This document shows, piece by piece, positions 1-64,000 of a stretch of 64,000 bases of DNA (positions are counted from its first letter, which is position 1; each line of letters starts with the position of its first letter). Location of the stretch: contig NC_042997.1 of assembly GCF_006345805.1 (NCBI RefSeq), forward strand, positions 63,736,001-63,800,000, in the 5' to 3' direction. The stretch comes from Octopus sinensis. Lineage: Eukaryota. The notes beneath the pieces are model-generated. The model was given only the letters and a program-made list of their open reading frames with translations. It did not search any database and had not been told where the DNA came from. The translations under genes and the position numbers were made by a program.

Positions 1-531
1 TACTGTATTTTCTTTTTCTTTTTCATTTTGCATGGAGTATGAAGCGATATGAAAGAGATTTGTCTCCTATATCTAGCAAGTCGGGGAACTAACAGGCTCT
101 TGCTGGTGAAGATTTGAGAATAACATATGTCAGTAGAAATTATAGTATTGATCGTGGGGGAATAAACTGCAAATAACATGGTCAGTGTTGATTTCAGAAT
201 GCAAAAAAGTTGTAAACTAAACTCTAACAGATGGCTACGTAGAAATTCTACTTTGTCTGCCAGACGCCCATTTAGAATTATAGTTATTATACCTAAAACT
301 GCTATAATGTATTATGTGTTGATTCAAGTGTAGTTTTGTATTTAAACGATGGCGAAAGTATTTACCTATCTATCTGGTTAGCTGTCACCATATTTTCAGT
401 AAGCCCCATTGCTTCTTTTCATATCTAGTAAACAACAAATAAGCCATAGTATCCCCCTCCATTTCTCTTTCTCTCAGTACCTCATAACACACACATGCGG
501 GCGCGCGCACACACACACACACACACGCGCG

Positions 532-574
<43 letters not shown>

Positions 575-875
575 GAGGAACAAAGATATACAGGTGTACA
601 TCTTTGTTACACGTGTAGATATTTGTTACTAATATATTCTGTTCACCTAACTAGGAATCTGAATTTCGGAAATGCAATAGAATGTACCTTTAGAAAAGTA
701 TTTGTTGGAATTACCAAGAGCGGATATCTTCACTTAGCTGGGTTGCGTTGTCTGCACACACGGCAGGAATATCAGGTACACACACCCTGCACGGAATCTT
801 GATATTCAATATCTAATTAATATTGCTTGTGTGTGCGGATTATACCGAGCTAGCAAGGTACTTCAATTTAAGTAC

Positions 876-982
<107 letters not shown>

Positions 983-2029
983 ATGGTAGAAAAGAATAGA
1001 AAGTCTTTCGTACACTATCACATATTGGAAAAATGCATAGAAATGGCTTTTCTGATAATTTTTCCCTTTTAATAATTAATAATTTAAATGCACATCAGAC
1101 TCGAATTCGGTTTTAGGAAATATACTTAACTAGAGATAACAGAGCCCATGAAAAAGTGCAAAAGATTGCTTGGGGAATCTTCAGACGTCAAATTGTATTT
1201 TGAATTAATTTGTTACTAATGTCACAGTGATGACTAGGATACGACCAGTCATGTGCTTTGGGATGGTAATGGCGAAAACCTAGGATAACTTGACCAAAGT
1301 GATTGCGTTCATATAAAAAAAGGAGTAATCGTTTAATGTGTTGATATGTGGAATAGTAATATGAAATAGGTGGAATGCCGTAGTTTGGTGCGTAAGAATG
1401 CCAATATAGTTGAGTGGTACCCGGGGAGAAAGGAAATGAATGTTTGTGCATATGAAAATTGAATACCAAGTGAATTCGAAACTAAGGGTGTCGCAACTGG
1501 TGACATGAATTACTGGATTGGATAGACACTTTCTGTGAATTGTTGGAGCATTTGATGCATTCGGGAATTAAAACCGGTCTCATTGCTACCGAGGTGGCGA
1601 ATTATGATATAATTGTAGATGAAATGAGCTATGCGTGGGTCTTATTTTGCACATACATAGCTAGAGCAGTATGTTGATTATTTCAAAAGGTATCGGAAAA
1701 TTAGCAAGAGTGATAGAAAAAGGTAAATTTAAAATCCATAGCAGGGTGGAAATACAGATATAATCACATCAACTGACACATAATCCTTCCAGACTGGAAA
1801 AAAAGCTTCGGTTTTAAAGCAATCTAGTTTTGTACGCCTTTTTATTCATCTAACACGTAGTTTTCACAGTAAACGTGACTACACGAGAAATTTCGATTCT
1901 CTTCAAATTTTCTTTATTTTATTTTTCTTAGTGGAGATTCACGATTTGAAATGTTGAATTCTTCTCACATTTTTCATCACACCATAAAATTAATTACTGT
2001 GCATTCCTGCTTTGTTGTCTGATGAAACA

Positions 2030-2720
2030 ATTTGGATAGTATTTTTCTTATTTTCTTATTTTCTGTTACGTCTTGGTCGTTCACTTAGTGTTAGATTGAG
2101 AATATTTTATCTCATTAGTAGAACAGGTGAAATATTGAGAAATATTACATTAATTTTGCATTTAACTTTGTTTGAACATTACCTAAGTCGTGTATAACTT
2201 CCTAAACTTTACTTTCATTTGTGTAAATTGTGCTCTGTCAAATTCTTCTCTCTAGCATTTGTATCGGGTGCCATTCTCTCGTCCTAGCATGATATTAGAT
2301 TTCTTAATTTTCCTTTACGGGGAATTGACTTGGTACATTATTCTAAACCAGATTTCCAAAATATTCCTTTGATATATCCTTATACAGACTACGGTTGTAT
2401 TTCTAGTTTATCACTTGCAATATACAAATTTAGGACATACATATAACTTAGTAGCTTATTTGAATCATATTTGATTTGATATATTAATTCAGACACTTAA
2501 TGGATAGGGGAGAACGAGTCCTCTCAGAATATATTTTTTCTAATGGGAAGATGGTTACACTTCATTTCATTTCTCCTGCAGGTTGTTTTTCTGGGGTTTT
2601 ATTTCTATTCTGTGATACCATTGCAGTTAGGGCTCTGTAGTTTGTAGGGTTCGCTATTTCCTTTGTCTTTAGGATAACGTGTTGTTTTTTTTTTTGTCCT
2701 TTTTGCCGTTTCCTGTTCTG
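2030..2720 (-). pseudogene. Heavily decayed Dong/R4-type non-LTR retrotransposon RT relic
   Basis: Manual minus-strand translation gives ordered motif remnants: KTKEIANPTNYRAL (NYRPI), PEKQ..CRRN (PEEQKGCRR), IF*EDSFSPI (IFQGDSLSPL), LLSYMYVLNLY (LLYMDDLKLY), GLE*CTK..RKGK (FGLEKCAK..GK), QMKVK. Many stops and frameshifts; may extend to ~3400. Confidence 0.6.
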
Positions 2721-4499
2721 GTAGTGTTTTAGTAATCATCTTTATCAGCACCTTGTTTCCTTGTTAAATATTTTAAACTATAGTTTGGAATTGAGGCATT
2801 CAATTGTTTGTTCTCCGTAGTGCCTATTTCAATTTTTGTTTTATTGTACCCTTGCCATAACTGTAGTTTCCTTTTGAACAATTTTGTCGATGCACAATCC
2901 CAGATACATTTGCATCTATTGCTATTGGAGCTACATTGATTTGTATTTCATTTTATCTATTTTTTGATAAATTCTTTTTTGTGTTGGGCCAAACATCTGC
3001 GATCTGGCCCTAGCGAAACATTTATGGTTTAATATGAATCCCTTGATTCAGACATTTTTACTTTTAATATACGTCTTTGTTTACTGTATATTTTCGTAAC
3101 ATTTGCCCCTTTGTCACTCTTATGCAGTTTGTTATTGATACTTTTAAGAATTAATCTACTGCTTTATTATTACCTAGATTAATTTTGTGTTTTGTCTTCC
3201 ATATTGTTCACCCATACATATGGAGGACTATTTTCTTATGTTTGCACTTTCTATTATTCTCGATGTTATTATACAGCTAGAGTTTATTTTTTGTTAATAC
3301 TTCCGTTCTTTCATTGGAAGTTGCATTATGAATAATTATTTCCCTATTTCTGTACTTCGATTGCCATGTTCATGTTTTCCTACACTACAACTTTCTATTC
3401 TGAAATATACCTCATATAGTCAATTCTTCATATTTTTGTGACTTAGCGATATGTAGGCTTTCTACCGTTTGTTCTGCTTTAATTCAGTTTCTTCATTACT
3501 TTGTTGGATTGCGCCGAGTAGGTCAATGTCTTCGGCCGGATATAGAATTGGAGTTCATCGTATCGCTTCAGTTTTATTGTAGATTAGATTCCGAAACCTG
3601 CAATAGAATGAACGAACTGGCTCGAAGTATTCAGTTCACTCTGCTCAGGTGGAGTTATTTTACTAGTCTTGGGGCTGATAAATTAAGTACTATATATCAC
3701 GCTAATATGCTGCATTCGGCCATTGAAATCATGCGTTGCCTTATATCTATGAGATCTATATATGATCCTAGCTCAAAACTTCCTTGGATAACTTTGCATT
3801 TCAACTTTCTATATCGATAAAATAACTACCCAAAATCAACTTGGGGTCACATCGGCGTCAAATAATCGTTCAGCCCTACGCACGCAAGCACAGACACATA
3901 TGCAGATATCCGTACGCCCTTGCATGTGCGAGTGTGTGCGCGCGCGAGCGTTGATGTACTGAATATGCGATAAATTACCATCGAAAAATCAGTTCGAATT
4001 TCTTCTAGATTAATTTCCCATTATGTGTGCTGCCAACGGGGCAGAAAAAATAGTTGATATTGCAGATCATTCATTACAAACATTTCAAATGACCATAATT
4101 AATAATAAAACTGACTACCATCAGCATCATCAGATTGCAGAGTGAAATAACTTTCTTCAATATTTTCCACTTCATATACGTCGCACCTCAGCCTATAACA
4201 GAAAACAAAAAAGAGAAAATAAAAATAAAAATAAAAACTCAATTAAAACTAGATAATACATCAAATAAAATATAACAATGTTGACTGATGCGAAATCAAG
4301 GCGTCGCACATAAGCGCAGACTATTGGAAAAATTTGAATTGAGATGAAACACCAGACAATAAAAAATAGATAATACGTGTTTTAATGGATAAAAATGAAG
4401 TAAAAGCACCTGCAAGTAAAATATACATGGAATATAATACGGTAAATCTATTTAGATATTGTATAAAAATATATTCGATTCAAATTTTTGCACTAAACC

Positions 4500-4680
4500 A
4501 CAAGGTTCAAGTAGGGGAGCTGTTAGATCGAATACATTGACCAGAGCACTCAACTGCTACTTATTTTATCGACACCGAAAGTATAAATCTTAAAGTTGGC
4601 TTCAGAATATAAAGGCGGACGAAATGCCGATAAGTATGTTGCTCGGCGTGCTAACGGTCCTGCCAGCTCGCTGCCTTATT
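4500..4680 (-). mobile_element. tRNA-derived SINE (Meta-domain-like family), decayed
   Basis: Reverse complement starts AAGGCAGCGAGCTGGCAGGACCGTTAGCACGCCGAGC, matching the head of the + strand copies at 5951 and 14179. Confidence 0.7.
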
Positions 4681-5354
4681 GTATAACAATATATAAAAAA
4701 TGTAAGTAAGCATTAGTCAGAAAAATAAGATCAAACGTTGAAGGGAAGGGAAATACTTTGCACCCGAAATATAAGGTACATAGATAACAAATTAATAAAT
4801 ATTTAAAACAAAAACTGATAAAGAGCAAATAAAAAAATAAAGGTAGGAACGAAAGAATTTTGTGTGAAATTCAAACTCCAATGCTCCATTTCCGTTTCAA
4901 CTGTCGCCTTTCATAGTGCAAAGCACGGATTTTGATGGTGTATACACCGGACTATGGCTATCATTATGACTGATATCCAATACCAACCTATGTGTAACGA
5001 AATGTTCGTCAATTCTAGACATGCATTAAAACGCTTATTTCCTAACTACATTTTTTAGGACCGATACCCGTTACCGTCAATGGATATAGAGTAAGAATAT
5101 GAGCTGATAGGTGGTCAATCTGTATATATCATATTATTCAAGTACACTTATGACATCTAACATATATTTTATGATGGAATTCCATTACTGTGGCTATAAA
5201 TTCCATATGCAACATCTAGCATTTCAACCGTATAGATTCATTAAATTGCCTATTACTGTCCATTAAACCCACTCATCTATTTTCTCATATATTTTTCCTC
5301 GTAGTGTTGTATTTCAAGTGTTATAATGATAATAATTATTATTTTAGTATTGCT

Positions 5355-5780
5355 AAAGCGGTGAACAGGTAGGAACGATTGCACGGCGGGCGAAATATTT
5401 ACGGTATTTCGTCCGCCGCTGCGTTCTGAGTTCAAATTCCGCCGAGGTTGACTTTCATCCTTTCGGGGTCGATAAATTAAGTACTAGTTACGCATTGGGG
5501 GTGGATTTAATCGACTTAATCCGTTTGTATGTCCTTGTTTGTCCCCTCTGTGTTTAGCCCCTTGTGGGTAGTAAAGAAATACGTATTTCGTCTGCCTTGA
5601 CGTTCTGAATTCAAATTTCGTCGATGTCGACCTTGCCGTATTAATCTGCCGGAGTCGATGAAATAAATATCAGTTACACAGTAGGGTCGATGAAATATAA
5701 ACCAGTTACGCAGTGGGGTGGATGTAAGCGACTTACCTCTCATACCAAAAATGGCAGGCTTTGTGCCTATAGTATAATTG
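5355..5780 (+). mobile_element. SINE with internally duplicated body (dimer)
   Basis: Head, GAGTTCAAATTCC B-box, TTTCATCCTTTCGGGGTCGATAAATTAAGTAC core; the body restarts at ~5584 (TATTTCGTCTGCC); ends in an (ATT)n tail. Confidence 0.8.
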
Positions 5781-5820
<40 letters not shown>

Positions 5821-5867
5821 TATTATTATTATTATTGTTATTATTATTGTTGTTGTTGTTGTTGTTG

Positions 5868-5922
<55 letters not shown>

Positions 5923-5950
5923 CATTATTAATATTATTATTATTATTATT
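5781..5950 (+). repeat. (ATT)n/(GTT)n microsatellite
   Basis: Directly visible; it is the source of the poly-N/I/L/Y ORFs. Confidence 0.98.
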
Positions 5951-6170
5951 AAGGTGGCGAGCTGGCAGATTCGTCACCACGCTGAATGAAATGCGTAGCA
6001 GTATTTCTCCCAACGCTAAGTTCTGAGTTCAAATTCTACCGGGGTCGACTTTGCTTTTCATCCCTTCGGGGTTGTTAAATTAGGTACAAGTGAAACATTG
6101 GAGTCGGTATAATCGACTTGTACATGCCCCCCAAATTGCAGGCCTTGTACTTACAGCAGAAAGGATAATT
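5951..6170 (+). mobile_element. Full-length tRNA-derived SINE
   Basis: AAGGTGGCGAGCTGGCAGA head (A-box-like), GAGTTCAAATTC B-box, GTCGACTTTGCTTTTCATCCCTTCGGGG core, GGCCTTGT...AGAAAGGAT tail. Confidence 0.85.
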
Positions 6171-6769
6171 AATATAATCATTATCTCTTTCAGTTTTGTT
6201 TCTATTTCTTGACGAGTGTCTTCATGACACCTACGGGAAAGAAACTCACTGGTAGGCCATTAAGATTGGGATATAATAATAATGATAATAATAATAATTG
6301 AAATATTCTGCTCAGTACTACAGATTTGCTTGTCACTTGACTGACCTTAACCAGTTGAGCATGTCCCTTGGTTGCTGACGATATATGCATCTCCGATCCC
6401 GAGCAGAGGTAGTGGGGAAGGATCAAAGCCATGTGTTGATCCTTAAGGGTTTGAATAATTCACCTCTGGAACATGAGTGTTTCGTTCAACGTCCTTAAAC
6501 AACCCATATTAAGGGACCCTTTGAGCAGGATGGGCTACTGCTGACACCACACATTTTGCATTTGTCGCTTATAACTTTTTCAGAAAGTTATAAAGAAAGA
6601 AATTTTGCTAAAAATGTATTTTTCAGAAAGTTATAAAGGAAAAAAGTTTGGGGGACGACCAAATAGTTCTGCCCCATTTATACACGCGCATATATCTACA
6701 AACAAGTCATATACGCACGTGCGTATATTGTATGTATACACAATCTCCATGTGCATTACCAGTAGCGTT

Positions 6770-7500
6770 GTTTATCATACACTTCAGATAGTTGGTCCAT
6801 AATGCTTGCTCTTGAGTTGCGCATATGGGTGCTTCTGTCTATCTTCATGCTACGGCTCCTCATACCTAGCCACCGATCTTCTATACCTGTCTTGGCGTTT
6901 GTATCTCTTATAAAATGTCAGTACCTTTTTCCTTCCATGCTGTTTCATTTTTTGTGTACTTTTCCTCTTTAAATTTTTCTTCATTACACAATCCTCAGTT
7001 TTGATGATGCCGGTCTTCTTTACATGTTTCAACAATGGCTCCACGGCATTTTTTCATACCACCCTAAGCTGTTTTCCTCTCTTTCGATGCAATCCTAGCA
7101 ACTGATCAAACATCTCCCACCCTTTTCTCTGAACAAATACAGCCTATTGGTTTCACTCTTTGAGTGGAAGTCTCCGCCAACATTTTTCTTGCCTAGGCAT
7201 CCATTTTCATTAGTTTTTGTTTTGCCATTTTATAATTCCAGCTGCATATCGAAGTGATATTCCATCCGATCAATTTTGAGCACATCACCAATCTTAGCCT
7301 TCGGAAATATTCCATCTTTAGTTGCCCTTTCATTTCCTTCTCCATTATCACGTTGAACTCTAGTATGCACAGTTATTTGTAGCCTTTCGTTTGAGTTTGT
7401 TTAATCAGTTCGCTATTCAGTAATTCTATCCCTGCAAGGGACTGTACCTTGCCTCTTTTGAGGTAGATTACTCAACACTTCTTGAGTCCGAATTCCACAT
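6770..7500 (-). pseudogene. 5'-truncated Dong/R4-type non-LTR relic (RT C-terminal part)
   Basis: Minus strand reads EFGLKKC*VIYLKRGKV, EPLLKHV (ORF 6850-7044) and TEAPICATQEQALWTNY (ETEALICAAQEQALRTNY motif of R4-clade ORFs). The 5' end abuts a trinucleotide tract. Confidence 0.75.
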
Positions 7501-7574
7501 TCTTGTTGTTGTTGCTGTTTTTCTTCTTCTTCTTCTTCTCCTCATTGTCGTCGTCGTCGTCGTTATTATTATTA

Positions 7575-7659
<85 letters not shown>

Positions 7660-7663
<4 letters not shown>

Positions 7664-7931
7664 CACTATCATTATTGTTAAGGCGGCAAGCTGGCAGAAT
7701 GGTTAGCACGCTGGATGAAATGCCTAGCGGTACTTCGTCTGTCTTTCAGTTCTGAGTTGAAATTCCGACGAGATCGATAAATTAAGTAGCATTTGAACAG
7801 TTGGGTCGAGGTAATTGACTCTCAAAATTCGAACCTTGCACCTATAATACAAAGAATAATAATAATAATAATAATAATGATAATAATAATAATAATAATA
7901 ATAATAATTATTATTATTATTATTATTATTA

Positions 7932-7999
<68 letters not shown>

Positions 8000-8215
8000 C
8001 ACTATCATTATTGTTAAGGCGGCAAGCTGGCAGAATGGTTAGCACGCTGGATGAAATGCCTAGCGGTACTTCGTCTGTCTTTCAGTTCTGAGTTGAAATT
8101 CCGACGAGATCGATAAATTAAGTAGCATTTGAACAGTTGGGTCGAGGTAATTGACTCTCAAAATTCGAACCTTGCACCTATAATACAAAGGATAATAATA
8201 ATAATAATAATAATG

Positions 8216-8247
<32 letters not shown>

Positions 8248-8285
8248 TATTATTATTATTATTATTATTTATTATTATTATTATT
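7660..8285 (+). repeat. 336-bp direct duplication of SINE plus (TAA)n/(TTA)n
   Basis: AGGCGGCAAGCTGGCAGAATGG at 7681 and 8017, with near-identical bodies and the same 5' flank ATCACTATCATTATTGTTA. Confidence 0.9.
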
Positions 8286-9085
8286 AAGGTGGCTAGCTGC
8301 CAGAATCGTTAGTACGCTGGGTGAAATATTCAGCTAGCAGAATCATTAGCATGCCAGGGGAAATGCTTAGCGGTATTTCATATGCCGCTAAGTTCTGAGT
8401 TCAAATTCCACCGAGGTCGACTTTGCCTTTCATCCTTTCAGCGTCGATTAAATAAGTACCAGTTACGCACTAGGATCGATATAATCGATTTGTCTGTCCT
8501 TGTTTGTCCTCTCGGTGTGTAGCCCATTGTGGGTAGTAAAGAAATAGGTATTTCTTTACGTTCTGATTTCAAATTCAACCGAGGGCAACTCAGCATTTCT
8601 TCTTTTCGGGGACAATAAAAGCTGAGCACAGGAGCCGATGTAATCAGCTTATTCTCTCCACTAAAATTACTCGCTTTAAACCAACATTGGAAATCATTAT
8701 TATTATTACTGAAGTAATACGGCAAGTTGGTAGAGTCGTTAGCATTTTTTCTGTCCTTATAATCTATGTTCAAATTCCGCTGAGGGTGACAATATCTTCC
8801 ATCTATTGGAAATCGATTAAGTAAGTACCATCTGAGCGACTAGTCCCGCCCCGTACAATTTCAGGTCTTGTGCCTTTTGTAAAAAGGATTATCATTACTA
8901 TTAGCGACCTATCAAAATCGTTAGTACGCCGGGCAAAACGGTTATCTGCATCTTGCCGAGTTAAAAATTCTTAGTTCAAATTCGAGGAGATTGAATAAAG
9001 TAAGTACCAGTTATGCATTGAAGTTGATGTAATCGTCTAACTTCTTCACTCCAAGCCTTGTGCTTGTAGCAGAAAGAATTATCAT
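8286..9085 (+). mobile_element. Head-to-tail cluster of SINE copies
   Basis: Repeated heads and B-boxes (GTTCAAATTC at ~8399, 8768, 8974) separated by short ATT tails. Confidence 0.75.
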
Positions 9086-9089
9086 TGCT

Positions 9090-9284
9090 AGTATATATGT
9101 ATGTGTATGTGTGTGTGTGTGTGTATGTGTGTGTATGCGTGTGTGTGTGGCTTTGAGTGCGTGTGTGTGATCTGCCTCACGTGAAAGCGATCTTTGAAAA
9201 TGTGGGTGGTCTATTTATGCTTTTATTATGTTTATTTAAATACAATTCTAGACACAAAATTCCTGTGTTATAAATGTATCTGTC

Positions 9285-9379
<95 letters not shown>

Positions 9380-9600
9380 TATATATACATACATACATAC
9401 ATACATATATATATATATGTATATATATATACTATATATACATACATACATACATACATATATATATATATACATATATAAATTTATATATATATACATA
9501 TATATATATATATAACATATATATATATACATATATATGTGTATGTATGTGTGCGTGTGTGTGTGTATAAATATACATATACATACATATAAGTATGTAA
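9090..9600. repeat. Compound (TG)n/(TA)n/(TACA)n microsatellite
   Basis: Directly visible. Confidence 0.97.
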
Positions 9601-10318
9601 ATGGAAAGCTATGCATTATAAAGTGTATGTGTGGGCATATGTAAGTAAGTTCAAATGTGTGCATACTTACGTTTATGTATGTGGTATGTAATAGCGTGTT
9701 TAAGCGCGTTTGTGATTGATTATACCGCACAATAACACACTTGAAATGCTTTCTTCAGTCTGAGGCGCCATCACATGTGGGAGTGATTTATGAATGACAA
9801 CACATTCTCGACTTGTCAACCCCAAAGGAAATGCTCGTGCTAAGTTATAAAACTTTCTTTTTGTTTTTTTGTTTTTATTTTTCCCAATGGGAAGAGTTTA
9901 TCTGTCACTCATCTGCCAACATATGTTTTTCCGTCATTTGTGTTTTTTATAAATATTTATTATTTTCTCATCTAGACACTACATTTGGGACTTATTATAC
10001 GTTTTTATTGTGTTGTCTAATGTGTTTACTATTTTCGAAATATTTTTTATCATATTTTATCATATGTCATGTTCATATTTACTTGTCGTTTTATCCCCTT
10101 AATTGTACTGCAGCAGTGCTAAAGTATGGTCTTGAGGGGTTTTTAGTTGAAGAGATCGACACCTATTATTTATGATTTTTATTTAAATCAGCTATTATCC
10201 CATTGTCCCTATTACTGAATCGCAAAGTCACAGCAGGTAAACAAACCAATACCGGTTCGCAAACACAAATATCCGCACACGCAGACATAGGTGCCTCTCC
10301 CCACCCTCTCTTTATATA

Positions 10319-10394
<76 letters not shown>

Positions 10395-10397
10395 TAT

Positions 10398-10561
10398 ATG
10401 TGACTGTGTGGTAAGAAACATGCTTCCCAACCAGATGGTTTCAGATTCAGTCCCACTGCGTGGTAACTTGGGCAAGTATCTTTTACTAGAACCTTGGGCC
10501 GACCAAATCCTTCTGAATGAATTTGGTAGACGGAAACTGGAAAAAAGCCAGTCATATATAT

Positions 10562-10592
<31 letters not shown>

Positions 10593-10805
10593 GATTTTAT
10601 CCCTGTGTATGTGTTTGTTCCCACCACGTGACAACCGGTGTTGCTCTGTTTATGTCACTGTAGCCCAGCGGTTTTGCAAAGAGACCGATAGAATTAGTAT
10701 TAGGCTTCAAAAGTAGGTCATGGGGTCGAGTTGTTCGAGCAAAAGCTCTAGAAGCAGTGCCCCAGCATGGAAACACACAAATTACTGAAACAACTGAAAG
10801 ATAAT
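10398..10805 (+). mobile_element. tRNA-derived SINE, second family (CORE-like centre, internal TA microsatellite)
   Basis: TGTGTGGTAAGAA head, GATTCAGTCCC B-box-like, CTTGGGCAAGT core, GGTAGACGGAAACTG, internal (TA)n, tail GTGCCCCAGCATGG...CTGAAACAA. Confidence 0.75.
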
Positions 10806-11047
10806 AACTGTGTATAAATATCTAATGATATAATATATATAATTTGTTTTGTATTTACACTCTGGAAAATATTAATATTCCAGGGAATCATATCCTGGTT
10901 TTCCTATCAAAAGTACGTTGTGATTGGTAATCCTAAGCGATCCTTTATGTTTCTTATAACTTGATGTCGGAACCTGCAATGTATCTCAGAGCTAGTACGC
11001 TACCCACCTGGATAATTTATCCCTATATACACATCATCAGCATCATA

Positions 11048-11152
<105 letters not shown>

Positions 11153-11157
11153 GATAT

Positions 11158-11201
<44 letters not shown>

Positions 11202-11379
11202 GGAGAGAGACAGAGAGAGAGAGAAATGGAGGGAGGGAGATTACGACAAGGTTCTGCTTTCAGTACATCTTAATCTTGTCTGTTTAACATTTTTTTGTTA
11301 ATCTCTAATTGTCTGAATCGTCGCGGTTCTTATTATTCCAACAATCTGCTTTCATGTACAATGTCTCAGCTTCCTCCCG

Positions 11380-11805
11380 CCTAAATTTCTACTTCTACTT
11401 ATTAGAGTTATTAGACTGCGGCCAATCTGGGGCACCGTATCGAAATGTTGCTAGTCGAATCGACACAAGTACTTATTTTATTAAAAGAATTTTATGTATT
11501 CAATCGAAATATTTTGCTGAACCGCAAGATAACGGTGGGAGTGGCTAATAAAACATCAGCCTGTTGTCAAGTGGTGTTGGCGGAAGGAACACAATGACAT
11601 ACACACACACACGCACACATACATACACACACAAATACACATATGCGATGGGCTTTTTTCAGTTTCTGTCTACCAAATACACTCATAATGCTTTGCTCGG
11701 TCCGACGCTGTAGTCAGAGGCACATGATCAAAATGATATGCAGTCGGACTGAACTCAAAACCTTGTGGTGTGAAACAAACTTCCTGCTACAGAGCCAAGG
11801 CTGCG
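11380..11805 (-). mobile_element. Decayed copy of the second SINE family
   Basis: Reverse-complement similarity to 10398-10805 (GGGGCACCG, TTTCAGTTTCTGTCTACCAAAT, GGACTGAACTC). Confidence 0.65.
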
Positions 11806-11845
11806 AATATTTTTGTTTATGTTTCTTTCTTTTGGCTGATATATA

Positions 11846-11891
<46 letters not shown>

Positions 11892-11908
11892 TATAGATAT
11901 ATATATAT

Positions 11909-11943
<35 letters not shown>

Positions 11944-12770
11944 TAATAAAAGCGAAATTATCTTTGTCCGCCTGAGGCCCCTGTGTCTCAGCCTAAATTT
12001 TCTCTACATTGACCTTTTATTCCTGAATGGAATTAGGATGATATCGGAATTGAAAATCTGCCCTTCATTTGGCCCTTGAACATCTAGCATTGGGATATGA
12101 TTTAAAAACATTTGGGTTGCTATTTCTACCATGTAAATCTTGGGTGATTCACGCCATCCCGGTTGGCGTTTGTCAGATGACGTCAGAGATTAAGTGGGAG
12201 AATAATGACATTTGCTTCGTTAATTTTACGTCAACTTTGGGACAAATTGGCCAACAGTTGGAATTCAAATTTGTTCTAGAACAATAGAATGATTGCATTA
12301 TTAAATTGATTCTCATTCGTCCTTAATCTCTGATCAAACACTACCGGGGCATATAGTCATTAAAGATGTATTATGGTCATGCTATTTAGCCATTCTCAGC
12401 TTTCGGTCGCAGGATGAAGTGCAGCTTTTAAGCTAGTATATGATAAAATAGAAAGTATAACTTATTTACTAGGTCATAAATAACAGCAATTAACAGGTTT
12501 TATGGGAAAAAGAAGTACGTTACAGTTGTATTTCCAAAATACAATTATCGGTGTCGAGCCGAGATAATAGTTGATGTGAGCACCGAAAATATATGCGGGG
12601 TAACCAAGGTACAAGGACAAGAAAGAAGAAAGAATATAATTTCGAAACATCTATAAAATATGGGAATGCTCATATAAGTATACAATATATATATATATAT
12701 ATAATATATATATATGTATGTATGTATGTATCTATGTATATGTATATATATATATATGTATATGTATGTA

Positions 12771-12835
<65 letters not shown>

Positions 12836-12839
<4 letters not shown>

Positions 12840-13200
12840 AGGCATGGCTGTGTGGAAAGAATTTTGCTCCAAAACCACATGATTCCGGATTCAATGTCAC
12901 TGCGTAATACCTGGGGCAAGTAGTTTCTACTACCAAAGCCTTCTGGGTAGATTTGATTGGCGGAAACTGAAAGAGGCCCATCATCTATCTATCAATATCT
13001 ACAAACATACATGTATACATATGTATGCGTGTATGTGTGTATGTGTGTGTATGTGTGTGTATGCGTGTATGCACACATGCGTGTATGCACACATGCGTGA
13101 GTCTCTGTGTCTGTGTTTGGTAGCCGGTGCTCGTGTGTTTCAATCCCTGTTATCTAGCGGTTCGGTTAAAGAGAACCGATACATTAAGTACAAACCTTAA
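12836..13200 (+). mobile_element. Second-family SINE copy
   Basis: GGCATGGCTGTGTGGAAAGAA head, GGATTCAATGTC, GGGCAAGT, GGCGGAAACTGAAAGA, internal TG repeats. Confidence 0.7.
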
Positions 13201-13551
13201 TGCGTGAGTATACACACATACATTGTACACGACAGGCTGCCACACACATTTCTTTTACTAGATCCTCTAACAAGGTAATTGGTTGCCCCGCGGCTTAGAA
13301 GAAGACAACTTCCAAAGTTTTATTGGGGCTGAACCCGAAATCATGTATGTATGTGTAATTACAGGTGTTTGTGTGTGTGTGTGAGAGAGAGAGGGAGAGA
13401 GTGAGAGTGTGTGTGTATGTGTGTAAATATATGCCTGCATAGATATGTATGTAGTAGTACATGTGTGTTATCACTTGTGGTTGTGTGGCGGTCATAGTGG
13501 TTATAGGTATAGTAGTATATGCGCAAGTGTTTTATCGTGTGTGTGTGTGTT

Positions 13552-13870
13552 GTGCGTGTAAATTATCCGGGACTAACAAGTATAAAAGGCTAGTGAATGC
13601 TACTAGAGTCGTATATATAGACAAGGTGAGAGTGAGTTGAATTGAGAACTTCTCGGTCAAGAGAATTTAAACTAGTTCTCATGTATGTGTGTTTCGTGTG
13701 TGTGTGTTTGTGCGTGTAAATTATCCGGGACTAACAAGTATAAAAGGCTAGTGAATGCTACTAGAGTCGTATATATAGACAAGGTGAGAGTGAGTTGAAT
13801 TGAGAACTTCTCGGTCAAGAGAATTTAAACTAGTTCTCATGTATGTGTGTTTCGTGTGTGTGTGTGTTTG
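13552..13870 (+). repeat. Perfect 158-bp tandem duplication bounded by (TG)n
   Basis: AATTATCCGGGACTAAC at 13561 and 13719; the two units look identical. Confidence 0.92.
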
Positions 13871-14178
13871 TGTGTGTGTGTTTGTGTATGTTCAGGGCGT
13901 TGCACTCACGTTCGCTACATTGTGAGTTCGATTTCCGGACCGAGCCGGGCGTTGTGTTATTGAGCAAAATATTTCATTTCCCTTTGCTCCTGCTTACTAT
14001 GCTGTATATGCGTTACCCTACGTTGGACTAATCTTCTGGTTAGGGAGATTGTTGGCCTACTCGTCTAGCAAGCGGGCTGGTATCATTCGAAAGCTAAAAC
14101 GATGCAAAGCGCAATGTAACCAGAAATTTAAAATAACATCCTATAGTCTGTTCGATCATGTGATATGTAAGTATAGGA

Positions 14179-14735
14179 AGGCAGCAAGCTGGCAGAAACG
14201 TTAGCACGCCGGGCGAAATGCGTAGCCTTATTTCGTCTGCCGTTACGTTCTGAGTTCAAATTCCGCCGAGGTCGACTTTGCTTTTTATCCTTTCGGGGTC
14301 GATTAAATAAGTACCAGTTACGCACTGGAATCGATTAAATCGACTTAATCCGTTTGTCTGTCCTTATTTGTCCTGTCTGTGTTTAGCCCCTTGTGGGTAA
14401 TAAAGAAATAGGTATTTCGTCTGCCGCTACCTTCTGAGTTCAAATTCCGCCGAGGTCGACTTTGCCTTTCATCCTTTCGGGGTCGATTAAATAAGTGCCA
14501 GTTACACATTGGGGTCGATATAATCGACTTAATCCCTTTGTCTGTCCTTGTTTGTCCTCTCTGTGTCTAGCCCATTGTGGGTAGCAAAGAAATAGGTATA
14601 TCGTCTGCCGCTACGTTCTGAGTTCGAATTCCGCCGAGGTCGACTTTGCCTTTCATAAATTAAGTACTGAAGTTGATCTAATCGAGTGGATCCTTCTCCA
14701 GAAATTTCGAGCCTTGTGCCTAGATTAGAAAATGA
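14179..14735 (+). mobile_element. SINE with 184-bp internal tandem triplication
   Basis: One head at 14179; TAT(T/A)TCGTCTGCCG restarts at 14229, 14413 and 14597; one tail near 14710-14735. Confidence 0.9.
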
Positions 14736-14742
14736 TATATAA

Positions 14743-14778
<36 letters not shown>

Positions 14779-16267
14779 ATATATTATATTGTATTATATT
14801 ATATCATACTATATTATATATATATTTCTATGTGTGCGTGTATTTGTGCTGTCATAACCCTCCCCGTACAGCGCTTAACAATAAGTGTTGAGTTGTTCTA
14901 ACTTAGCGGTTCAGCATAAAGACCGGTAAAATAAAAACCAGACTTACAAAAAGAAAACAGATGTACTGTAGTCAAATGATTCGACTTCAGGGCGGTGCCC
15001 CAGCATGACCTTAGACCAACGACTGAAGCAAGTAAAAGCTATGAGATATATTTCTAACAGTTTCTAACAGTATTCATACATGCAAAAATATCTATGAATG
15101 TATATCAATATACGGGTATACAGTTACATAAATTCACGTATATGCCTGTGCTTGAATGAGTATATAGTTTCATGTCTCTGTAAATATTTAAATGACATCC
15201 TTTTCTTTCATATTATAACTTGTACGTATATAAATAAAATTTTTAAAAAGCGCGAATATATATAACAGATAAATAGATATAAAATCAAAGCCTAACCGAA
15301 CGTAATGGTTAGATTTATACCTTAGATTTCTATTGTAATTAGAAATTAGTGAACTTAATTTTTTTTCATCCGTTTGATAATTACATATAAATTTATAAAG
15401 AAATTTTTATTTTTGGTATGTAGTAAATAGAGGGAACAGAACATCAATAATATTTTTTAAAATTTACATATTTGCTTGCAGTTTGCTTTGCGTGGGAAGA
15501 AAAGAAAGGGAGTGGTATTGGTAGTGGTAGCAATGTTGGAGTAATTTGTTCTGTGGAGGAAAGAGACTAAATGAAATTTATAGAATAAAGAATGAAATGA
15601 AGAAATAAAAGTGAGTTCACAAATTTGTTCGAAAATTTAAAATTTGTTTTAAAAAGGGAGTGTTATAAATTTCAGATAGATGGGGTGTATGTGGAACTGT
15701 GTGTTAAATGAATAAAAGAAAACGAAGAAAGAAAATAATGAGAGAGAGAGAGAGAAGAGAGAAATTTAAACAAGGCATTAAGCAAAATGAAAACAAAAAA
15801 AAAAAAAACGAGAAGTTACGGAAGGAAAGATTTACCAAAAAAAAAAAAAAGCAGTAATAGAAAGATTTTAAAGAAAAAATTTTAAAGAAAACAATAGATA
15901 AATATCGCAAGCAAACGTAAAAAGTTATACTTGGAATATTGAAAGGAGAGACGGGTAGAACGAAAGACAAGAACAGATAAATTTAAAGGAGGAAGTTTTG
16001 CAGAATATCAGCATCGAAGTACAGAAATGTATATATCTACGACTTAGATATTCTCCTTTTTAACTTCTCTCTATTCGTCTCTGCCGTCTTGCGTGCGTAC
16101 ATGTGATGTGTATGTGTGGCTGCATATGTCTGTATGTGCATGTATGTGTGCATGTGTGTGCGTGTATACATATAGTCAACAGGTGAGATATAGAGATCCT
16201 CAATATAGAAAACACAATATACAAATCGTAGTGCTGTGTACGTGTGTATACACCACCCCATATATGT

Positions 16268-16303
<36 letters not shown>

Positions 16304-16629
16304 TCAACAGGTGAGATTAAAATAAAGATGCTGAATAGAGTAAACGTGTATATATACATGCATGTATTTGGGTTTATGTATGCATATATACATTTTTATG
16401 TATCCACACACACACACACATACATATATATGTATGTACGTATACATAGGCACACATAAATACATACTTATGCTGTGTACGTCTACTCACACAAACATAC
16501 ATATGTATCTAAATATGCATATACATGTATACATACACGCGTGTAAACGCACACACAAACATATACAACACCCGAAAAGTGATGAATTTAAAGATCACTA
16601 GAGAGAAAGAGTAAGAGAGAGAGAGAAAG

Positions 16630-16660
<31 letters not shown>

Positions 16661-16697
16661 AAAAAAGATAGATAGATAGATAGATAGATAGACAGAT

Positions 16698-16753
<56 letters not shown>

Positions 16754-17218
16754 TATCGCAGACACACAGGTAGCAAATAGTTAACTCAGGTGGTGTAGTT
16801 GATTCATTTAGCCCTAGGAAAGACTACATGCAATACGCATATGATTAAGCGTATTCTGAAAGTGACCATCCCATGTTTTGTGGGTGGTTTTGGGACTCGA
16901 CTATCCAACACACCCTTGCTTGTTTTATGAAAGTGGGGTGTAATTAAGGAGAGATTTGGCTGGGGTCTTTAGCAGGTTGAGTAAATACATACAGACGAGT
17001 TTGAATAAAATAATACCTTAGTTCTTGTCGGCAGTAGCGGGAGTAGTTGGAGGTTATCCCACAGTGGTGGGTGCAAGAGTTGCTTTAGATAGGGGTAATG
17101 ATGTTTATTTTTATGCAAAGAAGGTAAAAAGGATTACAAGCTAAATATATTTCCGCCTTTCTGCAAATTCTCCCTCTCTTTTCCTCTCCCTCTCTCGCGT
17201 ACATTACCTTTCCCTTTC

Positions 17219-17273
<55 letters not shown>

Positions 17274-17506
17274 CCGGTTACTCATTTCGGTGTATTTCTG
17301 TGTGTGTGTTTGTGTTTGTTTCTCTATGTATATACAGAAACACAGAAAGCGAGATATGCATACACGCACAAAATCACACACACACACACACACACATATA
17401 CAGACGCACGCATACACATGTAAGTTTGTTGCTTTTATTTCTATGCATACGTATTGAGTCACATGTTGCCCTGTCTCTTTATGTCACTCTGCCATTATTA
17501 TACATA

Positions 17507-17614
<108 letters not shown>

Positions 17615-17646
17615 TACACAGACACACACACATATATACATACATT

Positions 17647-17705
<59 letters not shown>

Positions 17706-18113
17706 GGAGAGGGAGAGATAGATAGATAGATAGATTATATTCTTTCTCTCTCCCTCCCTCTTTCTCTCTTCCGCTACTTCTATCTCTTTTTCTACCTGTT
17801 TCTACCTCGCTCCTTTTATCCACCCATTCCCATAATTTCTGTTATTGTCTGCAGCTATACTCAACTGTGAAACCTTGCTCCGTCAATGAACATCCGTTGC
17901 CAGTTTCTCATAACCAAAGCGTGTGTGTGTGAGATAGTGTCGTCTGACTGTATATATATGAGTATCTATGTGTGTGTGCGTGTATGTGTGTTAAAGTGAG
18001 AGTTTGAGTGTACCTGCGTGAATATATGTATCTATCTCTATCTCGTCACTCGTACGTGCATGTATATATATATATATACACACACAGACACACACATACA
18101 TACATACATTTAC

Positions 18114-18171
<58 letters not shown>

Positions 18172-18209
18172 CACACAGACACACACATATATACATACAT
18201 TTACATATA

Positions 18210-18260
<51 letters not shown>

Positions 18261-18355
18261 TTTTCTTTCTCTCTTTTCCCCCTCTCTCGTCACCCGTACG
18301 TGCGGATATATATATACATATATAAAATGTGTGTGTATATAGAAACACACACGTG

Positions 18356-18386
<31 letters not shown>

Positions 18387-18939
18387 ATAGAGTTAAACTC
18401 ACATCTGCGCGTGTATAGTTGTACATCAACCACTCCTCCTCCTGCTACTACTACTGCTGCTGCTAAGAAGAAGAATATTACTATTTCTACTATTACTGCT
18501 TTTATTCCTATTTGATTTTCTTTCTTTTTTTTTTTTTTGCTAGATGACAGGTAGTAAATAAATTGCATGTTAGTATAACGACGAGTTGGTAGCAAGGGAA
18601 GGCTTTCATGTATGACGCGACATTGCATTTAACCAATCGAGCCAAGAATTTCAGACTGTGTTGTTGGTGGCGGTAACAGTAGCAGAAGTTGCTGCAACAG
18701 AAACAACAGTTGCTGTATCAGTTGCAGAAGCGGTTGGAGTGAACATTATAGAAACATTGAGAGTGGCGGTATTAGTAGTAGAATATTGTAGATCTATTAC
18801 ATTAATATTATAGGGCTTAAATACCAGTCATAAAGTTAAGTCGACTTGACTGACATTCCACTTGATGCTCTCCATAACTCGTGACCTTCTTTCGGTGTGT
18901 GAAATCGAAATTATCGTAAGAAGCATCATTATGATGTAA

Positions 18940-19760
18940 ATGTTTGCTTTCCGAGTTCAATTCTCGACAACCACGAATTCTACTTTTATCATTTTGGTGG
19001 GTCGATAAATAATGTATCGGTCGTTAATTTGAAACGATTTAATAAAATAATCACATTTAAAATCTGTGGCCGTGTAAAATCATCAACATTATCATTATTA
19101 TAAGGCGGCTGTTTGAGGAGGCGAGCTGGGAGAATCGTTAGGACGTCCGTCGGTACTCATTGAGTTCAAATCTCGCAGACATTGACTTTGCCTTTCAAGG
19201 TCTATGAAGAAAGTAACAGTCATGTACTGGGTTCGATCTAATCGACTCATTCCTCACCCAATCTAACGTCTTGTACCTATAGTAGAAATGATTATCATAT
19301 AGCGGCTGTTTGAGGAGTCGAGCTGGCAGTATCGTTAGCACGCCGGACAAAATGCTTAGCGGCATTTCGTACGTATATACGTTCTGACTTCACATTCCTC
19401 CGGCATCGACCTTGCTATTTGTCATTTTGCGGTGGACAAAATAAATACCTGCTAAGTACCGAAGACGTGAAAGACTTCAGCTAGCCGCTCCTCTTAGAAA
19501 TGCTAGTCTTTTTATTTTTCCTTTTATTTAAGTCAGAAACAATTATTATATTCCAGTTATATTCCGTTGTAAGTTCAAATTCAAAATTCGCCCAGCACAC
19601 CCTTGATTTTATAATTTTGTATCGATAAAATAAACTAACAGTTAACTCATAGCGTCGATATGCTCAACCAATCCACTTCTCATATAATTGGTAGTATTAT
19701 TTCTGTATTAGAATAAAAAATAGTAGTGAATAAACAGAATCGTTGCAGTATTTAGTTGCG
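18940..19760 (+). mobile_element. Cluster of decayed co-oriented SINE copies
   Basis: Heads GCGGCTGTTTGAGGAG(G/T)CGAGCTGG at ~19105 and ~19302, plus further B-box and core remnants. Confidence 0.65.
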
Positions 19761-21236
19761 TCTCTAACATCCCAGATAAAATCTCGCCAAGACCAAACTC
19801 AAAGTTCATCCATTGGCAGACGACCAAATAATATACCGGTCAAATGCCTAAGTCGATGTTTATTCCGATACCAAATTACGCTTTTCGTTCCTTACATAGA
19901 AATAATATTTTTTAATATAGTCACAAGGCCAGAATTTTGTAGAAGGTTCAAATCAAATACATGGACTCCAATGCCTAAGTGGTACATGATTAAATCCCGA
20001 AACGATGGAAGGCAAAGTCAAGCTGGAGTAGGTTCATCATTGATTAGTATTGTGACGAGAATAACAGTTTTATTTTTCTGCCCGTTATCACGTCTTTCCA
20101 CATTCCTTGTTGCAGTCACGTGATGAGTTACAGCTCTAGTCATCTACACACCACCACGATTTCTGTCGTTTTTCTCACCTATCCGGACTTCCAGTCAATG
20201 TCCACATAACGCCTTGAAGAATCTTGCATTCTACTGTATCATATGTTCTGGTGCTTTAAATCCTACTATGCTCCAATTCAGTTTGTTGTCTTTCCTTATA
20301 CTCGGTCGGGAAGACCAATCGTATACTCACATATGATTTTCACTATTCAATAAAAAGGCGGTCACTTTTCTTCAATAAAATGAACAGGAAAGGAAGCAGA
20401 ATTTTATGGCGAGGGATTCATTTTTCTGTGAGCTGACCACATGTAGATGGAATAATGTGTGAAATATTTTTTTGCCTTTGTCACCGTTTTCTTTGTTTTC
20501 CGCTTTTATTACCATTTTCATTGCTATTCGCATTTATGCAATATCCTTTTTTGGTTGCTGGTTGTGAAACTGTCATTCCATTTTGTACTGTTATGCAAAC
20601 GTTTGTATTTATTTCTTTAACTATTTCTCATTATTGTCTAAATTTTTCAAATATTATTTCCTAACTTTGTTCGTGTATAAACACAAACATAAAATCAAGA
20701 AATAATATTGCGAAGATCTCTTCAAAATATTTGGAATCACAGAGGATAGCGATTTTACGCATGTAGCGTAATATTTAGGGAAAAAAAAACATTACAAACG
20801 ACTGGAACATTCTATTCTACCCTAGAGTAAAATTAAGTCACAAAGCCAGCGATATGAAGGGGAGAGTTTAATCGATTTTTTTACTCCAATACTTTACAGG
20901 TACGCAATTTTATGAAATTCGAAAGATGAAAAGTAGACCTCAGTCTGGTGAGTCAACTATGTACCTAAAGAGCGGGAAAAACATTTTCTCCGAAGACATA
21001 ACGATTCTGCCAAGCCACCAATCTTACAATAATTATTTTTTATAGGCACAGGAAAAAGGAAAAATAAAGTTGATGTCAATAGAATTTGTACTTCGAGCGT
21101 AATCGGTCAGAAGAAATATCACTAGGCATTTTATTTGATGATTTAACGATTCCACAATATCGTCGTCATAAGAACAATAATAAATATGGCTTCTAAGTAA
21201 GGAATACAGTTAACAATTTTGTAGTAATTAGAAGAA

Positions 21237-21559
21237 GTGAGGGCGCGTGGCTTAGTGGTTAGGGCATTCGGCTCATGATCGTAAGGTTGTGAGTTCGATT
21301 CCCGGCGACGCGTTGTGTCCTTGAGCAAGACACTTTATTTCACGTTGCTCCAGTCCACTCAGCTGGCAAAAATGAGTTGTACTTGTATTTCAAAGGGTCA
21401 GCCTTGTCACTCTCTGTGTCACGCTGATTATCCCCGAGAACTACGTTAAGGGTACACGTGTCTGTGGAATGCTCAGCCATTTTCACGTTAATTTCACGAG
21501 CAAGCTGTTCCGTTGATCATATCAGCTGGGACCCTCGTCGTCGTAACCGGCGGAGTCTT
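21237..21559 (+). mobile_element. Young full-length tRNA-derived CORE-like SINE with 12-bp target-site duplication (TSD)
   Basis: A-box TGGCTTAGTGG, B-box GAGTTCGATTCC, TGTCCTTGAGCAAGACACTT core. TSD TAATTAGAAGAA at 21225-21236 and 21560-21571. Confidence 0.9.
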
Positions 21560-22794
21560 TAATTAGAAGAAAAACAGAGCATTAGTCAATTGCAGCGACC
21601 CCTGTACTTGGCAGACACTTCCTTTTTTTTTACTCTGGAGGAATATAGAGAAAGGTGGCTTTCGGTTGGATTTGAACTCAAAATAAAAAGATTTTAATTA
21701 AATATCTCCAAGTATTTTGTGTCGTTTCCATCTATTACTATTATAAATTCTAACTTAAGAAACAAGTACATGAATTTGTCGGGAGTAAATGGGTTGCTTA
21801 TATGAACATCAGCATTTTGTTATCGACTTTAAAACTAGGAACGGCAATGTTGACCTTTATTACATCTTCAAAATCTTAGCCCAACTCCTTCATGTATCGG
21901 CTTTGACTACTATCCTCCAGGATTCCTTAAACCTTAAAATATGTTTCAGTGAAGTACTTATGCGAAACGACATCCCAAAGACAATTCCCAAGTATTTAGA
22001 TATGTCAATTTACATTTTGCTTTCAAATCATATCCAGATTTCTGTTTCCTTCTTCGGTAAAGTAAATGCCATTTACATACCGATGTTGATTTAGTTGACT
22101 ATCTCCCTTCAAAATGTGTGACTCTGTGACAGTGTTACAAATAATTAATAGTCAGTTGGCAATGAATGAAGGTCTGGTCGCAGAATCGTTAGAGTATCGG
22201 AAACATTTCCTTGCGTTATTTGTTCTAGTATCTCGGGCTTGGAGTTAAAATCCAACCGAAATCAATTTAATCTTTCATTCCTACGCACTCAATGAAATAA
22301 AGTACCTGTGACGGTGACATAGGCCAAAAACTAAAACTGCTGTCCTGTGTTAAAATTGATATAATTATTGGTGGATTCGCAATATTGTAAGTTCATTAAA
22401 CGAATTACTTTCCGAATTTTTACATATTTAGTTCGAACTCCACCGAAGGTTTCTTTGCTTTTCATTTTTTAGAGTTCATAACATAGCGCATACCAGTAAA
22501 GTACTGGGTATATATAATCGATTTTATCTATTTTCTCAAAATCGTCGGCTTTAAGCTTTTATCACAACCCATTTTCACTGAAAAAGACGGTGAACCGAGA
22601 AACATTTGGTAAAGCGGAAGTTACTGATAGGTCACTTTCAAACATTTAATAGGCTATGAGTATTATTTTTCGTCCCGGTGGTGTCCAGCATACAGTCACA
22701 GCTTATAGCCTAGCCTTTCTGAATTTCACACTTATATGCAGGTTGAAATACTGTAGATAGATTGCAGTAAAAATAAAGTGCAGAACCAAATACT

Positions 22795-23005
22795 TTGGCA
22801 GAATTGTTAGCACGCTGGACGAAATGCTCAGCGGTATTTCGCCCGTCGCTACGTTCTGAGGTCAAATTCCTCCGAGGTCGACCTTACCTTTCATCGCTTC
22901 GGGGTCGATAAATTGCATACCAGTTGTGTACTGGGGTCGATCTAATCGACTGACCCTTCCCCCAAAAATGTCAGGCCTTGTGCATATAATAGAAAGGAAT
23001 ATTAT
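22795..23005 (+). mobile_element. Meta-domain-like SINE copy
   Basis: TGGCAGAATTGTTAGCACGCTGG...GTCGACCTTACCTTTCATCGCTTCGGGGTCGATAAATT...GGCCTTGTGC. Confidence 0.8.
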
Positions 23006-25245
23006 ATTTGCTTTCTGTATTCAAATGCAACCTGAGTCAAATTTGATTTCCGGTCTTCCGATTGAATGAAGTGAATACTAATAGTAGTCTCCGAGCTGCT
23101 TACATTAAATGCATCAGATTACTATTGTCAGGCGCGACAAAATTATTCTGCTGAATCTTCCGTCGGAAAATCAGCGTTGATTCATTTCATCAAACACCCC
23201 AACACTCTGTATATGATAGTTAGAATTGTGTCAGAATTTAAGAGCTCTTATTTTATGTAAAATTCTTGCACTCTTATGCACTAGTTCAAAGCACCGAAGA
23301 AAATATATATTTGTTAAGTGGGTTGATTTTAGTTCTCGCTAATGACAGTCGCTATATTTTATAATTTGATTTGCTCTTAGTATTATCAGTCATATTTGAC
23401 TGAATATTAGAAATATATAATTAAAGCATAAAACTTAGCAGTAAAGTCAATGACAGCAACAATTATGTTAACGCCGAAATTGTACAGCGTCACTAAAAAT
23501 ATTCACTTGAGCAATAATTCTTCTTAAGAAGTATTCCATTTGAAAAGTACATTTCTGAGAAGTAAAATTCCATCACACCACCTAACACATATAACCATCA
23601 CCAGGATAAAACAGATATAGACCTGAAGCATTGATATAAATGATTAGTCTTGAAGATAATACAAATGTATCCAATATAATTTTACTGCAGTGCTAATAAA
23701 TATGACTACATTTCATATATCTATCCAGAAATAAATCAACAAACGCAAGTGAAGTGAACAAATTAAATATGTGTCAGGAAATGCACTTTTGTTATGTATT
23801 CTCAAGAGGAAGCATGAAGACCGCCGTTGAACAAAATGACACAAAACGGATATATGCTATCGCAGGTGATGTGACGAAGACGTGAGTAGCACAGTTGTGC
23901 TATTTCGAAAATCGAAATCATATATCACATTGAAATGCGCTAATCACATATAGAAAAACGCTGCACACATTTGTAAGATTCCAGTCTGTAAACCAATTTA
24001 AGGTTTCAAACTGATAAAGCTGGAATTTCTGAAAAATAGATTTAAATGTAGCTTAAACATTTATCTAATTGAAATATTAGTTCTTATATTTCCATCACAG
24101 ACCAAACAAAAGTAGAAAAATATGATTGATATACTGAATAAATCGTAAAGTAACGGAAAGCATTGTGAAGAATTATTCATTCAACATTTATTTTAATAAG
24201 AGTTAGCAGAACATTTTTCATCGACTTGTATATCTATCTACTTACGATGTCTGTATATACGGGATTTTAATGCTACTGGACACCATCCACAACCATATTC
24301 AAATAAAGAATATTAGCACATGCTAGAGACATTTGAAGACCTGTATTCACCACAACAGTAATAAGACTTTACGCACTATTGTTTACGAAACCTCAGTCCT
24401 CTCCCTGGTCCAAGTCACCATAATCTCTTGCATTAAATATAAAAAGATATTACTGCAGGAGGTAGAAAGCTAGGGCTGGGTACTAGAGATTAATTATGTT
24501 ATATTCACAATTCCATGCCTGTATATTAATACGCTAAGACCAAATATGTTAACTTCTCATGTGGTTAGTTGAGAGAAGGGGCGTAGAACGGGTAAAGAAG
24601 ACGGAGAGGGAACAGTTAACGATACCGAGAAGAGGAAAAGTAAGTTACTACGCTAAGACGGAATGTGTGACACTGTCACGTGGTTAGTTTAAGGGGGATC
24701 CTCTGTCATTGGGTTAGTTCGTGGGCTACCCTTGAGTGTTCACCATGGCGGCCATCGATCCTCTACTGTATATTAATAGTTACGCGTCCTAGATGTCAGA
24801 CCTGCCAGCTATTAGCTCGGTTACTCACGGGTCTTCAAAAGATAACACGAACAGAGAGAGTAAAAAAGAAATTCATAAGTCATGTGCAATAATGTCAATG
24901 TTGATTGAAGTTTTTTCTGATATGTGTTGGCCAGACACATTAGAGTCATGGTGAGCATATGAATATTGAATTGATGAATGAATCCCTTTGGATAAGTGAA
25001 AATATATCAAATAGCCGACACGCACCTGCGCACATACATACAAACAAATATATACACATAAACATTTACACATAGGTACGTACGTAATACATACATACAT
25101 TCATACATATACACAAACATACGCACACATACATATATACATACATACATACATACACACAAACACATAACGCATCCATATATATATATATATATACATA
25201 CACACACACATACGCACGCATACATATATATATATATATATATAT

Positions 25246-25324
<79 letters not shown>

Positions 25325-25582
25325 TTGACATAACACCCTATATTATCTTGCAACGTGTATTGATTGGTGCCTTTTGCGAAATATTAGGTATCCATTGAGT
25401 CATTTTCTGTGACATCACAGCTAAGAAATGAAGTGTTATATGTATGCGGATGTTTGTATCTATGCATATTTCTCTCTCCTCCTCCACTCTCTCTCTCTAC
25501 ATGCACATATATATTCATGTACGCATGTTTTAATGTGCGTATATCTGTCTTTCTCTCTATCTTTATACACACGTACAAACAC

Positions 25583-25649
<67 letters not shown>

Positions 25650-26339
25650 AAGATAGCCTGACACATATTTCGATTGAAATATAAGTAATTATATGTGTGT
25701 GTATGTGTGCATGTCCATGTATATGTGTATTTGTATATGTATGCAAACATAGAATACGATTTTCTTTAATATCCTATGATATATTATGATTCTGCTACAT
25801 ATATGACTAAGCGAACCCAGATTTAGAAGCATTTCACCTTTTCCGATAAATGTCCGTCTTCGGATGCTTGTGTACTTTGAAATACTTCGTACCATCGCAC
25901 ATAGATACGCGCATGCACAAAACACATACACTCACAATACACACGCACACACATACACACACACAAACATACATACACACACACACATACACACATATAG
26001 ATATGCATATGTGGTGCGAAAAAAAATTAACACATCACGAAATATTTAGCCGTATTGTTGTGCTTCTCCATTGTAAAAGTTTCTCTTTCCCGAAATAATT
26101 GCTTCAGTTTTAGCAGATGCCTTCAAATCACGTATAATATGTAGAATTGATATTTATAATTAGGAAATAAATGAGATTCAATGTTACAAGGCTGTTATTA
26201 ATTATCTTTCTCTACATGAGGAAGAGACAGAGAGCAATTTCGAATGTGACAATACTTGATCAACAAATTGCAGTTGTTGGCAAAGTAACGCTTCTGTAGG
26301 AACTCTTCTTCCCCTTCTTCATTGTAAGCAAATATTTGG

Positions 26340-27330
26340 TTCCAAGGAGGACGAACTCGCATTCATTTAGCTCCTGGTGACGTAGGTACGCAGGCTCCGT
26401 TCTTCACATCAATATATGGCTAAAAGTTCTCTACGCAGATGAAATCAAGAGCAATATACCCAGATAGATATATAATTGTAATGTGAGGACACCAGTACTA
26501 AACGAAACCTACGCAGTGAAAATCCATCATCTGCGACTACTGAGCAGTGGTTCACCAGCGGTTGTTTCAAGCGAGTAGACAAGTCAGAATGTATAAGTGG
26601 TCACAACAGGTTACAATGTATAACAGGTGGTGAAATTGTTTGGGCATAGGAAAAATCTATGCATTGTATGCACCTTGGCAGATGGTATCCATTTTCCAGG
26701 AGAGATATATGAATGTCTTCCCTGATCTGATGGAAGAGTTTGAAGTTTACGAAGACACGTTTTTGCTTTAGATATGGTAAAAATGTGGCCAAATATTTAT
26801 GATTCGAAAATGAAAGCTCATTTCATAGTATTGTGTCACATCTCTTCTCAAAGGCCTAAGAATTTGAAGAGCCACTGATCATCACAGAAATTTATAGGAT
26901 GTGGTCAACTGTTTTATTCTGGAAAGTGAGTGAAATTAGCCAGGAGTACATTGAAGAACGCATTAGCAGGAAGGCACCAAACAGGAATATGAAAATGATC
27001 TACATTTGCCATGACAGTGTACGATGAAGTGTATCACTGGCAATAAACCAGACAACCTGGGTTGCTTGGTGGTCCCCTATACTCTCTGCAGGACGTACCT
27101 GGCGTAACTGACTTTCACGTGCTCGCGCTAATGACGGTCATTCTTCAAGAACAACAATACGATGGCATAGATGACATGAACGTAGTTGTTACAGGAAAAT
27201 GTAATTTAAGAACAACTAACAAATAAATTGTGAGGGCTAATTATGAATTTATAGCATGGTAAAAGAGAAAGTGGAAAGTATTTTTCCGAATTAATAATAT
27301 AATCCGAAAACAGTAAACTTTTAGAAAATT
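26340..27330 (+). pseudogene. Decayed mariner transposase relic
   Basis: Remnants in mariner order: EDE (end of HTH1), CVTSLL, HDS (HDNA), and a degenerate PYSPDLAPxDFH at ~27075-27120 (GACGTACCTGGCGTAACTGACTTTCAC). Confidence 0.5.
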
Positions 27331-27598
27331 TCACCGTCTTCATTTTACATCTTTGCATACTTTTTACATCAAGCATTTATAAAACAGAAACATATGTTGA
27401 ACATATTCACTCCATTCCTGGCCCCGTTCATTATCAAATTATATTGGAATTCTCTTGAGCTATTGAGCTATGATGCTTCTTTTTCTTCTTACTATATCAT
27501 ATCATCTATAAAATAGAGTGTGCGTACATACATATTTATATAGATAAACACACATTCTGAGACAGGTGGACACACACACATACATACATATATGCATA

Positions 27599-27663
<65 letters not shown>

Positions 27664-28683
27664 TTGTGTGTGTGTGCGTGTGTGCGTGTGTGTGTATTAG
27701 GTTAGAAAGAAATACAGACAGATAAAGAGATGAGTACACCAAAACATTTTTAACAATTTTATTGGCATTAATGTCAATAAAATTATTGAAAATATCAGAC
27801 TCTATATTCTTATCGATTCATTCTGCTAATGTTCGTAGTTTTTATGCCTATAAAACATACCTTTTAACTATCGATAAATATGTGTATATGTATACAAATA
27901 CACACAGGCATTGATGGGCAAAAAATATACATAATATGTGTTTGTAAATTTGGTGCGTTAAAGTGTAGTATATATTGCAATTTAAATTGGTTATTTGTTC
28001 CAAACGTTGCAATACTTCCTCCATCACACTCTGTTAATAGGAGTTTTATGAGGAAATGATGTTGTAGTACGTTCCATAAAGTATTTCATGCAAGAAAACC
28101 ACCATATGCAGAAACATTCCATATTTTCACTCTGTAGTCTCAAAGAGCCAAATCACATATAAAAAAGAGGATATTAATATTGTACGAATAGAAAGAAGGT
28201 AAGAGGGTTGTTTCAATTTCTTTTTATGATAAACGTTAGGGAAACGTATTGAAGATGACAAGACGTGTAATTTACGTTTTTATTTATCTTAATGAAAATA
28301 CAAAAGAAATTGTAAACTGTTTAAATCAAAGCTTGTGGGGTAATAAGTCATATTGCAAATTTTCTTATTTTTACATTTGCAATTAATATGTCTTCAAAGA
28401 AAAAGAAATTTTATTTAGACACAGATATTAAAAATTACTACTTATCATGATATCTTTCAGTCACAATGAGAATTTGGTAGAGGCTTCTGGAAATTGATTA
28501 TACTAGTTTATAACTATTCCAATTATAGTTGAGGGACAGCTGAAAAGTTTAGTATTTTAGGAATGAAGAATGCAGCAGCAACTTCGAAAATATTTCAGCA
28601 GCAATGAAGGGGAAACTGTATCCAGAAATAGCATTAGTATGTAAAGATTAAATTTTGCTTCTAAAAGAAACATTTTGTGGAGT

Positions 28684-29066
28684 GGAAGCACTCCGTCGGT
28701 TACGACGATGAGGGTTCCGGTTGATCTGATCAACGGAACAGCCTGCTCGTGAAATTAACGTGTAAGTGGCTGAGCACTCCACAGACACGTGTACCCTTAA
28801 CGTAGTTCTCGGGGATATTCAGCGTGACACAGAGAGTGACAAGGCTGGCCCTTTGAAATACAGGTACAACAGAAGCAGGAAGTAAGAGTGAGAGAAAGTT
28901 GTGGTGTAAGAGTACAGCATGGACCACCACCATCCCTGCCGGAGCCTCGTGGAGCTCTAGGTGCTTTCGCTCAATAAACACTCACAACGCCCGGTCTGGG
29001 AATCGAAACCGCGATTCTACGACCGCGAGTCCGCTGCCCTAACCACTGGGCCATTGCGCCTCCACA
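28684..29066 (-). mobile_element. Young full-length tRNA-derived SINE sharing its 3' tail with 21237-21559
   Basis: Minus-strand head GTGGAGGCGCAATGGCCCAGTGGTTAGGGCAGCGG, B-box GGTTTCGATTCC. The 3' ~180 nt match 21375-21556. Imperfect TSD TTTT(G/A)TGGAGT on both sides. Confidence 0.88.
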
Positions 29067-32000
29067 ATTTTTATGGAGTATTGCTGCTCTGATAAAGAGT
29101 GATTTCCTCTGTAGCAATGACTCAAGATTTTGGCTTTATAGTTATGCATCAGAACATCGCCTTTGTAGCGCTTGTGATAAATTCCACCGTTTAATTAATT
29201 TGAAAACTCAAGTACCATGTAAGTGGAATCATGGTATAAGTTTCATTTTCATCTGCACAAGATGGTGATCTGACATGTAGTGAAGCGAAGCGTTGATTAC
29301 TGCCTTGGAAATCTGAAAGCAGTTTGTGATTACTTCTCAGTGTAGAATAATCCTGCATGGGCAGCACAAGACATAATAATGGTTGAGGGAAACTCCTTGA
29401 GAATGAAAATTAAATTTGAATCCCTAACAGAGTATTTAGGCATGTATTGGACACAACCATGTCAGAAAATTGCAAATTCTGATCAGTGTATGAAGCTATG
29501 GAATATGTATGGGACATTAATATACCTTTTCGATGTAAAAAGACTGTTAATTCGTTCCACTGGCAGGGTGATTTTCAATTCCACAATAATTTGTAAAGCT
29601 CTTTCCGTATGATCATGCGTTTTTATGGATTGCAAAATACAACAAACAATATCAATTAAACAGGTAGGCAGGTAGATAGACGTGCGCGCACTCACACAGC
29701 ATAAAGTCCTCGGTAAAACGTTAAAGAAATCTTCAAGTCATAGATCTTCAATGAGTAACTACATTTATTTATGTAATAATTAAATACCTTCGTGCAAATC
29801 TTGAAATTAATCAGTATATTTTCAAAGTTATAGATTTTGAAAAATACTGCTGTATACTTTGAAACATACAAAATGAAGTATTTATTTACACATAAACGCA
29901 GATACAGCAGTGAACTCCTAACATGTTGAAAAATACTTCTGTAGCTTAACAAGTTTTAGCTTGTTATGGGAGATTAATTCTCAAAAAGAGAAGATGTTTG
30001 GGGAAAATCCTGCACAAACCCACATGATTGAAAGCGGACTAACAGATTCCAATAAAGAACTGTGTGAACTGTCTGGGAGTTGACAGTGTTGGGCGACTGT
30101 TTTGGTTACTTATCTTAGACTGATACATGTTAGATTCATCCTTTAAATGTTCATAAATCGTAATAAACTCTTTTTGTCAAGTGAAAGTTGAGTGGGCGAG
30201 GGAAAACACAGAAAATAGCTGGGTAATATGCATGAAAAACCGCAAATCGTGATATAGTTACAATGTGAGATTAAAGAGGCGGTGAAACGCGTGGTTAACC
30301 CAAAGAGACTTTGGAAAAAGATAGAATGTTATCGTGGGATCAGTATGTATGTAACCATTTACACACACATGCACTCATATATACAACTATTTACTGAAGC
30401 ACATCAAATTTTTATTGTATTATATCAACTTCACCAAACATGTTCTTTATATTTAGAAAGGAAATCTTACACAGTCAGCTAGTGACAGCTTTTTCTTTCA
30501 GTTAGCAATGAAGGTAATGCCAATCGCTCATTACAAATTGTGTATGCTTGACACGGGATTTACTTCTCTTAAGGCACCCAGAATGCTAGGTGTTGATGTT
30601 AAAACCAGCCAGCTCTCTTAGTCTCCCAATCAAGCTGTCCATAACGGAATTTGAAATCAGAACGCTAACTGCTGGAACAAACCTCGCTGAACATCTTGCA
30701 TAACATTCTTACAATTCCACCAATCTCCATTCCGGGACTTATTTTTTATTATCAGCCAGGTTCGAGTGAATTGTAAATGAATGTGGGTTGAGTTATTTCT
30801 CCCATTTGTCTTAATTGGCATTGAAACTCTTCTAGTTGAGCTTGCCCTCAGTCTGCAATGAAAAACAGATCTGTCTTAGCAGCGTTATAGGTGACCGAGC
30901 GAAACGGTGCATTGGGCCGTACTGCATTTATTAATTTTTTGACAGCACCACAACATAGATCAAAATTGGACCCCTAGGCCTGTGAGTTGCCTTAGAAATC
31001 GCCCAGTGTGCCCAAGCCTTAAAGGGGGCTCTGATGAGAAGTCACGACTGGGTGTCACTTGAAGATAAAAACTGAAAGATTTAACAATTGTTTAGTGCTT
31101 AAATCCATGTTAACCAGTGTGTCTCACATACCACACTCACACACGCACGCACGTCTGTGTGTATATACTTATGTGCATGTATAGTTTAACCATGCCCAAG
31201 AATAATTTTTAACGGGTTGAAATGATCTCCTAATATTACCGTTTCGTTTTGGATAGGCTACACCAAACTATAACCATACAATTTATAACAAGACATACAT
31301 TCACCTAGGATGTATATATTATTCAGTGACAATACTACTGTTTTACTAAATCATTTAGACAGATTTCTTTTTTCTTCTTTCTCTCAAACTGATGGAAAAC
31401 ATAAAAGGAACTGAAAGAAATATAGAGAGAGATGATCGTAAGAACTTTTAGAAATTGCTGTCATTTACGCATGAAACGTGAAACCATTCCTAAAGATTTT
31501 AAAAAAGATTAATCGCTACGAAAGGTGATATGTTTTCAATATATAATGTAACCCATGGGTAATTTGCAAAGTAATTTCTTATAAATGTATAAATATGCCC
31601 AATGGAGAGAGTGTATCCGTGTAAGCAGTGTTGACTTCGCTTAATGAATTAGCGTTTACAAAGGTGTAGAGTATTGAAATTCAAAGCTGCCTGTAGGGCA
31701 ATGTTTAAGTATAAATGAGGTATTGCAATAATAAATTTAATGACTGGCGATCCGCCCACGTATGCAAACCTGAAATGTTTTATGGAGAGTATACTACTCT
31801 TCGAATGCTGTCTCTCTCTCTTTCTCTCTCCCCCTCTCTCTCGCTCATCTATGTTGCGCAAAATATTTTTTAAAGGTGGTAGATTTGAAACAGCTGAGAT
31901 ACATCCACAACACATAATTAGATAAGCAGTGAATCCCTACAAGATTGCTTAATGAGCTAGAGATTGCAGGCAAGCCTATCTCATAAATTGCAGGTATATT

Positions 32001-34573
32001 TCTATGTCTGATAAGGAAATAAATACTACTTTGTTCTTGCGGCACTAGATATATTACATATAAAATATATATGAGAGGTTACATCGGTAGAAACGTCTAT
32101 CATTAATAGTGCTGCTCGATGAGGGGTTGTCTGGGCTAAGAAACTACAACAAACATCAAGTATCAGCAGAACTTTATGTACAGTTAATAATTAATAAGTA
32201 TTTTAAAATAGGGAGTTACTTTTCAATCGCCTTGTATATGGGTCAGTCTGGTAGAAGGAAATACCTAATTGACCTACACACATTTCGTCGAACACGGGAG
32301 AGTTGTTGATGTTCTTCTTGAATAGCGAAGAAATATTTCATTAGTAACAATACCGAAATAAATGCGATCCTCATGTTTTATTTTTGTTTTTATTGAAGCG
32401 GAAAAAGTTTATTACAGTTAGAACAATTTAGGTTTGGGTACTAACTGAAAAAGACAACTTGCATGACTAAATTTGGGAAGAGATAGACAATATTATACAG
32501 AAATGCAAGAACCTGTAAGAATTATATGAAGGCTATTTATTTCTTAATTATGAGAACACATGTTCAAATCAAATCCATTCTTGATATTAACACAAGATAG
32601 GCATCGAGAGGAAAAGATCCATTTTCAGAAAAGATTCACTTTCAGCAGGTTTAGGAAGAAATCCTTCATCTTAAGCTCGTGTTTCTGTTTAGCTATTTTA
32701 TCTAGATATACGGCTAAAGGAATATAAGCATATTCTATATTTCTCTTATCTCATATTCCAGATGTTTTTTTTTTATGTTTGCGATAACTATAAGCTACAT
32801 ATATTGAAATTATTTATCAGGAGGGAGCACAATGAACTGCATACACTCGCGACAGAATGCGACTGATAACATTTATATTGTTTATGTGTATCTGCTTATA
32901 ACGGAGAGGATCAGACTTTTTTTTTATTTAACCACACATTTGGAACTAAACGGACACTGCTTTCCGAACGCTGGTTTAATTTTTAGATCAAGCACTAAAT
33001 AGTATCTAGCGCTGAATAGTATCTAACAACACAGATAGTAGATGTGTGTTTGAATACTGCTCACAGAGTACGCAGTGTGGCTATTAAATCCAAAAGCACT
33101 CTGCGGTAAGTTCAGCAAATATAGCCTCAATGATTGAAAGATCTTCATCTGTCAATACGCTTTAATTAATCGGTTACGACATTACTTTTTTCCAGTATAT
33201 GAAAATACACATGATGCGCTCATCTGAATATTTTCATCATTTCAACCGTTGTATTTCGTCAATAAATTCCTTAATTGAATGATTGCTCTTTGTAATGCTT
33301 TCTTCTTAGAGTCCAATGTCCGCAGAATGCGGTGATATCCTAAAATTTGGACCTTAACATCATTATCCGTGTGATTAGAGCAGCAATGTAGAATGTTTAG
33401 ACTCTGCCATTTATCTTACTAACCTTAACAAATGCAAATACTACCATCGTAAAAAAATTGAAATACATATGGCATGTTGTTTATTGAGACATTCCTATGC
33501 AGCGAATGTAATATGCGAGTAAAATACGAGTAATGGTTGTTTGCTCGATTTACTGCTGAAACCGGTCATACGTACAGCAAATTTCATTTAGATATTATTT
33601 CTGTTTTTAGTCGAAGTAGAACTACACCATTCCCTAGACAGAGTATTACACGACAGGTTACAAGTTTTTAGATATACTCATCATCCTTGAAGAAACACTC
33701 ACACAGAGTATATTGTATATCTGCTATATACAATAGTAATAATAATCATTTTGTGCTACATCAACTCCACTGCTTAGATGGTACTTATATCACCGACCTC
33801 TAAAGGATGAAAAGCAAGGTCGATCCAACCGATACATTGACAATAATGATATGAAGAAAAAATATTTTCGATATATAAGAGGCGCATTTCTACTGAAATG
33901 CATTTATGAAATACTAAATGAAAGGAAAAATATTTATTTTCAAACATAACCATCGCTTCACATAATTTACTCTATACATACTTCCAAGACGTGTCGGCTC
34001 ATAGTACGTTTCGGGCTGTGTACGATTCTGAAAAATTATTGCAGGAATAGTTAGGATGTTAATGTCTTCTATATTTGCCATTTTGTCGATGTTATAATAT
34101 AGACTGGAACTTATTTTCCTGTAGAAGAGGAACAAAACAGGAATTTTCCTTTCCTGGCGCCTAGCAGTATAAGAGAAACTTAGTGATGTTAAACTTTCTA
34201 TTCAACTAGCCTAACTACCTTCAGTTTAATCTTTTCGTCAGACTGTGGCATTATGTTTATGGCTGTTCACTATTAAAAGTATATCACGTTTCGTCTCGAT
34301 GTCTGCTTTGTATATATTTCCGAAGCCCCCACGCCATTTTAAATAGAAAAGACAAAACAAAAAAAAAAGATGTAAAACTAAATGTTTATAGCTATCCATA
34401 TGTTTTTCATGTTTTTCATGTTTGAATGAGACCTTTGATGTCTTTCATATTTATAATAATGTTTTACAACATTCACATATCACAGTATAGTTGATTTGTC
34501 TTTCAATCGGAATATATATGCTTCGTATATGTATGTATAACACATATATATATATATTTGAGACACATATTTT

Positions 34574-34633
<60 letters not shown>

Positions 34634-35093
34634 ATATACATACATACATATATATATACATACACACATATGAATATATACATATATGATGCATATATAT
34701 GTTTATATATGTATACACACATGTACATATTACATACATATAAATACACACACAAATATATACATATATATACATTTATAGATATACACGCACACATACA
34801 CACATAAACACACTTCTATTCCTTTATCCTTTTATTTGTTTCAACCAATGGACGGTCGTCGATTAAAGCGGATCTTATAATTGTATGATACGTTATATTT
34901 TTTTAATTTTTGCGCAACCGGTATATTACAAGAGCATGAACAAACCAATACTGGTTCTCAAACGTTGAGAGAGAAACAGAATGATGTAGGGAATGGGAAT
35001 GAACATGAAATAACGTGTTTATGAAACGAACATCTGAAACACACAGCCATTTCTGTGCATATACTTATATACATACGTATATTTGTGTGTTTG

Positions 35094-35124
<31 letters not shown>

Positions 35125-35514
35125 GCATATATATAAAATGGATCTCTTATAAAACTATTCCGCCCATACAATAACAGCTACACCGACCTAACACACTGTC
35201 ATCATCAGCTCCCACACGGATATCACTATGGTTTTGATATCTGTGCAGTGCCATTTAATCTGGCGATGGCAAAAATACTGAAATAAGTGTTATTTGCGAA
35301 CAAGCATACCTTAGATATTACCACTTACTTTGAATCTTGAATCAAATTATTTGATTCAATATGAATGAAATAAAATCAAATTGAAAATGGCTGAAGATTA
35401 GCATCATGACTAATTTGAATAAAAGTGTTTTAATCCATACATGTAACTCCTAATAAATGAGTGCCCTTCTTTCGTTTGTTCACCAGCTCGTGTACTGTAT
35501 ACACACACACACAC

Positions 35515-35578
<64 letters not shown>

Positions 35579-35659
35579 GGTCCCGGGTTGATTCGGGGTT
35601 AACCACAGTAAATAAGGTACTCAATAAATAGCAGAGTAAAATTTATTTATTATATAGAA

Positions 35660-35713
35660 GGAGCTTCTACAGGACTAGAACTGTTTCATTCAAGAGAAAT
35701 CATCAGGAGCTTC
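35660..35713 (-). ncRNA. Type I hammerhead ribozyme, family A (minus arm of the palindrome)
   Basis: Minus strand: gaagctc CTGATGA tttc tctt gaat GAAA CAG ttctagtc CTG TA gaagctcc. Stem III intact; stem I has a 1-nt bulge. Confidence 0.7.
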
Positions 35714-35760
35714 CTGATGATTTCTCTTGAATGAAACAGTTCTAGTCCCGTAGAAGCTCC
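35706..35760 (+). ncRNA. Type I hammerhead ribozyme, family A (plus arm)
   Basis: Stem I GGAGCTTC/GAAGCTCC, core CTGATGA 35714-35720, stem II TTC/GAA with U.U closing, GAAA 35733-35736, stem III ACAG/CCGT (one mismatch), GUA site with cleavage predicted after 35752. Confidence 0.72.
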
Positions 35761-35772
35761 TTCTATATAATA

Positions 35773-35812
<40 letters not shown>

Positions 35813-35917
35813 TATATATATGTATATATGTATAAGGGTGGAAAGGAACACACGAGTTGATATATATGAAAAAACAAGTCAAAAATAGAAAATGCTAAGA
35901 TAATTTTATAGTGAATC

Positions 35918-35961
35918 TTTCAGTACCGGTTTCGGTCATTTTGAGACCTTTTCAACTGTAA
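35918..35961 (-). ncRNA. Minimal type I hammerhead ribozyme in the PLE pseudo-LTR, U3-A8 core variant (family B)
   Basis: Minus strand: tacag TTGAAAA GGTC tcaaaat GACC GAAA CCGG TA ctgaa. Stem II 4 bp, palindromic stem III ACCGGT, GUA site, stem I CAG/CTG; same sense as the ORF. Confidence 0.8.
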
Positions 35962-36295
35962 CGATTAAATAATTAAATTTAGAAACATTAGAAAAAAAGT
36001 TTTTTTAAAAGAATATTTCTATAGTAGTGTTCAGATATAAGTAGCATTCTGCCTTTCTCTGACTCCCTTGTTTGCACTTGTGTGTTCGAGGTCGTTGTGA
36101 GTTCTTGGTAGGGTAGGTGAAGAATAAGGAGGCTGATGTGGAGAGGGGGTGGGGAAATCTGGGAATGCCTTGATGGTCGTATTTTGAATGGTCAGTGGCT
36201 GACAGCAGTCGCAGTTCAATTCAGGAATTGTATATGGAATTTGCGTAGGCGTTATATTGAAAGACATTAGTGACAAGGTTAAGGGGTGGAAGGTG

Positions 36296-36480
36296 GAGAA
36301 GTAGAAGAAGAAGAAGAAGATGACGATGTTGATGATGATGATGATGAAGAAGAAGAAGAAGAAGAAGAAGAAGAAGGAGGAGAAGGAGAAGATGATGGTG
36401 ATGATGGTGGTGATGATGATGACGACGATGATGATGATAATGATGATGATGAAGAAGAAGAGGAAGAAGAAGAAGAAAAA
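36296..36480. repeat. Compound (GAA)/(GAT)/(GAC) microsatellite inside the PLE 3' region (mirrored at ~38640-38812)
   Basis: Directly visible in both inverted arms, with slightly different unit counts. Confidence 0.95.
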
Positions 36481-36605
36481 AACAGAGAAGGGAGAATATG
36501 AATGGGTGAAAGTATAGCTGTGATGGGGCTGATTAGTAATGGATTCTATGGAGTGTAATATTTGTGTGTGTATATATATTTCTTTTATTCTAAAGTTGAG
36601 GTATA

Positions 36606-38279
36606 TTAATTGTTTGTCGTAGACCCGTTAAGAAGTGGCTTGTATTTTGTAATAAAGAGATTTTCTTTACTTATTCGTTGTCTCGAGGTTGTATCGTCCC
36701 TAAATTGGTAGAGGGGGAAAATCCTGAAGTTTGGTGTTTTTGTGTTGGCGCAAGTATCTATGTGTTGGCTAAAAGCTATTTTTCTGTTTTGGGGAATTTT
36801 TATCTGGGATCTGTGCAGGGCCATTCGTTTACGCAAACCATTTTTTGTTTGGCCTATGTACTGCTCTTGACACCCGGAGCAGGTTAGTGAGTATATTAGG
36901 TTCTCCGAAGCACATGTGAAGTTGCTTTTCACTGTAAACCGTTGTCCCTGTTTGAAGGAGAACTCTGATCCCTCAATTAGATAGTCGCATATCCCGCAAT
37001 TGGGTCTTCCACATTTTTTTACTGTCGGCTTCTGTGTTGAAGAGTGAATTCGGGCTTGTGTTAGGAGACTTTTCATGGATCTAAGCTGTCTTTTGCTTTT
37101 TATGATCTCGTGTGTTTGGAGGATTGTGTTCATTCTGTGGTCTTTTTTTAGGAGGGGTATGTTGCGGAGGATGGTGCCGAAGGCTTCGTTATTGAGAGGG
37201 TTGTGTGTGGAGATGTATGGTAAGGCTTTTGGTTGTAAGTTTTTCTTTGATTTGGGATGTCTCAGTTCCTTGATGTTAAGTTGAAGGGCACGTTGAATGC
37301 ACTTGTCAATAAGTGAAGGTGGATAGTTCCTGGTGATAAGGGTATCTTTTAGTTCTTGTAGTCGTGTGTCTCTGGTGTTTGCGTTAGAGACTATAGTGCA
37401 TATCCTTTTTGCTAGATTGAAGGGGATATTCATCCTGGTGTGTCTGGGGTGGCATGAATTGAATGGAAGATATTGCTTAGAGTCTGTAGGCTTATAGTAT
37501 ATGTCTATTTCTATTATATTATTAGCTTTCTTAATGAGGATATCGAGGAAGGGGAGTTGTTGCTGGCTATATTCCATCGTGAATTTGATGTTTACGTCCA
37601 GTCCGTTTAAAATTTCCTGGAATTCTATGAGTTTTTCTATATTTTTATGCCAAAGGATGAAACAGTCATCTAGATATCTCTTCCAGTTGTTTTCTATGTA
37701 GATGGAGAAAAGGCTGCCATATCTTTCTAGAACCTTACGATACAGACTGATCTCTAGGTATCCTATGACTAGGTTGGCAAAGGAGGGGGCCATTCCTGTA
37801 CCCATCGCAGTCCCCGATTTTTGTCTGTAGAAGTTGTCATTGAAGGCGAAGAAGTTATTTTCCAGGATGAATTTAACCCCTTCTATCACAAATTCTTTTT
37901 TGATGCGGTGTGGTAGTTCGTTGGCGTGATTCTCTAGCCAGAATTGGATTGCCTCTAGTCCTAGGTTGTGGGGGATATTGGAGTAGAGGTTGACTACATC
38001 GAAGGATACAAGTATGGTGTTTTTGTTTATAGTATTCGGTAGGTGATTGAGCATATCTAAGTCGTCCCTTATATAGCTTTTGACATGTTTGAGGAGTGGT
38101 TTTAACAGGGTGTCTAAAAAGTTACTGAGGCGGTGGGTTTCGCATGCGGGACCTGCTATTATGGGTCTCAATTTGAGGTCATTAGGATTAGGGACTTTAA
38201 TTATTTTGTCTGTAGCTATCTTGCATGCGTTGCTTATTTTTTCACTTTTGTGGATCTTAGGTATACCGTAGAATTGGCT
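36606..38279 (-). CDS. PLE polyprotein, 5'-truncated: reverse transcriptase + Cys-rich linker + GIY-YIG endonuclease
   Basis: The frame is open 36 codons upstream of the track's TTG start and includes FYGIPKIHK. RT motifs LRPII, SFDVVNLYSNIP, GTAMGT, RYLDD, LPFLDI, YYKPT; linker CGRPNCGIC; endonuclease LIYSLTCSGCQEQYIGQT..RMALH..H..E..LN. No internal stops over 557 codons. Confidence 0.95.
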   Translation of the reverse strand, partial: SQFYGIPKIHKSEKISNACKIATDKIIKVPNPNDLKLRPIIAGPACETHRLSNFLDTLLKPLLKHVKSYIRDDLDMLNHLPNTINKNTILVSFDVVNLYSNIPHNLGLEAIQFWLENHANELPHRIKKEFVIEGVKFILENNFFAFNDNFYRQKSGTAMGTGMAPSFANLVIGYLEISLYRKVLERYGSLFSIYIENNWKRYLDDCFILWHKNIEKLIEFQEILNGLDVNIKFTMEYSQQQLPFLDILIKKANNIIEIDIYYKPTDSKQYLPFNSCHPRHTRMNIPFNLAKRICTIVSNANTRDTRLQELKDTLITRNYPPSLIDKCIQRALQLNIKELRHPKSKKNLQPKALPYISTHNPLNNEAFGTILRNIPLLKKDHRMNTILQTHEIIKSKRQLRSMKSLLTQARIHSSTQKPTVKKCGRPNCGICDYLIEGSEFSFKQGQRFTVKSNFTCASENLIYSLTCSGCQEQYIGQTKNGLRKRMALHRSQIKIPQNRKIAFSQHIDTCANTKTPNFRIFPLYQFRDDTTSRQRISKENLFITKYKPLLNGSTTNN

Positions 38280-39147
38280 AGATTCCAGATAAAAATTGGC
38301 ACAGATCCCAGATAAAAATTCCCCAAAACAGAAAAATAGCTTTTAGCCAACACATAGATACTTGCGCCAACAAAAAAAACACCAAACTTCAGGATTTTCC
38401 CCCTCTACCAATTTAGGGACGATACAACCTCGAGACAACGAATAAGTAAAGAAAATCTCTTTATTACAAAATACAAGCCACTTCTTAACGGGTCTACGAC
38501 AAACAATTAATATACCTCAACTTTAGAATAAAAGAAATATATACACACACAAATATTACACTCCATAGAATCCATTACTAATCAGCCCCATCACAGCTAT
38601 ACTTTCACCCATTCATATTCTCCCTTCTCTGTTTTTATCTTCTTCTTCTTCCTCTTCTTCTTCATCATCATCATTATCATCATCATCGTCGTCATCATCA
38701 TCACCACCATCATCACCATCATCTTCTCCTTCTCCTCCTTCTTCTTCTTCTTCTTCTTCTTCTTCATCATCATCATCATCAACATCGTCATCTTCTTCTT
38801 CTTCTACTTCTCCACCTTCCACCCCTTAACCTTGTCACTAATGTCTTTTAGTATAACGCCTACGCAAATTCCATAAACAATTCCTGAATTGAACTGCGAC
38901 TGCTGTCAGCCACTGACCATTCAAAATACGACCATCAAGGCATTCCCAGATTTCCCCACCCCCTCTCCACATCAGCCTCCTTATTCTTCACCTACCCTAC
39001 CAAGAACTCACAACGACCTCGAACACACAAGTGCAAACAAGGGAGTCAGAGAAAGGCAGAATGCTACTTATGTCTGAACACTACTATAGAAATATTCTTT
39101 TAAAAAAACTTTTCTTATAAATTTTCTAAATTTAATTATTTAATCGT

Positions 39148-39190
39148 TACAGTTGAAAAAGTCTCAAAATGACCGAAACCGGTACTGAAA
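39148..39190 (+). ncRNA. Second copy of the family B hammerhead, in the inverted arm
   Basis: tacag TTGAAAA AGTC tcaaaat GACC GAAA CCGG TA ctgaaa; G10.1 to A breaks the first stem II pair. Confidence 0.65.
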
Positions 39191-39261
39191 GATTCACTAT
39201 AAAATTATCTTAGCATTTTCTATTTTTGACTTGTTTTTTCATATATATATATATATATATA

Positions 39262-40030
39262 GTGTTATCTCATAAGTAATGCGCTTTTTATATAATTCTT
39301 TTATTTTTCAAAGTTAAGATAAACAAAGTTCTTTTTTAATGTAAAATATACTTCCTTTATTTTGTACACTGCTCTTCCCTCTATCTGGTAGATTTCCAAG
39401 GCCCCTTTTCCAAAATTCCCTTATACGTAACGAAAAATACTCCTCCAGGACTGTTCGGACTTCGTCTACAGAATTCATATTTTTTCCATCGAAATGGCTT
39501 CGAAGACTGGAATAAATGATCATCAGATGGGACAATGTCCGGTTAATATGGTGGGTGGGGAATCGTTTCCCATTGAAACTGATCCAGCCATTGGAATGTC
39601 ATCCTCATTGCACGTGGACTTTCGTCTTGAAACCCAAAGATGGTTGTTTATTTTCTGGCGCCGACGTAAGCTGCTCAAGCTGCTCGCATTATATCTCCAT
39701 TGTTATCGTTTGGTTTGAGTTTAAAAGCTCAAAGTGAAATAAGCTTTTTATATCTCACCAAACAGATAATAACTCCTTGCGTAGGTGAAAAACCTCTTTA
39801 ACCTAGAGTGCCGGTGTTTCTCTTTTCCCTACCCACTGTCTTTGGCGCTTGACATTTGTATAGAGAACCCATTTCTCGTTACCAGTCACTGTTCAGTCCA
39901 CAAAGGATTCATTTGTGAAACGTGACAGCAAAGAAGAGCAAACATTCACTCTCTGCGCCTGGTTAGATTGGCAAAGTTTGTGAGGAACCCATTGACGCAA
40001 TTTGCTTTCCCTGAAATTGGATTTCTATCC
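39262..40030 (-). pseudogene. Mariner transposase relic (3' half and right end)
   Basis: ORF 39314-39535 SLRSHFDGKNMNSVDEVRTVLEEYFS..EFWKRGLGNLPDR..VQNKG matches the mariner C-terminus. Upstream remnants include VTGNEKWVLY (TGDEKW) and QDEKSTC (HDNARPH). Confidence 0.8.
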
Positions 40031-41040
40031 ACATTCATGGTAACGCTAGTTAGTAACCACGAGCTAGACTTAAATTTTCACAGGTTATCGAAATTCCATA
40101 TAAAAAAAAAACCTACAGACTTCGACGCCAATAAATTATCATTGTTCCTGAACGTTGCTTTTTATACCTACCACAGACTACTCCAATCTTACAAACCTCA
40201 TACGCCTGTATCCTTGGATCTTGCGAATGTATATGTACAATCACACACAATATTCACTTATCATACTTATAGTTTCAGTGCAGACGAAGGGGAAATAAAT
40301 ATCCTACAAAATTATTTTTAAATATATTAAACAGTTACTAGGTAAATGCCAACTTGGAATATGAATTTGTTCAATATGCAGGATTGAACGTATAAAATTG
40401 GGTAAGCGATTAGTACCCCATGTAAACATACCTGTTTCCATGTGCGGTAACGACTGAAAACATGTCTAAACGTCAAGAATATTGAAGAGACAAGAACGTG
40501 AGCTGCAGTCAAAATTGCCATTGAAATTAATAATCAATACCTAATTTAAATTGCTGTAATTGCAATAGCTGTTGTTAGTCTTATCTCATCAATTTCAAAC
40601 TGGTACTTGCAATTGTATGCTGCTTTTCAACACCATTTCTGCTCATGAAGAGTAATATGTTTTTCAATATGAGTAATATGTTTTTCATATATCAATACCC
40701 ACTTTTGGATATAGATATATGATAAGTTGTGGACAGACAAGTAATTGGTTTAAAAGTTTATATTTCTGCCATTTTGTGATTCGGGAAATGGTTATTTATC
40801 ATACCGTTACGAAGAACGGAATATTTTTCTCGTGGCTTACGATGTCAATTTCACCTTAGGTGATATTTGAAACTTAGCAATAATATTTGGATTGCAATCT
40901 ATCGTTGAGATTTCCATTAAAGTGCTAATGAAGTAAAGGTTATTATAAATCTTAAACAACATAAAAATAATCTCACAGTTGTTCAGAAGTCTTGATATGC
41001 AAAACACACATGCACACACGCATGCATACACACACACACA

Positions 41041-41072
<32 letters not shown>

Positions 41073-44000
41073 TACACACACACAATCATCTCTTCCATGC
41101 GTCAGCTTTTTACGAATCTTAGAACAACAAACTAATTTTGCGAAAGCTCTTTATTCAAAGAAAAGAACAACGGAAGACAAAATTAGTCTGGCTGTTTCGT
41201 GGCGCAGTGGAGTAGGCGTTAACAACCTACTTGCACACACCACAACAACCAGTACGAACACCACATCTATCGCTGGTCCCACAAGTACACCAAATCTTAC
41301 CCACGCAATAAAAATGTACTTAACTCTTAAATGTTTTATTAGCAACCGAAGGAATCTTTGTAAAGAATATTAATTTTTACATCCAACTTAACTAAGATGC
41401 AATATGAAAACCCCATAAATTACAGCAATTGTTCTGAAAAAATCATCTCGTTTAGACGTAAAAGGATAAGAAGTACAGATTATATTGGCAGACGAATATC
41501 TTCCAGAAATAACTAATGTATACATAGCCACTGCAACACCAGCTACTATTTAGTCAGAGTTAAATTATATCAGTTTGACGAAATCTGGTCTAGCATTCAG
41601 TTTTGTGTGTCTATTGCTGCTGATGCGAACCCACGTTGAAATCTCGTGATACAGTAATCCTATAAAATCCGGTGCAGACGAAATTCTTCTGCCGATATAA
41701 TCTATGCTTTTTAGTAATATTACTTTTTTGCGAGATAAATTCTCTGGTTCATTACTGTGGTTCATGGCATTTTCATTGCACACACTCGTTAAATTGGATG
41801 TACAAACTAAATCCTTAGTCGCAGCAATGATAATATGAAGCCACAAATCTAGATACCAGCAGACAACAAAAGCACAGGAAAAAATGACGAAAATAAGAGT
41901 TTAACATACAAAACTCAAATCCCATCAACTACCCATTGCAAATAGAAACAACAATACATTTCAAAATGCAAAGATAAAATGCAAACGTAAAGGGAGGGCA
42001 TAGAACAGTTACATCCAATAACCCCAAGCAACCGATTCTTAACAAACGACAAATTTCCACGGACTGCCGGAAATTTCAAATTCATAACAGACAAAAAATA
42101 TATGACAGAAAATAATGAAAGAGCGAAAGAGCTGTCGGAGGAAACACATTCAAGTGCCTAGAAGAACAAGTTATCCATTATTTCTAAAATTTTAAGTGGA
42201 TTCTTGGAGTTTTTCACTTTCTTCTCTCTGGAAACAACGCCGTATTTGAGAATGGGATGGTTAAAGGTACGTGGCCTGGATCGGCTTAAAGCGAAATTAT
42301 TGTTTCAGCTATAACAAGTGACTAATAGAGAAGAACAATGAGACAAGAATTCTAACGATTGCAAGGAGTTCGTAACGGAAAAGCTTATTCTTCTCACTCT
42401 GATCCGAAAGCTGATGGTACAGGACGTGAATGAAAGGGAAAGCTGTACCTTCAGTCTATTCGTCGACCAGGGAAAAATTTCCTCAAGCATCTAGAAGTGT
42501 TCTTGAAAATATTGTGTTACTGGATGTAGTAGAAGGCAAACATTTTAAACCGAGCACTGACGTTGTATGAATTTAACCGATAGTAGACGGTTTATAGGAG
42601 ATTCACAATCTTTCCCAGATCCTTCCAACTGTCTGACATCTATTCATATACAGCAACAGTACCGGATCAGTCAGATCGTACGTACATATGTGTATGTGTG
42701 TGTGCGTGCGTGTATGTATGTGTGTGCGTGGATGTATTGGGCAGAATACGCTTGCCGAAGGTGCCTCACAGTGAGATTGGACGTTTGAGCAAGAACACAG
42801 GGGCTCACATATTGAGGAAGAGTATAACTGACACTTATTAGATACGTGTTTTATTTACCTAAAATTATGAAAATGAAAGTCAACCTTCATAAAATTAGAG
42901 TTCCGAATAGAAAAGTAGGGGTATACTGTAAGGCTCCCATACCTCTATCGATTCGGTCATCAACCATTTTTGAGATTTAGAAAATATTAAACTCAGGTTC
43001 CATTTTATTGATTATCAACCCACCTTCAAAACCTTCGCAAAATCCCACACATGCATTTTATATATTATTCGTGATTGTACTATTTGAGTTTGTATTTGTT
43101 ATTTTTGCTATTTTTAGTACAAAGAACAACTAGATCTGTAATCTCTCATTCATTGCACTTCGTGATCCAGACTCATCGTCTTGCTTATATCAGTTTTACC
43201 TTTCGTGCATCGTCAATGCTCTTGAGAAAGGTTTGAAAGTGAAAAAAATTTCTCATCTACTAGACCGCTTTTGTATATGAAATCAGTATTCTACTAACAG
43301 GAATAATGTATGACAAAAATAATTATCAATATCAATGGAAGTCATTAACACTGAGAGATGGAAAGAGTGTACATAATCTGATGAAATAGCTGGCTTATGG
43401 TGAAGTGGGATATACAGTTAAATGAGAGAGACAAGGAAAGAAAGAAAATGATAGGAGGCGAAAAAGTGATTAATTTGGAGAAGAAGAACATGAAGATTGC
43501 CGGGAAGGAAAAGAAAACAAGGAGTAAATTAATTTAAATTATGAAAGAAACAGTCTGAGAATCCATCAGTAGCAGATGTAAGAGATATGGAAGAGCCATG
43601 AAAAGAATAAATAACGAAACAGGAATAAATTGGATAAAGTTAGCAGTATATGGGGAATTGGAAAACAAATGATGTATTTCTTCTGTTAGGACAGAAAATG
43701 ATAACTGACATAGAAGGTGATCTAGAGGAATTTGAGAGGAATCGCTAATTTGTCAAAACAAAAAATGAAAAGGAAAAAAATTAGGAAAGAAAAAATCTTT
43801 AAATTTTAAATTTGAGTTTGTCCTTTTGAAATTATTTAAGATAATCGATATAAAACTGTATGAAAATTCTTTAAATTTAGTTTAGAGTAGACAGCCAAAC
43901 ATTTCATGTGTTTTCTCAATGAATGTAACCTAAAGTAGCTTGACAGACATTGTTTGTCCTTCAAATAATCAACCATTCCAATGTCGTCTACGCTTTGGAG

Positions 44001-45050
44001 GAGATCGTTTAAAAATTCCCCACACTTCTTTCTTGTATCGTGATATATTTCATTGGTACTCTAAGAAGTGATGATGTTATTTTTTCACCACTTTTGCCTT
44101 TGAAAAAAAGTTATTGTCCTACATAATTTTATGCATTTTTTATACCGAAATTCTTATTCACTATTAAAAAAAACATCTGTTTAAATCTTCATTCGATTCT
44201 GAGAATTTGATACATATAAAATACTTCATATTCCAGGATTTTTAATATTGTTACATATTTGTCATTATAAAATGACAGTGCGTTTGTTATAAAGCCTTGT
44301 GAATTAATGCAGTTAGATGGAGGAGACACCTACTCACCTAAAACCGAATCTGCATCTCCTGCTTTGCAGAAATCTGATGTAGCATTTTCCAGTTAGTGAT
44401 TCTTATGAACGATAGGAAATATTTCCATTTTCCAAATATTGTTTTGGGATAGAAAGAGCAGCTTAGATTTATATTATACTGTCACAAATTTTGCAATGTA
44501 GGTGAAAGTTTTGAATTGATGGATTTGCATAGTTACTTTCCAATAAATTCTGCTCCACAGAGTTTAGTCTTTACCTTCATACTGACATATTCACCTTTTG
44601 AAACACGAGTCGCAAAATAACGGTGTTTATTAGTATATTAGCATAAATATATTAGCATAAGATTTAGAGATTATTGTTGATAGAAATTTAAGTGTAGTCT
44701 ATTTTGCAAATGTAATTTTTCATTTAGGTACGTAAAAACACTGCACTTAAATTGTCAATGTAACGGGAAATAATAGCCGATAAACGTAAATTTCACTCAC
44801 CAAGATACCACTTGGTAACGTAAGAGTATATCCAGCATGATCCTCGCAAAAGAAATAAACAAACACAAATTAAATTATTCACTTCAAATAATATTCGGCT
44901 ACCTATGTCTGAAGAGCTAGTTTCGTATTAAAAGCCCACGAAACTTTAAGTTGTATGGAGCCAAATCGAAATGTTAGTGAATAATATATACATGTGTGTG
45001 TGTATGTGTGCGCGTGTGCGTGCGAGTATGTGTGTGAGTGTATGTATATA

Positions 45051-45260
45051 TACGAAGGGTTACTGAAAGGTTTCTGGCTTTAAGGGTATTATAAAAGGCC
45101 TGGTTGGCAGCCCAACCTCCCGAGTTTTTTTACAGGGCTTTGTAAAAATGAAGGACCACTGCAATATGTGTGTGAATCTAAGGGGGAAATATGTTGAATA
45201 AAATCATAATTAACTGAATCTGCTGTACTTTCTTTTACCCAAAGCCAGGAACTTTCAATA
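45051..45260 (+). mobile_element. Mariner-derived MITE
   Basis: Imperfect TIRs TGAAAGGTTTCTGGCTTT / AAAGCCAGGAACTTTCA; the interior resembles a mariner C-terminus (CVNLRG.YVE*); TA at the left end. Confidence 0.6.
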
Positions 45261-45615
45261 CAAATATCTTCTCATGCATATGAAAGAGAGAATTTTATAA
45301 TGTGGTTTCTGTATATGTCACCTTAGTGTCGTGCACTAATACAGTGCGATATACAGTACCCAAGATCGGGGTAGACACCAACTATCTCCATTTGATGCAT
45401 TCCCAAATACTCTGCCAACAACTGTAACTAATCCAAAACAACTCTAAACGAACTAGAACAACTTCTCAACAATTTGCTGCGATTCCACGAACTCACGAAC
45501 GACAACTTTCGTCTTTCTGTGATTTCTCATTTCTCGCTCCCAGTCAAACACGCTACTATTTATACAAATTCAACTAGTCCATTCTCACACTGGGTGTCAT
45601 GATTCCCGTCATAAA

Positions 45616-45654
<39 letters not shown>

Positions 45655-45655
<1 letters not shown>

Positions 45656-46503
45656 GAAAAAGATCCAAGCTCTAGACGTCTTGCAACTGATACACTAAGG
45701 AAAACATTGCTCGTTTTCCTCACATGGTGATTGAACATGGTATGACGAAGGTTTCTGCTAGGTGGGTGCCACGCCTTCTGATACTTCATCAAAAACGCCC
45801 CGAGTTGATCACATCACCGGAAAAATCTATTATAGTTTGAGCCAGAGCCTGCTAGTTTCTTTGAATACTTCCTAAATCAGAATGAGTTTTGGATTTATCA
45901 CTTTGAGCCAGAGACAAAGAGACACTCTATGCAGTGGAATCACACCTCTTCACTTGTTCCAAAATACGCTAAGGTTGTTTTATTACGCAGAGTTCAGGTT
46001 TTGGGGATGCAAAAGGCATCGACTATTTTGAAATGGGCCACAACATCAATGGAGACTATTATGCTAACTTGCTGAGGTAGTTATGAAAGGTTATTAAGAA
46101 CAAACGCCCTGGTTATCTGATGAAAGATGTTTTGCTCATTGATACTCTAGCACACTAGTTCGTGGTTTTAATGGCTGTTGTGCGTGGCTGTGGACCACCC
46201 ACATAACTGGACCAGCCACATAATTTTTTTTAATTTACCTCCATTTTATTATTATGTGTTCCCCAACAAGCAAAAGCACTTTTGAGAACCAGTATTGCAG
46301 TGATGATGACGTCATATCTGCTGCTGAGGACCTTTATTACCAAATGGATGGAGGTTTCTTCCCTAGTGAGATCCAAACCTTGCAACACCAATCGAAGAAG
46401 TGTGTGAACCGCAAGGTGGAGTATATTGAAAAATTAACATCATTTGGTCATATTACATGAGGGAATTTTGGTCAGCCTATAGATATTTCAGTCGACCTCC
46501 ATA
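45655..46503 (+). pseudogene. Mariner transposase relic
   Basis: WVPRLL (~45763), NEFWIYHFEPETKRHSMQW, DYFEMGHNINGDYYANLL, C-terminal KKCVNRKVEYIEK; multiple stops and frameshifts. Confidence 0.85.
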
Positions 46504-47473
46504 TAGACGTTTCCTTTTAAACAAGTGATATCAAGTGGTCTTCAATAAAAGTAAGATCACATCCTGTTGTAGTTTTGAAGCACGCTTTTTCTCTCTTCCA
46601 TACCTAATTTAAAATGAATGATAATTTCGTGTTTTAATACACAAACCTCTTGTTATGTATGTAATCGCTCGAATCTAAATATTTGGCCTGTCAACTATAT
46701 ATCATTATCTCTAGCATTAGCTTATCGATTTAAGGTATTGCTTGCAGATAACTGAAACAAACAGTTACGCAGGTTTTTCTGGATATCATTGAAAAAATAT
46801 TGTGACCCCCACTCCCTCTGCATACACAAAATCAGCAATATCTCTTATTTTATCGGTAGCAAAATATAACTTGAGTATAAGGGATAATAATATTAATACT
46901 TGTAAGATGTATTTGCCCAATAGAGATTACGTGTTTGCGTACATTGCTATAAATAAGCGATACTCTTAATCTTTTTTCAAACGAATCACTTGGCAAAGTA
47001 TCAAAACTCACCGTTTTTAGCCTGCCACATCTCGATGCGTTTACAGATATTTTTGGTTACTCTGACACTTGGTGCCCTTCTTTAGTCGTTTAAGGAAACC
47101 GATGCATAAAGCAAAGCCTTTCTCTTTTTCCCAAAAACTTAAAATAAGAAACGGCCACGTTTCATTAATTGAAATGAAGGCAATTTAAAATGACAGCAAA
47201 TACTGAAGTTTTATAATTCCAGTGCAAATAGTTGATATTTTGGCTATTCAAGCATTTCCAGAGAACATGAACTTCCAAATATCGTAAATCGATAATAAGC
47301 TACAGAAGATAAAGGTAAGTTAACGGCAACTAGTCACAACTACAATCAGGCAAACATTGAAGAACAAAAAATAAGCTCAAATCCAAATAAATAATATAGC
47401 GATATCAGATACGACCATTTGTAGCGATACCATAGCATTATTTACACTATTTTTCCATCCCCCTATCTCACTG

Positions 47474-47544
<71 letters not shown>

Positions 47545-47970
47545 GCCTGTCTGTTTACCTACATCGATATCTACATTTAGTGTATGCGTGTGTGTATGCG
47601 CGTCTGACCCTATAGGTCGATTGAACTCTTCATTTATCTAGACTTTTGATTTTGCTTCTGCCTTGTCTTCTACACACACGCAACTCTAATATATATGTGC
47701 GTGTGTGCGTGTGTGTGTGTGTGCGTGAGTGAGAGGGAGAGTGTGTATAAGGAAAATAAGACAAGGTAGAAAATGGTAAAATAATTTTATCATCAAGAAC
47801 ATTTTAGCATCGGTTCAGTCACTGCGACTTTTTAAACTTACTGTAAAGTATGAAAAACAATTAAATTGTGGAAAAATTAAATGGAATGTTTTTTAAATAT
47901 GTATCCATAGTTTTCAAGCGCAAGGGGCATATTCCATTTTGCTGTCTCTTGATATCTATATTAATATCTA

Positions 47971-48061
<91 letters not shown>

Positions 48062-48233
48062 ATATCTATATATATATATATATAGATAAGAAAGTTGGTT
48101 TGTGAAAGCACGTGGGTGAATATATAGAAAATAGTAAGGAGTGAAAAAACGAGTGAATATATATATATATATATATATACGATTAAAACACCTCCCGTCC
48201 AATGGACGGTGTTAAGTTGTCAATCATTTAAAC

Positions 48234-48293
48234 CAAAGTTTCTCAAAACAACTTGTCCGACTGTCCCATAGACCTCCCCTTTGAGAAACACTG
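48234..48293. mobile_element. Minimal hAT-like MITE remnant
   Basis: TIRs CAAAGTTTCTCAAA / TTTGAGAAACACTG; imperfect 8-bp flanks ATTTAAAC / ATTTAACT. Confidence 0.45.
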
Positions 48294-48989
48294 ATTTAAC
48301 TTAATATTGCACGATCAAGAAGCAACTAAATAGTCTTTTGTTTATAAAATTGAAATATTTTGACTACATTCACCTTGAAATAAAGCTCAAACGGTCTAGA
48401 TTGAATACAATAGTATTTTCCTTTCACTAAAAATAAACTTTTGGGGGTTTAAAGCTCTAAGGAAACAAAAATCATTTATTAGCAAGAAAATAGTATTTTC
48501 TTCGTTGAATAAAAAGCAATCAGTGTTTTCGGTTCATTAAAATATAATTAAGTATGCCTTTATTTCAATTAAAATTTTTGATTTTGTTAAACGAAGTTAA
48601 GGCAAAAAAAAACTTTTTGAGAGACCAAATAACCTCTCCTTCATTCATGACAAGTTTGAAGAAAATATCTCTTTTGCATCTTACTTTTTTGTTCTCTTAA
48701 ATATACTGCATTTTGTGGCATTATTTCAAGCCAGCCGGCTTTTTTGCGCAAACTTCACGCGCACATTTCTCGCGTATGCGTAGTATCGATCGCAACAGCT
48801 GATGTACTTGCGCGTACAAATGCACGTTTCTACGGCTTAATCAGTCGCATTCTCATCTGGAATCGCTTTTTGTAACTTCTACACGCCCTGATACCGTCGG
48901 TATCTACATATCAAATTTGAGCGCAATCGGATGGAGGATGCCCGAGATCCTAGAAGACACTCACAAACAGACAGAATGGATTTTATATA

Positions 48990-49041
<52 letters not shown>

Positions 49042-50325
49042 GTCTGGCCAGCCACCAGTTCCGATCAATTTCTAGCCAATATATTATTAGAATGTTATAA
49101 CATGCTATATGGATTATTAAGCCCCCCTGTGTCATCAATTATATTCGTGGCAAAATTCCAAATGATTTGAAGACCTATTATAGCAGTAGATGCGTCGAAA
49201 TCCGCAGCCGATCCATTACAATTTTATTATTATTCGCAATGCACCGGTATCGGCTGTTTGTAACCGAACTACTTTCTTGTATGGAACGTTGCTACTAAAC
49301 TGCCAATATTTTATTTATCTCAATGAAAGCATAAAATTATGTTTGATGGACCTCAATATCTCTCTAAATGTTTGATACAAAAAATTCTGCCTCAATTTGT
49401 AATAGAAAGATACTTATTTCATCATATTACAAAATTAAAAACTGTTGGTTATATATTTTCCTTGATAACACTACCAAAAGACGTAATATCCATGGCTTAA
49501 TTACCCTTGATCTGAGATAAGCCTAATTAGTACTGATTTCCGACTAAACAGCAAAAGATTTGGGAGCCAATGTAAATGTTTCAAAGTGACAGCTTCGAAT
49601 CTAATCTTCAAACAAAAACAAACTACATCAAACGCATACAACACATTGAATAATATAGACCTAGATACACAACAATAGGTGACCATATCTGGAATGCTTT
49701 TTGTATGTAGGTACAACAGGTTTAGCATAGACTAATGAACAACAACCACAAAGTCACAATACATTTGCTGTTGTTGTTTAGTCCTTTATCAACCTTAATT
49801 GATCTAACCTATAATCAAAAGTATCCCAGCTGTAAACATCTCTATTTTAAGACTAGTATATATGGTACTACATTTTAAAGTTTGCATCACATACCTAAAA
49901 ATTGTATGGTGCGTTTTGAATGAAATACGGTTGCTATTTCTCGCAGAAGAACTACGGCATAAGAACTTCACCTACAGTGATCTTATAAAGTAGTTGCAAA
50001 TCTAAAAGTTCATGACACTGAGCAATCAACAATTTATAAATGAATACATCAAGGTTCAATAATACGCTTGATTCTCTTGACACTAGGATATATCACTACT
50101 ACGGGTACCTCAAGATACTGTGTGTACCAGATCATCGGAGAAAAAAAATGAACTTGGAGCCATTATCTTAATGGTGAATGTGTAAAACGTGAGTGGATAT
50201 TCACATTTGAGGCTTTATAGTAGAAACAAATTGTTTCAGCAAGGACATCACTTCCTGAAGGAATGAATGGCATTCATAAAATTTAAATATTGCAAAACGA
50301 TGTGGAGTAAAGGTAACTAACATAC

Positions 50326-50383
<58 letters not shown>

Positions 50384-50409
50384 ATATATATACATATTTA
50401 TATATATAT

Positions 50410-50454
<45 letters not shown>

Positions 50455-50841
50455 TTATATATACATATTTATATATATACAGATGCCTGCAAATTAAAAC
50501 CAGACTTGCCGTCTACTAATTCTTCTGTATAACTAGAACCCTCTTTTTCTTTTTCTTTTCTCCCTTCTTTCCCTCTTTCTTTTCTTTCTCTTTTCTCTTT
50601 TTTCTTTTTCTTCTTCTTATTCTCTTTTTTCTTTTTTTCTTTTTCCTTTTCTCTTTTCTTTTAGTCCCCCCCCCCTTTTTGCTCCCTCCTCCTTTATTTT
50701 CTCTCTTTTCCTCTCTTTCCTTCCCTTTCTGTTCTTTGCCTCTCTAGAAAGCCCTTCAGCCTTTAAAAGTCAAATAGCTACAGTCTCTTGAAAATAGCAG
50801 TAATGTGATTAATGTGGCAAATACCTAATCATATAGCAAGA

Positions 50842-51130
50842 ATTGATACCTACCTCATTGTGTTCAACCATTGATAAATTTATCGTCTGTGAATATGAAA
50901 TTCCTCTTCATTTCTCTGGAAATTTACATCTACACCATTGGAAATTGTGCACCTATACAAAGGATTAATTCACCCTCTCTGTAATGCTAATAAGCAGGAA
51001 TTGATACCCACCTCGTTGTGATTAGCCATGGATAAAGTTGTCGTCTGTGAGTATGTAATCCCTCCTCATATCTCTGGAAATTCATATGTACACTATGGAT
51101 TAAGTCACCTTCTCTGTGATGCTATTAAAA
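50842..51130 (+). repeat. Diverged ~158-bp tandem duplication
   Basis: ATTGATACC(T/C)ACCTC...TCGTCTGTGA...TCTCTGGAAATT occurs at ~50842 and ~51000. Confidence 0.75.
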
Positions 51131-51511
51131 CTTTTTTTAAAATCTGTGATAAGACTGTGCATCATCTTTAAAGAACTTTAATGAATTTTGGAAATCTGTT
51201 TATGTTACTTAATTATCTACATTACTTCATGAGTATAGCCTCAACCACTAAGATGTCTAGAGAACTCACATGTATTTTAGCTGATGAGTACGGGACACGT
51301 TTATATGCTGCAATTTTTGCAACTTTTAATAAAGCCTGTCTTTGTATGAAACGATTGTACTAAAAACTTATCCATTCTTGTTGCTTCTTTTTCGCTTATA
51401 ATCACCCCACATTACTGTATGGTTAAAACCGTATAGTTTTTTTGGTGCATCTAAGTTAGGTACCATATTCAAGTAAATTCATTAAAATTGACTTGAATCT
51501 TTATTGCTTTT

Positions 51512-51556
<45 letters not shown>

Positions 51557-51563
51557 ATATACC

Positions 51564-52437
51564 TATAAATGAGGGCAAACGAAACAAAATTTCTAATGCC
51601 AAATAATCCGAAATTAGACACATTGTCCATTACCATTATAATTTTTCATAATACGCACGCTATTCCCCAAAAGGTCGACAGAAATATCAAAACAATTCCA
51701 TTATTACCATATCGGACCGTCAGTGATAAACGTGGTAAAGAAATAAATGAGATACTTACTCATACCCATGGAAGAAGCAAAAACTAAGTCATGAGTACAA
51801 TTAAGTACCCCCAATACATCCAAAATAGAAATTCTCCAGCCCATTAGAGGCACGTGCGATTTGAACTGAACCTCTCTCAGAGTGAGAGAGTCCGGAAGTG
51901 AACACTATTAAATTTATATTTAATGTAGGATAAAAAAAAAATTTATCAATGACCAGCATTTTAAAAAATGCCTTTAAAGGTTAAATTTATAAACAACTTA
52001 TAAATGAGGGCAAACGAAAGAAATTTTCTAATGCCAAATATGCCGAAATTAGACACATTGTCCATTATCATTAATTTTTTTTTTTTTCGAAAAAAATTTT
52101 ATCCTACATTAAATATAAATTTAATAGTGTTCACTTTTATCACTGACGAAGGGAGAGTTCCTTGGAACTAACCCTGAAATCGGTCCGATATGGTAATAAT
52201 GGAATTTTTTATAAATTTCTGTCAACCTTTTTTGGAGTAGTGCGCGTTTGGGAAAAATTGTAATAATAATGGACAATGTGTCTAATTTCGGCATAATAGG
52301 CATTAGAAAATTTTTTTCGTTTGCCCTCATTTATAAGATGTTTATAAATTTAACCTTTAAAGGCATTTTTTAATATGCTGGCCATTGATAAATTTTTTTG
52401 TTTTCAAAAGAAAAAAAATTATCCAACATTAAATATA
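51564..52437. mobile_element. HHR-bearing short repeat (family C) as two opposed partial tandems, flanked by (TA)n
   Basis: + monomer 52091-52410 restarts at ~52411 (AAAATT(TT)ATCC(T/A)ACATTAAATATA). 51564-51730 and 51897-52075 are reverse-complement copies of the same unit. Confidence 0.8.
52138..52190 (+). ncRNA. Type I hammerhead ribozyme (family C)
   Basis: tatca CTGACGA (52143-52149) AGGG ag AGTTC cttg GAACT aa CCCT GAAA TCGG TC cgata. Extended stem II, minimal stem III, GUC site after 52185, stem I TATC/GATA with an A.C mismatch next to the core. Confidence 0.75.
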
Positions 52438-52477
52438 TATATATAGTAATATATATATATATATTAATTGATCGACC

Positions 52478-52702
52478 GGTACTCCGTCGGTTACGACGAG
52501 CAGGGCTCCGGCTGATCCGATCAACGGAACAGACTGCTCATGAAATTAATGTGCAAGTCGCTGAGCACTCTACAGATACGAGTGCATAGTAGTTCTCAGG
52601 GCGATTCAGCGTGGCACAGAGTATGACAAGGCTGGCCCTTTGAAATGCCGGTACTACATAGTTTGCGAGCCCAGTGGATTGGAGCAACGTGAAATGAAAT
52701 AT

Positions 52703-52705
<3 letters not shown>
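52478..52705 (-). mobile_element. 5'-truncated SINE (tail shared with the 21237 and 28684 families)
   Basis: ACTCCGTCGGTTACGACGA...GACAAGGCTGGCCCTTTGAAAT...GGAGCAACGTGAAAT is the reverse complement of 21335-21556. Confidence 0.8.
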
Positions 52706-52763
<58 letters not shown>

Positions 52764-52882
52764 AATATATATATATATGTATATATATATGTATATATAT
52801 ACACATCCATCCATCCATCCATCGATACATACATTCATCGATACATACACACATACATGCATGCAATTATTGTACAAAAGGC

Positions 52883-53101
52883 CAGGCGTTTTCAACCAGG
52901 GTTCTGCGTAACCTTAGGGTTCCGCCAGTACAGTCCAGGGGTTCCGCAAGAAGTTACAAAACTGCTAAAATCGACAGTAATTTTAAATTCTCCTGTGCAG
53001 ATATATGTGCATAAGATTATTAAATTATTGCACAGGGGTTCCTCGAGCCAGTGGAATGTTTCTTTGGGGTTCCGCTCCAGCAAAAAGTTTGAAAAGCACT
53101 G
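52883..53101. mobile_element. hAT-like MITE
   Basis: TIRs CAGGCGTTTTCAACC / AGTTTGAAAAGCACTG with repeated GGGTTCC subterminal motifs; no clean TSD. Confidence 0.6.
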
Positions 53102-53994
53102 GTTTAGACAAAGTCATTGCATCCCGCCCTGCATTTCTGCTAGCAAGACATGAATGCATTTGTGTATTTTCATTTTTATTTTGACAACCAAGAATGTATC
53201 TAAATCATCAGTAAACTATTCAGGTGTTGCTTCTGTTTGTTTCAGCCTGATATTAACTGGTTTATCAATATCGCTTGTGCCATTTGTATAATTTAACCGC
53301 TAATTAGAATCCTTATCATTTCTACTTATCGTCTAACTGTTCCTTTTTGTTTTGTCTTGTTCTGTATATCTTGGCTGCATTTTCTTTTGCAATCTATATT
53401 GCCTTCAACAACTCTTTATTCTCTTTAATCCTTGTTTTGTACATGTTTGCTGACTTATGTAATTCCTTCGCTTTTATAATTCTTTCCTAATATTCTCTCG
53501 TTTCCGTAGTTGTTGTGACACCATTCGTCATTTTTACCTAATTTACATACAGTGACTCGATTGGGAAAAGTGTCATAAAGATATCATCATTTTTCATTAT
53601 GACAATTGTACCTCAGTGTTTATCCTCATTTATAGATTCCTTGATTCCGTTTCTGATATTTTATTGTTATGTCAAGCAATTGCAATTTGTTTAACTTTTT
53701 ATTTTTTCTCTATTTGAGTTTTTCATTTCATTTCTTTTTCTTCCAGTGTTTTATTTCCCATTTCGCTTCCAATTTTCACCCCAGTTACAATTCAACACTA
53801 AAAACGGGCATCACGAATATTTGCCAACAGTTGTTTGTAAATGCCCACACATCATTGCGCCTCGTCATTGATTTGTTTATTAGTAGCTTCTCGACAGTTT
53901 CTGTTCACAAGGCCGAGATTATGGAGGTATTGATTGACCAAGTTCTGCCGATTACGTACGAGTGCCTGTGCGTTGCTGTTGCTAAACTATTTCA

Positions 53995-54260
53995 AACAAA
54001 AGCCTCATCCTTCACAACAGAAGATATGTCTGACATTGACCTGTCTTTGGAGCTGGTATCAATTTCCCTGACGCGTCTGAACCAGTTTTGTGCCATACGT
54101 TCCTTGATAATTCCTGGGTATTTCGCATTGTTAATTTCTTTTGTCGCTGCCCCTGCACTGCAAAGTAAAATGGCTCTAATAATATTGTTTTTATTACTCA
54201 TTATCAAAGCTGTAAAATCATGAATAAACAACGTATATATGTTATATATGAAAAAGAATA
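53995..54260 (-). pseudogene. Mariner N-terminal HTH relic
   Basis: ORF 53992-54330 IRAILL..AATKEINNAKYPGIIKERMAQNWFRRVREIDTSSKDRSMS resembles the mariner/SETMAR-type HTH (ER..Q.WF.RF..GD.SL.D..RSG). Confidence 0.7.
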
Positions 54261-55599
54261 AGCAATTCAGCAACGATTGGTCAACAATTCTATTATAGAA
54301 ATGATATAACATGGAGTTGCCAAAAATCATTAGTTAATATCCAAAACACCTTTTGACGCAACGTCGTATGTGGAATGAATTAAACAGAGATTTTTTGTTT
54401 TAAAAAAATGTCGAATGAACAGTTATAGATTTGGCGTTCTTGACTGTCGTCAGTAAAAAAGAAAAACGCACAAATGCACGTGTCCTACACTCCAAATAAC
54501 AGCCAAATAAATCTTCCATCATGTCATTTTGCTATTATTATCTTTGATATAGTTATTGGGACATTCCTCCTTCTGGATAACTCCACAAATGCTTTTAGCA
54601 ACAGTTTTGTGTCTCATGACGAGGTAGTGTCTTATGGGTAATTTTGGCAACTGCTGGTGATGTGGGTCGTATCTAAAATTTCAGCAAATCCACTATCCTT
54701 TTATATCGCATCATGGTGCCATGAAGGCTTCCTTATACCTGTTATTGATGAGATATCTAGTAGCCATCGCCTGTTTCTGGAAAAGCAAAGGCATAGCCTT
54801 CTTGGTGTGATGTCATATATCATATTCCTTGATGAGATTCCTCATCCTGTCACTGTTACTACAATGCATGCATATACGACAGTGTGCATTGATATTTATG
54901 TGTGCATGTATACTTATGTATGTGAAAGCATATGTGCATGTATATATCATGTGTGTATTAATACGTGTTTGTACGCATGCACGTACGTATGTGTATATAT
55001 GTGTGTATGAATATATGTTTTCTTAACACGAAGTTGACAGTGAGAGAGGAAAATATTATTAAAGTAGAGAGACAAACACCAACATTTGACAAATGATAGT
55101 GGTTGAGGAAAGAAACAGCAGCTCTAGGAAGCCGTTCGATCTCGCCTTTTACGTATGTGTGTATGTATGCGTGCATGGACAGAGAGGTATATGTTCATAT
55201 ATACATGAACATGCATACAAATGCATACATGTGCATGCACATACATACACACATATGCTACTATACTCACATATCTACACGCATATACTGCTACACTCAC
55301 ATTTATAATCGTGCATGTAAGCAATATACTCTAACACACGCATAAATATACACTCATACAAAATGATATATGTAGACGTACTACTCAGTCACACACACGG
55401 AAGCAAGCATGCACATGCATATGTACGCGTTCACACGCTAGTTCCCAAACATATATAATGTAAATGTGTGTAAAACAAAATACTTTGAACTTATGGCTCT
55501 TCACATTCCAGATTCTATGACACGGGTGGTAACCTTCTCTCTAACTAACTCTAACATATTTGACAAGACTGAGAGTTTGATAGGAGTTTGTTACGTTTA

Positions 55600-55980
55600 G
55601 GTTTTGAAACATATAAGGACCTGGAATTTTTTCTGAATATGCTGAAGCAAGATTGCTAAGGAAGTCATGTTTACATTGGAGCAAGATGGAGTTCCGTATT
55701 ACACAAATGCAGTGGGTCAAAAACTTTCTTAGGAATGAGTTTGGGAGCAGGTTTTGGGATAAGGACACTTGGCCCTATTCACCACCTGATTTGAACCCTT
55801 TAGACTTAAGCAAATGGAATAACTGGCCAGAAAAGCTTGTGACAAGCCCCATAGTAACCTCCGTTCCCTCACAATCTCCATCCGTAGGACATGGGCGGAG
55901 GACATTGATGAGGAATACACTAAGAAAGCTTGTGTTTCAGTGAGGAATAGGGTTGAAGGAGACATTGGCAAATGATGAAC
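55600..55980 (+). pseudogene. Tc1/mariner-superfamily transposase C-terminal relic
   Basis: WSKME corresponds to a frameshifted WQQDG; FWDKDTWPYSPPDLNPLDLSKW matches the WP.SPDLNP.D catalytic motif. Confidence 0.75.
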
Positions 55981-56645
55981 AACCCTTGATGCCTAACAGA
56001 TAGGATTTCGGCCAGGATTGCCTCTGCCACTTTGAAATAAAGCTTTAACTTTCCATACGAAATTTATTCCAACCTTTAATGAGGTATCAATCCTGATCTA
56101 TGGTTAATTATTTATGAAAATGTCATTTTCGTCCATGATTCCACAGGTGAGCTTAGAGACTAGTCGACATTTTTCGTGAAAGATTCCAATTTCCAGTAAG
56201 AATAGTTACTTGTGTCTAATTATAATCTGGTAAACCAAACCTGCTTCACTTTTGAAATATTTGAAATATTCAATGTTCGAATATTTTCTTAAATATGAAG
56301 TGAGAGTTTAAGATATATACTTATTTACGAATGTATCTGTTTGTTTTGTTAAATAAACTGTTCGAATGATATTTGCTGAATCGAGTGCTTCAAGCTCATG
56401 CTTTTGACTCCATTCTCGTTTTGATATTATACGTCATACAAACGAAGTCATGAAAGTGTGTTTTTGCAATGTTTGAAATTAATACATTTAAGCAATACTT
56501 TTAATTAGTGTTTTAAAAAAAACAATGTTTATTTGCATGTTCATTTAGCATGGTCACATGAAGACGCAGACACATAAACATATGCACACTCATATACATA
56601 CACACATACATACATACACACATACATACATACTACATACATACA

Positions 56646-56712
<67 letters not shown>

Positions 56713-57376
56713 TTGCCTACATATACATATAAGCATATATGAGGATAAATTCACAGTCACACATATTAAGACACATATCGATGACACATTAATTGAACAT
56801 TTCAAAACCAACCTTTTTCTGAACCACAACTATTTTATAAAAAAATTGATTGTATCTTCATAAAAAAAAAACTTAGCTACGTGTATACAAGACGCTAATA
56901 GTTGAATTCTTTTGTTCAAACTGCTACTGAATTGAATGAAAATTCTGAATTTGTTTCTCAAAGGTCAAACTGCAGCTTTGATTTTACTGTAAAATTACCA
57001 GGTCTATTGTAGTTAGTGGGCAACGATAGAGGAACTGAAGCTTCAAATCAAAGATGTGCTGTGATTTTTATTTGAGCGAAAAAACAAGAATTTTAACACA
57101 AGATAATAAAAGGTTGAAAAAAAAGAACTGAATGGTTAGCGATTTGTATCTACGCTACCAAGTATCTTTTATGTAAACACAGGTCCCCATCACTTTAGAT
57201 CTGCTTCAGAAAAAGACATTAGTTTCCAAATGTGTAAGTAATAGTCTGTATTGATATATATGTTGTGATGCATATGCGTGATGTACCCTTATCAGACAAG
57301 TAGTTATGATGGGTATACTGGGTTTGGTATATTCTACCTCAGTATCACTCTGATGGCATGCATCGCTCTTTCACTA

Positions 57377-57377
<1 letters not shown>

Positions 57378-57462
<85 letters not shown>

Positions 57463-57470
57463 TGATGATG

Positions 57471-57541
<71 letters not shown>
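57378..57541 (+). repeat. (TAA)n microsatellite
   Basis: Directly visible. Confidence 0.98.
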
Positions 57542-57542
<1 letters not shown>

Positions 57543-57559
57543 GGTCAAGTAGAATACAT

Positions 57560-59430
57560 GTCTCCTTCTACACCATAGTAAAGGGATGAGCCAATATAAC
57601 AACATCAAAATCCAACGAAACATCTGTCAAGGTCACCCCCTCCTCATTAATCGTTTGCATGGTACTGATCCCACTTTCAAACAAACTGCCTATCACCAGG
57701 TATGGGTTCAAAGTGTATAATATTATAGGAAGCCAGTTCTTTTATATGGACGACCTGAAGCTTTTTACTAGAATTGACGATGAACTACTGGGGCTGTTAA
57801 CAACTGTTAAAGTGTTCAGCAATGACATCGGGATGGATTTCGGCATTGATAAATGTGCTAAAGCAACTTTTGTAAGAGGCAAGGTCAAACAAACAGCTTC
57901 CTTTAAATTCGATACTGACCCTACCATCAAAGAGCTTGACCCACAAAAAAGGTATAAATACCTGGGGATAAACGAAGGAGATGGTATATAACATAGTACT
58001 ATGAAGGAAGTAATCAGAAAGGTGTACTATAGGAGAATAAGACTCATATTAAAAACTCAACTCAGCTCCCAAACTTGCATCAGGGCCCTTAATACGCTGG
58101 TACTTCCAGTAGCCCAATACAGTTTTAACATCATTAATAGGAATCTTACAGAGCTCCAACGCCTGGACAGGAAGACAAGAAAACTACTAACAGCTAAAAA
58201 CATGCACCACACAAAAGAAGACGTTGATCGTCTACATCTAACTAGAAATAATTGAGAAAGAGGAAATATGTAGGTAGAAGTGTGTTATAAGATCTCCACA
58301 ATAGCAAATGAACAAGTATTTATCTAGTACAGAGAACTGGATGCCCTCGCTTGTGTGCAAACACGAAATCAGCAAAGAATCACATTCTATTGTCAAGGAA
58401 GATTGCAAATTTGCAAAGGAACTCGGCATTAACCAGGAATTTGATGAAGAACCTGAAACCACTGCACACAAAGCAAGCAAAACGGGTCAGACTGCAAAAA
58501 AGAAAGGGCAGAATCAAATTGAGGAACGGTGGAACTAGAAGCCTCTGTATGGACAGTATATACTTCAAAGCTGAAATGCTGATGTAGACCAAACAACAAG
58601 CCATCAGTAGCCGAGAATCCCAGGACTGAAAGCAGAGACTGAAGGTTTCATAGCGGCACAAAGATCAAAGCTTGCTTACCAAAACCAACCAGGCTAACGT
58701 CCTTAAAGAATGTTCTGACCCTAAATGAAGATCCTGCGATAAATTTGATGAAACGATAGACCATCGAGTCTTGGAATGTCCTGTACTGACACCAAACAAA
58801 TACAGGCCAGTATTCATATTTGTAAATAAGTAAACACTACATAATCAGGACTCTTGCTTACGGGTATAAACATCATCCTGAGCCAATTGTTGACAGTAAA
58901 CATGTCACTTTCCTCTGGATTTTCCAGTCAACACCGACAGAACGATCACGGTTAATCGACCAGACATAATTATTAAAGGCAGAGAAGAATATACTTATAG
59001 ATTAATAGATGCAAGTGTTCCCACTGATAGAAATATATCTGTAAAGGAATTTGTCAAATTAAGTAAATATAAGGACCTGAAAATTGAAATAGAAAAGATG
59101 TGGTGTCTTAAAGCCAGAAGAGTCAGATACCAGCAAAATCTTCTGGAATTTCTCAATCCAAACAGATCAGATACTAGAGCATAACCGACCGGACCTCATA
59201 GTCAAGAAGGAAAGCGAAAAGAGAGATAAATATAACTCGCTTAAGAACGAAATAGCCCGGCTATAGAAAATAAAGACGGTGAATATAGTGCCAATTATTG
59301 TTGGGTCCTTCAGAACAGTATCAGAGGGCATCGAGAGAAATATAAAGGAAATATGAATAGAGTGTCTAGTAGAACTGTTACTAAAGTTTTGCCTCCTTGG
59401 CACGGCTATGGTAATCAGGACATTATTAGC
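57560..59430 (+). pseudogene. 5'-truncated Dong/R4-clade non-LTR retrotransposon (RT, CCHC knuckle, restriction-like endonuclease), disrupted
   Basis: FYMDDLKLF, DIGMDFGIDKCAK, YKYLGI, LQRLDRKTRKLLT, LKAETEGF, *RSC...ETIDH...C (~58726-58778), NRPDIII, LIDASVP, KLSKYKDL, IVPIIVGS. Confidence 0.9.
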
Positions 59431-59557
59431 TGTAAAAAATGCATTGTATGGTACCGTAGGCTGCAGGCAACAAGCTTGCTACGCATGCAAGGCTCCAAGT
59501 GAAATCGGGGGAATGTCCAAACATTACGTTAAGACTCCATACAAATGACGAAATGTC

Positions 59558-60112
59558 TTAGTGAAAATTTGTGGTCTTTATCCGTTTCTAACTGCTGCTA
59601 CTTTAGCATGCTATTCTAGTACCCTTCATTATTAATTAATAATAATTTACCTGTATTGTTTTTAACGCATGCTCAGCCACTCATATTGTTGTAAACAATA
59701 TCCCTATAATGTTTTATGATTGAAACAAAAATTATTCACTTCGACCACCTTTTTAAATTTACTGCGGCATTAAAAACGGTTATCGCAATAAGTAGCTGCG
59801 ATGAGCAAGATTTATGACCTTAGGTCAGTAAGACTCGCTGACGATGACAGTGATATTTTCAAAAAGTTTGAAATCGCTGCAATACGGGAATGTCTGGCTT
59901 TTTAATTTAAGATTATTCTGTCATTTTATGGGGTCTTAACATTGTTTTAGCCCATTCCTCATATTTCACTTCTGTATTTTAGTGAACATTTGTGGTCTTG
60001 AGGCGATTCTGCCTGCTATTTTAGCATGCTGGTGCTATCTCTACTACCCTTCATTTTTAATTAATAATTAAGTTTTTTACGCGTGCTAAACAGTTGTTGT
60101 AAACAATACCCA
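59558..60112 (+). repeat. Diverged partial tandem, period ~421 bp, enclosing an HHR-like fold
   Basis: TTAGTGAA(A/C)ATTTGTGGTCTT...TTTAGCATGCT...TACCCTTCATT...TTGTTGTAAACAATA starts at 59558 and at 59979. Confidence 0.75.
59834..59888 (+). ncRNA. Degenerate type I hammerhead ribozyme (family D)
   Basis: ctcg CTGACGA (59838-59844) tGAC...GTTt GAAA TCGC t GCAA TA cggg. Stem I CTCG/CGGG, weak stem II, stem III with one mismatch, AUA site. Confidence 0.45.
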
Positions 60113-60184
60113 TATTTTTTCACCCCACCCATATATATATATATGTATGTATGTATCTAGATGATATATATATTATATATAATA

Positions 60185-60221
<37 letters not shown>

Positions 60222-60222
<1 letters not shown>

Positions 60223-60376
60223 GACGGGCGTCTTTCAGCTCCCCTCTACTAAATCCACTCAGAAGGCTACGGTAGGCCCGAGGCTATATTAGAAGACTCT
60301 TACCAACGCAGTGGGACTGAAATCGGAATCATGTGGTTGGGAATCAAAGTTCATACCACATAGCCACTCCTGCACA
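60222..60376 (-). mobile_element. Second-family SINE, 5' part
   Basis: Reverse complement GTGCAGGAGTGGCTATGTGGTATGAA...GATTTCAGTCCCACTGCG... matches the 10398 and 12836 heads. Confidence 0.75.
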
Positions 60377-60383
60377 TTTATAT

Positions 60384-60421
<38 letters not shown>

Positions 60422-60425
<4 letters not shown>

Positions 60426-60959
60426 GGTATGTAGAAAAATACAACATGGACAAGAACGTATAACTCTTAGAAGACGACACAATAAACACGGACAGGACAT
60501 TCGAAACCCTCAGTCTTCAGTCAAGAACCGGATCATCGTAGTAATTCGGCTGATTAATCTTGAGATTACTAGATCACGGCCAGCCCTCCAAGAAAAACTA
60601 AGCAACGAGCATTAGAAAAACTAAGCTGGGAGCGTAGATTTCCTGGAAGAAGGATCGAATGCATACGGACACCAGGACAGCAAAAGGGACGAATATAAAA
60701 AAACAAAAAAATAATGGAATACAGAAACATGAAATACAGAAGCATTAACGTGTGAAAACAACAACAAGTGTCTTACGACTGATAACAAGCCAAACAATTT
60801 TTTTCTCTGGCGCAAGGAAAGGAGCCTTATCGGCGATGCCTATAGCGGCGGACGAAAAACAACGATGTTAACACGACGCTGGTCAGAAGCTGAAAGGCAG
60901 ATTCGGCCAGCAGTCACGTGACAGAGAAGAGAGAAAAGAAAAGAAAGAGAAGCAACGGA

Positions 60960-60992
<33 letters not shown>

Positions 60993-61378
60993 GAGGGACA
61001 AACGCGACAAAGAGCGAGAAGAGAGAGAAAGAAGGAATCAGAGAAGAGAAGGGATGGGTGTCGAAGAGCGACCTGTGAGTGCAGAGCGAGACAAAGAAAT
61101 AGGAGGGTAGTGAAGATTAGACCAAAGAATCAGAGGAAAGAGAAGAGAAAAAGAGGATGAGTAGAGAGAGAAGGGGACAGATCAAGTAAAAGTTGAGAGA
61201 GAGAGAAAGACAAACAAAGAGTCGTACCAGTTATTAAGAATATGTGCTCACTTAATGTTAAGAGGGTACGTGGCGCCTGGAATATATGTTAAGGTATGTA
61301 GAAAAATACAACATGGACAAGACGTATAACTCTTAGAAGACGACACAATAAACACGGACAGGACATTCGAAACCCTCA
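60422..61378. mobile_element. Non-coding element with ~90-bp terminal direct repeats (period 867), in (TA)n
   Basis: TTAAGGTATGTAGAAAAATACAACATGGACAAG...TTCGAAACCCTCA at 60422-60512 and 61289-61378; GA-rich interior. A partial-tandem arrangement like this is typical of PLE pseudo-LTRs (inference). Confidence 0.6.
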
Positions 61379-61552
61379 TAAATATATATATAGATAAATA
61401 TTATATATATATTATATATATTATATATATATTATCTATAATATATATATCTATATATTTATTTATATATAAATTAATTTATATATATATATAATATATT
61501 AATAATATATATATATAATATATATATAGATATATATATAGTATATATATAT

Positions 61553-61609
<57 letters not shown>

Positions 61610-61620
61610 ATATAATATAT

Positions 61621-62780
61621 ATGTAGGTCCCGGGTTGATTCGGGGTAACCACAGTAAATAAGGTACTCATACATAGCAGAGTAAAATTAATTTATTATAT
61701 AGAAGGAGCTTCTACAGGACTAGAACTGTTTCATTCAAGAGAAATCTTCAGGAAGCTAGTTAACAAGAATTGTATTGGCATTTATACATTTAGGCAGGTT
61801 TAACGGGGTGTTGGTGGGGGACTTTTTTGGGGGTAGGCATAGCGCAAAATATCATACTTGGGGGAGTGGTCAAGGAGTCAGTGTTAAATTAGATAGAAGA
61901 ATAAATAAAAAATAAAAAAATAAAAAAATAAGAAAATAAAATAAAAAAATAAAAAAAATTAAAAAAACCCATATATAAAAAAAAAACAAAAAAACCTGTA
62001 TATAAAAAAGGGGGGAATAGAGTTTTAGGTAAATAAGGAGATTCTCACTTATACCTATGCACAGTGTATAACATACACTAACACCCATACAAACATATAT
62101 ACATATACATACACACATACATACACACACATATATATACATATATATACACTTACACATACACATACATATACATATCACAGATACACATATATGTATA
62201 CATACACACACTCACATGCATACATGTATACACACATGTATATATACACACACGACCTCACATCATACGCACAGAAAAATATATATACACATACACACAC
62301 ACTACTCACATACACGCATACACACACATATCCACACACAAACATGCACACACAGCACACTAGTCCTATATACACATATATACACATACACAACCTATAC
62401 ACACATACATACATATACATACATGTATACATATACATATGTGTACCTATGCAAACCTACACATACACACATATATATACACATACAAATACAGACCCAT
62501 TCCCTAATTTTAATTTTATTATCTTCGTTTATTACTTTTGTTATCTTTGGCCGCTTGGTCACAAACATCTTGGCTATTACAGCCAGTCCATTTATCTGTC
62601 TACTGGAAAACAAGCACTCATTCACTCACGCACACTCTTTAGCACGTACTCTCACTCATTCGTACACTCATACACATACACGCACGCACGCGTTATATTC
62701 ATACATACATCCATCTACATACATTCACGTATATACACATACGTACGCGTACCTACAGATTTATGTCTACACTCTTAGAA
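61621..62780 (-). mobile_element. Longer copy of the family A PLE-like terminal region
   Basis: 61621-61753 matches 35575-35708, then continues through G-rich, A-rich and (CA/TA) tracts to a (TA)n boundary; the right limit is uncertain. Confidence 0.6.
61707..61757 (-). ncRNA. Type I hammerhead ribozyme, family A (best-preserved copy)
   Basis: Minus strand: AGCTTC CTGAAGA tttc tctt gaat GAAA CAG ttctagtc CTG TA GAAGCT. 6-bp stem I, 4-bp stem III, GUA site. It differs from the 35.7-kb minus-strand copy at the free N7 position. Confidence 0.8.
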
Positions 62781-62841
62781 GGCTATATATATTATATATA
62801 TATATATATTAATATATTTATATATATATATATGTATATAT

Positions 62842-62887
<46 letters not shown>

Positions 62888-62902
62888 ATCTATATATATA
62901 TA

Positions 62903-63201
62903 TATTTATATTATATAGAGGGTACTATTATTCATAGTATCGCACGCTAGGAGGCTGTCGGGTATGCTATATTGTGTTTTTTCCTTACATGTCTTGAGTT
63001 CGTTGCACTGAAGAGCATAAAATGCATATTCTGCATTGATTGCGAAATCACAGGTGATATGTGACTAAATTCTGTTTTTAAATGACTTGCTTTCAAGTTT
63101 TGCATTCGGTACAATTTGTTTATTTTAGTAGTTTTGACTGCAAGAGTCCCTCCTAGCGTGCGGTACCTATGAATAATAGTACCCTCTATATAATATAAAT
63201 A
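62903..63201. mobile_element. ~300-bp fold-back element with ~52-bp inverted arms
   Basis: TATTTATATTATATAGAGGGTACTATTATTCATAG-TATCGCACGCTAGGAGG (62903-62954) versus CCTCCTAGCGTGCGGTACCTATGAATAATAGTACCCTCTATATAATATAAATA (63149-63201). Confidence 0.85.
63002..63065 (+). ncRNA. Type I hammerhead ribozyme (family E)
   Basis: GTTGCA CTGAAGA GCA taa AATGCA tattc TGCATT gat TGC GAAA TCAC ag GTGA TA TGTGAC. All three stems pair (two G.U in stem I), canonical G10.1-C11.1, AUA site after 63059. Confidence 0.82.
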
Positions 63202-63817
63202 AATATTTTCAAAGTGGAAAAATTTACAGATTTTTTCTCTTACGAGGTTTTTCGCGCTAACTACTGATAATTTCTTATAAAGATTTTATCCTTAATTTTA
63301 AATATATATATATATATATGTGTGTGTGTATATATACAAGATAAGAAAATGGAGAAATACATCTAAATCAAATATATATATTGACCTACCATAAAAGGCT
63401 AATATTGGTAAAATGAGACATACTTATCTACATGGCCGAAACAGCTGTAAGATGTCATCTATACTTGTATTTATATTTACTTATATTTATATTCTCTTTT
63501 ATATATATTCTACTTATTATACAACATTACTCTTTTATGTACACTTTTTTATGTACATTCCTTTATGTACACTGATTTGTTCTGCTTTTTATATTTAAAC
63601 CTACAGTCTCTTATGTGGTGGTTTAATAAAGTATGCGATTGAGTATTATCTGGTAATTGATATTTGATTTAGATGTATTGCTCAATTTCCTTATCTTGTA
63701 TTAGTAATTTGTGGTAAATCATTTTACCTTTGCCCATATAATACAGTAAATGAGTTGATTGCATCGCAATCATTAACATTCATGTATTATCTTTGTTGGG
63801 CACTTCACTAGCAGTAT

Positions 63818-63873
63818 ATTGGATATATGTTATCCCATTGGATATATGTTATCCCATTGGATATATGTTATCC
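63818..63873 (+). repeat. 19-bp minisatellite x3 (ATTGGATATATGTTATCCC)
   Basis: Directly visible. Confidence 0.9.
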
Positions 63874-64000
63874 ATGAATACATACTGACACACATCCTTT
63901 CCGTCATCACAACTGAGGAATCCTCTTCTTTATGTTTTCTGGATAACCCATTCCCACGTCACTTCGGTTCTTGTATACCAAGGAAACAGACCAAACCGTA

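What the first reader, a model, noticed from the sequence alone, without database searches (positions are those of the whole stretch)
35918..35961. PLE pseudo-LTR hammerhead with a compensatory U3-A8 core (UUGAAAA) and palindromic stem III
Seen: the core reads TTGAAAA instead of CTGANGA in both arms, so C3 to U and G8 to A change together, while stem II (GGTC/GACC), GAAA, ACCGGT and the GUA site are intact. Known: positions 3 and 8 form a tertiary Watson-Crick pair, U3-A8 is an uncommon natural variant, and self-complementary stem III sequences allow cleavage as dimers in tandem transcripts. Inference: a functional ribozyme that standard CUGANGA searches would miss, possibly active only in tandem pseudo-LTR transcripts.
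Basis: partly seen in the sequence, partly recalled or inferred. Interest (0 to 1): 0.75.

Follow-up and report, generated by a model that had tools for sequence, protein, structure and literature searches.

The report
Variant hammerhead leaves genomic cutting scars
This is an already described variant of a small self-cutting RNA, carried by about 2,000 copies of a Penelope-type jumping gene; stray copies start exactly at its predicted cut, some fused to U6 RNA or to halves of other such ribozymes, which suggests it likely does cut inside cells.

Summary
The motif is real: a type I hammerhead with a U3-A8 core in the pseudo-LTR of a 5'-truncated Penelope-like element (RT plus GIY-YIG). UUGAAAA is the family norm: 99 of 100 listed of 1,768 copies, and no C3-G8 copy was found. 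The variant is not new; U3-A8 hammerheads in Penelope elements were published in 2014. Two corrections: stem II is broken in the right arm, and the arms are inverted, so this locus cannot form a cis dimer. The added result is a DNA record of cutting. Junctions peak at the predicted scissile bond: 29-31 of 43 matches (25 loci), against 6-14 at neighbouring bases and 0-6 farther off. One copy is fused to the 3' end of U6, and five loci to 5' halves of other hammerheads ending at their own cut. This fits RNA ligation of cyclic-phosphate to 5'-OH ends; template jumping is not excluded. Most copies read through the site, and U3-G8 and C3-A8 families exist in the genome, so 3-8 pairing is not strict. 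The scan had already noted variant cores in this genome and U6-at-cut chimeras in other genomes. Cleavage and dimer dependence remain untested.

The parts
35908..35968 (-). Type I hammerhead motif, left arm (intact): bulged stem I, core UUGAAAA, 4-bp stem II with 7-nt loop, GAAA, palindromic helix III
   Evidence: sequence, fold and numbering, weak Rfam HH9 hit
35949..35955 (-). Core U3-U4-G5-A6-A7-A8-A9 (U3=35955, A8=35950)
   Evidence: family norm
35925..35930 (-). Palindrome ACCGGU: at most a 1-2 bp helix III alone, a predicted 6-bp helix between two copies (-8.3 kcal/mol)
35923..35924 (-). Predicted scissile bond GUA|C; genome-wide junction peak lies at the equivalent base
39140..39200 (+). 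Hammerhead motif, right arm; same core but G10.1 changed to A (39160), probably inactive
35860..36816 (-). Left arm: 3' end of the element (end of endonuclease region, 3' UTR, pseudo-LTR)
38299..39248 (+). Right arm: inverted, shorter 5'-truncated copy of the same 3' end
36606..38300 (-). 5'-truncated ORF: reverse transcriptase, CX4CX2C linker, GIY-YIG endonuclease; the window copy covers about positions 1971-4325 plus 1-98 of the 4,325-nt unit
35826..35859 (-). About 30-nt 'tail' present on one arm only; continues into the element's own 5' region
35780..35825 (.). (TA)n flank, left
39241..39261 (.). (TA)n flank, right

Best explanation
This is the U3-A8 hammerhead motif in the pseudo-LTR of a Penelope-like retrotransposon family with about 2,000 copies, and it likely cuts a minority of the element's transcripts in cells at GUA|C. 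Shown: the motif, its fixation in the family, full tandem units of 4.3-4.4 kb with two same-strand hammerheads elsewhere in the genome, a single-base peak of genomic junctions at the predicted cut, and chimeras with U6 and with other hammerheads' 5' halves. Inferred: U3 pairs with A8 in place of C3-G8; the short helix III is completed by pairing of two ACCGGU palindromes (same or different molecules) and/or by the element's protein; cutting leaves a 2',3'-cyclic phosphate and a 5'-OH; the 5'-OH end is usually rejoined or never formed, but sometimes an RtcB-type ligase joins it to another cyclic-phosphate end, and the element's reverse transcriptase copies the product into (TA)n DNA. The window copy itself is a truncated, inverted insertion whose read-through RNA would fold into a 950-bp hairpin, so it is probably not an active source.
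For: Core fixed: 99 of 100 listed of 1,768; 7 matches lack U3, all keep A8; 3 family copies have G8, all keep U3. Full unit 4,325 nt with direct pseudo-LTRs (L036); three more same-strand pairs 4.4 kb apart. Non-collinear junctions by offset from the cut: -7: 2 of 6; -5: 0 of 30 examined (39 matches); -2: 6 of 26; -1: 14 of 40; 0: 31 of 43 by script, 30 by eye (25 loci); +1: 11 of 27; +2: 8 of 30 examined (32 matches); +6: 6 of 16; +11: 2 of 7. Rough Poisson P 5e-7 against the near mean. L093: U6 3' end with five T abuts C1.1 (Rfam E 7e-12). Five loci carry a foreign hammerhead 5' half ending GUC at the cut; three donor families verified, whose native copies continue differently (11 of 12, 12 of 12, 12 of 12 loci); one donor gives zero microhomology. 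None of the 49 non-collinear matches at other offsets shows such a half (read by eye). U3-A8 is reported active in vitro (PMC3088659, passage). RtcB joins U6 cyclic phosphate to 5'-OH RNA (PMC6789731) and circularises retrozyme RNA (PMC7229834).
Against: No cleavage assay and no RNA-end data. 2,034 matches keep GTA|CTG intact, and 0 of 30 copies with the ORF start begin at the cut (29 start upstream, 1 downstream), so most templates were uncut or rejoined. The peak has shoulders at -1 and +1. Matches are not independent (five both-arm pairs) and the control anchors differ somewhat. Two of the three verified donors allow 1 base of microhomology. Families with U3-G8 (about 70 of 100 listed of 355 matches) and C3-A8 (about 15 of 100 listed of 151) amplified in the same genome, so amplification does not need a Watson-Crick 3-8 pair. 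In the anole Poseidon element hammerhead mutants inserted normally in vitro and no RNA-seq reads ended at the cut (PMC11167929). Metazoan minimal hammerheads cut poorly in vitro even as dimers (PMC4209133).
Confidence: 0.78

Rival explanations
1. The ribozyme cuts, but the chimeras arise when the reverse transcriptase runs off the cut 5' end and jumps onto the free 3' end of another RNA (template jumping), with no RNA ligase.
For: Many junctions at the cut join the element's own inverted arm (6 loci), its own upstream parts (8 loci) or (TA)n DNA (2 loci), as expected from polymerase switching. PMC6789731 leaves template switching open for some snRNA chimeras.
Against: All identified foreign partners (U6, hammerhead 5' halves) are RNAs expected to end in a cyclic phosphate, the RtcB substrate. 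Several junctions are shared by both inverted arms, which fits their presence in the template (L089/090, L099/100, L208, L217).
Confidence: 0.3
2. C1.1 is a transcription start or nuclease-sensitive site; the hammerhead is a non-cutting relic or a structural element copied along with a successful transposon.
For: Most copies read through the site; mismatched cores amplify in other families; hammerhead-less Naiads thrive (PMC8557442); fixation in a young family reflects the master copy, not selection.
Against: A start site would have to fall on the scissile base by chance; donor hammerheads also stop at their own scissile base; capped ends are not RtcB substrates (general knowledge).
Confidence: 0.13
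3. The chimeras are DNA-level or cDNA recombinants between similar hammerhead motifs and say nothing about cutting.
For: Donor and acceptor share GAAAC and GT next to the junction; short-repeat deletions do occur nearby (six matches at offset -1).
Against: A crossover in the shared GT would keep the acceptor's A17, but the chimeras keep the donor's C17 and switch at once to the acceptor's first base; donor 1 has no shared base there. U6 shares no such homology.
Confidence: 0.07

Closest known systems
Metazoan PLE hammerheads incl. the U3-A8 variant of S. mansoni Cercyon elements (Cervera and de la Pena 2014, PMC4209133; parts 1-2 of 4 read, supplements not seen)
   Same: Type I motif in the pseudo-LTR, U3-A8 core, G10.1-C11.1, palindromic positions 15.2-16.2 and loop 3, dimer model, copies in opposite orientation close together.
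   Different: Here stem II is 4 bp with no extra base at its 5' side and helix III has a 2-nt insert, closer to their canonical or Drosophila/shrimp type; the carrier has the CX2-5CxxC linker. No genomic junction evidence was given in the parts read.
U3-A8 natural hammerheads (Perreault et al. 2011, PMC3088659; passages)
   Same: Covariation C3-G8 to U3-A8 in nature; stated to be active in vitro.
   Different: Scattered examples; here fixed in several families of hundreds to thousands of copies in one genome.
Neptune/Nematis-type EN+ PLEs (Craig et al. 2021, PMC8557442; passages)
   Same: RT then linker Zn-finger then GIY-YIG, 5' truncation, inverted arm, one-sided 30-40 bp tail, (TA)n targets.
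   Different: Clade not placed on a tree here; Neptune versus Nematis undecided.
PAc Poseidon hammerhead of the green anole (PMC11167929; passages and second half of main section)
   Same: Pseudo-LTR hammerhead, insertions ending downstream of the cut, tail between two end points.
   Different: PAc has C3-G8 and overlaps the start codon; here the cut lies 123 nt upstream of the first ATG seen in L036. That paper found no RNA ends at the cut; here DNA junctions mark it.
U6/LINE-1 chimeric pseudogenes made by RtcB (Moldovan et al. 2019, PMC6789731; abstract, introduction start, section 18)
   Same: U6 3' end with five U joined to retroelement RNA and then copied into DNA.
   Different: There the 5'-OH comes from an unknown nuclease at variable sites; here it sits at a ribozyme cut, and other ribozymes' 5' products also serve as partners.
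Metazoan non-LTR retrozymes (PMC7229834, passages; bioRxiv 10.64898/2026.07.22.740005, part 1 of 5)
   Same: Type I hammerheads with palindromic helix III; RtcB circularises the cut RNA in vitro; link to PLEs.
   Different: Retrozymes are 170-400 nt and non-coding; this unit is 4.3 kb and coding.

Membership tests
Type I hammerhead ribozyme | Core C3UGANG8A...GAAA...UH, or covarying 3-8 pair | tested here: met
   U3UGAAA8A, GAAA, GUA; U3-A8 is a published covariant
Type I hammerhead ribozyme | Helices I and II, open end in helix I, G10.1-C11.1 | tested here: met
   left arm and family; right arm fails G10.1-C11.1
Type I hammerhead ribozyme | Stable helix III | tested here: inconclusive
   hammerhead fold as monomer -1.5 against -9.3 kcal/mol for the best fold; palindrome duplex -8.3
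Type I hammerhead ribozyme | Loop 1-loop 2 tertiary contact | not testable with these tools
   bulged stem I and A-rich loop 2 are present; contact not modelled
Type I hammerhead ribozyme | Self-cleavage after N17 | not testable with these tools
   indirect only: junction peak and chimeras
Rfam Hammerhead_HH9 (RF02275) | Gathering score 52 bits | tested here: not met
   22.9 and 16.4 bits
EN+ Penelope-like element | Single ORF, RT then C-terminal GIY-YIG | tested here: met
   Pfam RVT_1 E 5e-8 above cut-off; GIY-YIG E 4e-4 just under cut-off; 478 homologues
EN+ Penelope-like element | Pseudo-LTRs from partial tandems, inverted arms, one-sided tail | tested here: met
Neptune/Nematis clades | CX2-5CxxC linker before GIY-YIG | tested here: met
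   CGRPNCGIC; definition from PMC8557442
Neptune/Nematis clades | Placement on an RT tree with named references | not tested
   no named reference sequences came from the searches
Naiad/Chlamys | N-terminal endonuclease | tested here: not met
   endonuclease is C-terminal
RtcB-made RNA chimeras | Cyclic-phosphate donor joined to 5'-OH acceptor before reverse transcription | tested here: inconclusive
   junction geometry fits; enzyme and order of events not testable

The most novel reading that the evidence does not exclude
Hammerheads of unrelated Penelope and retrozyme families cut in germ-line cells, and their products are cross-ligated at the exact scissile bonds (donor N17 to acceptor N1.1), giving a ribozyme-plus-ligase route of RNA recombination that swaps ribozyme halves between retroelement families and is fixed in the genome by retrotransposition; U3-A8 cores take part both as acceptor and as donor.
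Probability: 0.5. Interest if true: 0.75.

Novelty: new member of a known kind. Interest (0 to 1): 0.55.

Why it matters
The core variant itself is known. What matters is the indirect in vivo evidence. Whether the weak hammerheads of endonuclease-bearing Penelope elements cut in cells is described as unclear (PMC8557442), and one study found no RNA ends at the cut (PMC11167929). Junction mapping in genomic copies gives a bench-free read-out at single-base resolution, shows a U3-A8 core likely works, and names exact chimeric junctions that can be sought in RNA. It also shows that CUGANGA-only searches miss at least 3,600 motif copies in this genome (1,768 plus 1,913).

Tried and rejected
Rfam at gathering level does not detect these hammerheads. 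Single-strand folding gave no signal. RNA: no RNA holder on record was listed; only assembled contigs could be laid, which cannot show ends, so nothing is drawn about start sites or expression level. Contigs of four runs under four organism labels showed no listed change at U3 or A8, but 49 rows were not shown. No C3-G8 sister of this family was found (the 118 canonical cores of the same geometry belong to other families by their stem sequences), so the order of the two changes is unknown. The 360-bp U3-A8 tandem family shows no real similarity to this element's unit. The expectation that full-length copies start at the cut failed (0 of 30). A second possible U6 junction (L218) rests on 11 bases and also matches the element itself; not counted. 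The donor of L234 was not verified as a family. Lunse et al. 2016 on PLE hammerhead variants that cleave as dimers is not held; only its title was seen, and it may already cover such cores. The in vitro study of 3-8 exchanges was not read; it is known here only through PMC3088659. Searches for printed reports of U6 or hammerhead chimeras at PLE cuts and of these motifs in octopus gave nothing relevant; subscription papers and supplements were not covered.

Full report
Observation. On the minus strand the window reads stem I, UUGAAAA (35955-35949), GGUC-UCAAAAU-GACC, GAAA, C-CG-GU, A17 at 35924 and C1.1 at 35923. The copy in the other arm has the same core but AGUC in place of GGUC, which breaks the G10.1-C11.1 pair. 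The arms are inverted repeats of about 950 bp around a 5'-truncated frame with RT, a CX4CX2C linker and a GIY-YIG domain, set in (TA)n, with a 30-nt tail on one side. This is the standard layout of a Penelope-like insertion (PMC8557442, passages). Rfam gives only a sub-threshold hammerhead hit.

The family. With the seven core bases left free, 1,768 genome sites match against 0 for the control; 99 of the 100 listed read TTGAAAA. Seven matches lack U3 and all keep A8; three family copies have G8 and keep U3. A complete unit with two same-strand hammerheads 4,325 nt apart exists at L036, and three more same-strand pairs about 4.4 kb apart appear. By my count of the 100 sites listed, 21 of 23 multi-copy clusters include an inverted pair and 4 a same-strand pair. 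The window locus is of the inverted kind: one transcript would carry one sense hammerhead inside a long hairpin.

How unusual is the core. U3-A8 was reported in Penelope hammerheads of Schistosoma mansoni, about 1,300 hits, together with palindromic helix III and the dimer model (PMC4209133, parts 1-2 of 4), and earlier as a natural covariant that is active in vitro (PMC3088659, passages). In this genome a pattern for U3-A8 cores with other palindromes gives 1,913 matches against 12 control, mostly a family in 360-bp tandem arrays, plus a third family; a fourth appears. Against strict compensation: a U3-G8 family makes up about 70 of the 100 listed of 355 matches and a C3-A8 family about 15 of the 100 listed of 151.

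Energetics. The hammerhead fold of the monomer scores -1.5 kcal/mol against -9.3 for the best fold, while two ACCGGU strands pair at -8.3. This fits completion of helix III by a second copy, in the same or another molecule, but does not prove it. The anole Poseidon hammerhead needed the element's protein in vitro (PMC11167929).

A DNA record of the cut. I searched for copies whose match to the family stops at a given base and classed the upstream flank as collinear or not. Non-collinear matches by offset from the predicted cut: -7, 2 of 6; -5, 0 of 30 examined of 39; -2, 6 of 26; -1, 14 of 40; 0, 31 of 43; +1, 11 of 27; +2, 8 of 30 examined of 32; +6, 6 of 16; +11, 2 of 7 (searches; classing 66, 71). 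By eye the count at 0 is 30 matches at 25 loci; script and eye differ on three matches. Six of the matches at -1 are one recurrent short-repeat deletion, and several at -1 and -2 could be junctions at 0 shifted by a shared A or TA. A rough Poisson test gives P 5e-7 against the mean of the four nearest offsets; matches are not fully independent and anchors differ a little. The 25 loci split into 8 jumps from the element's own upstream parts, 6 fold-backs into its inverted arm, 2 direct (TA)n flanks, 4 other unrelated flanks, 1 U6 and 4 foreign hammerhead halves.

The chimeras. At L093 the 3' half of U6, ending in five T, abuts C1.1 (Rfam U6, E 7e-12). A targeted search gave 11 matches: 6 matches at 5 loci are foreign hammerhead 5' halves ending GUC joined to this family's C1.1, and 5 are small insertions in the family's own motif. 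Three donor families were found intact in the genome (13, 149 and 23 matches); their native copies continue with their own stem I strand in 11 of 12, 12 of 12 and 12 of 12 loci examined, the one exception being the chimera itself. For donor 1 (two loci, possibly one event that spread) there is no shared base at the junction; for donors 2 and 3 one base is shared. Donor 3 is itself a U3-A8 hammerhead. In the loci held, 432 of 2.5 million positions are preceded by such a half, against 4 of the 25 loci at the cut. U6 ends in five U with a cyclic phosphate and RtcB joins it to 5'-OH RNA before retrotransposition (PMC6789731); hammerhead cutting yields the same two end types (PMC8782182, abstract in search listing), and RtcB circularises retrozyme RNA in vitro (PMC7229834).

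Limits. 2,034 matches keep the site intact, and none of 30 copies that hold the ORF start begins at the cut. Cutting is therefore partial or undone by rejoining, and may not be needed for insertion, as found in vitro for the anole element. Template jumping from the cut 5' end explains the same junctions without a ligase; both readings need an RNA 5' end at C1.1. No RNA-end data could be had.

Known and new. The motif is a new member of a known kind. Four literature searches found no printed report of U6 or hammerhead-half chimeras at Penelope cuts, but a key paper (Lunse et al. 2016) and supplements were not available. This scan's own unchecked notes already record variant cores in this genome (e1-9915596) and U6-at-cut chimeras in other genomes; I reached the junction result before reading them. 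Cross-family hammerhead chimeras are not mentioned in the lines shown. One note calls the genome an octopus; I did not check this.

Verdict. Observation partly confirmed; interpretation partly supported. Likely functional U3-A8 hammerhead (0.78); novelty low for the motif, moderate for the genomic cleavage record. Interest 0.55.

Noticed in passing
window 35578-35779: A short palindromic insertion of another family directly beside the element, with two inverted hammerhead-like motifs with canonical CUGAUGA core (starts 35714 + and 35706 -); a related motif starts at 61751 (-).
   Followed up: partly
L178-L207 (e.g. G000:C1:28192960-28195156): A U3-A8 hammerhead family in 360-bp tandem arrays, stem II GGGG/CCCC, palindrome ACGCGU, 6-bp stem I: retrozyme-like, most of 1,913 matches.
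   Followed up: partly
G000, e.g. C1:15699326 and C2:17171725: Families with a U3-G8 wobble core (palindrome ACUAGU) and with a C3-A8 mismatch core (some in 360-bp pairs): possible intermediates or catalytically dead passengers.
   Followed up: no
L036:5380-5700, runs X2, X3, X16: Clustered A-to-G changes on both strands in contigs of runs guessed to be RNA, including loose ends that turn the A-rich core into a G run: looks like hyper-editing of inverted-arm hairpins, which would destroy the core; no matched DNA run.
   Followed up: partly
L036, L038-L041: Subfamilies differ just 3' of the cut (GATTCAC, TGTTCAC, TGTTCTT); by eye both main forms can pair with the 5' strand of stem I, in different registers.
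   Followed up: no
G000:C1:44606299, 127590107 and L104: A few copies of this family or older subfamilies carry C3 with A8; an older relative might hold the ancestral core.
   Followed up: no
L411-L446: One donor family often reads CCGAAGA at the core (U4 to C) in about 60 of 100 listed matches.
   Followed up: no
window 36260-36490 and 38620-38830: Long triplet repeats (GAA/GAT) inside the element's 3' UTR, in both arms.
   Followed up: no

What the first reader, a model, noticed from the sequence alone, without database searches (positions are those of the whole stretch)
51564..52437. ~320-bp HHR monomer in partial tandem: retrozyme-like unit
Seen: a + monomer (52091-52410) with one HHR (52138-52190) that restarts its own beginning at ~52411. 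An opposite-orientation tandem of the same unit lies at 51564-52075; its two copies start about 436 bp apart and include an extra ~165-bp segment (51731-51896). No protein-like ORF is present, and (TA)n flanks both sides. Known: non-LTR retrozyme monomers are a few hundred nt with one type I HHR each. Inference: greater-than-unit-length, permuted copies fit reverse transcription of a circular RNA template.
Basis: partly seen in the sequence, partly recalled or inferred. Interest (0 to 1): 0.75.

Follow-up and report, generated by a model that had tools for sequence, protein, structure and literature searches.

The report
Damaged Penelope-mobilised hammerhead retrozyme copy
This is an old, twice-deleted copy of a scattered 479-base non-coding repeat that carries a flawed self-cutting RNA motif and was likely pasted in by a Penelope-type jumping gene; the 320-base unit exists only at this one spot, and a circular RNA intermediate remains unproven.

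Summary
The repeats are real, but the unit was misread. The family unit is about 479 nt. The 320-bp plus copy has lost the 165-bp segment (that join occurs once in the genome), and the minus copy has lost 34 nt of its hammerhead. Only one hammerhead remains, so this locus cannot release a 320-nt circle. The family is dispersed (945 exact hits to one 20-mer). Copies are not freely permuted: 231 of 258 arms end at one of two fixed sites about 85 nt apart, mostly into (TA)n. In head-to-head insertions with both ends classed, 76 of 77 pair one site with the other. This is the known Penelope footprint (inverted arm, one-sided tail), also shown by a coding Penelope element in this window. Arms run through the cut site (twice in 10), so the template was longer than one unit. 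Linear or circular is undecided. The hammerhead has an A·C mismatch at the cut, and a sister subfamily lacking U16 spreads the same way, so cleavage may be dispensable. No coding partner with this terminus was found. The scan has noted this pattern before in this and other genomes.

The parts
51542..51561 (+). Left copy of a probable target-site duplication: (TA)n interrupted by GTAA
   Evidence: The 12-mer TATAGTAATATA occurs only twice in the window, at 51550 and 52442, i.e. at the two edges of the element. Length up to ~20 bp is uncertain because of TA slippage.
51562..52080 (-). Minus arm, 565 template nt: unit positions 329-479 then 1-414, ending at the tail-less start site S2
51705..51730 (-). 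Remnant of the second hammerhead; unit positions 223-256 (34 nt of core and stem II) deleted between two CG dinucleotides
   Evidence: deletion bridged by an independent contig
51731..51896 (-). The 165-bp segment: a normal part of the unit, holding a long conserved hairpin
   Evidence: present at 88-95% identity between the same neighbours in other copies; hairpin in the consensus fold
52081..52082 (.). Head-to-head junction of the two 5'-truncated arms, inside a T run
52083..52433 (+). Plus arm: unit positions ~473-479, 1-46, [47-207 deleted], 208-479, 1-~27, ending at the tailed start site S1
52132..52136 (+). Private deletion join that removed the 165-bp segment and created the apparent 320-bp monomer
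   Evidence: 1 exact match genome-wide; 0 of 55 other units
52137..52190 (+). Type I hammerhead motif: core CUGACGA 52143-52149, extended stem II 52150-52175, GAAA 52176-52179, one-pair stem III with self-pairing loop, predicted cut 52185^52186; A52142 and C52186 mispair at 2.1-1.1
   Evidence: sequence; column counts; covariation; cofold of two loop-III regions pairs them
52434..52453 (+). Right copy of the probable target-site duplication

Best explanation
The stretch 51562-52433 is one old insertion of a dispersed, non-coding, hammerhead-bearing element with a unit of about 479 nt, likely copied into a (TA)n tract by the enzyme of a Penelope-like retrotransposon (PLE) and later damaged by two private deletions. 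Shown: unit length, copy number, two fixed 3' ends, one of each per two-armed insertion, passage through the cut site, the deletions. Inferred mechanism: a PLE protein (probably a dimer) nicks both strands of the TA target about 20 bp apart; one strand primes cDNA at site S1 and the other at site S2, about 85 nt upstream, on the same longer-than-unit RNA; both cDNAs stop early and are joined head to head. I favour, narrowly, an uncut linear multimer as template (about 0.45, against 0.35-0.4 for a circle), with hammerhead cleavage weak or not needed for spread. This locus itself cannot make a hammerhead-to-hammerhead monomer.
For: Copy number: 359 exact hits to a hammerhead pattern, 945 to a 20-mer upstream of both ends, reversed-pattern controls 0. 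Ends: of 258 arms in 151 loci, 121 end at S1, 110 at S2, 27 elsewhere; TA-rich sequence follows 166 of the 231. Pairing: 92 of 151 loci are head-to-head; of 95 such pairs 77 had both ends classed and 76 were S1+S2 (binomial against 0.5, p 5e-22); in the 74 loci not chosen by score or hammerhead, 48 of 48. One template: partner 5' ends lie within 20 nt in 17 of 76 pairs (permutation mean 6.3, p 5e-5); median identity within a locus 0.93 (79 inverted comparisons) and 0.945 (23 tandem) against 0.895-0.90 between loci; 31 non-majority variants are shared by all three segments in 10 three-way loci. Uncut template: 140 arms cross the cut site once and 10 twice; only 4 of 231 5' ends fall within 10 nt of it; no excess of deletions there. 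PLE link: two internal start sites define the tail, both strands are extended, and uncut RNA is the main substrate in vitro (PMC11167929, main text read); intact RT + GIY-YIG PLEs exist in this genome; a coding PLE in this window has the same two-arm, one-tail form; in 2 loci an arm directly abuts a PLE RT fragment (L252, L253). Weak ribozyme: A·C at 2.1-1.1 in 139 of the 152 units tallied; a sister subfamily (190 hits) has U at 16.1 in only 1 of 30 matches listed, yet 13 of its 43 arms exceed one unit and 6 of 6 classed pairs are S1+S2.
Against: No coding PLE with a homologous terminus was found among 44 PLE-centred loci compared or the 10, so the mobilising family is unidentified. The two abutting PLE fragments could be chance neighbours, as PLEs share the TA target (PLE fragments lie near about 9 more family loci). 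The hammerhead core is more conserved than other columns in copies not chosen by it (8 of 297 against 590 of 6837 mismatches, Fisher p 6e-5) and stem II covaries, which argues for selection on a working ribozyme and so for processing. Within-locus similarity could also come from gene conversion. In this window the terminal unit is only 85-89% like the other two segments, no better than between loci, although six non-majority variants are shared by all three. Target duplications could not be shown family-wide (21 of 76 against 19.9 in shuffled pairs). 18 of 95 pairs had an unclassed end.
Confidence: 0.75

Rival explanations
1. Same element and same PLE enzyme, but the template is a ~479-nt circular RNA made by hammerhead cleavage and ligation (classical non-LTR retrozyme cycle). 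This differs from the best explanation only in the template.
For: Arms cross the cut site seamlessly, up to twice, longest 1049 nt. Units within an insertion show no position-specific ancestry (informative sites 21:20:19 and 16:14:9), as expected from repeated copying of one monomer. No long source array was seen in 151 loci. A natural monomer folds well as a circle (z -5.6 against 40 shuffles, one monomer tested). Core is conserved. Circles are shown for coral, mussel and axolotl retrozymes (PMC7229834, results read).
Against: Both subfamilies break a core-adjacent pair that PMC3088659 (passage) used to reject hits. Only 1 of 258 arms exceeds two units. Coding PLEs show the same partial tandems. 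A homogeneous linear tandem predicts the same star-like pattern. This locus has one hammerhead.
Confidence: 0.35
2. The unit is the solo pseudo-LTR of a coding PLE that was not sampled; short copies are its 5'-truncated ends.
For: All structural marks are those of PLE ends; most PLE hammerheads occur as solo truncated copies (PMC4209133, results read); retrozymes match pLTRs in Xenopus (bioRxiv 10.64898/2026.07.22.740005).
Against: Upstream of the unit lies another unit: 36 of 231 classed arms exceed 479 nt. Among 66 unpaired 5' flanks no shared coding sequence reached the junction (four flanks shared sequence; three of them end in a short inverted piece of the unit). No homology to the PLE loci tested. 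In L092 a copy lies beside an intact PLE but in a co-duplicated flank that sister PLE copies lack.
Confidence: 0.12
3. The inverted arm arises by fold-back (self-priming) of one cDNA rather than by priming from both target strands.
For: Partner 5' ends are correlated. Self-priming is proposed for PLE inverted repeats in PMC3846280 (passage).
Against: In 40 of 76 pairs the S2 arm reaches more than 20 nt further upstream than the S1 arm, so it cannot be a copy of the S1 cDNA unless the centre was later deleted; a PLE protein extends both strands in vitro (PMC11167929).
Confidence: 0.15
4. A local satellite or assembly artefact shaped by recombination.
For: Flanks are microsatellites; the array is an imperfect palindrome.
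Against: Hundreds of dispersed copies with fixed ends; probable target duplication here; independent contigs match parts of this locus, one across the hammerhead deletion.
Confidence: 0.02

Closest known systems
Metazoan non-LTR retrozymes (Cervera and de la Pena 2020, PMC7229834, parts 2-4 of 6 read; Li, Clavereau and Pollet 2026, bioRxiv 10.64898/2026.07.22.740005, parts 1-3 of 5 read)
   Same: Non-coding, AT-rich unit of a few hundred nt with one type I hammerhead; partial tandems; coexists with coding PLEs; one-pair stem III with a self-pairing loop as in axolotl HHR_Amex1.
   Different: Unit is ~479 nt (above the 170-400 nt typical there, inside the 51-972 range of Li et al.); arrays rarely reach two full units; most insertions are head-to-head; hammerhead mispaired at the cut; circles not shown. 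This locus fails the Li et al. definition of an active retrozyme (two consecutive complete hammerheads).
EN+ Penelope-like element insertions with inverted pLTR and one-sided tail (PMC8557442 and PMC3846280, passages; PMC11167929, main text and methods)
   Same: 5' truncation, partial tandem, inverted 5'-truncated arm, tail at one end only, two internal RT start sites, (TA)n target, hammerhead upstream of the start sites, passage through the ribozyme.
   Different: No ORF; tail about 85 nt rather than 30-40; no coding family with this terminus found; the strict one-of-each use of the two sites is counted here (76 of 77), whereas the in vitro study saw no strand difference in start site.
MRC1 and other non-autonomous Chlamys PLEs (PMC8557442, passage)
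   Same: Non-autonomous elements with pLTR-like head-to-tail insertions moved by PLEs.
   Different: Those generally share 3' sequence with an autonomous family; none was found here.

Membership tests
Non-LTR retrozyme | Short non-coding repeat unit | tested here: met
   ~479-nt unit; longest stop-free frame 72 codons in the window copy
Non-LTR retrozyme | Type I hammerhead motif in each unit | tested here: inconclusive
   Family: 17 of 27 unselected units have all core bases, stem II covaries, but 2.1-1.1 is A·C in 139 of 152. This locus: 1 of 2 hammerhead positions intact.
Non-LTR retrozyme | Two or more consecutive hammerhead units in tandem | tested here: met
   Met by the family (10 arms cross the cut site twice; five two-hammerhead arms); not by this locus
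Non-LTR retrozyme | Self-cleavage and circular RNA in vivo | not testable with these tools
   Only assembled contigs of runs guessed to be RNA were available
Non-autonomous PLE-mobilised element | Fixed 3' ends at two internal start sites (tail at one end) | tested here: met
   231 of 258 arms; 76 of 77 pairs S1+S2
Non-autonomous PLE-mobilised element | Inverted 5'-truncated arm and partial tandem | tested here: met
   92 of 151 loci head-to-head, 1 tail-to-tail; 36 of 231 arms longer than one unit
Non-autonomous PLE-mobilised element | Intact EN+ PLE present in the genome with the same target | tested here: met
   781-aa RT + GIY-YIG frames in several copies at 98-99% identity, ending in (TA)n
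Solo pseudo-LTR of a coding PLE | Homology to the terminus of a coding PLE | tested here: inconclusive
   None among 44 PLE-centred loci and 10 more; only a small part of 5029 GIY-YIG candidates was examined

The most novel reading that the evidence does not exclude
Animal retrozymes of this type spread without needing their ribozyme: a PLE dimer binds one uncut RNA and primes both target strands, one subunit at each of two fixed hairpin sites, so every two-armed insertion carries exactly one tail. Two sister subfamilies that broke different core-adjacent pairs of the hammerhead both kept multiplying with longer-than-unit arms, giving a natural test of whether circles matter for retrozyme and PLE mobility.
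Probability: 0.3. Interest if true: 0.62.

Novelty: new member of a known kind. Interest (0 to 1): 0.36.

Why it matters
The locus itself is an ordinary dead copy. The family matters modestly: how retrozymes are mobilised, and whether PLE hammerheads make circular templates, are stated as open in the papers read (bioRxiv 10.64898/2026.07.22.740005; PMC8557442). About a thousand short, ORF-less insertions give clean statistics on the PLE insertion footprint (one tail per two-armed insertion, correlated 5' ends), and two subfamilies with different ribozyme flaws offer ready substrates for the published in vitro PLE assay. The scan has already recorded the same footprint in other families, so this adds a replicate plus the ribozyme-flaw contrast, not a new system.

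Tried and rejected
165-bp segment as an intron spliced from one copy: its ends are not GT-AG on either strand. An intron from the conserved GTAAGT to the TTTATAAG motif around the hammerhead: 0 of 103 spanning units look spliced, no such joint in four contig sets, and GTAAGT sits in a conserved hairpin; rejected. Two distinct unit types (terminal and interior): an artefact of shorter alignments; arms of a locus share private variants. L092 as the autonomous partner: the element lies in a co-duplicated flank. Family-wide target duplications: not above shuffled pairs. Pile-up of 5' ends at the other start site as a sign of a circle: a few cases seen, not tested statistically, and a linear multimer predicts the same; left aside. 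Expression: no RNA holder listed; contigs of runs guessed to be RNA cover the unit but cannot show level, strand, ends or circles. Rfam gave only microsatellite-driven miRNA hits. Protein remnants in the unit: none by six-frame reading and tblastn with four PLE proteins. Search of earlier findings by sequence returned one unrelated note.

Full report
Setting. The window is G000:C1:63736001-63800000 of a 2.72-Gb genome, AT-rich and full of microsatellites. Earlier scan notes call it an octopus genome; I did not test that.

Observation. A hammerhead motif lies at 52137-52190 with its core at 52143 and 52176. Rfam does not detect it. The longest stop-free frame is 72 codons.

The unit is about 479 nt. 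A search with the 320-bp piece gave 2610 first-look candidates, 40 scored; hits split into positions 1-46 and 42-320 about 165 bp apart. Mapping showed the 165-bp segment between them wherever both sides are present. The join without it has one exact match in the genome, this locus, and 0 of 55 aligned units spanning the region lack it. Spacing between two hammerheads on one arm is 454-498 nt in five arms. The minus arm here carries a second private deletion, unit positions 223-256, which removes its hammerhead core. A public contig spans that deletion without differences. So the locus holds one hammerhead and cannot yield a hammerhead-to-hammerhead monomer. Its segments are 90-91% identical to the family majority, below the family's 10th percentile of 92% (median 94%, 173 units), so it is among the more decayed copies.

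One insertion. The 12-mer TATAGTAATATA occurs twice in 64 kb, at 51550 and 52442, the two edges of the element. This reads as a target-site duplication of up to about 20 bp. The three overlapping segments share six non-majority variants in 82 columns. A family-wide test for duplications failed because the flanks are TA (21 of 76 against 19.9 shuffled).

Family architecture. Exact patterns give 359 hammerhead hits and 945 hits for a 20-mer upstream of both ends. I aligned 151 loci: the 30 best hits, loci from the first hammerhead hits, and loci from the first 100 hits of the 20-mer; overlapping fetches and near-identical duplicates (24 locus ids) were dropped before counting. Of 258 arms, 121 end at S1 (unit positions 18-42 of the next unit), 110 at S2 (405-436) and 27 elsewhere. 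True ends lie a few bases inside these ranges because TA extends the alignment; the two sites are about 85 nt apart and S2 lies in a predicted AU-rich hairpin. 92 loci are head-to-head, 1 junction is tail-to-tail. Of 95 head-to-head pairs, 18 had an unclassed end; of the other 77, 76 were S1+S2. In the 74 loci holding the unselected 20-mer hits the count is 48 of 48. Partner 5' ends lie within 20 nt in 17 of 76 pairs against 6.3 expected. Identity within loci exceeds identity between loci (0.93 against 0.895 for inverted arms, 66 of 79 comparisons; 0.945 against 0.90 for tandem units, 22 of 23). These numbers fit both arms being copied from one template, though gene conversion is not excluded.

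The template was not a cut monomer. 140 arms cross the predicted cut site once and 10 twice; 4 of 231 5' ends lie within 10 nt of it; the longest arm is 1049 nt and only 1 exceeds two units. Deletions are not enriched at the cut. In 10 loci with three overlapping segments no pair is closer than another (21:20:19 and 16:14:9) and 31 private variants are common to all three. A circle and a homogeneous linear multimer both predict this.

State of the ribozyme. Core positions vary less than other columns in 27 units not chosen by the hammerhead (8 of 297 against 8.6%), and stem II shows two-sided changes within the family (U-A 109, C-G 36) and between subfamilies. That argues for past selection on the fold. 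But position 2.1-1.1 is A·C in 139 of 152 units. A sister subfamily, found from loose ends (190 hits; about 75-81% identical, same unit), has G-C there but U at 16.1 in only 1 of 30 matches listed; it still shows the same two ends, 6 of 6 classed pairs S1+S2, and 13 of 43 arms longer than a unit (27 loci). PMC3088659 (passages) rejected candidates with either mispair, and reports at least tenfold lower activity for 15.1/16.1 mutants, so these motifs may be weak rather than dead. Activity was not tested.

Link to PLEs. PMC11167929 (main text and methods read) shows that a purified PLE protein extends both target strands, starts at two internal RNA sites that bound the tail, and uses uncut RNA. 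PMC8557442 and PMC3846280 (passages) describe the inverted 5'-truncated arm, the tail at one end and (TA)n targeting. The genome holds young two-ORF PLEs with RT, a CxxxxCxxC linker and GIY-YIG. A related PLE in this window, about 35830-39247, has a 578-codon frame, two head-to-head arms 98% alike, a variant hammerhead and a tail of about 27 nt on one arm only. In L252 an S1 arm is joined head to head, with a 1-bp gap, to a 5'-truncated PLE, and in L253 an RT fragment lies about 20 bp upstream of an arm; these two cases are suggestive only. No PLE terminus homologous to the unit was found, on a small sample of 5029 candidates.

Comparison and novelty. It works like a non-autonomous PLE passenger and is a retrozyme in the sense of PMC7229834 (parts 2-4 of 6 read) and bioRxiv 10.64898/2026.07.22.740005 (parts 1-3 of 5 read), with circles untested. 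PMC4209133 (parts 1-2 of 4 read) already proposed circles to explain PLE tandems and noted opposite-strand hammerhead pairs 100-700 bp apart. Paper searches for octopus or cephalopod with hammerhead and Penelope and for twin priming with PLE tails listed no paper whose title or abstract start describes this family or counts the one-of-each rule; I read only the listings for most hits, and the library lacks most subscription papers. Earlier notes of this scan, seen after my analysis, report the same two-site, two-arm pattern in several other families; they are unchecked and not counted as support.

Verdict. Observation partly confirmed, interpretation partly supported. New member of a known kind; interest 0.36.

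Noticed in passing
window 35830-39247: 5'-truncated coding PLE (578-codon RT + GIY-YIG frame on the minus strand, 68% to the 781-aa family) as two head-to-head arms 98% alike; variant hammerhead with UUGAAAA core and ACCGGU palindrome; tail of about 27 nt on the left arm only.
   Followed up: partly
window 35577-35777: Tiny palindromic insertion in (TA)n: two ~67-bp arms each with CTGATGA...GAAA, and a ~60-nt tail on one arm only; likely a stump of another PLE-type family.
   Followed up: partly
L092 (G000:C1:207472000-207481500): Intact two-ORF PLE (479 aa + 781 aa) flanked by a 1676-bp direct repeat at 99.3% that includes about 1.1 kb of downstream flank with a copy of this retrozyme and another repeat; looks like 3' transduction into the pseudo-LTR, or a local tandem duplication.
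   Followed up: partly
L252:2398-2400 (G000:C2:165609997): A retrozyme arm joined head to head, 1-bp gap, to a 5'-truncated GC-rich PLE whose 3' end is itself abundant (733 candidates); possible two-RNA chimera.
   Followed up: partly
L222-L251: Sister subfamily (190 hits) whose hammerhead reads GAAATTGGGAC, lacking U16.1; more than a third of the matches listed also mispair in stem I.
   Followed up: yes
window 52467-52705: SINE-like dispersed repeat directly right of the element; related copies at window 28690-28871 and 21327-21556 and in 17 fetched loci, some of which are the window's own. SINE label is from recall.
   Followed up: no
window 52883-53101: Short element with imperfect terminal inverted repeats (CAGGCGTTTTCAA / CAGTGCTTTTCAA), probably a MITE; hAT-like label is from recall.
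   Followed up: no
L098:7011-7060: Well-paired hammerhead motif on the strand opposite a nearby PLE frame, inside a separate small repeat between TA tracts.
   Followed up: no
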